Positions 1 to 64,000 of a DNA stretch of 64,000 bases are shown here, piece by piece. How positions within the stretch are numbered: the first letter of the stretch is position 1; every line of letters begins with the position of its first letter. A program made the translations under genes and the position numbers. Source of the DNA: the human T2T-CHM13v2.0 reference genome, Homo sapiens. The notes under the pieces were generated by a model. It was not told the origin of the DNA. It ran no database searches and saw only the letters and a program-made list of their open reading frames with translations. The DNA lies in assembly GCF_009914755.1 (NCBI RefSeq), contig NC_060930.1. One strand, given 5' to 3'.

Positions 1-360
1 TGTGACAAGCCAGTTCTACACGCATAGCCTAGGTGTGAGACTAAAAGCTTTCCTCATTGACTTAAATTTGGATAACAGTGAGGTGTGGTGGGTATGATGT
101 GTGCTTAGATGTGAGAGAAAAGCTCTACTCACCTGTAGGAGATTGTTTTTCAGTAGACTCCATCTCTAATCAAGACAGTTATGAAAAGCAAAGTGAACTG
201 AAGTTGTTTCTGTATTCATTTTATTGCAAAGGAGCTACATCTTAGGTAAAAATTATGACCAACCAGATTAAACTCTACCCACATCCTGTATTTTAAGGTC
301 TAAGTTTAACTGGACAACATTTATATGGATTGGAGCTATTAGTACATCAAATGTGATGGG

Positions 361-3300
361 TTTTTCTGTTGTTTGGAATAGTTTCAGAAGGAATGGTACC
401 TGCTCCTCTTTGTACCTCTGGTAGAATTCGGCTGTGAATCCATCTGGTCATGAGCTTTTATGGTTGATAGGCTATTAATTACTGCCTCAATTTCAGAACT
501 TGTTACTGGTCTATTCAGGGATTTGGCTTCTTCCTGGTTTAGTCTTGGGAGGGTGTATGTGTAGAGGAATTTATCCATTTCTTCTAGATGTCTAGTTTAT
601 TTGCGTAGAGGTGTTTATAGTACTCTGACAGTAGTTTGTATTTCTGTGGGATCACTGGTGATATCCTCTTTATCATTTCTTATTGTGTCTATTTGACTCT
701 TCTCTCTTTTCTCCTTTATTAATCTAGCTATTGGTCTAACTATTTTGTTAATCTTTTCAAAAAACCAGCTCCTGGATTCATTGATTTTTTTCAAGGGTTT
801 TTTGTGTCTCTATCTCCCTCAGTTCTGTTCTGATCTTAGTTATTTCTTGTCTCCTGCTAGCTTTTGAATTTGTTTGCTCTTGCTTCTCTAGTTCTTTTGT
901 GATGTTAGGGTGTTGATTTTAGATCTTTCCTCCTTTCTCTTTTGGGCATTTAGTGCTATAAATTTCCTTAACACTGCTTTAGCTATGTCCCAGAGATTCT
1001 GGTATGTTGTGTCTTTGTTCTCATTGGTTTCATTTATTTCTGCCTACATTTCGTTATGTACCCAGTAGTCATTCAACAGCAAGTTGTTCAGTTTCCATGT
1101 AGTTGTGCGGTTTTCAGTGAGTTTCTCAATCTTATGTTCTAATTTGAGTCTGAGAGACTTACGATTTCCATTCTTTTGCATTTGCTGAGGAGTGTTTTAC
1201 TTCCAATTATGTGGTTGATTTTAGAATCAGTGCAATGTGGTGCTGAGAAGAATGAATATTCTGTTGATTTGGGGTACAGAGTTCTGTAGATGTCTATTAG
1301 GTCCACTTGGTCCAGAACTGAGTTCAAGTCCTGAATATCCTTGTTAATTTTCTGTCTCGTTGATGTAATGTTGACAGTGGGGTGTTAAAGTCTCCTACTC
1401 TTATTGTGTGGGAGTCTACATCTCTTTGTAGGTCTCTAAGAACTTGTTTTATAAATCTAGGTGCTCCTGTATTGAGTGCATATATATTTAGGATAGTTAG
1501 CTCTTCTTGTTGCATTGATCCCTTTACCATTATGTAATGCCCTTTGTTGTCCTTTTTGATCTTTGTTGGTTTAAAGTCTGTTTTATCAGAGACTAGAATT
1601 GCAACCCCTGCTTTTTTTTGCTTTCCATTTGCTTAGTAAATATTCCTCCATCCCTTTATTTTGAGCCTATGTGTGTCTTTGCATGTGAGATGGGTCTCCT
1701 GAATACAGCACACCAATAGGTCTTAACTGCTTATCCAATTGCCAGTCTGTGTCTTTTAATTAGGGCATTTAGCCCATTTACATTTAAGGTTAATATTGTT
1801 ATGGGTAAATCTGATCCTGTCATCATGATGCTAGCTGGTTATTTTGCACATTAGTTGATGCAATTTCTTCATAGTGTCATTGGTCTTTACATTTTGGTGT
1901 GTTTTTGCAGTGGCTGGTACTGGTTTTTCCTTTCCATATTTAGTGCTTCCTTCAGGAGCTCTTCTGGTGGTGACAAAATACCTCAGCATTTGCTTGTCTG
2001 GAAAGGATTTTATTTCTCCTTCACTTATGAAGCTTAATTTGACTGGATATGAAATTCTGGATTGAAAATTCTTTCAGAATGTTGAATATTGGCCCCTACC
2101 CTCTTCTGGTTTGTAGGGTTTCTGCAGAGAGATTTGCTGTTAGTCTGATGGGCTTCCCTTTGTAGGTTACTTGACCTTTCTCTCTGGCTACCCTTAACAT
2201 TTTTTCCTTCGTTTCAACCTTGGAGAATCTGCAATTGTGTGTCTTGAGGTTGCTTTTCTCAAGTAGTATCTTAGTGGTGTTCTCCGTATTTCCTGAATTT
2301 GATTGTTGGCCTGTCTTGCTAGGTTGGGGAAGTTCTCCTGGATAATATACTGAAGAGTGTTTTCCAACTTGGTTCCATTCTCCCCATCACTTTCAGGGAC
2401 TCCAAATAATCATAGGTTTGGTCTTTTCACATAGTCCCTTATTTTTTGGAGGCTTTGTTTGTTCCTTTTTGTTTTTTCTCTAATCTTGTCTTCATGCCTT
2501 ATTTCACTAACTTGATCTTCAATCTCTGATATCCTTTCTCCCCCTTGATGAATTCAGCTATTGATACTTGTGTATGGTTCATGAAGTTCTCATGCTGTGC
2601 TTTTCAGCTCCATCAGGTCATTTATGTTCCTCTCTAAACTGATTATTCTAGTTAGCAGTTCCTGTAACCTTTTGTCAAGGTTCTTAGCTTCCTTGCATTG
2701 GATTAGAACACGCTTCTTTAGCTCAGAGGCATTTGTTATTACCCACCTTCTGAAGCCTACTTCTGTCAGTTCATCAAACTCATTCTCTATCCAGCTTTGT
2801 GCCCTTTCTGGAGGAGTTGCGATCATTTGGAGGAGACGAGGCATTCTGGTTTTGGGAATTTTCAGTGTTTTTGTGCTGGTTTTTCCTCATCTTCGTGGAT
2901 TTATCTACCTTTGATCTTTGAGGCTGATGACCTTTGGATTGGGTTTCTGTGTGGGGGTCCTTTTTGTTGATCTTGATGTTGTTGCTTTCTGTTTGTTAGT
3001 TTTCCTTCTAACAGTCAGTCCCCTCTGCTGCAGATCTGCTGCCATTTGCTGGAGGTCCACTCCAGACCCTATATTTGCCTGGGTATCACTAGTGGAGGCC
3101 GCAGAACAGCAAAGGTTGCTGCCTGCTCCTTCCTCTGGAAGCTTCGTCCCAGAGGTGCCCCATCCTGATGCCAGCCAGAGCTCTCCTGCAATAGGCAGAG
3201 ATGCCTGTTGACCCCTGTTGGGAGGTCTCTCCCAGTCAGGAGGCATGGGGGTCAGGACCCACTTGAGGAGGCAGTCTGTCTCTTAGCAGAGCTCAAGAGC

Positions 3301-3853
3301 TGTGCTGGGAGATTCGCTGCTCTGTTCAGAGCCGGCAGGTAGGAATTAAGTCTGCTGAAGCTGTGCCCACAGCCACCCCTTCTCCCAGGTGCTCTGTCGC
3401 AGGGGAGATGGGAGCTTTATCTATAAGTCCCTGACTGGGGCTTCTGCCTTTTAGAGATGCCCTGCCCAGTGAAGAGGAATCTAGAGAAGCAGGGTGGCCA
3501 CAGCCGCTTTGCTGTGCTGTGTTGATTTCTGTGCAGTCCGAACTTCCAGGTCTCCTTAGCACTGTCAGGGGAAAACTGCCTACTTAAGCCTCAGTAATGG
3601 CTGATGCCCCTCCTCCCAACAAGCTCGATCTTCCCAGGTCAACTTCAGACTGCTGTGCTGGCAGTGAGAATTTCAAGCCAATGGTTCTTAGCTTGCTGGG
3701 CTCCATGGGAATGGGACCCACTGAGTGAGACCACTTGGCTCCCTGGCTTCAGCCCCCTTTCCAGGGGAGTAAACAGTTCTGTCTTGCTGTGGTTCCAGTG
3801 CCACTGGGGTATGAAAAAAACATTCTTGCAGCTAGCTCCGTGTCTGCCCAAAC
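361..3853 (-). mobile_element. L1PA8-type LINE-1 fragment (most of 5'UTR, ORF1, 5' part of ORF2), decayed
   Basis: Minus-strand ORF pieces match L1 ORF1 (WIENEFDELTEVGFRRWVIT) and ORF2 endonuclease (MVKGSMQQEELTILNIYA; [17 protein letters not shown]). The 5'UTR is homologous to 25150-26120. Broken by stops and frameshifts; lacks the first ~350 bp and the whole 3' part within this window. Confidence 0.95.
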
Positions 3854-4019
3854 TAGCTCTTATTTTTCTTATGCTCTTAATCGCTTAGGTCTAAGTGTAC
3901 ATAAGGGTGAAAATCCATTTAAAGAAATACTTGTATAGATTTAAAAATCTAATTGCTCCCTGGAGCTAATCTGTATAATAAATTGATTACTAAACTGATT
4001 ACATATTTTAAAAGGCGGG

Positions 4020-4710
4020 AGATATACAAAGAATTCCTACAACTCAAGAATAAAAATATAAGCAACACAAGGTTTTAAAAAACAGGCCAAAGATTTGAAT
4101 AGACATTTCATCATAAAAGATATACATATGGCCAGTGGGCACATATAAAAAAGTATCCAACATCATTAGTCATTGGAGAAATGTAAATTAAAACCAAAAG
4201 TGAGTAGGAAACAAAAGCATTAAGAATAACTCATGTATTTCCATTTCTGGCCAAAATGCAGTAAGAAAGACCAGATTTATCCTCCTCTCTGAAACAACAA
4301 CAAAAAGACAAATACGTGAAACAGCGAGTCTTAGAACAAATTAGACAATGAAGAATGGTGATCTCCAAGAAACAGGAAATAAATGATGTGAGCCAATGAT
4401 TGCCCCAGTATACTATTTGGAGGAAGTTTTTTCAGGTCACAGGGCAGGGAAGAGGCACCTTTGTGGAGGTATCCTGGAACTGAGGAGACAGCTGAGAGTC
4501 TGGAGAGTAAGGTGGCTAGAGTGCCTAGGGCAGAGCACCAAAGACATGAGAGCTGCCCTGGGAAAACTTGAAGACCTACAGAAGGTCCCCCTCAAACATT
4601 CAGCTAAGTGCTGATCAGTGCATGTGTGTGGGAGAATGCCCAAGGTCAGGGGAAGAACCACTAAATTAACGTGAGGAAACAATCATCAGAGCTCACATAG
4701 TGCTAGAAAG
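4020..4710 (+). mobile_element. Old L1M fragments (ORF2 3' region followed by an L1MC/ME-type 5' piece)
   Basis: gatttgaatagacatttc...ccaacatcattagtcattggagaaatgtaaattaaaacca is typical of the L1 ORF2 3' end; 4240-4710 resembles L1M 5' ends. Confidence 0.6.
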
Positions 4711-5507
4711 GGTGAAAACTTGTGAATCTGTCTTCTGGGAATGTCAGGCTCTGTGACAGTCACACAGAGGTCAGTCTCTGCATACCCAAGACTTAAAAAC
4801 ATCTGTGAAATTGAACCGCTAACTCAGCAAGTGTTTCAGCAGGTGAGTCAACTATGTACCAAGCACTTGGAGCCATTAATAACACCCTACCAACCTGACT
4901 CAAAGTGTTGCTCAGGAAAAGTCTCTCTTAAGTGGGAACACCTCCCATGCTCATCAAATGCCACCATCCCCCAAAAGCTTCCTCCACACCAGCCATCTTT
5001 CTGGGTACTCCTCCTAGCTTGCCACCCCTAAGCCCTGGGACTTTTCCTTCCTGCTCTTTCCCATCAATACTGCCCTGTCTCATTCCTTCAGGACCTGGCC
5101 CCTCTGCTACTCAAAGTGGCAGCAAGCCTTCTCATAGCCTAACCAGCGCAAATGAGTGAGAAGCTGAGAGTTAAAGTGATTTCACCCAGTCACTCTCCTT
5201 CTCAGTGCAATGCGTTATGTAGTAGCAGTAGGGGTTTTCAGGAAATGCATGATCTCAACACGGAATAGCTGCCGTGTGGACATTGCTGGTATGCTAGCAA
5301 ACAGAGTGAGGAAGAGTTTGGAGCAAGCAGGCATGACCATGCCCCCTTAAATCCCATCAAAGACAAAGTGACATTTTTCTCCACACATAATCCACCCCTG
5401 GGAAGATGCAGGACAGAGTCACAGAGCATTTCACATGTGTTAGGGGAATGTCCTATGTGTTTGGGGAAAACAAAAGGAAGATAGGAAGGAGGAAAAAATA
5501 AAGGAGA

Positions 5508-5590
5508 TTCAGTCAACAAGCACTAGTTGAATATCCTACACATGCCAGGTACTGCTCTAGGTTTTGGGGTTATAGCAGTGAACAAATGGT
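5508..5590 (-). mobile_element. L2 3' end fragment
   Basis: ttcagtcaacaagcactagttgaatatcctacacatgccaggtactg resembles the reverse complement of the L2 terminus. Confidence 0.6.
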
Positions 5591-6622
5591 TTTGTTCCTT
5601 TTATACTACCATGGAAATTTCCACCTTGGAGGACACAGAACTTTGAATGTGTCTTTGTAAGAAGTTTCCCAGATAAGTTTGATTGTCAGGCAATTTGAGG
5701 AACCACTATTGAAGCAACAGTTGAGATTCTTCTCATTGATCCAAAAAGCAACCTACAATACTCATGGCTGTTGACTTTGGAAAACAGTTTTATTGAATAT
5801 CAAGGTGCTATCTTTCTTCACACAGTCTACCAAAGGTTTGCTTTGATGTCCTCCTAATCCTTCTCCAAACACTGAGGCCCCTCCCAATCTACTCCATATA
5901 CTTATGCTTTGTGTATCAGGTCCCACCTGCACCTCTTAGAAAGTACCCCAACTCCCAATTATTTATCAGTCTCTTCACCACATGCCCATCAATTATATTT
6001 AGCAATATAATACGTACTGAGGACTTTTGATAAGAGGTATGTTCCTTCTGATTTATACATATTTTCTCATGTCATCCTAAAACTTTATGTAGTGGGTATT
6101 ATCCTGCAGAAGAGGAAAGTGAGACAGACAGATTATATAACAAGACCATTGTTACTGAGAATGAGGTCATTCTTTATGTATTAACATGACCTTCCATCTT
6201 TCTACTGTGCCTCCATCATACTGAATAATACCTTAAGTTTTGAAATTGAGAGGGAGAAGAGGGAGAGAGAGAGAAAAGGAGAGAGACCTAGAGGGAATTG
6301 GGGGAAGAGAGGGGGAGAGGCTCTTAAATACAACACCTCTTCCATTTACTTGATATATGAACTTCACCTCTTAAAGCCTCTTTTCCACATCTGCAACAGA
6401 GAAATAATGACTCCTACTCTATGTAGGTTGTGGGGTTTAAATGAGGTTATGGATATAAAGCTTCTAAGTACTGCACTTGCTACATGATAAGCTTAAGTAT
6501 GTGATAATAACAGCCCTATATCCATATACTCTGTTTTTTCTTCAGTTTTTTTTTTTAAACCAGTATCTGACATTATATTGTGTGCGTGGTAGGTGGGTGT
6601 ATTATCTCTCTGTCCCACTGTA

Positions 6623-6921
6623 TTTTTTTTTTTTTTTTGAGACAAAGTCTCACTCTTGTTGCCCAGGCTGGAGTGCAATGGCATGACTTCGACTCACCGC
6701 AGCCTCTGCCTCCCAGGTTCAAGTGATTCTCTTGCCTCAGTCTCCCAAGTAACCAGGATTACAGACGTACGCCAACACACCCAGCTAATTTTTGCATTTT
6801 TAATAGAGACGGGGTTTCACTATGTTGGCCCAGGCTGATCTTGAACTCCCAACCTCAGGTGATCCACCCGCCTCAGCCTCCCAAAGTACTGGGATTACAG
6901 GCATGAGCCACTGCACCGTGC
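6623..6921 (-). mobile_element. AluS
   Basis: Full dimer with poly-T; TSD ctgtccca(c/t)tgta on both sides. Confidence 0.95.
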
Positions 6922-6934
6922 TGTCCCATTGTAT

Positions 6935-7048
6935 ATCATAAGCTCCACATGAGAAGGAATTTTGCCACATTTACCTCTGTATCCACAGTGCTTACAATGA
7001 TGGCTGGCTTCTAGTAGGCACACTTTAAGTATTTGTTGAAGGAATGGT
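6935..7048 (+). mobile_element. L2 3' end
   Basis: Ends tagtaggcacactttaagtatttgttgaaggaatg. Confidence 0.6.
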
Positions 7049-7997
7049 TGTTATGACCATAATCTTCCCTACAGCACCTTACTACAAACATAGTAGTTGC
7101 CCTACGAATGCTTTCTATGTGGTTTGCAGTAAATAGAATGCAAAACCCTTATTATCATACTATATTGCCACCCATCTCAGCTAAACTGAATGAATAAATA
7201 ACCTTCTGGCTGGGGTAACCTATTTGAAGATAGAGGTCACAAAAACAAAGAGGGCATTTAATAAATATTGATTATTCATTACATTGCCTGCTTTCTACCC
7301 TGGCCTCTAGGAAAAAAAAAGTTCAGTGAATGTCATTCCTTCTAAGATGTATATTTAAACCTTTAAGATCTCCCGTATTTTTATAAATTTCCTAAAATAT
7401 TGTATTATTTTTACAAATGGAAACAAAATTTTAATTGAGAAAAAATAATACAATAACTTAGCATGGAAAAAAGCACTGCACTCTAACCTGGGCGATAGCT
7501 CAAGACCCTGTCTCAAAAAAAAAAAAGAGAGGGTATTTAAGGTAAAGTCAAATCTTTCTTGCTCCATCTCTAACATCTGTCCCTAGAGGCAGCCAAATGG
7601 TAGTTTGGCATTTATCAGGATGACCAGGATGTCAGATTCTGTCTTTTTGTGTTTGATGTTACCAACCATTAATGTTCAATTCTATGATTTATCATTTCAT
7701 CAGGGGCTTGCAAAAGGGCAAAACTCCATCACTTCTTTTTCATACATTAACTATAATCCTTTGGTAAGATAAATTTCCCTTTACCTACAACTTGCTTACC
7801 CAGTTGTACAGTTTGCAAAGAAAAGAATACATAATATTTTTCTTTAATTATTTTTCAAAATAAGGAGTTGGTTTCCTAGGACCCTCTAATTTTAGTTACA
7901 TTATGAACACATTGCGTTAAACATATTTGATGAGTTTGAATCCACTCATTACTTGTATTAGTGCTCATATCATCCCATTTTGGTCAGTGAGAAGCCT

Positions 7998-9232
7998 ATT
8001 TTTTAACTGGCAAATAAAGTGTGTATATTTAGAGTATACATGATGTTATGATATATGCATACATTGTGGAATGGCTGAATAGAGCTAATTAACATATATG
8101 TTACCTCACATACTTTTTTTGTGGTGAGAACACTTAAAATTTGATCTCAGCAATTTTCAAGTATACAATATGTTAACTATAGTGAACACAATGGACAATA
8201 GATTTCTTGAATTTATTCCTCCTGTCCAACTGAAATTTTGTATCCTTTGACTAACATCTTCCCAATTCGCCCATCTCCCAGCCTTTGGTAACCATCACTC
8301 TACTTTCTGCCTTGATGAATTTGACTTTTTTAAATCTTACAATTGCTATGTTGAAAGATGGTATTCCCTCCAAAACTCATGTTGAAACTTAATCCCCATG
8401 CAAAAGTATTAAGAGCTGTGGCCTTTGGAAGGTGATTCAGTCATGAGGGCTCTACCCTCATGAATGGAATTCGCACACTTTTAAAAGGGCTCAAGGTTGA
8501 AGGGAGAGTCCTCTTGCTCCTATGCTCTTCTGCCATGTGAGGACAGTGTTCTTCCCCTCCAAAGGATGCAGCAACTAGTTGCCAATTTGGAAGCAGAGAT
8601 TGGGTCCTCACCATGTATCAAACCTGCCAGTGTCTTTTTCTTGAACTTCCCAGCCTCCAGAACTATGAGAAATACATTCCTGTTGAAAAATTACCAGTCT
8701 GTGATATTTTATTATACCAATATCAAACAGACTAAGACATACATATAAATGCGATCATGCAGTATTTGTCTTTTTGTGCTGGCTTATTTCATTTAATATA
8801 ATGTGCTCTAGTTTCATCTATGTTGTCACAAATGACAGCATTTCCTTCTTTTTTTAAGGCTGAATAGTATTCCATTGTGTGTATATACACATTTTCCTTA
8901 TCCTTTTATTCACGATAGATTGAGGTTGATTCCGTATCTTGGCTATTGTGATTAATGCTGCAATAAACATGGGAGTGCAGATATTCTCTTTTCAAATATC
9001 TCTGACACACTCACTTCAATTCCTTTGGATATATACCCATTAATGGGATTACTGGGTCATATGATAGTTCTATTTTAAATTTTGGGGGGAAACTTCATAG
9101 TGTTTTCCATAGCAGCAGTGCTATTTTATACTTTCACCAGCAATTTAAGGGTTCCCTTTCTTCTATATCCTCACCAACATTGTTATCTTTCATCTTGTTG
9201 ATAATAGCTGCTCTAACAGGTGCGAAGTGGTA
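7998..9232 (-). mobile_element. L1MA 3' end, inserted in an older L1MC and interrupted by a MaLR LTR
   Basis: L1MA 3'UTR motifs (gtgagaacacttaaaat; ggctgaatagtattccattgtgtgtatatac). L1MC-like sequence resumes at 9240-9440. Confidence 0.8.
8344..8739 (+). mobile_element. MaLR solo LTR (MST family)
   Basis: TG...CA termini (tgctatg...ctaagaca); aaaactcatgttgaaacttaatcccc; ttcccagcctccagaactatgagaaata. Confidence 0.85.
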
Positions 9233-9456
9233 AGTAGGAAGCTTTTCAAGCTGGCCCTTGTGAGTCATTTTGAGATGACCCCAATAGTATTTGATATTTC
9301 CTTGCCTCTCATATAACAAGATATTCCATGTTCTTCGTGTATATTTTGTGTCCAACACCTTGAATCAGCTATTTCTCCTAAAAGTTTTGGTTCTTCTTGC
9401 TGGAAAATGTGTCTGGAAACCACAATCTAGGTGCTAGAGGATAGATGTCAATTTGA

Positions 9457-9709
9457 GGCCGGGTGCGGCGGCTCATATCTGTAATCCTGGCACTTTGGGA
9501 GGCCAGGCAAGTGGATCACTTGATGTCAGGAGTTCAGGAGCAGCCTGGCCAACATGGTGAAGCCCTGTTTCTACTAAAAACACACAAAAAAATTAGCCAG
9601 ATGTGGTGGCACACACCTGTAGTCCCAGTGAGCTGAGATCATGCCACTGCACTCCAGCCTGGGCAACAGAGTAAGACTCTGTCTCCAAAAAAAAAAAAAA
9701 AAAAAAAAA
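9457..9709 (+). mobile_element. AluS with an internal right-arm deletion
   Basis: TSD gtcaatttg; gtagtcccag runs directly into tgagctgaga. Confidence 0.95.
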
Positions 9710-12080
9710 GTCAATTTGCTTACTTTTGGATGCTGTAAAGAATTTCCTTCAAACTGTAGACAGTCCTAACAGCACTTGATTATTTAGAAATTCATTATCT
9801 GGATCTCTTGCTTTTTATAAGTGCTTTTGTATCTGTGCCCTTTCTGAGACTCGGAGTTTAAAAACCATAACCTCTTCTTCACCAGTCCCTGGCCCAAAGT
9901 TTGTAACATGCTAGACACTCAGAACATATTCATTGAATGAGAAAAATCAGGCTTTAGATGCTAAAAGAAATGACCAGAAATGAGTTTCAAAAATATGAGA
10001 AGAAACGGCAGCATAGTTAGAATAACCTGGTAGCCTCTGAGGACATTATTTTAATAGGGTCTACATTTGCTTGGCTGTTTAAATTCATGTTTACTTAAAA
10101 AGAAATTACATTAAAGACCTATGCTATATTTTTGAAAGGGCATTTCTGAGTTGGTTCAAAGGTTGTGGGTTATTGTTAAGTTGACTGACATTGTCTCCTC
10201 CAAAAACCACCCTTGACTAGTTCTAAAACAAAAGAGTTTCTGTGAAAAGATACAAGTTTTAATTTTCTATTCAGGTCATCCTCAGAGAATTTCAACCTAT
10301 GATGATTATCAGAGACAAAAAGGGGCAAAGCAGGTCTAAGATAACAGCAGATAGTGTGGATAAATGTGCCAAGAGTGATGGAAATTCAGCCCCTCCCTGT
10401 TGGGCAGGGAGTTGGCAGGGTTGGGGTACATGGCAAGTTAGCCGAGATGAGGCTCCTGGTTGGCTGGGTGGGGAAGTACAGGGATAGAATGCGCCTGTGA
10501 AGCTACTGATTGGCCCTGGACAGTTTGCAGCTTTGAGTGGGAGGGGTAGGATCTGAAGAAGAGCAACAGAGGTCTTTGGCAGGAATTGGGGTAAGGTGGT
10601 GGAGGGGAATCTGGTTCTTGTTAAGAAGCAGAGAAAGGATAGGCAAAAACAAATGGTCTTACTGTCTTTCTCCAGTGCCTCATCTATTATAGCTTTCTGC
10701 TGAATTTTGCTCCCACAAACCCCTTCTTTGCTCTTTCTCCAGCTGCTCCCTTAATCATTCTATTCCTCTTTCTGGCTGACAGCCTCTTTCTCTAGTAGCG
10801 TTTAATTGACCTTAACTCACAACAGAGGAATAAACTTTTTGCTCACTAATGGCAAAAATCCAACTCTGGCTACTTCCAGCAAAAGACAGGTTAGCGTAAG
10901 AAACTTGGTATCAATGAGAATCATGTAGGCAAGCTAAGAGAACGGGCCTTGGAGATTGGCAGGATCCAGGGTAGCTCTAAGGACTAGAAAGTGGGAGCCA
11001 AAGGATTGGTTTCCCAGCAGGAACAGTCTGGTCAAGGAGGTCACTGCTAGGGTAAACCTTTTGTGAAAATCTCAGTGACCTCCCTTGGCCAGGTCATGAG
11101 AAGAAGGAGCTTATGAAGTAAGAGGCAGACCACTGGATTTCCTCTCCCATGAAGGCTGTACATGATAGAGCGGATGTGTTTGGAAACTGGCAGTGCTATT
11201 AGAAAGAGATAGTGAATGCCAAGCAGCCAAAAAAAAAAAAAAAAAAGAAAGAAAAAAAAACGTTTTTTTACTCAAAGACATCAACTTATTATCACAATTA
11301 CTTAGTGATTCAAATCCTGTGATTTCTCTCTTAATTTCTTAAATTTTCAAAGTTAGTGCTCTCGGTGTCTTAAAAACAATTTTTTTTAAATTTTTAAAAT
11401 TAAAAACTTATGTCCTCGTTTTATTTTCTTCTGATGAGTCAGCGACCTTAAGAATCCAAAGCTCTGCACCCCTGGACTAAGGCCAGGAGTGAAAATCCAT
11501 TACTAAGATTAGTCAGCCCTGAAAAAAAAACACCCTTTTCCCTCTGGCATTTTCATTACTTCTCTCCGCCCCAGTAGAAACAATTAGCCGTTGAAACTAA
11601 GTTGTTTTTTTCCTTCCTTTTCAACTTATTATGAAAATTTTCACAATATACAAATGTTGAGAGTATTATATAATGAAACTCCTTGAGCCAGCTTCAACAA
11701 TTCATCTCTGCCCACACACCCTTACATCCATGCATGCAACCTCACACAATTTTGTTCTCCTTAGTTGGATGATTCTAAAGCCAACCCCAGACATATGATT
11801 TTATCCTGCAATATTTTATTATGTTTCTCTAAAATACAAAGACTCTGAAGAACGATAACCATAATATCACTACCAAACCTAATACATTTATTAAAAATTA
11901 TTTCCTATCCTCAAATATCAAGTCTATGGTCAAGTTTTCCCAATTGTCTCATCTATTTCTGGATCAAATCAGGATCCAAATGTGGTCTGTACATTCTGGC
12001 CAAATTTTTAAGGAGATTACAGTAACTGCCCAAACTTTTATAGTCTCAGTTTGAAGTTTGAACACAGCTTTTTCTTTCCA

Positions 12081-12362
12081 TTTTTTTTTTTTTGAGATAG
12101 CATCTTCCTCTATCACCCAGGCTGGAGTGCAGTTGCGCTGGAGTGCACAGCCTCTGAGTTCAAGTGATTCTCATGTCCCAACGACCTGAGTAGCTGGGAT
12201 TACAGGCGTACACCACCACGCCCAGCTAATATTTGTATTTTTAGTAGAGAGAGGGTTTCAACATGTTGGTCAGGCTGGTCTTAAACTCCTGACCTCAAGT
12301 GATCCAACCACGTCGGCTTCCCAAAGTGCTAAGATTACAGGCTTGAGCCACCTACGCCCACC
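12081..12362 (-). mobile_element. Alu (S/J)
   Basis: Poly-T plus Alu consensus. Confidence 0.93.
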
Positions 12363-12482
12363 CTATTTATTTCAATAGCTCTTTGGGGAACAGGTGGTGT
12401 TTGGTGACGTGAATATGTTCTTTAGTGGTGATTTCTGAGATTTTGGCACACCCATCACCTGAGCAGTGTACACTGAACACAG
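12363..12482 (-). mobile_element. L1PB/L1PA16-type 3' terminal fragment
   Basis: ggggaacaggtggtgtttgg...ggtgatttctgagattttggcacacccatcacctgagcagtgtacactg. Confidence 0.8.
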
Positions 12483-13474
12483 TTTTTTCATTTTAGTTTT
12501 CTTTGGTTGGTAGTCTAAGCTCATCTCTGTCCTGAAGCTGCCATAGTTGCAAGTATTGAAGTGATTCAGCATCCCTCAGCCCATGTCTTCAGGTTAAATA
12601 AGCATATCTTGCAACTTCATTAAGAACAACTATCCAGGCCTTTTTAAAAATGCTATTATTATTTCTTCTCAAAGAATAGAGAAAGTAGCAACTGTTTTCT
12701 AAAATGTAGAGTTTATTTACTGTAATATTGTTTATGGTGACTTCAGATTGGAACTAACTCAAAGGTCCACCAAGGAGCTTGGCTAAACAGACTACCCTAT
12801 GCCCAAACTATACGAAACTATGCCACATTTAAAAATAATGAGGTCACTCTATCCGTAACAACGTGAAAATGCCAAATGCCTCGATATATTGGTGAATAAA
12901 AAATTAAATAGTATGAATAATGTGATCTATTTTTGCCTAAAAACAATGTTTCTAGATACACAGAAAGAAATCTCAAAGAATAACCACCAAATCTTGGAGG
13001 GAGGATGTAAAATTCTGGAGGAATTACACTTTCTACTTTTTACATTTTTGTATCATTTAAATGCTTTTATTATAAGTGTATATTAGCTTTATAATGTGAA
13101 AAAGATACTTCTATGATGAAATATTATGTAAATTTAAAGTATTATATAAATGATTTTCCTTCTTTCTTCAATCTTTCTCCAATATCAAAAATAATTTGGA
13201 ATTGACTCTACCACAGATACAATGTTATCAATTGGCAGAATATTTGAAGATACACCTCAATAGTCTTCCTCAATTCACAATATTGAACTATGACTATATG
13301 ACAGACACAGACGTAAGCTTTATCCCATTTAATCTCCAGAATAAATACCACTGTCTACATTTTACATGTAAGGAAACTGAAGCTTAGAGTGTCAAAGTCA
13401 CTTGCTTAAGTCACAGCTAGGATTCAAACCTTGGTCTCTTTCATGCCATGGCCCACAACTTCACCCTTTATGCA

Positions 13475-13703
13475 CAGGTGTCCAATTTCTTGGCTTTCCT
13501 GGGCCATAACATAAGAATTGCCTTGGGCCACACATAAAATACACAAATACTAATAGTAGCTGATGAGCTAAAACAAAAAAAAAATTGCAAGAAAAGCTCA
13601 TAATGTCATAATGTTTTAAGAAAGTTTATGAATTTGTCTTGAGCCATATTCAAAGCTGTCCTGGGCCGCCTGCGGCCTGTGGGCCACAGATTAGACAAGT
13701 TTG
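13475..13703. mobile_element. MER30 (hAT-Charlie DNA transposon)
   Basis: caggtgtccaat...gggccacacataaaatacac...gggccacagattagacaagtttg. Confidence 0.85.
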
Positions 13704-13809
13704 CTCTATAGCATACTGACTCTACCCTACTAAATATAACAAATGTACAAAAAAAGCAATATTCCAAAATCCAAGGCCATAATCCTCTCATATTTCTCTT
13801 TAGAGCCAC

Positions 13810-14350
13810 TGTGTAAGGAGTTCCCAAGACCATGCAGGGTCCCATGATTTGTTTGAGGGATTCGGCCCATAGTCATACTCACATCCATGACTTATTGCAG
13901 TGAAATGATATAAGGCAGAATCAGCAAAGGAAAAAAGCCACATGGGGCAAAGCAAGGGGGAAACTAGGCATGAGTTTCCAGAGTCCTCTCCCAACAGAGT
14001 TACGTGGGATGTGCGTAATTCCCCTGACAACAAGTTGAAAGCACACATGTGAAATATTACCAACCAGGAGAGACTCAGCACTCAGGGATTTTATTGGGGG
14101 CTAGTTATGTAGGCATCCTCTGATTGGCACATACCCAAACTTTAAATTTCCAGAAGAAAATCACGTGTTCAGTATAACCACATTGTTTGTTCAAATAGCT
14201 TAGGTACTAAGCTATTGTACCTCTAACTGGTACACTCTACCAGTTAATCACAGGAACCCTCCCACAACCTAAGTTCGCAGATGCCAGCCTTATAATCAAG
14301 CCTGTCAAAGAATAGCACTTGGGCCTGTTATGCCAACTCTTTTCTGTACA
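13810..14350 (-). mobile_element. MER21-family LTR
   Basis: cccaagacca...gcagaatcagcaaaggaaaaaag...gagtcctctccc...actcagcactcagggattttattggggg. Confidence 0.75.
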
Positions 14351-15589
14351 GCCTCCAAACAATTATAAGGAGTCAAGTGCACAATGAAAATATAATTACA
14401 TCAGCAGCCTCCAGTCTGTTTTCATAGTAAACATGGTGAAGCCACTCAATGTTATTTCTTTTCAGTAAATAACAATTTTCCTCCAGAGCCCTAGTGTCGT
14501 CCACTTATAGGCCAGACAGCCCTTTCAAATCTACTTTTCTTGGCCAAAGACATTGTAGTTCTTATCCCTTTCTTCACTTTTCAGAGCATCTTACAAAAAA
14601 GTTTAGACACAAAATATCACAAAGAAACAGTTTCCCCATGATGATAGCAGTGCCTATTTGATTGCCCATGCAGAGGAAGACCTTTGATATTTTGTTTCAT
14701 TTTCAGTAACTGGTTGAAGGTTTTTTAAAAAGATTTGAGTGTAAACTTCTTCATCACTATTATGACCTTCTCTTTGATATCCATTTCCAAGTCAATGACT
14801 TGTACTTAGAATGGCAGGTTTCAAAAGAAACGAGCCATGTGCCTGATCACTCAGAAAATACTGTTCCTCGCATGTTAATTTGCCATACTTGAGAAATTCT
14901 AGCCTCACTATTAGGGTGATAACTTTTTACCCCATGCTTTTTACATGAAATACAGAACTTTATACAACCAAGCACCCACACCCAAGGTGTGTTTCACAGC
15001 GTCAATTTAAGATATGCTATCTGATGAATGTCATAGTATGCTCAGAGTTAAGCAATTTGAGGATTAGCTTATTGCCCAAAGCACTAGACCAACTTGTATA
15101 GTCCATAGAATTCTTTCCTTGTTTGCAATTCTATCTCTACTGAAAATGATAAAAACAGAGGAGTCGAAGACTGACTACACTTATGAAATTAAAAAAATTT
15201 AAAAACTCAGTTAAGTTCTGGTAATATTTATCCATGTTTTACTTATAAACATAAAGGGCTGTATTTCTTCCTTATGTACACATTTGTTATAGCCATTATG
15301 AGTTAGATGTGTGCCTCTTTGGGTTTGGAAATTACTGAAGTTGCACACCTACAATTACAACCTCAGAGACTGACATAATTTCAGATACCACTTCATATTT
15401 GAGTAAAAATTAGCAATATGTTTGAGGAGATGAACGTGCTTTGATGTAATCCCCTGACAGGAAAGTTTAACAAATATGTTGGGCAAATTTTTCTCTGTTC
15501 TAAAATTTGTTTTAAATTTCTGTGATTGAATAATCCACAAAGATACTCAATTATCTTAAGTACCCATGTAATTTCTACCTGTGAGTAAC

Positions 15590-16012
15590 TGATATGGTTT
15601 GGATATTTGTTCCTTCCAAATCTCATGTTGAAATGTGATCCCCAGTGCTGGAGGTGGGGCCCAGTGGAAGGTGTTTGGGTCATGGGGACAGATCCCTCAT
15701 GAATGGTGTGGTGCCCTGACTGCAGTAATGAATGAGTTCTCATTCTGTTGGTTCACATAAGAGCTGGTTGTTTAAAATAGCATGGCATTCCTCCCTCCCT
15801 CTCTTGCTCTCTTTCTCACCATAGGACCTGCCTGCTCCACCATCATCTTCTGCCATGAGTAAAAGCTTCCTGAAGCCTCACCAGAAGCTGAGCAGATAGA
15901 TGCAGGTGCCATGCTTGAACAGTGTGCAGAGCTGTGAGCTAATTAAACCTTTTTTCTTCATAAATTAGCCAGCCTCGGGTACTCCTTTATAGCAATGCAA
16001 AATGAACACTAA
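15590..16012 (+). mobile_element. MSTB-like MaLR solo LTR
   Basis: tgatatggtttggatatttg...ccaaatctcatgttgaaatgtgatcccc...ctttatagcaatgcaaaatg. Confidence 0.9.
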
Positions 16013-17658
16013 CTATGAATGAGCATATCAAAAACCTTCTATAAATATGTAGAGAATTTTGTCTACTATTTCTTAATTCATTTTGTGATCACTCACCTGC
16101 TGCCTTACCATATCTGTCTATTGCTTACTGACTAATGGTTTATATTCAGCTTTGTTGTTTAATGCTTTAGGTCTTTATCTGCTTTTCATCAAAATTTCCT
16201 AAGAACAGTGATTATATTTTGATTCATCTATGTTGAGCCCAGCGTAGAAAAGGTAGCCGGTACTTACTTACCTGTTTTCCTGCTTCATGGAGGAATGCAT
16301 GGATGAATGAATAAATGGGTTGTGAGCTCCTGAAGAATGTGAACTAACTATATCTTCCACACAGTGGGGACTGGATCAACACTTCTGCCCTGAAGGAAAA
16401 TATGAATCCTTATCTAAATTCAGAAATGTGGTTATGCCATGTTACTTCTCCACAATCAAAAATTCATAAGCAATCTTCACGTTTTAGAGATGCATGTTAA
16501 CATTTATGAACAAAAATATTTAATGTTTGAGATTTTCCTCAAAACAGTGGAGGTAGGGAAAATGAAGGAACGAGTACAGGTAGAGCTAAAACAAGGTAGA
16601 CCATCAGTTGACAAAAGTTGAAGCTTGGTATGTATTTGAAAGTTTTCATAATAAAATTTCATAGTGAACTTCACTCATCTAACCTGTTAATGGATGTTTA
16701 TGTACCTATTCTAGTATGTTCTTCTCCCTGGAGAAGAGAGGTACTATTTACTGACTACCTACTATTGGAATATTTGTCATGTTTTCTCGCAGCTTTTTAA
16801 CAACTTTCATATATTTTGGGAATTCCCTACTATTGGAGTCCCTGCCTCTCCAGTACAGAAGTCAGAAACTCACCTATTTAACCTTGTTTGTGAGTGGCAT
16901 ATAGGTATGGGACCTGGACTCTGTTGATCAGAACTATCTAGCTAAGTCATCAAATTAAAAGAGTGACATGAATAAGGAGGTGCTGGTAAGAATTATTTCT
17001 CGCCGGATGGAAAGGAAGCATTCAGCCTTCAGAGGCAGCACTTGCTGAGAGCCCAGCAGTTGCATCCCATGTTCAGGCCTGTGTCCAGGCTCTGAAGCCT
17101 TCCTTAATATAAATTGGGACATTGTTCCTGCTCCTCCACCTGGCATGGTTGTCCTGCCCTCAAGATTCTACTATTCTTTAACAAATTTCTTAGCGCTTAC
17201 ACTAACTGAAGTAGGTTTGTTTTTTGCTTTTATAACTAAGTACCTTGACTAATATATCTACCTTATACCAAGTATTTGATATTTAGTATCTCATTTAAGC
17301 TAGAAAAAATAACTCATTGAGACTTGAAAAGAAAGCAAGGGCTATATTATGAAAAACCTTATTGGCCAAGCTCAGTGGTTTGAAACTTATTTTCCAAACC
17401 CAAATAGTCTAGAATGCCTCAGCACACAAAGTAAAATCCTTACCCTGGCCACCAGGGCCATCCCTTGCTCATGTGCCTTCTCCTTTCCCTACCGAGCAGT
17501 TTGTGTATGAGCATGCCCAACCCACCGGCTCACCAACCCACAATGTAACAGCTCTCTTCTTGCTGTTATGGAAACAGATCTACAGACCACTGAGGAAAGT
17601 CACTGCAACTACCTACGCCAATCACTTTTGTCCTTCATTTTAAACATAAATGAGCCCC

Positions 17659-18164
17659 TGTGGCAGGCAGAATAATGGTCCCACAAAGATGTCCATGTCC
17701 TAATTCTAATCCCTGAAACCTGTGAATATATTATGTTACATAGCAACAGGGAATTACAGTTGTTAATCAGCTGTAATTTCCCTTAAGATAGGGAAATTAT
17801 TCTGGATTGTCTGGATGGGCCCAATGGAATCACAAGGGTCCATGAAAGTGGAAGAGGAAGAAAAACAGGAGATTGGAATGATGCCATGTGAGATGGATTT
17901 GACCCTTCATTGCTGGCTATGACAATAGAGGAAGGGCCGTGATCCAAGGAGTATGGGCAGTCTCTAGACGCTAGAAAGGCAAGGAAATGAATTATTCCCT
18001 TAGGATCTCTAGAAAGTAATACAGCCTTGCCAACACCTTGATTTTAGTCCAGTGAGAGACATGTTGGATTTCTTACCTAAAAAATTGTGGGCCAGTAAAT
18101 GTACATTGTTTTAAATCGCCAAGTTTGTGGTAATTTGTCACAGCAACCACAGAAAACTAATACA
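17659..18164 (+). mobile_element. MLT1D-like MaLR solo LTR
   Basis: tgtggcaggcagaataatgg...gaaaactaataca with a perfect 5-bp TSD gcccc. Confidence 0.9.
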
Positions 18165-19034
18165 GCCCCAAGGACAAAAACCATTAGCATGAGAGAATTA
18201 ACATGATACATACATTAAATCTTGGAGAATGACTGAAATGAGACTTCTGATCTGTGAGATAATTATATTTAAGTATTACAATTGACTGTTGTTTCTATTT
18301 CCTAAAAAAAAAAAAAAAGCTACTGCAGGTCAATAAAGTTATAGTAATGAGCATAAAAAAGGAAAGATCTGGCGTTGGCACTCAGCTAGTTGTGAGATCT
18401 AAGACTATCAACCTTTCTGAAGCATTGTTTTACCACGTGCAAAGTGAGGTTAATATCTGCCCTGGTTAATGCAGTGTTGATTGAATTAAATGTCTATACA
18501 GTAAGTGCTACACAAAAATAAGGTATTTTAAAATTATTATTATTTTTAGCTTATGGCTAAACCAATAGTGGGGAAACCACCTAAGCAATCATAGATTGCT
18601 GTTATTTAGTGACTATTCAGGTAACCTCATTATTACATTTCATACCGTACATTCAATAAATATTCTTGACAGGCATTCAATATAATGTTTAAAAGCTTAG
18701 GCTATGGATTCAGAAAGACCTGAATTCTGTCTCTGAATGCTGTTAGGTAAATTGCTTTAATTCCTCATCTCTAAAATGTGAATAATAGAATTGTTTTGAG
18801 AATTAAAGTGAGATAATGTCAATAAAGGACCTACCTCAGGGCCTAGTACATATCAAAGACTAAACTAAATGGCAGCTATCATTATTAATATATATTAATA
18901 ATGAATATGACATCAACCACTTTTGACCATTTAAGCAAGTTGTACACACATTCCATTTGATTATCACAGCCTCCCTTCAGAAAGCAGCATGGTAAATTTA
19001 CACCCATGTTTCAGATAAGAAAAATTATGCACAG

Positions 19035-19343
19035 AGCTGGGTGCAGTTGCTCATGCTGTAATCCCAGCACTTTGGGAGGCTGAGGCAGGTGGATCACTTG
19101 AAGCCAGGAGTTTGGGACCAGGCCAGCCAACATGGCAAAACCCCCTCTCTACTAACAATATGAAAATAAGCTGGGCATGGTGGCCTATGCTACTAGTAAT
19201 CCCAGCTACTTGGGAGGCTGAGGTGGGAGGATAGCTTGAGCCTAGGAGGCAGAGGCTGCTGTGAGCTGAGATGGCACCACTGCACTCCATCTCACTTTTG
19301 AGATGGCAAGACTCTGTCAAAAAAAAAAAAAAGAAAAGAAAAA
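19035..19343 (+). mobile_element. Alu (J-like)
   Basis: Alu dimer with A-tail; flanking aaaat(t/g)..tgcacaga repeat. Confidence 0.93.
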
Positions 19344-19594
19344 TGGTGCACAGAAAGAAAATATACCTTAAGTAAAGTAGAGCAAGAACTAGTTCCACCT
19401 GAAAAGACTATGTGGAACTACAATAGCTAGAACAGTCTAGGAAGCAATTTCCTTTTGCACAAATCAATGATGCTAGAAGACTAGCAGGAAATCATGAGAA
19501 TCTCCAATATATTTTACTCTTAAATAGTATTCAGTAGGAAGACAGTGGGATACTAGAGAAGCAGAATTCAGGTAGATTTAAAAGAGCCAAACTT

Positions 19595-20271
<677 letters not shown>

Positions 20272-20930
20272 TCAAAGGAGGGAGGTGAAAAGAGGAAAAA
20301 TCACCTGCCAAGTATGTTTAGATTTTAGAGGATACACTATGATAGGATCTACAAGAGGAGTTGGAGACATTACAAAATAAACATCTGTATATATTCCTCA
20401 TTATCCAACAGAAAAGCATAGAAGAAAAACAAATCTTATGTGTAATCACTTGAAATAAGACATTTGGAATGTTGCTCAGTGGTTCCTATTACCTCATGGG
20501 AAAGTTTTCCATGAGTTGTTTGGCTTTTCACCAGCTAAAAATAGTAAAATTCAAATAACAAAAAACATTTTGCAAGGAAAGGGTGAACTACATTGGAAGG
20601 ATCTTTCTTTTAAAGATGGGATGGAGAAATGGGCTGGTGGTTCAGAACACTGTATATGTCGAGCAGCTACTAAGCATGATACTAATGATTTTTTTTCTTC
20701 ATCTTTTTTCTCTTGTCCTTTTCCCCCTTCTTTATTTCTGTCTTCCTTCTGCTTTTCCTACTTTGTCTTCCTTCCCTCCCTGTCTTCCATTCTTAATGAA
20801 ACAACTCAGCACTCTGTCAACTATCAGAAATCAGCTCAAGCACAGCCATCTACTTTGAGAAGTCTTTTCAGCACCTGGTATGTAACTCCATTGTACTCTC
20901 AGCATACATCATCTTTAACATTTTGTTTCA

Positions 20931-21253
<323 letters not shown>

Positions 21254-21589
21254 CTATATGTCCAACAATAGGAAAATAGTTAAATACATTAAAAATACAT
21301 ATTTTGGAGAATATTTAATGTTATGAGGAAGTGTTATGTGAAAAAGCAGAATTTAAACTGTATATATTTGTGCATGTATTTAAAAAGTGAGAGGAATACA
21401 CATCAAATTGTTCATTGTGATTATTTCTTTAAGAGGATGGATGGGATAGAAAGAAATAACTTTTATATTTAATTGATTCACTTTTAAATTGGTTGAAGGT
21501 CCCCCCTGCTGTAAGTATATATTGCTTTTGGATTCTAAAACAAAACTGCTAGAAAAATAGGTGAAAAAAGTCTTAATATATTAACAAGT

Positions 21590-23365
21590 CAAGCCTAGCA
21601 ATATGTTAAAAAGAATACATTGAGAGCAGTTGCAGATTTTCCTAGAGAAGCAAGTTTAGTTTATTGTTTGAAAAAAATGAAATTCACTATATTAACAGAA
21701 TAAAGGAGATAATAAAAATCATTTTAGTAGGTACAGAAAAGGCCGTTTGGCAAAATTCATTATTATTTTATCGTGAATTTTTATAAAAGTCTCAGTAAGT
21801 TTAGAATTGGAAGGAACTTTCTCAATCTGATAAAGAACATTTACAAAATACTTATATTTAACATCATATGAAGTGGTGGAATAAATGTTTTCCCCTAAGA
21901 TAAAAAGAAAAAGCAAAGATGTCTATTCTCAACACTTCTAATCAACATTGTAGAAAATTCCAAGTAATCAGCAAAACAACTATTAGAATAAATGAGTTTC
22001 GCAAAGCTGCAAGATGCAAGGTTAGTATAAAAAGCAATTATGTTTTTATATACTAGAAGCAAATGATTTGAAATAAATTTTATTTTCAATATCAAACAAT
22101 TAGATGTTTAAAAATAAATTTAACAAAGGATGTGCAAGACCTCTACATTGAAAACTGTAAACATCGCTGAAGGACAATGAAGAAAACTGAAGTAAATGGA
22201 GAAATGCATCTGTTCATAGATGGAAGGCTTAATGTTGTTAAGATGTCAATTCTCCTCAAATTTACCTGTAGATTCAATGGCAACCCAAATCATAATCCTG
22301 AAAGGCGCTTTCAAAGAAATTGACAAGCTGATTCTAAAATTTACACATAAATGAAAAGGACCCAAAATAGCCAAATACATCTTGTAAAAGAAGAACAAAC
22401 TTGAAGGGCTGGTACTATCTATCTCTATGATTTACTATAAAGTATGGTAATCAAGACAGTGTGGTACCAGCATAAAAAACAGACAAGTAGATAAATAGAA
22501 CAGAGCTTAGAAGTAGATTCATATTTATATGGTCCACTAATTTTCAACAACAAAAGTATCAAAGCAATCTTATGCAAAAAGAAGTCTTTTCATCAAATGG
22601 TACTGAAACAACTGAAAATCCAAATGGGAAAACAAATGAACCTTGACCTTTACCCCACACCTGCACAAAAGTCAACTCAAAATGGATCACAGGTCTAAAC
22701 AAAGAATAAAACTATGAAACTTCTGGAAGAATGTATTTATGGCTTGGGAGTAGGCAAAAGTTTCTTGGAAAGGACAAAGAAGGCCATAACCATCAAAAAA
22801 TTGATAAATTAGACTTTATCCAAATTAAAAGCTGCTCCTAATCAAAATACACCACTAAAAAAAAATAGATAAACTCCAGACCAAGAGAAAATATTCTCAA
22901 AACTAAAGTGTGACATAGGACTAATAATTGGAATAGATAAGGAACTCCCACAACTCCGTTTCTTTAAAAGGTTCAAACCACTCAATTAAATAAGGGGCAA
23001 TATATTTGAACAGATATTTTACAAATGAAAATCTACTAATGGCAAATAAACACATGAAAAAGTATTCAATATCATTAGCCGTCAGAGATTAATGATCAGA
23101 GCCCAAAAAACCCACAAATTTAAACTACAATAAGGTACTATTACACACCCATCAGAATGGTTAAAATTGAAGACTTTAACACCAAATGCTGGCAAAAATA
23201 TAGATCAATAGCAACTCTGATGCATTATGGATAAAAGTGTAAAATACATAGCCACTTTCCAAAAATGTCTGGCAGTTTCTTATAAAATTAAACATATACT
23301 GAAACCATAACCCGGCAATTTCACTCCTAGGCATTTATTCAAGAGAAATCAAAGCAGATGTGAAC
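21590..23365 (+). mobile_element. Old L1M ORF2/3' region, decayed
   Basis: ggatgtgcaagacctctacattgaaaactgtaaac; gttaagatgtcaattctcctcaaattt; ttgacaagctgattctaaaattt. Confidence 0.85.
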
Positions 23366-23369
23366 AGGC

Positions 23370-23990
23370 AGAAGGAAAAAAAAATCAGTGGAAGATAGTA
23401 CATTCAAAATTTTCAAATCTAAAATAAAAGTGAACAGAGATGAAGGGACTTATGAAGCAGATTAATATATGCATTATGAGAATCCAAGGAGAAGAAAGAG
23501 ATAGTGAGATTATATGCAGAAATAATGACTAAAAAAAATCCCAAATACAATGAAAGACATTAATATACAAATCCAAGAAACTCAGCTTCCAAAGTGGTCC
23601 ACTCCAAAACATATTATAATCAAACTGTTAAAGACAGAATTGAGAGAAGAGAGAAGCAACTCATCACATACAAGCAATCTTCAAAAATACTATCAATCAA
23701 TTCTTCAGCATATACTTTGGAGGACAAAATGCAGTGGGATAAAGTGCTGAAAGAAAATGTCAGCTGAGAATTCTGCATCTGGCAAAACAGTCTTTCAAAA
23801 TGATGGAAAAGTTAAGACATTCACAGATAACCAGAAACCCAGGAAATTCATTACCACTAGACCTGCCTTATAAAAAATGTTAATGGTAGTCCTTCAGGTA
23901 GAAATGCAAGGACACTTACAGTAACTCATACCCATAGGAAGATATGAAGATCTTCAGCAAAAATAAATACATGGACTAATATAAAAGAAA
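23370..23990 (+). mobile_element. Old L1M ORF1 region (host element; continues at ~31255-31690)
   Basis: MKDINIQIQETQ...TPKHIIIKLLK is L1 ORF1-like; L1M inter-ORF-like sequence resumes after 31255. Confidence 0.75.
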
Positions 23991-23995
23991 GATCA

Positions 23996-24086
23996 GCCGG
24001 GTGATTACAGCCACTTGTAATCCCAGCTACTCAGGGCACTGAGACAAGAAGATCAGCTTGAGATCAGCTGGGCAACATAGCAAGAC
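23996..24086 (+). mobile_element. Degenerate Alu monomer
   Basis: gccgggtg...tgtaatcccagctactcaggg...tgggcaacatagcaagac. Confidence 0.7.
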
Positions 24087-24123
24087 AGTGTGGTACCAGC
24101 ATAAAAAAAGACTCATGCACACG

Positions 24124-24126
<3 letters not shown>

Positions 24127-24157
<31 letters not shown>

Positions 24158-24508
24158 TGAGAGAGGTTTATATATATAATATAATATATATATATTTTAT
24201 ATAATATAAAATATATATTATTTTATATTATATATAATATATATATTTTATATATAATATATATAATATATATATTATATATAATATATATAATATATAT
24301 TTTATATTATATATAATATATATATTTTATATTATATATAATATATATTTTTATATTATATATATAATATATAATATATTTTATATATATATATAATATA
24401 TAATATATTTTATATATATAATATATAATATATTTTATATATATATAATATATAATATATTTTATATATATATATAAAATATATATTTTTTATATATATA
24501 TAATATAT
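24127..24508. repeat. (CA)n followed by ~340 bp of near-pure A/T (TATAA/TA)n repeat
   Basis: Directly visible; no G or C from about 24167 to 24508. Confidence 0.97.
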
Positions 24509-24553
24509 GAAAGGTAATAAAAGAAAAGCAACAAAATTACAAAAGCAGCAATA

Positions 24554-24569
24554 AAAATTTTGCAAACTG
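24554..24569 (+). repeat. 5' copy of target-site duplication AAAATTTT(G/T)CAAACTG
   Basis: 15/16 identical to 31220-31235. Confidence 0.85.
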
Positions 24570-24570
24570 G

Positions 24571-24718
24571 GTCTCTCACTGCAGCCAGAGCTCCAGGCCT
24601 CCTCTTCACTGCTCTGTGTCCTCTGCTCCTAGAGGTGCAGCTTCTGTGGCCCTGTGACCTGCAGGTATTGGGAGATCCACAGCTAAGATGTCAGGACCCC
24701 CCTGAAAGCCTAGAAATG
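24571..24718 (+). pseudogene. Retrotransposed exon 1 (5'UTR plus start ATG) of a ZNF91-subfamily KRAB zinc-finger gene
   Basis: gtctctcactgcagccagagctccagg...ctctgtgtcctctgctcctagagg...ctgtggccctgtgacctgcaggtattgggagatccacagctaag...cctgaaagcctagaaATG matches the recalled ZNF91/ZNF90/ZNF493-type first exon (encodes PPESLEM). It is not followed by the usual GTGAG donor. The exact parent gene is not identifiable by eye. Confidence 0.88.
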
Positions 24719-24796
24719 TGTACATTTTTGATTCCATGTTTTAATTAATCATTTTTTGACAACACATTGGATGGCATATTTAAAAAGATGTGTTTA

Positions 24797-27700
24797 GGGA
24801 GGGGCCAAGATAGCCAAATAGAAATAACTCCAGTCTGCAGCTCCCAGTGAGACCAATGCAGAAGGTAGGTGCATTTCCAACTGAGGTACCCAGTTCATTT
24901 CACTGGGACTGGTTAGGTATTGGGTGCAACCCACAGACAGCAAGCAGAAGCAAGCTGAAGTGTCACTTCACCCGGAAAGTGCCAGAAGCCAGGGGACCTC
25001 CCTCCCGAAGCCAAGGGAAGCCGTGAGGGACCGTGCTACCAAGACTGGGTAGTGCACTTTTCCCATGGTTTTTGCAACCCACAGATCAGGAGGCTCCCTC
25101 GTGTGCCTACACCACCAGGGCACTGGGTTTCAAGCCCAAAATTGGGTGGCTGTTTGGGCAGACACCATGCTAACTGCAGGAGTTTTTTTCATACCCCAGT
25201 GGTGCCAGGAACCCAAGCAAGATAGAATCATTCACTCCCCTGGAAAGGCAGCTGAAGCCAGGGAGCCAAGTGGTCTGGCTCAGCAGGTCCCACTCTAAAG
25301 GAGCCCAGCAAGCTAAGAACCACTGGCTTGAAATTCTTACAGCCAGCACAGCAGTCTGAAGTTGACCTGCGACAATCAAGCTTGGTAGGGGGAGGGGCAT
25401 CTGCTATTATGAGGCTTTAGTTTTCCCCTGACACTGCTAAGGAGGCTGGGAGGTATGGACTGGGCAGAATTCACCACAGCACAGCACAGTGGATGTGGCC
25501 AGACTGCTTCCCTAGATTCCTCCTCACTGGGCAGGGCATCTCTGAAGGAAAAGCAGCAGCCCCAGTCAGGGGATTACAGATAAAACTCTTATCTCCCTGG
25601 GACAGAGCACCTGTGGGAGGGGCAGCTGTGGGGCAGCTTCAACGAATTTAATTTTTCCTGCCTGCTGACTCTGAAGAGAGCAGCTGATCCTGACAAGGGG
25701 GATTCTCCCAGCACAGTGCACCAGCTCTGCAAAGGGACAGCCTGCCTCCTCAGGTGGGTCCCTGACCCCCGTGCCTCCTGACTGAGAGAGACCTCCCAGC
25801 AGGGGTCGACAGACACCTCATGCAGGAGAGCTCTGGCTGGCATCAGGCCAGTGCCCCTCTGGGACAAAGCTTCCAGAGGAAGGAGCAGGCAGCAATCTTT
25901 GCTGTTCTGCAGCCTCCACTGGTGATACCCAGGAAAACAGGGTCTGGAGTGGACCTCCAGCAAACGGCAGCAGACTTACAGAGGAGGGGCCTGTTAGAAG
26001 AAAAACTAATGCACAGAAAGCAACAACATCAACATCAACATCAACAAAAAAGAACCCCACACAGAAACCCAATCCAAAGGTCATCATCCCCAAAGATCGA
26101 AGGTAAATAAATCCACAAAGATGAGGAAAAACCAGCACAAAAATGCTGAAAATTCTAAAAACCAGAATGCCTCTTCTCCAAATGATCACAACTCCTTTCC
26201 AGCAAGGACACAAAACTGGATAGAGAATGAGATTGATGAATTGACAGAAGTAGGCTTCAGAAGGTGGGTAATAAACTCCTCTGAGCTAAAGGAGTATGTT
26301 CTAACCCAATGCAAGGAAGCTAAGAACCTTGATAAAAGATCACAGGAACTGCTAACTAGAATAACCAGTCTAAAGAAGAACATAAATTGACCTGATGGAG
26401 CTGAAAAACACAGCATGAGAACTGTGTGAAGCATTCACAAGTATCAATAGCCAAATCCATCAAGCGGAAGAAAGGGTATCAGAGACTGAAGATCTCCTTA
26501 CTAAAATAAGGCGTAAAGACAAGATTAGAAAAAAAAATAAGGAATGAAAAGGAACAAACAAAGCCTCCAAGAAATATGGTACTATGTGGAAAAGACCAAA
26601 CCTATGATTGACTGGTGTACCTGAAAGTGACGGGGAGAATGGAACCAAGTTGGAAAACACACTTCAGGATATTATCCAGGAGAACTTCCCCAACCTAGCA
26701 AGACAGGCCAACATTCAAATTCAGGAAATACAGAGAACACCACTAAGATACTCCTCAAGAAGAGCAACCCCAAGACACATAATTGCAGATACTCCAAGGT
26801 TGAAACAAAAGAAAAAATGTTAAGGGCAGCCAGAGAGAAAGGTCAAGTTACCTACAAAGGGAAGCTCATTAGACTAACAGTTGATCTCTCTGTAGAAACC
26901 CTACAAACCAGAAGAGGGTAGAGGCCAATATTCAACATTCTGAAAGAATTTTCAATCCAGAATTTCATATCCAGTCAAATTAAGCTTCATAAGTGAAGGA
27001 GAAATAAAATCCTTTCCAGACAAGCAAATGCTGAGGTATTTTGTCACCACCAGAAGAGCTCCTGAAGGAAGCACTAAATATGGAAAGGAAAAACCAGTAC
27101 CAGCCACTGCAAAAACACACCAAAATGTAAAGACCAATGACACTATGAAGAAATTGCATCAACTAATGTGCAAAATAACCAGCTAGCATCATGATGACAG
27201 GATCAGATTTACCCATAACAATATTAACCTTAAATGTAAATGGGCTAAATGCCCTAATTAAAAGACACAGACTGGCAATTGGATAAGGAGTTAAGACCTA
27301 TTGGTGTGCTGCATTCAGGAGACCCATCTCACGTGCAAAGACACGTATAGGTTCAAAATAAAGGGATAGAGGAATATTTACCAAGCAAATGGAAGGCAAA
27401 TAAATGACAGGGGTTGCAATCCTAGTCTCTGATAAAACAGACTTTAAACCAACAAAGATCAAAAAGGACAATGAAGGGCATTACACAATGGTAAAGGGAT
27501 CAATGCAACAAGAAGAGCTAACTGTCCTAAATATATATGCACCCAATACAGGAGCACCCAGATTCATAAACCAAGTTCTTAGAGACCTGTAAAGAGACTT
27601 AGACTCCCACACAATAATGGTGGGAAACTTTAACACTCCACTGTCAATATTAGATGGCTCAACAAGACAGAAAATTAACAAGGATATTCAGGACTTGAAC

Positions 27701-30700
27701 TCAGCTCTGGACCAAGTGGACCTAATAGACATCTACAGAACTCTCCACCCCAACAAAATATATATTCTTCTCAGTACCAAATGGCACTTATTCTAAAATT
27801 GATGACATAATTGGAAGTAAAACACTCCTCAGCAAATGCAAAAGAATGGAAATCATAACAGTCTCTCAGACCACAGTGCCGTCAAATTAGAACTTAGGAT
27901 TAAAAAACTCACTCAAAACCACACAACCACATGGAAACTGAACAACTTGCTGTTGAATGACTACTGGGTAAATAACGAAATGAAGGCAGAAATAACAAAG
28001 TTCTTTAAAACCAATGAGAACAAAGAGACAACGTACCAGAATCACTGGGACACAGCTAAAGCAGTGTTAAGAGGGAAATTTATAGTACTAAATGCCCACA
28101 TCAGAAAGCAGGAAAGATCTAAAATTGACACCTAACATCATAATTAAAAGAACTAGAGAAGCAAGAGCAAACAAATTCAAAAGCTAGCAGGAGACAAGAA
28201 ATAACTAAGATCAGAACAGAACTGAGAGAGAGAGAGACATAAAAAACCCTTAAAAAAATCATTGAATCCAAGAGCTGTTTTTTTTTTTTTTTGAGAAGAT
28301 TAACAAAATAGATGGACTGCTAGCTAGACTAATAAAGGAGAAAAGAAAGAATCAAATAGACACAATAAAAAATGATAAAGGGGATATCACCACTGATCCC
28401 ACAGAAATACAAACTACTATCAGAGAATACTATTAACTATAAACACCTCTACACAAATAAACCAGAAAATCTAGAAGAAATAGATAAATTCCTGGACACA
28501 CACACCCTCCCAAGACTAAACAAGGAAGAAGTTGAATCCCTGAATAGATCAATAACAAGTTCTGAAATTGAGGCAGTAATGAATACCCTCCCAAACAAAG
28601 CCCAGGACCAGACGGATTCACAGCCGAATTCTACCAGAGGTACAAAGAGGAGCTGGTACAATTCCTTCTGAAACTATCCCAAACAATAGAAAAAGAAGGA
28701 CTCCTCCCTTACTCATTTTATAAGGCCAGCATCATCCTGATACCATCACCTGGAAGACATACAACAAAAAAAGAAAATTATAGGCCAATATCCCTGATGA
28801 ACATTGATGTGAATATCCTCAATAAAATACTGGCAAACCTAATCCAGCAGCCATCAAAAAGCTTATCCACCATGATCAAGTCGGCTTCATCCCTGGGACA
28901 CAAGGCTGGTTCAACATGCACAAATCAATAAACATAATCCATTGCATAAACACAACCAATGACAAAACCACATGATTATCTCAATAGATACAGCAAATGG
29001 CTTTGATAAAATTCAACATCCCTTCATGCTAAAAACTCTCAATAAACTGGGTATTGATGGAACATCTCAAAATAATAAGAGCTATTTATGATAAGTCTGT
29101 AGCCAATATCATACTGAATGGGCAAAAGCTGAAGCATTCCCTTTGAAAACTGGTACAAGACAAGGACGCCCTCTCTCACCACTCCTATTCAACATAGTAT
29201 TGGAAGTTCTGGCCAGGGCAATCAGGCAAGAGAGAGAAATAAAGTGTATTCAAATAGGAAGAGAGGAAGTAAAATTGTCTCTGTTTGCAGATGACATGAT
29301 TGTGTATTTAGAAAACTCCATCGTCTCAGCCCAAAATCTCCTTAAGCTGATAAGCAACTTCAACAAAGTCTCAGGATACAAAGTTAATGTGCAGAAATCA
29401 CAAGCATACACCAATAACAGACCAGCAGAGAGCCAAATCATGAGTGAACTCCCATTCACAATTGCTACAAAGAGAATAAAGTACCTAAGAATATAACTTA
29501 CAAGGGACATGAAGGACCTCTTCAAGGAGAACCACAAACCACTGCTCAAGGAAATAAGAGAGTAAACAAACAAATGGAAAAACATTCCATGCTCATGGAT
29601 AAGAAGAATCAATATTGTGACAATGGCCATACAGCCCAAAGTAATTTATAGATTCAATGCTATTCGCATCAAGCTACCATTGACTTCCTTTGCAGAATTA
29701 GAAAAAACTACATTCAATTTCATATGGAACCAAAAGAGCCCATATAGCCAAGACAATCCTAAGCAAAAAGAACAAAGCTGGAGGCATCACACTACCTGAC
29801 TTCAAACTATACTACAAGACTACAGTAACCAAAACAGCATGGTACTGGTATCAAAACATATATATAGACCAATGGAACATAACAGAGACCTCAGAAATAA
29901 CACCACACAACTACAACCATCTGATCTTTGACAAACCTGACAAAAACAAGCAGTGGGGAAAGGAGTCCCTATTTAATAAACAGTGCTGGGAAAACTGGCT
30001 AGCCATATGCAGAAAACACAAACTGGACCCCTTCCTTACACCTTATATGAAAACTAACTCAAGATGGATTAAAGATTTACATGTAAAACCCAAAACCATA
30101 AAAACAATAGAAGAAAACCTAGGCAATACCCTTCAGGACATAGGCATGGGCAAAGACTTCCTGACTCAAATGCCAAAGGCAACTGTGACAAAAGCCAAAA
30201 TTGACAAATGGGATCTAATTAAACTAAGGAGCTTCTTCTCAGCAAAAGAAACTATCATCAGAGTGAACAGGCAACCTACAGAATAGGAGAGAAATTTGCA
30301 ATCTACCCATTTGACAAATGTCTAAACAAGGAACTTAACAAGAAAAAAACAAACAATCCCATCAAAAAGTGGATGGAGGATGTGAACAGACGCTTTTCAA
30401 AAGAAGACATTTATGCAGCCAACAAACATATTTTTAAAAAGCTCATCATCACTGGTCATTAGAGAAATGCAAATCAAAACCACAATGAGATACCATCTCA
30501 CACCAGTTAGAATGATGATCATTTAAAATTCAGGAAACAACAGATGCTGGCGAGGCTGTGGAGAAATAGGAATGTTTTTACACTGTTGGTGGGAGTATAA
30601 ATTAGTTCAACCATTGTGGAAGACAGTGTGGTGATTCCTCAAGGATCTAGAATCAGAAATACCATTTGACCCAGCAATCCCGTTACCAGGTATATACACA

Positions 30701-31219
30701 AAGGTTTACAAATCATTCTACTATAAAGACACATGTACATGTATGTTTATTGCAGCACTATTTACAATAGCAAAGACTTAGAACCAACCCAAATGCCCAT
30801 CAGTGATAGACTGGATTAAGAAAATGTGGCACATATACACCGTGGAATACTACACAGCCATAAAAAAGAATGAATTCATGTCCTTTGCAGGGACATGGAT
30901 GAAGCTGGAAACCATCATTCTCGGCAAAGTAACACAGGAACAGAAAACTAAACACAGCATGTTCTCACTCATAAGTGGGAGTTGAAAAGTGAGAACACAT
31001 GGAGGAAGGGAGGGGAACATCACACACCAAGGCCTGTTGGGGGGTGGGGTGCAAGGGGAGTGAAAGTATTAGGACAAATACCTAATGCATGTGGGACTTA
31101 AAACCTAGATGATGGGTTGATAGATGCAGCAAACCACCATGGCACATGCATACCTATGTAGCCAACCTGCATGTTCTGCACATGTATCCCAGAACTTAAA
31201 GTAAAATAAAATAAAATTT
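24797..31219 (+). mobile_element. Full-length L1PA8-type LINE-1, inactive
   Basis: 5' end gggaggggccaagatagcc; ORF1 ATG at 26121; ORF2 ATG near 27194; RT motif [12 protein letters not shown]; 3'UTR ggacaaatacctaatgcatgtgggacttaaaacctagatg (L1PA8-diagnostic, recalled); A-rich tail. Both ORFs are disrupted. Confidence 0.95.
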
Positions 31220-31235
31220 AAAATTTTTCAAACTG
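31220..31235 (+). repeat. 3' copy of target-site duplication
   Basis: Immediately follows the L1 A-rich tail; 15/16 identical to 24554-24569. Confidence 0.85.
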
Positions 31236-31254
31236 ACCAAGGGTTTGAAAAAAA

Positions 31255-31990
31255 TCAGTCTTATTGTAATTTTGGTTTGTAACACCACTTTTTATTCTCT
31301 ACAGGATTTAAAAGCCAAATGCATAAAAATTAATTATAAATCTATATTAATGGGTATACAATGTATAAAGATGTAATTTGTGATATCAGTAACATAAAGG
31401 TGGGATGAAATTGTATAGGAATATAGTTTTTGTATATGACTGAAGTTAAATTATCAATTCAAAGTAGATCATTATAACTTTAGGATATTACATGTAATCC
31501 CCATAGTGATCACAAAGAAATTATCTATAGAAAACACACAAATGAAATGAAAAGGTAATCAAAATGAGTCAGCTCAGAAAAAATAAAGACAAAGAAAGGT
31601 AGTAACAGAAGGAATGGGAAACAAAGCTATGATGTACAGAAAATAAATTTAAAAAAGGTAAAAGTAAGTTCTTACCTATCAATAATTATGAGCTACAACA
31701 TGGTTAAATCTTGAAAACTTTATACTAAATGAAATAAGCTAGACAAAAGAGTAAATATTATATGGTCCCACTTAAATGAGGTATCTAGAAGAATCAAATT
31801 GGTAGAGAAAGAAAATATAATAGTGGTTACCAGGGTGGGAGAACAGGGAGTTTCAGTTTGGGATAATAAAAATGTTTTGGAGATGGCGTGTAGTGATGGT
31901 TGCACAACAATGTAAATATAGTTAATTCTACCAAATTTCACACTCAAAAAGGGTTAAAATAACATTTATAAGTATTTTACAACTTTTTTT
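31255..31990 (+). mobile_element. Old L1M (continuation of the host element, then an L1MB/MC-type 3' end)
   Basis: ttattgtaattttggtttgtaacaccactttt; tagtgatggttgcacaacaatgtaaat. Confidence 0.75.
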
Positions 31991-32579
31991 TAAATTAGTA
32001 CCTTGGAAATTAACAAACTAACTCCTTCCCCACTTTCATTGGCACATGACTTTTTTCCACTCATGTTTTCAACTTGTTGAGACTACTTCCTAGTAGAGTA
32101 GGTAGATTCTAATGTTCTGATGCAGGGGGGAATTATAGGACCAAGAGGACAAATAAAAAAATGACATAATCAGAATACAAAAAAAGTTCTGAAACATTCA
32201 TGATGTTGAAAACATGAGAACCATGAAAGGGAATAATGGAGTTGTGACTACATCTAATAAAGCACCCACTGAATCACTGAATACTGTTTTCCTTGCCCAA
32301 AGCATTCACTTTTTCATCAGGAAGCCATATTAAAGGTGGCTTTAAATTATTATCTGAGGTTACTGGACAGAAAAATCACATCAACATGACTTTTTATTAT
32401 TTACTTCACTGCCAAGTCATTGGCAAGCTTTGAAAAAGCTAAGTCTACAATTTGTCATTATTAATACCTGCGTAATAGCCCACATTTTTGTTCCCTTTTA
32501 GTTAACTATTTCGGTTGAATCCAGGTTTTTAGAAACCATTATTGATACAAATAATCCTGCTCTAAACAAAAAATTCTAA

Positions 32580-32972
<393 letters not shown>

Positions 32973-33434
32973 CTCCCAATACTCTTTCCGTCTGTCACCA
33001 TTGTGTAGTAGCTATGTGGTTTTAATGGGACTGACAACCTCCTCAGCCAATCAGGGTAGTCCCATCCCCCTTGCCATATTGATTAATTTAACAGTCCTGC
33101 CCAAGCTAGTCAGGGCATGGAATTCCCCCAGCCCCCAGGATTAATGTAGAAGTGCGCACCTGACCCAAGATACTCTGAGAAGCTCAAAAAATTTTCACAA
33201 TAGCTCTGAGAGGTCTGTCTCTGGATGTGAACAAGGATGCATGAAGCCCCAGATGTTACTGGCAGCCATCTTGTGACCACAGAAACAGACTAGAGAATAA
33301 AGATCGCACACAAGGGAGAACAAAGCTCAAATTCTCACAGAGAAATAAAGTCAGAATTCAGATTAAACCAATCAGCCTTAACCGGACTTAAGTTTTTTTG
33401 TACATAAAGATGAATGTAGAAAATAATGCAACGA

Positions 33435-33727
33435 GGCCAGGCGCGTGGCTTACGCCTGTAATCCCAGCACTTTGGGAGTCCGAGATGGGCGGATCACGAC
33501 GTCAGGAGATCGAGACCATCCTGGCTAACATGGTGAAACCCTGTCTCTACTAAAAAAATACAAAAAATTAGCCAAGCGTGGTGGCGGGCGCCAGCTACTA
33601 GGGAGGCTGAGGCAGGAGACTGGCCGGAACCTGGGAGGCGGAACTTGCAGCCAGCCGAGACCACACCACTGCCCTCCAGCCTGGGCGACAGAGTGAGACT
33701 CCGTCTCAAAAAGAAAAAAGAAAAAAG
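33435..33727 (+). mobile_element. AluY
   Basis: gagatcgagaccatcctggctaac; CpG-rich; TSD ataatgcaacga. Confidence 0.92.
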
Positions 33728-33833
33728 AATATAATGCAACGAACATCCCTGAACCTCCATTGTGTTTTATCATACTTTAGTATCTTGCCTATTTGCCTCA
33801 GGAATAGGAGTTTGGGGAGTTTTAAGGTTTGTG

Positions 33834-34140
33834 TCTTGTTTGTTTTTTCTTGCTTTGTTTTGGAGACAGAGTCTCCCTCTGTTGCCCAGACTGGAGTGTA
33901 GTGGCGCAATCACAGCTCACTGCAGCCTTCCCCTCAGGCTCATTCTTGTGCCTCAGCCTCCCGAGTAGCTGGGATTACAGGCCTGCAAGGCCTGCACCCT
34001 GCCCGGGTAATTTTTTGCTTTTTTAGTAGAGACGGGGTTTCATCATGTTGACCAGGATGGTCTTGAACTCCTGGCCTCAAGTGATCGCCCACCTCAGTCT
34101 CCCAAAGTGCTGGGATTACAGGCGTGAGTGACCGCACCTA
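33834..34140 (-). mobile_element. Alu (J/S)
   Basis: Alu consensus with a degenerate T-tail. Confidence 0.92.
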
Positions 34141-34834
34141 GACTTTGATTGCCTTTTCTAATCAATATACAAAACCACTATGGATTTTTGTACATTGGTC
34201 AATCTAGAAATGCTGTTGAGGCCTCTTATTAATTCTGTTTATAATATTCTTTGGATTTTCTAATAATCATGTTTATGTAAATTAGTTTATTCTCTTCCTT
34301 ATTATTATACACTTGATATTGGATATGTCTTGCTCACCACTTCTGACCTCTTTGCCACCCAGGTGCAACCTGATGGTAACCTCACTGTGTCCTGGAAATT
34401 GTTCCTGTCCTGGAAATTTGCTCAGCAGCACTCAGAGACAACCCAGAAGTGGGGTAGGGGAGGGAGAGTTAATGCTTGATGAGGAAATCCTTGACAGATG
34501 GGGAATAGGAGCAAGTGGAAAAGTGCTTTCCCCTTTATTCCCCTATGCAGACAGTTCTGAGATACATTTCATAAGGCTTCTGAGCAAGTCCTATGAGCTC
34601 AAGCAACCAGTGTCTATAGTAGACACTGGTTTTTCAGGTCTATTTCTTTTTCAGGTCTCACTACATTAACCAAATTCTCTCTACAATGTTGACTGACATG
34701 GGGATAGCAGGTGTGTTTGTCTTATTTTTGGCTTTAATAGGAATGCCTCCAAAGAGGTATATGGATGATGTGGATATCTGCGTCCTCATGTGCGTGCTCA
34801 CTAAAGGGCAACCCCTACAGGTAGATAAAAATCA

Positions 34835-37164
<2,330 letters not shown>

Positions 37165-40113
37165 CTAATGGAGCTGCTAGCTTCCTCCAGAAACTCTTCT
37201 TTTATGGAAATGTGCTTCCTCTGCCAATTAGGAAGTCTGCTGAATAGACTTCCTGGCCATAAATTCCCAAGAGTGGTTAAAGTATCCTAATGGACAGACA
37301 AGAAAGGCAAAGATGAATCTTCCACTTCCCTTGGCTTTTGTACAGTAGTTGATCCAGCCATACCTAAACCTCCATTCATATTGAAACCTACACCAAAAAC
37401 AAACAAACAAAAAACAAACAAAAAACAAACAAACAAAAAACAACTCTAAAACTAAACACAAACTAGATTTTACACCTACAGTTTGGGATGCCAAAAAGAA
37501 AAGTTGTTCTGGGATATGCTGAAGCAAAATTGTGTGCATGGGGGATCCGGCTGCTAATACACTTTGTTGAGTCAAAAACTGTGTTCAGATGAGTAAGCCT
37601 GAAGAAACAGGCCTGAACATATACAGGCTTTCTACCAAAAAAAAAAAAAAAGCAATGGACCTGGGTTCAGTTAAACACAACCTTTGTTTTTAAAATGGCA
37701 GGCTAGATTGTATCAGTGCAACTCAAGACATCTCTGAAATGAAGAAGGAACAGAGCATTTATAAAAATAAAATAGAAATTATCTTTTATTATGTTTACTG
37801 CTGGAGAAGCCGTGATGGATGAGATAATCAGCCCTTTCCCTGTCATGATGGAACTCTTACTAATGAGGACTAATAGTAGCACTACTGGAAAATACTCTGC
37901 TACCAAATTAGCTCAAAATAAGGATTCCATTAATCCTACTTCCCTTCTGAGGGCTATGATGCAACAAAATGAGTCTGGGCGTTTTATCCTGTTTCAAATA
38001 CTGCACCCTTTGAAAGAGCTTTTTAAATGCATCTATGAGTGAAGCCAGTAATCAGCAAGATAATATTGTGCCAAATGCAAAAAGGCAATGTCTTCAAACA
38101 TGAATCTATTGATCCATCTCAGCAAATGAACCTGACACTTTGTGGAGATCCTGCAAGTTTCCTTCCATATAATAATAATAATGACCTAATACAAGACTAG
38201 GAAAAACTTAAACATTGATTTTGAAGATATCAAATACAATCAGCAGAATGAGGAACTTCAGATCTGACTTTCTGGTAAGGATTTTATCTACTAGGCATAA
38301 CAGATAAAATCCTAACTTATATCCAAGATTATTTTACAAGTCTACCTTCGTGTATTCAGGTCATAAGCAGTAACATTCCTTGGTTCTCAACTCAAGCTAC
38401 AGGGTAGTTATAACCACCCCAATAGCTTTAGCACCAACAAATTCATGAGATGAAGTAGCAACAACTGGGTCATAAAATGAGGCATAGCAAGTAAATGGCA
38501 GCTTACAGATTGGAGTTCTAATCAGGCCATGCCTTGCAGATATTCCCAACAAGACCTACAACAGTATAAGGTCTTTTCCAATTTCCATGCCATGAATCAG
38601 ACTTTCCCTACAAATCTGAGTTTAATGCTAGGCCTCATATACAGAAACTTAGTGCCTGTATTCAGGCTGTGTCACAACAACATTCCAAGTATACTCAGTT
38701 GGACTTCCCTGTAGGAAGTTTTGAACCATTGCTAGTATCCAACTACTTCTAATTTAGAAGATTTGGTCAGTTATTTATAAGTTTCTGAAAACCAACAACA
38801 TGGAGAAAAAAGCAGTCTGTTGTAACTTTTCAAGTGTGTTATGCCAAGGACATGTCAACAGATCAGTGCCAGCCAGAAACTGCACACCTTTGTGGATCTG
38901 ATGCAATATAAATACAACTCCAAGCTCATAGACATTTTAAAACAAGTTGCTTTCAATGAAACATATCTAGCTGAATAGCATAAATAACACTCGGACTATT
39001 TTATGTCCTCAGCCTCTGTTATCCATCAGAAACCAGATTGACATCCAGTGAGTTCTAACTCCAGGCCTGATTTTCGCCTTAGCTTTGGATGCTGTATAAA
39101 TTAGCTTGCAGAAGGTTGCAGAATAAAACTGAACGTTCAGTGTCAGCAGGTTGACATGGAGGCACTGATGCACATTCCTTGTACTGTCATTTCAAACCAA
39201 ATTGTTTTTGATCTTAGAAGATGATTTTAAAATAAAATATAAAATAATCTTATATTTTAATATAGATATATGCATATATAAATTTTAAAATAAAATTTTA
39301 AATCATCAGCCATTAAAATAGAAACCGTGCTGCTACAAACAGCAACATATTGCATTTCACCTTATTCTGAGCACCATGTTATATGAGATATTTGAGGGAA
39401 AAATGAGCATTTAAGATACTTTAAGAATTTTCTCTATTCAAATTATTATATCAGAATAAAAATGAAACACATGGGGTTTGAACTTATGGGCTGCTATTTT
39501 AGTATATCAAATACAAAGTTAAAAATCAAAAACTCTTTCCCTATTTATTAGCTTCTGTTTCTATCTCAGATGCTAAAAGAAGTAGTGTGGTGTTTTTATG
39601 AAAAGAAAATATCAATGTTTCCCTTCTTCACTGTTAATGTAAATGCCTCACAATTTTTTTTAACCTATAACAGTATAGGTAAGTTAAGTCTCTTATTTCT
39701 TATATGATTATTACAATATAGCCAGATAATATGGTTCATATAACTTAGATTCTTAAACATTTTGACTTTAAAGACTTTCTTTGTGACCTAGTACCTGGAG
39801 CAGGAGTGAGGTAAGGTAATATTTGAAACTTGAATAGGATATGATTGGAGTTTTAAACAAAATGATGTTTAATAACCAAACTGATCCTGACATTATTAAA
39901 TCTCCCCAAGATTTCATTAAGTGTCAGGAAAAGGATATTTTGCAGAGCCCAGGTAAAAGCAATGACAGGAAAAAATAATGTCTTCCTACTTTCATTGTCC
40001 AGTGAAGCAAGATTGCTCAATAAACCAATTATAGTAGGTCCTCAATTCATGCTTGTTGAAAATAATCTCTAGTTTTAATCTTTTATCTTCCACTGGATGC
40101 AAGCAGGGCTGGA

Positions 40114-40208
40114 CTTAGACAAAATGAGAAAGTGGAAAAGTTTGTTTTTAGAATCTTCTTATCTTAGACAAAATTAGGAAGTGGAAAAGTTTGTGTTTAG
40201 TATCTTAT
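40114..40208 (+). repeat. Tandem duplication, period 49 bp
   Basis: cttagacaaaat(g/t)ag(a/g)aagtggaaaagtttgt(t/g)tttag at 40114 and 40163. Confidence 0.9.
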
Positions 40209-43200
40209 CTCTGTCTCCAATTTCTGGCATTCCCTTCTGCCCACTTTTCTGCCCAGTCTTTGTTCAGGAGCCATCACTCCATATGCTTGTGGCTGACCCA
40301 CTGGGAATCCTTAACAGAGCCTGGCACTCCACCCACACTGCCCTAGGTATGCCTCCAGAGCCATGCACAGATATTCACCTACTTTCCCTCCCTTGGTATC
40401 AGCAAGACCTTGCTAATATTACAGAGCACATCTCTAGTAGTGTTCAGGGAAATATTCTGGCTTAATGAAGTCCCAGGCTGTAAATAACATTTGTAGGAAC
40501 AGTTGCAACTTTGAAGAACCGCTATAAGGGCTAAGGAAGGACACTCTACATTGCATTCAAGGGTCTCTGTGTCTCCCCTTAGTGGGCAAGGAAGCTGCCA
40601 TTTTTCCTCCTCTAGAGCAAGTCTTATCTTCTCATCCTTCTAGTGAGGCCACTGGGCCTCTTATTCGAGATTCTTTCTTTTCTCTTTTTCTTCTCTGTCA
40701 TCCCAATTAGCTTTCAGAGTGTCTATGATAAAAAAGAAAAAGACAATCTACAATTCAAAAAATTAAAAATTATACTAGAGTTTATGCCTGTAAGTGATCT
40801 TTTGATAATAAAACATGTAGGATTTTAAAATTTTGATACTCAATTTTTACAAAAACAAAACTGAAATGTACACCACTGTTTCACAGAGGATATCTTATAA
40901 GAGAATTAGAATGGCTGAATCTGAACTTGGCTTCCATAGCTTCTCACATCCAGAAATTCCAAATAAATAAAGTAACTCAAACAACGGCAGTCTGACAACT
41001 CCTATCAGACCTGGAGGACACAGGGACCCATCTTCCATGTGTTAAAGGGTGAGGAAGAAAGTAAAATAGGAAAACAAAAAAAGTATGCTTTATCCAAGGG
41101 CCTATGTCTTCCCCAAATGACTTTACATTCAGAATCTCTTTGCCTAACTCTCCCCAATTTGAGAGGTATTTTTCTTCAAAATCCTGATCCTGCTTTCATT
41201 CCATTCCCTGTTTAGTATAAATTCCTGGCTAAACACACTTGGTCTCAGAGAACCATGTCAAAGGTTACTAAGGTCAAAAAAGCTTTTCTTATTTTCTGAC
41301 AGTCCCTGAGGTCCTGAGAGAATGCATTCTTCTTTTGTTTGGCTGGTAAATAGGAAGTTCTGCATTTTACTTTCCCCAACAAGGAAGCAAATATTTTCTT
41401 ATTGTCTTATTCTGCGGCTGTATTAAAGAAAAAAATCAGCATTTCCAGAGCTCTATGCTAACAGGCCACTGGGTGGCAGTCCTGAGCTGTAATGCAGAAG
41501 AGAAGAGTCAGGAAAAACCTGTAAACCAGAGCGGGAGATATAATAATGTTCAGGAGATAACAACGTCATCAAAGATCAACTACTTTCCACCAATAGAGCC
41601 TAATTAAATGAAAGGAATCATACCAGGAAAAAATGGAGGTAGTATCATACGTTTAAATTAAAACTGCCCAAGACGCTTAGATAAAATTGGCAGAAAAGCA
41701 TCCCTCCTTCCACTTTCATTATCACCAAGGTAACATGGTCCAGAGTGGAGCTGAATGTCAACCCAGTGCTAATGGGCAGGCTTCTTCCTACTCAATTTTC
41801 CCTTTTTCACCAGGACTTCAGAATAAAGCACTAGAACTCACACTGTCCTGCTCTGCAAGCTCCAACCCCAGATTAATCCTGAAATCCCCCTTCTCTGCTT
41901 CTATATCTTAGTGATTTGGGGCTTCTAGAGAGAAGTACAACCGTGGGAACTGGTATCTTCACAAAGGTATACTTTCCGATTTCAGAAGAATACTCCATTC
42001 ATCTTGTCAATACTTCTCCTTATCTAAAAACAGCATCTCTCCCCTCATCCCTTCTCCTTCCCTCACTCCTCTCTATAGCGAGAATCTCATACCTTCAGTT
42101 CTGTCCATCCCCTGTCAGCAAGTGATCTTGCCCCCACAGAGACTACTGAGCCCACAAACCCTCAAATCTTCACTCTTCCATCCCACCCCCATACACATCC
42201 TGCCCCCATACAGGTTTATCTTCATTTTCACTCATTCTTGCTTCCTGTCCCACCAATCACAAGAAATAGAACAGCTGCCCTCCTCTCCCCTCCAGGTGTC
42301 TCCCAGCATTTCACCACATGCATCAATTTCTGTGTCTACATAAACTGTTTGCCCCGCCCCCACCCCCGAATGCTAATATGACAAGAGGACATATTAGAGG
42401 AGAATCGAATTCTCTTAGCAAATGGCATGAAAATTCCTTTTGGAGATTTCTTAGAAAAATTCATGGATAAGCCCATTGAGGTTGAAGGCGAGACCTTGAC
42501 TCTGGGTTGATCACTCAGTTCTAGACAAGAAAAGTAATTCCTTGCTCTAAAGGAGGAGGAAGTTGGGAAAAACGGAGGAGGAGCCAGCAGGATGGCAGAG
42601 GGCAGTGTGGTTGGGCGTATAACCCCTCTCCAGGAGCACCTCCAAACTACCTTAAAGTTCCTTGTTAAATTGTTAACTCAATAGATTACCATTAACATGA
42701 GTGTTTGTGTAGAAACTGGTGAGAAGGCTGAGATTCGCACTGTGGTGCCACAAGATGGATCTGAAACCACAGGTACAGATGTGGCAGGGGACACAAAGAG
42801 AAGCATGAGGGAGCAAGCCTCAGAAATTTAGGGAAATCATAAAAGGAATCTTGGACTGTGGCTTTGGACCAGGTTTACAAAGATGGACCAACATCTCACA
42901 GAGCCAGGGAGGCCCCAGCTGACATTGGCTTGCTCTAGCTTCTCCCATCCTAAACAAAAGCCTCTCTACCCTGAGCCCTTTTTCACTTTCTCCTTCTGTC
43001 ATCATCCAACTCTCTCAGAAGCTTGGTCTGTACTTGTGGCAGCTTCAGCACCTCCCAATAATTTCTCAAACTTCTGCTGACTGTTCTCACCAAGGTCATC
43101 GATGATGTCCTCATGAGGAACATTCTCAGTCCTTGTCTCACAGAACAGTTCTTCTTCATTAGGCACCACTGATAACTTTCATCTTATCTCCCCTTGGGTC

Positions 43201-43505
43201 TCTGACCTTTCCAGTTGCCTTCACCATGGGCTGCTCCTCTTCTTTCTGCTGCTTAAATGTCAGTGTTAGGGATTGAGGAGGTGCATTTCCAACCAGCATC
43301 TGAAAGACTTATGATGTTCACCAAACTAGGGTTAACAAGCCTGTGAGTTGAATTTGACTACAATTGAGTCAAACTGAATGGTGCAATCAGAGTGTGAATG
43401 AAGGAAAATAAAGAAACCAAGGGAGGAAACATTATAAATGGCAGGGAAGGGAGGCCAAGAATGTTCTTGAGAATATTAAGAATATTCTGAGAATAAAAGA
43501 AACAA

Positions 43506-43787
43506 GCTGGGTATGGTGGCTCACACCAGCAATCCCAGCACTTTAGGGAGCTGAGGCAGAAGAATTGCTTGAGCCCAGGAGTTCAAGACCAGCCTGGGCA
43601 AAATAGCGAAATCTTGTCTCCACTAAAAATACAAGAAATTAGCTAGGCATGGTGGTGTGCATCTGTGGTCCCAGCAACCCAAAGGCTGAGGTGGGAGGAT
43701 CACTTGAGCTTGGGAGGTCGGGGCTGCAGTGAGCCAAGATTGCACCACTGCACTCCAGCCTGGGCCACAGAGTGAGACTTTGTCTCA
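43506..43787 (+). mobile_element. AluJ
   Basis: Alu dimer with J diagnostics and a degenerate tail. Confidence 0.92.
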
Positions 43788-44434
43788 GGGGGCGGGGGAA
43801 GGTGGGAAAAAAGAACAGAGTAGATACAGAAGCCAAATTGCAATACAAAGAGAGAGGTTGACATTGTGAGAGAAGGTGCAGGTGTTCAGAGATAGAAGGA
43901 AGTAATGTTATAAAAATAAAACTATATTTGTGTAATTTAACATAAAATAGTTCCTTGACAGGAAAAAAATTATGGGAAGCACTGTGCTACATAAATTCAA
44001 CTGAAAATGTGTTCATCCAACCATTAATCATAATCTGTCTGGGCCAATGAAATACAAATGATGTTCTTGTTAGCTGCAGTAGGCTTCAGAGTCAAAGGCA
44101 TTCAGATTATGTTCCCACTACATTCTAACAGGAAAATCAATCCATTCACTAAATGGGCGTTAGCAATAAAATACACTAGAGCGTTCCAAAACACACAATT
44201 TACCTGGTTTATTGGGCCAGATTATCTTTCTTTGTAGACATATGATCCTTCTTTGAAATGCTTTGTCCTCATTCAGCTTTTATTCATGTGACTAAATGCT
44301 AGAGTTTCACTGTAATCCTACCTATTCCAACCCAGAATTCATGGTAAAATATTCCATCTTGGACTCTGTTCAAGAAAACAAATCCGAAGAACTGGTAGAA
44401 GAACTGAAATACAACATTGTTACACCCATTCTAT

Positions 44435-44640
44435 AGCCCCCACGTTGTCCAATATTCTGTTGTTATAACTACATGTGGTTGTTTAAATATAAATTAATTA
44501 AATAAAATTAAAAATTTGATTTTCCCTTTTATACTAGTCACCACTCAAGTGCTCAGTTGCCACATGTGACTAGTGGCTACTTCATTGGACAATCAAAAAG
44601 TATTTCCATCATTGCAGAAAACTGTTAGATAGCACTGATA
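44435..44640. mobile_element. MER33/MER3-like hAT DNA transposon
   Basis: caagtgctcagttgccacatgtgactagtggctac; ttccatcattgcagaaa. Confidence 0.7.
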
Positions 44641-44651
44641 GACAGACAGAC

Positions 44652-44685
<34 letters not shown>

Positions 44686-45474
44686 GCTCTGTGGTCATTA
44701 GGCAAGGACCATCAGAATAGCATGAAAGTAAAATGTCTGTCAGTGCAGAAGCCAATATGCCAAACTTTAACCTCCATACCCTAGTTTTAATTTCTGTATC
44801 AGGCTGTCTTATTGTCTTATTAAACTAATCTGTATTAAGATGATTTTTTCCTCCCAGAGGTATGTTAGTCATAGGTCACTAGATTGAGTGCCTAAGGAAG
44901 GCTGTAGCATCTCCTTCTATATAAAATAATTTGGAAACTGCCCCTTTTGGAAATTGGTAAGTAGAGTTATGAATTCTGAAAACTTCTTACATTTATTTTG
45001 CTCAAATAGAAAGATTTATAGATTTAGCAAAACTCACAGTCTATGTGGACAGTGCTAGCTTATTTGTACTTACTAGATCCTTATATGTTAGGTCCCAATG
45101 GGTTATTAACTAGGTAAGTCACTTATCTTCCCTGAGACTCAGTTTCTTTGACTATAAAATGGGAATTATAACATCAATGTCACAGATTTGTTATAAAGAA
45201 AGATTAAATATGATGTTGTATAGGAAAGTGTAGCCTTCATGGAAGTGGGCAAGAAATGATTAAAGAGTAACCACAGTTGCAAGTCAGGTGGAGTGTTAAA
45301 GATTCTAATGACTTCTGCACTTCAATCTAGGAATGGCTTTTGCCACCAAAGAGCCAGAAGCTTGCAGAAAATTCCTCTTACCACAAAGAGTGCAGAGCAG
45401 AAATCCAATTCACAAGTAATCATTGGTGGAATGGATTTTGTGAGATATGATTCTGTGATCTTCAAAAGCTGCCA

Positions 45475-45950
45475 GTGAAGAGATATTTGTACACCTGTGT
45501 TCCTAGTAGCACTATTCACGATTGCCAAAAGGTGTAAACCACCCAAATGTCCATTGATGGAGGAATGAACAAAATATGGTATATACAATGGATTATTCAA
45601 CCTTGAAAAGGAAAGAAATTCTGATACTTGCTGCAACATGGATGAACCTTGAAGCCATTATGCTAAGTTAAATAAGCCAGTCAAAGGGCAAACACTGTAT
45701 GACTCCACTTATGTGAGCATCCTAAAGTAGTCAAATTCATAGAGATAGAAAGTAGAATGGTATTGCCAGTGCCAAGTAGAATGGTTGTGGGGATGAGAGA
45801 ATGGGGAGTTGTTTGGTGGGCAGTTTCAGTTTTGTAAGATGAAAAGTATTCTGGAGATTGGTTGCACAATAATGTGAATGTACTTAACATTACACATTAC
45901 ACTTAGAAATGGTTAAGATTGTAAATATGTGTTTTTCACAATTTTTGAAA
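45475..45950 (+). mobile_element. L1MA/MB 3' end
   Basis: gcaacatggatgaaccttgaagccattatgctaag; ggttgcacaataatgtgaatgtacttaa. Confidence 0.85.
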
Positions 45951-46163
45951 AGCTGCATAATTTATATTACTATAAAGGTGGCAGACTCCATTTTGGGGGA
46001 AGACTTCTTTTGCAGGTGGAGGGGACACTAATAGATTTTAATTGTGCATAACAGGCCCAGAATCCTGCTCTGATGATAATATAAAAACCTCCTCTCATTG
46101 TGGATAGAACACTGGTGTGCAATGTCATGTTGGAGCCTGAGGCAAAAGGATAAATATGTACCC

Positions 46164-46165
<2 letters not shown>

Positions 46166-46230
<65 letters not shown>

Positions 46231-46407
46231 TATATAGTAGCTATATATATATATACACATATATATAGTAGCTGTATATATATAGTAGCTATATATATAT
46301 ATATACACACACACAATAGCAAGAAAGACAGTTACTTAGATATTATATGAGAAAAAGGAGAGCAAAATCTTGTGTGTATATATATATACACACACACATA
46401 CACACAA
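46166..46407. repeat. Compound (TA)n/(CA)n microsatellite containing a 59-bp unique insert
   Basis: Directly visible. Confidence 0.95.
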
Positions 46408-46905
46408 AGTACCCTCCCCCATATTTTGAACCAAATAGAAAAAGTTCTGCCATTCAAAAATATGACTAAATATAAAGCATTATATTGTCCAATCTGTTCA
46501 CACACCATCATCACCCCTTATCAACCCGCCTAGCTCTGTGGGCTCAGGAACCTTGAGCTAATCAACAACTATGCTTTATTGCACAAAAATGCAGAGTTGC
46601 AAAACAAACAGCCTGTTTTTATTTAAACTATTGCTATTTTATTATCGATTTTAGCATTAATTTTAATTTTTAAAATATTGCATTAACATATTATTGCTCT
46701 TAATTGTTAACTCTTTTGGTGTTCCGTTAAAACTTGTGGCCTCATGCATCATTGCCTTACTCTCATTCTGGCCCTGTGCCTAGAGATTATCGTGAGCTTA
46801 ACTCCAATTCTCCTACGGCTATAGCTAAGAAATAATGATGGAGTTGTGGGCTTTATGATGGAGAGAGTCAAGGGAACTGTTTGTTCAAGTGGGAGGCCGA
46901 CCCAG

Positions 46906-47262
46906 TGCTATGGTCTGAATGTCCCCTCAAAATTCTTACGTTGAAACCTAACTACCAGGGTGATGTATTAGGAGGTGGGGCTTTTGGGAGATGGTTAGGT
47001 CATTAGGGCAGAACTCTCATGAGTGGAATCAGTATCCTTCTTACAAGAGATCCCAGAGAGTTGCCTTGTCCCTTCTCCCATTGGAGAACACAGCAAGATG
47101 ATGGCTGTCTACAAACCAGGAAGCAGGCCCTCACTAGACACTGAATTCATCAGTGCCCTGATCTTGGACTTCCCAGCCTCCAGCACTGTGAGGAGTAAAA
47201 GTTGTTTACAAGCCACCTAGCTTATGGTATTTTTGGTACAGCAGCTGAAACAAACTAAGACA
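46906..47262 (+). mobile_element. MLT1A-like MaLR solo LTR
   Basis: tgctatggtctgaatg...aaactaagaca; TSD (c/g)ccag. Confidence 0.9.
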
Positions 47263-49757
47263 GCCAGTAACTTGGAGACACTGGTGGGAGTGGGAGAAGG
47301 TGGGTAGAAGGATGACCAGGGATCGTCCTATGAAAAGGCCATGACTGAAAGGTTTCAGGAGCAATGGGATCTGAGGACAACTCAGGCACAGACTTTCCTT
47401 TCTGCATTGCAGGTCTTTGACCTTATTTTCAAGTCTTCAGTAAAGTTTCTTAAATGCTACAGTGATTCTTGGGAGAATGAAGAGCAAAACCAGAAACCAC
47501 AGAGTGACAGATTGGCCTGGAGAAAGCTACAATAGCAAGAAAGACAGTTACTTAGATATTATATGAGAAAAAGGAGAGCAAAATCTTATTATTCAAGCCA
47601 CATGCATGAACTGCATACTTCCTTGCCACCAATTAAAATTGCAAGTCCTACAGGCCCCCAAACTCAGGCACAGATGCAAGAACTGGACTTGATTGTAAAA
47701 CCACACCCTGTGGTCATTAGATAACTAAGTCATTAGATAACTATGTCTGGAATGAAGGAAGAAACAGGCCAAATAGACAGAAAAAGAAGTTACTGGGATT
47801 TATGAAATCAGATAAAATAATTGGTATCTGGAATTATATTCTAAATGAAAAAAACCACATGGGATTTGAAACGTAGAAACAGGGCAACTTCAGAAACACC
47901 AGACTGATGTGAATTGGAGCATATTTATAGTTCTTCAGTTTCCACAGGCCAGCACACTGAGTAACTGAAAGACTGGATGGCTTTACTAGAAATTGAGGCT
48001 TTCTATTAAATAAGAAACACAAGAAAAGTCAGTCAAAAATTAAGTTTTTAATGGCATTTAAATTGTATTTCTGAACTGAAGAAAATCTATATTAATCAAG
48101 ATTAGACAATCTACACTAGACAAATTGTACCTATTGTACCTGAAAGAAGGTCATCACGGGCAGACTTCAGAAGGTGGAGTACACGTGGCATGACCTAAAA
48201 TTCACTTACAGGAATTTCATAAGTTCAAAATACTTACTAAGTGGAAATTAAAGATTGCTATAAATATTGCTGGGGCTCTTAGACTATGAAGAATACATCA
48301 CTTCTATATGTCCAGAAGAGGCACAGCAGAGACGCTGGGAGCAGTGGAGACGCTGAGTAGAACAATGTGAAGTGAAAAGCAGTATCTTCAAGAATGTGTG
48401 TGTCCACGCACTTGCTGTCACTCAGAACGGGGTCCCAGATTTGAGTCTCTGAATACTAAAGTGAAAAGTGGCAATTGATATTAGAAAACTCAAAAGGATG
48501 ATTATTTTAGGACAGGCTCACCTACAGTATATAAAATGATAAATAGACAACATAGATCCTGGAAAACCAGCAAAAAGCCAGGAGCCAGGTCCCTGAAGGG
48601 AACAAGACCCAGAGCAGATGATTTGCCTACATTAAGATTTGGCGTGAAATGCTTTCCCTCTCTATTTATATTCCTTGCATAGGTACCGACTATGAGAATC
48701 AGACACTACAACTTGGCTGCACGTGAGAGAGAAAAATGGAGATTTATCACTGGAATGACACTGTCTATAAGTTGTGACATATACATTCATGCTTAAGTGT
48801 TTAGCAAATTTTACTTAGTTCTCACATTATATGTTTTCACTTACTGTCAATGAATGACAACAAAACAAGATGCATAACATTCTGAATTAAAGAGCCCCTC
48901 TGGAGAATGCTAAAAAGATACCCCCAGCTGACAGAAATCCAAATTCTAGTAGTTAATCTAGAATAAGCAGACTAATTAAACAGTGTATCTGACTTAAGTG
49001 CCATCTATTTGAATCAGAATCATCTGGGATGCTTGTTAGAAACACACATCTCCAGGACCTAACCCAGACCCACCAAATCTGGGTTTAGGCATCTGCCTGT
49101 CAGCAACTTCCCTGGGTGATTCTTAGACACACAAGTGTGGGTGGAGCTTATTTTTTATAGCAAATACTAATAAAAGAGGGAATTCTCACTAAAATAAGTC
49201 ATTGAGATCTGAGATTTTTGCCCTTCTACAAGGGGTGGGGTAGCCTCCAACCTGGATCCTACCCCAGGGGCTCCATCAGCTGCACAATTGGTCTTTGAGG
49301 ACCAGATGACATCTGCCTCCTTGAGCCAAGCCCAGGATTTTTCTGAAGAGGGAAGAAAGTGGGCTGCCACAAGCCCCTGTGGCATGGCCAGATGGAGGCC
49401 CCGAGACCCTCCATTCTTCAGATTTTAACCTGGCACCCCAAGGAAAACCACAGGCAAAGTCCTAGGGAAATTCCCCTTCCCACCCTGCTATCTTACAAGC
49501 AGCAAACTCCCTCTGAAATGCCACATACCCTTACAGGTGTTATAACTGGAATTTTGGGAGACAAAGAACTACTCCAAATGTTGGGAAACAGGCCTTCCTG
49601 TGGGGTTTGTTCTTTAGCATGGAAGCAACAGGAGCATCTAATAAACTGCCCTCAGGAAGAATTTTTCTATGCTCTTAAGAACCACTAGCTTACACCCCAA
49701 ACATATGAAACTTCGAACAAACGTGTTGAATGTTTTTCTATTAAAGGAAATCGTTTA

Positions 49758-50085
<328 letters not shown>

Positions 50086-50299
50086 ATACAATGCCAATGT
50101 CAATGTTTTAGCTTTGGCAAATATTCCATGATAATGTAAGATATTAACAATGAGGGAAACTGGGTGAGAGGTATAAGGGAACTCTCTGAACTCGCTCGCT
50201 TTGCAATTTTAAATCATTTCAGATCATTCCAAACTAAAACGCTTATTAAATATAATAAACAAATGAGAATGACCTGCTGGTGCCTGCAGGTCTCCCAGG

Positions 50300-50470
50300 C
50301 GGGTTTATTTCCGATCCCACCTCTTCTTCAGGCTGTGGCCTCTCCCGCAGAAGCTCAGCCTCCATGAGTTGGAGATTCTCTCGCCGCAGCATCCCTCAGG
50401 ATGGAGTTTCGGCTTTCCTTCCCTCGGGGACTTTTTATACGCAGCCCGTGCGTAATCATTGGTGCACGTC
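50300..50470 (-). promoter_or_regulatory. Candidate promoter/enhancer (CCAAT plus TATAAAAA on the minus strand, locally CpG-rich)
   Basis: Reverse-complement CCAAT at 50458-50462 and TATAAAAA at 50432-50439; several retained CpGs. Motif evidence only. Confidence 0.3.
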
Positions 50471-51319
50471 CAGGCTGCTGCTTCTAGCCCCTGCCCCGCA
50501 GCTCTGTCTCCTGGGAAACCATTTCCATCTGGTTAAGACTCCAAGATTGAAATCATGTGGAGTTGATTTGCCTACATCTAAGATTTGGCTTGAAATGTAT
50601 TTCCTCTCTATTTATATTCTTTGCGTATATGTCTACCATAAGAACCACACAATATAAAGCACTGTGGGGAGGAGGTGTTAAAGAAAGATCTTTGGGCTCG
50701 TCGACTTGAGTTGAAATACTTCATAAGAGCACAGTTTAATTTTTTTTGGAAAGTAGGTTTTTAAAAATTATTTTCCACCGTGCTTATTTTCAGAGGTAAC
50801 AATTAAGAGGGATACATTTTTTTTTTTTAATTTTGAGTGTTGGACCTTTTAAAAACTCCCTGTTAAAAGAATATGAAGGAAGTAGGGGGAAATGTTCTCT
50901 TTGTGAACGAATTCTAAATGGAGTGCATTGTGTGAAGCTAAAGGAAAACTTCATTTGAGTAATATTCTAATTGTATTCTTCCGTATCGTGCAGGAGAAGA
51001 TGACAACCTGTATTTTACTGCTCAAAAAAGAAAATACAAGGCTCAACTTGTTTCTGATGCAGAACTCAGGAGCTCCTAAAAGAGCAAGTGGAATGAAATG
51101 TTTCCTTTTTGATTTTCTTCTCTTTTGAAACCATTCACCCATTGTTTATTTGGAAATAGCTTATGTGGCATGCAGAATCCATGAACACAAAAACTGAACA
51201 TTTATTTATCCAGCATATTACACATACTGTGATTGCTTCAAGCTGTGTGAGGCGTGGCCTGTGCCAATGCAAGATTCAATTAGAATTCTGAGATATGTTA
51301 AAATAGCTTTGGTATAAGG

Positions 51320-51550
51320 CAGTGGAACTTAATCAGGAGTGATTTTGTTCCCCCTTCTCCCCCATTTGGCAGTGTCTAAATGCAATTATCATTGTCACAA
51401 CTGTGGGTACAGTGATGGAAATGGTGCTAATGGCATCTAGTGGGTAGAGACCACGGATGCTGCTAAACATCCCACAATGCACAGAGCAGCCCCCCGACAA
51501 CGAAGAATTATCCTACATGAAATGTCAACAGCGCCAAGGTGAGAAACTCT
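51320..51550. mobile_element. MER20 hAT DNA transposon
   Basis: ggcatctagtgggtagagacc...gctgctaaacatcccacaatgcacag...aatgtcaacagcgccaaggtgagaaac. Confidence 0.85.
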
Positions 51551-51897
51551 GAGTGTTATTAGTGTGGTGCTCTCTGTGTGATACAAACCAGGTGCTCTGG
51601 CAGAGCAAAGAAAGAAAGATCACATCCACTCGGGATGATCAAAGATTTCAAGAATTCTTTAAGTGGGTTTTTCTGTGGTCCAGAATGCCTAATTTTTCTG
51701 AGTCTTAGAGGTCCTCTAGTGTCCCTAAATATTGTATTTCTGTATGTCAGTCACTACGTTGTCAGTGAAAAGCCTTGCTTGGCCCAGTAACTCGACATCT
51801 CTGTATTTCATTTTTTTCCACTGAAGAGTGAGATTTGATTCAGAGGCCCGAGGTCTCTCCTGGCTTTGAACAAGTGACAGTTCTCACTGTTTAAAAA

Positions 51898-52032
51898 AAT
51901 TTTTTTTTAAATAGAGACAGGGGTTTCACCTTGTTGTACAGGCTGGCCTTGAACTCCTAGGCTCAAGTGATCCTCCCACCTACAGCCTCCCAAAGTGCTG
52001 GGATTATAAGCATAAGCTACCACACCTGGCTG
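51898..52032 (-). mobile_element. FLAM / Alu left monomer
   Basis: agagacaggggtttcacc...ccaaagtgctgggatta. Confidence 0.85.
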
Positions 52033-52061
52033 AGAATTCTCATTTTTAACTTTCTACCTGG

Positions 52062-52396
52062 TGGCCCTATGTATGGCAGATGCACCTGACAGCAATAATT
52101 TAACTTAAGCATACTCTGTATGGCAGATGCACCTGACAGCATAATTTCACTTATGATATGAGGGTTGCCATGTGGAGGTTGTGTGGAAGGAGGTGGGGTT
52201 GGGGGAAGGAGTGTTAAGGAAAAATGCTATATAAACAGCACGCTTTTTTAAAGTGATGGTTGTTCTTCTGACCAGCCCACTGCCACTGGACTGCCCTGTA
52301 AGTTCCCAAATAAATTCTATGTTTCACCTGCTGGCTCCATGTCTCTTCTTCAGTCTTGTGAACCTGGTGCCATCCCTATTGAAGTTAATAAGGGTC
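52062..52396 (+). mobile_element. ERV1-type LTR fragment (MER50-like)
   Basis: Duplicated tgtatggcagatgcacctgacagca; tatataaa, then cccactgccactggac, then aataaa. Confidence 0.6.
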
Positions 52397-53067
52397 ATAT
52401 AATCCATAAGGCAGGATTCTCAGTCATTTGTGGGTAATGCTCTCCTTTGAAAATCTATCACCCCCTAACATGCATGTAACACAACATTTTGCTTATAGTT
52501 TCAGGAGATCTATAGGCCCCTGAAGCCCATTTCTGGCCCTTCTAAGAGAACGTGAACTCCAGATTCAACATTTCTGTTCCAAATGTTCCTGAGCAACAAA
52601 ATTTTCTAGGTCTACCTCATCCCTTGGAACCTGATCCAACTGTGTTCCCAAAACTACCAGACTCTCTCTTCCATGCCACATTCATCTGTTTCTTGTTTTT
52701 CTATCATGAAATTTTGTATTTTGCTACTGCTTTTTTACCAAAATTCCTTTAGATAATCTCACGGCTTTGCCGAAATCCAATTCACAATGCTCTGTCTAAC
52801 CCACGAGGATGGACTATAACTACTTCCTCCCAATCCTAGACAATGTTTCTGATGTGTTCCTTTAAGCTCCGGGAGCTGCCAGTGAATGTGTACCTAAGGC
52901 CCTAGGGAAAGAATCCCTGCTTTAAAGAGCTTAAGAAAGACCATGAGGGAAGTCTTCTCTTAACCCTCAGTGACATCAAGATGCACAGAAAATGCTGACA
53001 CTACCCAGAAAAGAGTTGCCAAGATCCCCTTTGCTCCTGTGAACAGACTCTGAAGACCTTAGAGCTA

Positions 53068-53330
53068 TACAGTTCAATAAGGTAGCCACTAGCCACACAT
53101 GGCTCCCCAGCCCTTAAAATGTGACTAGTTGGAAGTGAGATGCGCTCTAAATATAAAATATCACCAGATTTTGAATACGTTGTATAACAAAGGAATATAA
53201 ATATTTCACTAACAATTTTCACATTGATTATGTGTGGGAATGATGATACTTTAGATACAACTGGATTAAATGAAATATACTATTAAATTTAACTATTTCT
53301 TTTGCTTTTTTTGGCTACTAGGAAATTTCA
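53068..53330. mobile_element. MER33-like hAT DNA transposon
   Basis: gtagccactagccacacatggc...taaaatatcaccagattttgaa. Confidence 0.75.
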
Positions 53331-54002
53331 TATGACCAACCAGTAACGCTGCAGGCACACATAAATATGCTTTTACTGTTAGCCACAGTGGGCCCCCCCA
53401 ACAGGAGTTCATTCTCAATGGTGGAATACGTGTGCTGAGACTATGTTGATATCAAAATTTTACCTACCAGTTTTATCATCCATTGATATTTCTTAGCTCA
53501 ATTATTACTTTGGTGGTTGCCAAATGGTGATTTCCTAATTCCTACATTCCTTCTATTTATTAGTTGGAATCCTACTGCAAGGGAAAGAAACCTTTTCTTC
53601 TCCCCATGTATTTATTTATATTAGTATGGACTTGTAGGTTACTAGTTTATGCAATGGGATATAATCTGTTACTGTCATTATTTATTTTGAAGCTAAATTG
53701 TCCCAGATTTCACCAATGAAAACCTCATTAAACCTAACTCACTCCCATGTCCTTTTGACTTGATCCCATCATTCTTTGCTCACTTTCTCACTTTCTGGCA
53801 CAAGATGTTCCAGGATCACTTTCCCTGTGACTGTCTTGAGATCAGCCATTTCTCTAGAAAGCCCTGGTTCCTTTTAATGGAGTGTGATATTTAAATACCT
53901 ATATCTGGGTACCGGGTGTGCTCACGGCTATTGGAGTGTTGCAGATACTCCTAGGCCCTCTCAGTGGACAGAGCTGAGGAATATATGTATGTATCTACAT
54001 AT

Positions 54003-54757
54003 AGATTCATCCCTCAGTATCTGTGGGGCCTTGGTTCCAGGACCCCTCCCCAGATACCAAAATCCATGGATGCTCAAGATTCTTATATAAAATGGCATAG
54101 TGTCTGCATATAACCTACACACATCCTCCTGTATACCCTAGATTACTTATAATACCTAATATGGTGTGATATGATTTGGTTCTGTGTCCCCATCAAATTT
54201 AATGTCGAATTGTAATCCCCAGCGTTGGAGGTGGGGCCTCGTGAGAGGTGAACGTGATCATAGGGGTGGTCCTTCGTGAATGGCTTAGCACAATCCCCTC
54301 AGTGCTGTTCTCATGATAGGTACTAAGTGAGTTACTATGAGATCTGTTTGTTTAAAGTGTATAGACTGCACCTCCCCACTGTCTCTTCCTCCTACTCTGG
54401 CCAGGTGAAGTATTTGCTCTCCCTTTGCCCTCCACCATGATCGTAAGTTTCCTGAGGCCTCCCCAAAAGCTGATGTCACCATACCTGTACGGAATCATGG
54501 GCCTATGGAACCGTGAGCCAGTTAGCCTCTTTTCTTTATAAATTACCCAGTCTCAGGTATTTCCTCATAGCAGTGTGAGAACAAACTAGTAAACAGTGTA
54601 AATGCTTTGTAAATAGTTGTTAGTTAAACTGTACTGTTTTGGGAATAATGACAAAGAAAAGAGTCTGTATGTATTCAGTACAGAGGCAGCCATCCATTTT
54701 TTAAAAATATCTTTAATCCACAGATGCAGAACCCATGAGTGTAGAGGGCTGGACTGT
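54003..54757. mobile_element. MER2 (TcMar-Tigger) split by MSTA
   Basis: tccctcagtatctgtgggg...ccaaaatccatggatgctcaag and gcagaacccatgagtgtagagggctggactg. Confidence 0.85.
54167..54594 (+). mobile_element. MSTA MaLR solo LTR
   Basis: tgatatgatttggttctgtgtcccc...ataaattacccagtctcaggtattt. Confidence 0.9.
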
Positions 54758-56449
54758 ATACATGAATACATATTGACATCTTTATTTCTATATCTATATA
54801 TCCAAATATATTTTGAAAATCATGAGTTTACACTGATACCTCTAGTTTGAATCCGATAACACAGGTTCATTCTAGTTTACTCCCTTTTCATATTTATACC
54901 TTTCTTCTCTGACAGTGAGAAATCAGGCTTCCTTTATCCTCAGTATATTCACTTACTGGCTAATTTCCCCTCCCCATTGCCTATAAACTACTCATCTCCC
55001 ATTGGTGCTGCCACCACAATCCCTCAATCTCATATGCATATGGGTGACCTCCTCACTCCACTTGGTCTCTGACATCCTGTGTGAGCTCCCTGTCACTGCC
55101 CTCCCCCCCATATGGGTGCTCTTCTCACCCCTCTTTGGCTTAAAAACCCAATTCTGGGTTGCTACTGATACACCCAAACCCAGACACAGATGCCCTCCTC
55201 ACTCCACTGGGGCTGCAATCCCTCAGACTGGGCTGCTGCCACTCCTGCCCAAGACCTACCTCACTCTGCCCTTCTTAATGACTTTGAACTGAACTAATCA
55301 AGGAGGAAGGAAGGAAGGCACGAATCAACTAAAATATCTTTGAGACAATTTGGAACATAAGTAAATCTATTTTATAGCTCTTTAGAACAGCTAAAATGTT
55401 CTTCATGATCTCACCTGGTCTACTTATGGTGGAGTCAGGTGAGTGCGCTGGAATAGTGTGCTCTTAATGTACAAGCATATGCTTTCAATTTACAAGAGGA
55501 AGCCTTCACTGAAAATTCCACTGTCAAGCAGCACTGATACATGGCCTTGTAAAAAGAAAGCTCTGTTTATTGGAGTCAACACAATTATTGTATCCAGGGT
55601 AAAGACTTTTTTTAAATGAAATCTCCTAAAATGATCTTTGAGTTCGAGTCATAGTAAGGAATTGATGAGTCGTGCCAAGGAGGCCTATAATGTTATAGAA
55701 GACAAGCTGGGTAGAAAGTATTTCTCTCTCAGAATGAATTGATACCTGTAGCAACACCACATCTAATAGAAAAACAATGTTAAAGCATCTCAAAGCACTA
55801 CTGAAAAATGAAAAACATTACTATAGTGAAAAAATATTGAAAGAATAATTAGAAATACAAGCACCAGCACATATAACTACTTCTAAATAATGTATATAAC
55901 AATTTTTGGTAATGGTGGCCAGTCTACTTATGTGTAGACTGAGAAAGAAATATAAATATATGTATCTATGTACATCCTTCAAAATATATAGAAACTGTGA
56001 CTATTTTAACTATTTGTGTCCTAAAACTAAAAGGTACAGCATTAAAAATATAGAATTTTTTTCTATCAAAGTGACATATAATCACTATAATAAATATGAT
56101 ACAGGAGAAAGAGAAAAATGCAATCATGTATTGCATTTTTTAATTAAATTAAACTTCTGCCACCCAGGTTTAACTCTATCTAATATTTTGGTATATTTCC
56201 TTTCAATCATATTGTCTGTTTTCAGAAATGGGATCATGCTATACATACTGCTTATGTTTTGAATTTTTTCCCAATGACACATCATAAACATTTTCCCATC
56301 ACCTTGGATATTTGATAACATAATTTTAATGGCTATGTAGTATTTTGTTGTATAGACACACCATAATTTATTTAACCAATTTTCTATTGTCGGGTATTTA
56401 AGTGGTTTCTAATTTTGGACATTACAAATGATGTGGGGGGGGGGGTTGG

Positions 56450-56743
56450 GTTATTTTATTTTATTTTTTTCTGAGACAGGGTCTTGCTCCATCACTCAGG
56501 CCTGAGTGCAGTGGTGTGATCTAGGCTCACTGCAACCTCCACCTCCCAGGCTCAAGCAATCTCCAAGTAGCTGGGACTACAGGCACATGCCACCATTCCC
56601 AGATACATTTTTCAAAATATTTTTAGTAGAGATAGGATTTCACCACGTGCCTAGGCTGGTCTCAAACTCCTGGGCTCAAGCAATCCACCTGCCTCAGCCT
56701 CCCAAAGTGCTGGGATTACAGGCATGGGTCACCACGCTTGGTC
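56450..56743 (-). mobile_element. AluJ within an old L1ME
   Basis: Alu consensus; L1ME-like flanks. Confidence 0.9.
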
Positions 56744-57661
56744 AAAAATGTTTTAATAAACAACTGTATATAAATCTTTGCTTGCATCTATGATTATTTC
56801 TTCAGAATAAACGTTTAGTAGCAGAAATTGAGTTGCTAGAGCAAATAGTGTTGTGCAAAATTATGTTAACAGATCAATAGGATATGCAGAAGAGTAATAT
56901 ACTTTCCTAAAGTATGTGACAGTTGTTGATAAATATAATTAATTTGAATTGTCAGTGTTTTGGTTGAATTGTGTGCTTAACAATCTCTAGGAAAACTAAA
57001 GAACAAACTGTCTGCCAAAAGTCTCAGAGAAACAGGATTATTACTTTGATGCTGGTTCCAAGGGCCTCCCTTAGCTTTCCTGGTAATAAATTATTGTCTC
57101 ATATCACACTGGCAGAGAAAACAGTAAAATATTTATTTTGGAATATCTGCTTTCTATCTGGCAGGGATTTGACATTTTAAAACCTTTTCAAAATATTTTA
57201 GAACCACAAAATACAGTAAGCTTTGAATTAAGAATTAATTAGGGTTTTCTTTATCCCTACTGTTTGATCAATTTTTCAAAAGCAAAAAAAAAAAAAGTGC
57301 TACACAGAATACAATTAACTGTTAGTTTTCAGTAATTTTAAAGTGTGCTGTTGCTTAGAAGGCAGACTGGATCAGATGACCTCTTGGGATCCTTTCGAGC
57401 TCAGTAATTCTAACTTTTATATTCAATGAGTTTTATCTTGCACTTATCACCCATTGCTCAACCTGGCCCTTTCCTCTTTACCACATATTTTCTTTATGTC
57501 TTAATTTTCCTTTTATACTCACAGAGGGTGTCTAACCCTTTATTGGTATAATTATGGAAATGTTTTTATGTGAACATTAATCTAACAATGAAGGAGACAA
57601 GAGCAGAATGCCAGGTTCAGTAATGCTTATGCAGTCATGAGCATGAAACACTCTTAGAACA

Positions 57662-57960
57662 TTTTATTTTATTTATTTACTTTTTTAAGACAGGGTCTTA
57701 CTCTTTTGCCCAAGCTGGAGTGTAGTAGCGCAATCTCGGCTCACTGCAAAACCCCCTCCCCGGCTCAAGGGATCCTCCCAAGTCAGCTTCCTGAGGAGCT
57801 GGGATTAGCATGTGTTACCACACCTGGCTAATTTTTGTATTTTTAGTAGAGCTGGGGTTTCATCATATTGGCCAGGCTGGTCTCAAACTCCTGACCTCAA
57901 GTGATCCATCCATCTCGGACTCCCAAAGTGCTAGGATTATAGGCATAAGCCACCATGCCT
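57662..57960 (-). mobile_element. Alu (J/S)
   Basis: TSD ctcttagaacatttta. Confidence 0.93.
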
Positions 57961-58684
57961 CTTAGAACATTTTAAAAAATTAAGTCTTGGCTTGAAATCT
58001 GATGTAGTGTGACTATACTTGAGAATAATAGGAAATTTCCCAAATGCTAAAGACTTAAAGTACAAGAGAAAGTCAGTGTTCTTTTTTCATACATAACTTT
58101 CTACAGGAAAGATAAAAGAAAAACTATCACAATATTATGTATTATTTATCCTCGCTAGTTTATCAAACAACAGTTTTGTAATTTAATGAAATTCCTGTTT
58201 TCTATATGAGTATATTGCTCTAACATATGCTGTATATGATTAATGTTTCATTTGTTTGGCTAGTTACTGCTCATTGCTCTGTGTGTGTGTGTGTGTGTGT
58301 GTGCGCGAGACAGAGAGAGACCATGTTAAACACAGTATTATTCACCTGTTGTTCGCCTGTTGGTTAACGCTCTGGTATCCATGTCCCACTTAACCTTTCC
58401 CAACAGTCTACACTTCTATTGGAAATTTATTGTTACTCTACCCCCAACTATCCCATTATTTCAGGGATAAAATGAATGACATGTACTGCGCCCAAGAAAG
58501 TCTTATTGCCCTCATTGCAGTGATTAGATCAGTCATGGGTCTGTGGTCTAAGTCAAGTGCGAATTTCAGGATTTTTGCTGACAATTCTGGAACACATGTT
58601 TCTTTCTTTCTGTGTAGTGTGGGATGTGGATGTGAAGGGAGAACTGCTATCCTCACTTTGCCACCATATAGTATGTTCACCTCA

Positions 58685-59368
<684 letters not shown>

Positions 59369-60094
59369 CCAACACACAAGAGGCAAAATTAAAGAGAAAT
59401 TTAACCCTGATTGATCTGTACCTAAAAGAATAATTTCCCTCTATTGTATAAGGAAGTTTGAATTAAGCTTTTGGTTACTTGCAACTGAAAATAAAACTAC
59501 TGCAGGATCTCAGACGTGGATATGGCCTTGGAAGCACAGAAGAAGACAAATGGTTCTGGCCTTCTCCAGAAACAATACCTTGTAAGAACTTCTTGGTTTA
59601 GGAAGAGACTAAGGAAAGTATAAGAAGAGGAGATCTTTTACTTTCATTCATTGTTACTGACTTTTTGCTTAGTTGTTCTGTTCATTATTGAGAAGTATGT
59701 TTAAGTTTCCAACAATGATTGTGGATTTGTCTATTTCTGTCTTTAGTTCTGTCAGATGTTTGCTTCACACATTTTGAAGCTCTGTTAATTAGGCACATAT
59801 ACGTTTATAATTGCTCCATTTTACTGATGTATTTGACTTTTTTATTAGTATGAAGTATTTGTCTTTGTCTCTAGTAATACTTCTTTATTGAAGTCTATTT
59901 TGTTTAATCTTAATAAAATCACTCCAGTTTTCTCCAGTTTTCCATGCTACATATTTTTCTATCCTTTTACTTTTAATCTATTTGTGTCTTTGCATTTAAA
60001 ATGCATCTCTTGTAGACACCTTATAATTGGTTCTTGATTTTTTTTTAATTCAGTCTTACAATAATCTCTGCCTTTTGGTTGTTTAGTTCATTTA

Positions 60095-60466
<372 letters not shown>

Positions 60467-60479
60467 TTACTTCTTGCTT

Positions 60480-61364
<885 letters not shown>

Positions 61365-61834
61365 TGAGATGGCTGTATTTAGATCTGCCATTCTGCTATT
61401 TATTGATTACTTGCTCAGTTATTTTTTGTTTCTCTTTTCATGCTTTGGTTTGTGTTAATCAATTATTATTTTATTTTAGTGTTTAATTTGTTCTTTTCTA
61501 ATAATTTCTATTATTCTTTTGAGATTTCCTATCTGTTTACTACCTTTCATATTTTCCTATAATTCTTACAATATATTTTCTTTTAATCTTTTGACAATTT
61601 TAATAATAGCTACTTTGAAGTCTTTTTATGTTAAATTCAACGTCTGGGTCCACTTTCAGTCAATTTCTATTGATTGTCTTTTTGCCTATATATGGATCAC
61701 ACTTTCTTGTTTTTTCAGATGTCTAATACATTTTGGTTGAAAAGTGGACATTATAGATAACATGTAGTAGCTTTAGAATCTATTGTGTTCTGAAGATTAT
61801 TAGTCATTTGTTGTATTAGGCAGTTGGAAGTTAA

Positions 61835-62227
<393 letters not shown>

Positions 62228-63632
62228 CAGCTGCTGCTTTTTTAAAAAACCCTGGCCATTTGGGAGGTTTCCTCTTTTCCTGCATAATTTATTAGTCAAC
62301 CAAATATTTGGACAGAGAATATACTCAGACTTTATGGCTTCTCTGTGACTTACTTGCTTCTAAGGATGCCTCCTCAATTCTAACTTCTTTGCCAACCTTG
62401 GACTCTGTTCTCTTACCCATCAAGCCTGCAAGGCTTTAGCTTTCTGCTACCTGAGCTGCACATTCTTGGAGAATAAATACACTCAGCTGAAAAGCAGAAA
62501 ACTCATTGATCTTACTCTGGGTCATTCTATTTTTTGAAAGTAAATTTCTCTCTGGTTTCTGCCTGCTTTTATACTATGTTCTTTAGGTCTCCCACATGCA
62601 TGCTCAGTATAGCAGGTGAATTGATCCAATGAGTTTTTAATTTCAGATATTGTATTTTTCTCTTCTAGAATGTCTAGTTGGTTCTTTGGTTATGAATTCA
62701 AATTTTCTTTTAACACACATCTTATTCTTTTTTATCAACTTTCATACATTTTTGACATATCAATCATGGTTAGTTTCAAATCATTGTCTGCTAAATCCAA
62801 CATGATGTGTCTACTTCTATTTTCTGTTTTGATTTTTAAATCACCTTTTCCTGTGTTTTTGCATATCTAGCAATTTTGACTGTATTCTGTAGGATATATA
62901 TAAATGAATCATAGAGGCTCCAGATGGCATCTTACTCCACCATGAGTTTCTCTTTTCTTCTGTAGATAGGGTGAGAGATTGATTACCTCAATCCAACCAG
63001 GGGTTTAGCTGGATTGGGACCACATTGTAATTTCAGTAAGCTAGGTCTTCTCTGGTTCACCCCTATTCCTTAGACATGTTCCTCCAAGGCTGTCGATTGA
63101 GACCCTAGAAGTCTTTGTCTCTTTAGTCCTGAAAGAGTACAGCACATTCTATTCTGCTCTTTGAAGATTCCAAGCTTCAAATGTGGCAGATTGTCTTGAG
63201 GTAGAATCCAGTTATGTGCTTGAAGCAGGCCCCTTCTCTCTAGCAGGATTTTGTCTCCTAAAGAATGCAGAATTATTGATTTCGTTCTACTTCTTCAAAC
63301 ACAGCCTCTTAGCTTCTTTCTAATAACCCCAGAATTCAACTAATGTTTCACAGGGACACTAACCACATTTGCTGCTCTCCAAATTTCCAATCTGTCATAC
63401 CAGCCTTGCACAGTTTTATTGGTTTCTCTTTTCTCCGGCAGAGTCCCACTGCATAGCTAAGCCTGATGCTCCCTCAGTGCTTAGATTCAGCAAAGGGCCC
63501 AATGAAGAAAACAGCAGGTAATTATCAACTTACTCCAGAAGGACTTCCCATTCTCTCTGGAATTTCAATTCATCTAGTCTGTGTTGCTCTCACAGCTCTT
63601 TGATGTCTAAAAAATGTGATTTTTGTAATTTA

Positions 63633-64000
<368 letters not shown>

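What the first reader, a model, noticed from the sequence alone, without database searches (positions are those of the whole stretch)
26923..27287. 365-bp perfect-identity tract between two inverted, otherwise ~90%-identical L1PA8s (partner 1730-2094)
Seen by manual alignment: 26923-27287 is the exact reverse complement of 1730-2094 (418 bp with 2 mismatches over 26894-27311), while 60-bp windows just outside differ at 6/60. The ORF track shows identical peptides (1855..2037+ with 26980..27162-, and 1874..2065+ with 26952..27143-). Both copies share deletions relative to the recalled consensus (cagaagagctcc; attctgaaagaatt), so this is not shared consensus ancestry. At 90% identity a run of 365 matches has probability near 1e-17. 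Inference: recent ectopic gene conversion across 25 kb spanning the ORF1 end, the inter-ORF spacer and the ORF2 start.
Basis: seen in the sequence. Interest (0 to 1): 0.78.

Follow-up and report, generated by a model that had tools for sequence, protein, structure and literature searches.

The report
Gene conversion between inverted LINE-1 fossils
Two old, broken jumping-gene copies 25 kb apart on human chromosome 6 differ at about one base in ten but are identical over 365 bases, most likely because DNA repair copied that stretch from one onto the other in the last few million years; this is a clean example of a known process, with no effect on a gene shown.

Summary
Window 1730-2094 is the exact reverse complement of 26923-27287, inside two head-to-head L1 copies that otherwise differ at 10.3% of aligned bases; the next-longest exact run is 81 bp. 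The homogenised tract is 418 bp (two differences) and carries 12 pair-private substitutions and three shared deletions (5, 11, 1 bp). A 26-mer over the 11-bp deletion occurs only at these two places in the genome, so this is neither chance nor subfamily consensus. The 21-kb interval shows no net inversion: copy B keeps its 16-bp target-site duplication, and the hosts of both copies run collinearly across them. Best explanation: non-allelic gene conversion without crossover (0.85). The donor is unresolved. The age is likely a few million years, and a date before the human-chimp split is not excluded. Two shorter patches (42 and 81 bp) suggest the pair exchanged sequence more than once. Conversion between nearby repeats is known for Alu and LTR elements; I found no paper on this locus. 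In passing: B carries a spliced KRAB-zinc-finger 5' leader, and A looks like a non-classical insertion. New member of a known kind; modest interest.

The parts
1730..2094 (-). Perfect 365-bp tract in copy A
26923..27287 (+). Perfect 365-bp tract in copy B (ORF1 C-terminus, spacer, ORF2 start)
26894..27311 (+). Full homogenised tract in B, 418 bp, 2 differences, 12 pair-private substitutions and 3 shared deletions (near 26942, 27054, 27277)
1706..2123 (-). Full homogenised tract in A
361..3853 (-). L1 copy A: truncated at both ends, no poly(A), no target-site duplication, about 117 bp of host sequence missing at its site
24799..31219 (+). L1 copy B: full length, ends in an A-rich tail
24554..24569 (+). 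5' copy of B's 16-bp target-site duplication
   Evidence: 1 mismatch, only two such places in the window
31220..31235 (+). 3' copy of B's target-site duplication
24571..24798 (+). 5' leader of B inside the duplication: KRAB-ZNF-type exon 1 (24571-24718) joined at splice sites to a 77-bp intronic piece (24719-24795)
27929..27970 (+). Candidate second patch: 42-bp exact run with 3 pair-private sites (partner 1059-1100)
28146..28226 (+). Candidate third patch: 81-bp exact run with 3 pair-private sites (partner 818-898)
1..360 (+). Retrocopy 3' UTR (UBE2D3P5 in the hub's table) left of A; host marker
3854..4006 (+). The same 3' UTR resuming right of A on the same strand; host marker against a net inversion
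23750..23972 (+). Older repeat left of B; host marker
31250..31688 (+). The same older repeat resuming right of B on the same strand; host marker against a net inversion

Best explanation
Shown: the identity, the private shared changes, independent divergence elsewhere, and no net inversion between the copies. Inferred: a germ-line double-strand break, strand invasion into the neighbouring copy (same chromatid or sister), copying of about 0.4 kb, and resolution by strand annealing. The two differences near the tract edges are later mutations, unrepaired edges, or the remains of an earlier and longer event. The direction of transfer is unresolved. The tract lies in dead ORFs and most likely has no function.
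For: Exact 365 bp against a next-longest run of 81. Within the 418 bp: 12 pair-private substitutions, a rate reached by 0 of 210 paralogue pairs, and divergence 0.005 against a minimum of 0.067 among those pairs. All 21 sites examined for context were non-CpG. Three shared deletions are absent from 18, 21 and 21 of 21 paralogues; the junction 26-mer occurs at 2 places in 3.1 Gb with up to 2 mismatches. The tract is not conserved in the family: paralogue pairs differ there by 0.107 on average. Trees: A and B are sisters with 100% bootstrap in the tract but do not group in the 5' block. No net inversion: B's duplication is intact, and the hosts of B and A are collinear. PMC2603318 (passages) uses matching duplications as the test of the uninverted state.
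Against: No ape orthologue, second human haplotype or read could be examined, so the unconverted state is inferred from paralogues only. The donor is not identified: mutation spectrum lnLR -0.6, deletion rate LR 1.8, pointing opposite ways. A 10% divergence is low for efficient conversion: PMC3924818 (passages) gives about 200 bp of identity as the minimal efficient segment in rodents, and the longest run outside the tract is 81 bp. A and B also group in the 3' block (95% bootstrap), so one single event does not explain all the sharing.
Confidence: 0.85

Rival explanations
1. Inversion toggling: the interval inverted by recombination between the two L1s and later reverted at a different crossover; allelic recombination then paired a swapped copy with an unswapped one, leaving an identical tract and the ancestral orientation.
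For: The geometry (inverted, same family, 21-25 kb apart) is that of L1-mediated inversions in PMC2603318 and PMC9675761 (passages). An even number of flips would leave duplications and hosts collinear, as seen. It could also give several patches.
Against: It needs at least three events. No chr6 locus among 49 human-chimp inversions. No inversion id at chr6 25.0-25.2 Mb in the T2T and GRCh38 inversion tables of PMC12350169 (130 haplotypes). L1 pairs at known inversions had median similarity 97.1%.
Confidence: 0.06
2. Assembly or polishing artefact: sequence of one copy was written over the other in T2T-CHM13.
For: The core is perfectly identical, and no reads or second assembly were available here.
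Against: Shared private alleles continue beyond two copy-specific differences on both sides (26907, 26917; 27292, 27299; chance of those flanking runs 0.002), which a simple overwrite would not give. A 365-bp identity in 10%-diverged copies is far shorter than the long reads used for this haploid assembly (recalled).
Confidence: 0.03
3. Copy A arose long ago as a DNA-templated copy of B or from the same source element, which explains a background of shared alleles; the perfect tract would still need a later conversion.
For: A has no poly(A) and no duplication, is cut at both ends and sits on a 117-bp deletion. The 3' block has 9 shared private sites in 1327, reached by 0 of 153 pairs. The 5' and 3' rates do not differ significantly (Fisher P 0.09).
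Against: The 5' block shows no excess (4 in 1689; 39 of 190 pairs reach it) and ordinary divergence, 0.116. The 3' shared sites cluster in long exact runs (P 0.0003). Common origin cannot produce 365 identical bases among 10% divergence.
Confidence: 0.04
4. Selection or subfamily conservation keeps this part of L1 unchanged.
For: Distances to paralogues are slightly lower in the tract than beside it (about 0.06-0.12 against 0.09-0.13 for most rows); six of those rows were picked by likeness to the tract.
Against: The shared sequence carries frame-breaking 5-, 11- and 1-bp deletions private to the pair, and paralogue pairs differ by 0.107 here.
Confidence: 0.01

Closest known systems
Non-allelic gene conversion between transposable elements (review PMC6598467, passages; LTR elements PMC4921805, abstract and outline)
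   Same: Local homogenisation and tree incongruence between copies of one family; rate related to distance and identity; patchwork of tracts.
   Different: The passages seen document Alu, LTR and Ty cases and give raised rates within 10 kb for Alu. Here the pair is L1, about 90% identical and 25 kb apart.
Interlocus gene conversion in segmental duplications (PMC10172114, passages)
   Same: One-way transfer between non-allelic homologues, often on the same chromosome.
   Different: That survey leaves out alignments made wholly of common repeats, and its hotspots have median identity 99.4%. This pair would fall outside it.
Retrotransposon recombination-mediated inversion (PMC2603318, passages and Table S1; PMC9675761, passages)
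   Same: Inverted L1 pair as the recombination substrate.
   Different: The defining swapped duplications and flipped interval are absent; this would be the non-crossover outcome.
Non-classical (endonuclease-independent) L1 insertion (PMC1920257, passages), for copy A
   Same: 3' truncation, no poly(A), no duplication, target-site deletion.
   Different: A is old, and a later deletion that removed a normal 3' end cannot be excluded without the empty site in another species.

Membership tests
Non-allelic gene conversion tract | Identity far above the flanks and above chance | tested here: met
Non-allelic gene conversion tract | Derived changes shared by the two copies only | tested here: met
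Non-allelic gene conversion tract | Tree incongruence between tract and flanks | tested here: met
   sisters in the tract (100%), not in the 5' block; also grouped in the 3' block (95%)
Non-allelic gene conversion tract | Flanking markers not exchanged | tested here: met
Non-allelic gene conversion tract | One-way transfer with donor and acceptor identified | tested here: inconclusive
   needs orthologues
Non-allelic gene conversion tract | Present in reads and independent assemblies | not testable with these tools
   one assembly, no reads
L1-mediated inversion (RRMI) | Chimeric elements with non-matching target-site duplications | tested here: not met
L1-mediated inversion (RRMI) | Interval flipped relative to the ancestral state | tested here: not met
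LINE-1 | ORF1p and ORF2p homology in L1 order | tested here: met
L1PA8 subfamily | Diagnostic 3' UTR positions against the subfamily consensus | not testable with these tools
   no consensus library; paralogue divergence of 11-13% fits an element of about that age (recalled)
Non-classical L1 insertion (copy A) | 3' truncation, no poly(A), no duplication | tested here: met
Non-classical L1 insertion (copy A) | Empty pre-insertion site confirmed in another species | not testable with these tools
   only the retrocopy's parent UTR served as stand-in
L1 5' transduction (copy B) | Non-L1 5' sequence inside the duplication that maps elsewhere in the genome | tested here: met
L1 5' transduction (copy B) | Source L1 found directly downstream of that sequence | tested here: inconclusive
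   0 of 21 matching loci have an L1 at that point

The most novel reading that the evidence does not exclude
This inverted L1 pair is a recurrent, self-reinforcing conversion partnership: separate events left the 42-, 81- and 418-bp patches, a later event nested in the 418-bp tract made the perfect 365-bp core, and that core, now longer than the roughly 200 bp needed for efficient recombination, has turned two 10%-diverged fossils into a substrate for a 25-kb inversion. The core may still be polymorphic among people.
Probability: 0.3. Interest if true: 0.55.

Novelty: new member of a known kind. Interest (0 to 1): 0.33.

Why it matters
It is an unusually clean single-locus record of homeologous repair between old L1 copies, at a divergence where recombination is usually taken to be rare. 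It shows that old L1 pairs can regain long perfect identity, which matters for dating repeats by divergence, for short-read mapping (reads inside the tract map to two places), and for predicting inversion substrates. The signature (long exact run plus pair-private indels between neighbouring old L1s) could be scanned genome-wide to measure such conversion by distance, orientation and divergence. No gene or phenotype is implicated: the RefSeq enhancer at 25404-25698 lies in B's 5' UTR, outside the tract.

Tried and rejected
Donor by mutation spectrum (lnLR -0.6) and by deletion rate (LR 1.8): uninformative. Donor by sub-lineage: the trees are star-like outside the tract. Source element of B as outgroup: 0 of 21 loci matching the second leader piece have an L1 right behind it; one (L027) has a more distant L1, 76% alike over 107 bp, starting 78 bp further on. 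A third copy as common donor: the best other match to the tract is 90% (40 of 5403 candidates scored), and the deletion junction occurs only twice. A recalled 13-base PRDM9 motif has 2 hits in the window (21004, 51350), none near the tracts. The whole-element MAFFT alignment was too gappy and was replaced by pairwise projections. The 81-bp run alone is not significant by length (permuted maximum averages 60); it counts only with its shared private sites. A second batch of 20 paralogues nearest to A was not obtained, so the outgroup leans towards B's relatives. Literature searches that found no report on this locus or on L1PA8 conversion: (0 papers). Supplement searches without a hit: 5 files searched, one picture PDF unread; hg38 places recalled; file unreadable, so ape inversions are unchecked. 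Two papers (PMC2950799, PMC5715747) were not held and were not read.

Full report
1. Observation. Window 1730-2094 is the exact reverse complement of 26923-27287 (365 of 365) and cannot be extended. It lies in an inverted pair aligned over 361-3853 (copy A, minus strand) and 25152-28694 (part of copy B, plus strand). Outside the tract the copies differ at 313 of 3029 aligned bases with 37 gap events; the next-longest exact run is 81 bp. A run of 365 has probability about 2e-17 at that rate, and 10,000 permutations never gave more than 140. The tract covers the ORF1 C-terminal domain (PF17490), a 63-bp spacer and the ORF2 start at 27194 (PDB ORF2p residues 1-28). The subfamily label L1PA8 was not tested.

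2. The shared sequence is private to the pair. I compared A and B with 26 paralogues from the same genome: 20 picked by likeness to B's 5' UTR and 6 by likeness to the tract. For the pair statistics I dropped five rows: four partial or mis-projected (L005, L066, L075, L077) and L063, a near-copy of L059; 21 remained. In 26894-27311 (418 bp, 2 differences) A and B share 12 substitutions seen in at most one other row; 0 of 210 paralogue pairs reach that rate, and those pairs differ by 0.107 on average, 0.067 at least. Three deletions are shared (5, 11, 1 bp); 18, 21 and 21 of 21 paralogues hold the missing bases. A 26-mer across the 11-bp deletion occurs at exactly two places in 3.1 Gb allowing two mismatches: A and B. 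Trees (24, 24 and 23 rows) put A and B together with 100% bootstrap in the tract (distance 0.005), apart in the 5' block (0.18), and together with 95% in the 3' block (0.095). Consensus ancestry and family-wide conservation are excluded.

3. No net inversion. An inverted pair could also be homogenised at an inversion crossover. PMC2603318 (passages) uses matching target-site duplications to recognise the uninverted state. B is bounded by a 16-bp duplication with one mismatch at 24554-24569 and 31220-31235, found nowhere else in the window. An older repeat runs collinearly across B: paralogue L079 positions 1275-1490 match 23750-23972 and 1501-1940 match 31250-31688 on the same strand; L081 agrees, and L080 matched the right side only. 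A sits in a retrocopy 3' UTR whose parent-like locus on contig 5 matches up to window 360 and again from 3854, same strand, with about 117 bp missing. Both ends of the interval are therefore in the ancestral arrangement. No chr6 locus is among the 49 rows of Table S1 of PMC2603318, and the inversion tables 37 and 38 of PMC12350169 hold no id at chr6 25.0-25.2 Mb (file cut when stored, but both tables returned rows). The ape-genome supplement could not be read.

4. Mechanism. Shown: independent divergence, a bounded tract of shared private changes, unexchanged flanks. Inferred: a germ-line break in one copy, invasion of the neighbour 24.8 kb away, copying of about 0.4 kb, resolution without crossover. 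The donor is unresolved; two weak tests point opposite ways (lnLR -0.6; LR 1.8). Against an easy reading: PMC3924818 (passages) reports lower rates with divergence and a minimal efficient segment near 200 bp, though it allows conversion below that.

5. Age. Two differences in 418 bp is 0.48% (95% interval 0.06-1.7%), or 4.6% (0.6-17%) of the divergence outside. With a recalled age of about 40 million years for such elements this is about 2 million years (0.2-7). An internal yardstick, the L059/L063 pair on contigs 23 and 24 (taken as the X-transposed region, recalled), differs at 45 of 3497 bases (1.29%); two or fewer differences in 418 bp has P 0.096 at that level. A date near or before the human-chimp split is therefore not excluded.

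6. More than one patch. Downstream of the tract A and B share 9 private sites in 1327 (0 of 153 pairs reach it); upstream 4 in 1689 (39 of 190 reach it). Six of the nine fall in two exact runs, 27929-27970 and 28146-28226; the shared sites sit in longer runs than random sites (P 0.0003, adjacent pair counted once). The two differences in the main tract lie near its edges: two random later mutations would leave a clean run of 365 or more with P 0.047. This hints at nested events or patchy repair. It is suggestive only: the 5' and 3' rates differ at P 0.09, sub-blocks were chosen after looking, and one discontinuous event or an early common origin could give the same pattern.

7. Comparison with what is known. 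Non-allelic conversion between transposable elements is established for Alu, LTR and Ty elements (PMC6598467, passages; PMC4921805, abstract and outline). The large human survey of interlocus conversion leaves out pure common-repeat alignments (PMC10172114, passages). L1 pairs behind polymorphic inversions were much more alike, median 97.1% (PMC9675761, passages). Searches (listings only) found no paper on this locus or on L1PA8 conversion; the library lacks most subscription journals, where I recall L1 conversion cases being reported. So: a new instance of a known process, on a substrate less often documented.

8. Side findings. Inside B's duplication, ahead of the L1, 24571-24718 matches a sequence repeated mostly on contigs 19 and 7 (39 of 40 scored matches, up to 89%) that ends at ATG followed by a GT donor in 11 distinct loci, and 24719-24795 matches a piece 1-2 kb downstream that begins after an AG acceptor. 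I read this as a spliced KRAB-ZNF leader (family name recalled), so B is likely a 5'-transduced L1 from a ZNF intron. The source was not found (0 of 21 loci). PMC2768975 (passages) reports upstream transcripts that splice next to full-length L1s. Copy A meets the structural criteria of a non-classical insertion in PMC1920257 (passages), but a later deletion is not excluded.

9. Verdict. Real; non-allelic gene conversion without crossover, 0.85; new member of a known kind; interest 0.33. Recurrent conversion that creates an inversion-ready repeat has probability 0.3 and would deserve 0.55.

Noticed in passing
window 24571-24798: B carries a spliced 5' leader (KRAB-ZNF-type exon 1 joined to a 77-bp intronic piece) inside its target-site duplication: a likely old 5' transduction. 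The source L1 was not found in 21 matching loci.
   Followed up: partly
window 361-3853: Copy A is cut at both ends, with no poly(A) or duplication, and replaces about 117 bp of its host: it looks like a non-classical L1 insertion.
   Followed up: partly
window 60-360; L022 (contig 5, 140.15 Mb): The retrocopy annotated UBE2D3P5 has its best 3' UTR match (86%) on contig 5, where UBE2D2 lies (recalled); none of the 3 matches is on contig 4. It may be named after the wrong parent.
   Followed up: partly
L027:1310-1423: In one ZNF-type locus on contig 19 a different L1 (76% alike to B's 5' end) starts 78 bp behind the same intronic piece, so that intron position has taken an L1 independently.
   Followed up: no
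window 46313-46371 and 47529-47587: Exact 59-bp direct repeat 1.2 kb apart; not examined.
   Followed up: no
window 19056-19094, 56683-56722, 59086-59120: Three places share exact runs of 34-39 bp, probably Alu sequence; not examined.
   Followed up: no
window 25404-25698: The RefSeq enhancer lies in B's 5' UTR, 1.2 kb upstream of the tract and not converted.
   Followed up: no
possibly window about 22534: Table 45 of PMC12350169 lists chr6-25070534-INS-4722. If the coordinate is T2T it falls between the two copies; I did not establish the assembly, and in GRCh38 it would lie outside the window.
   Followed up: no
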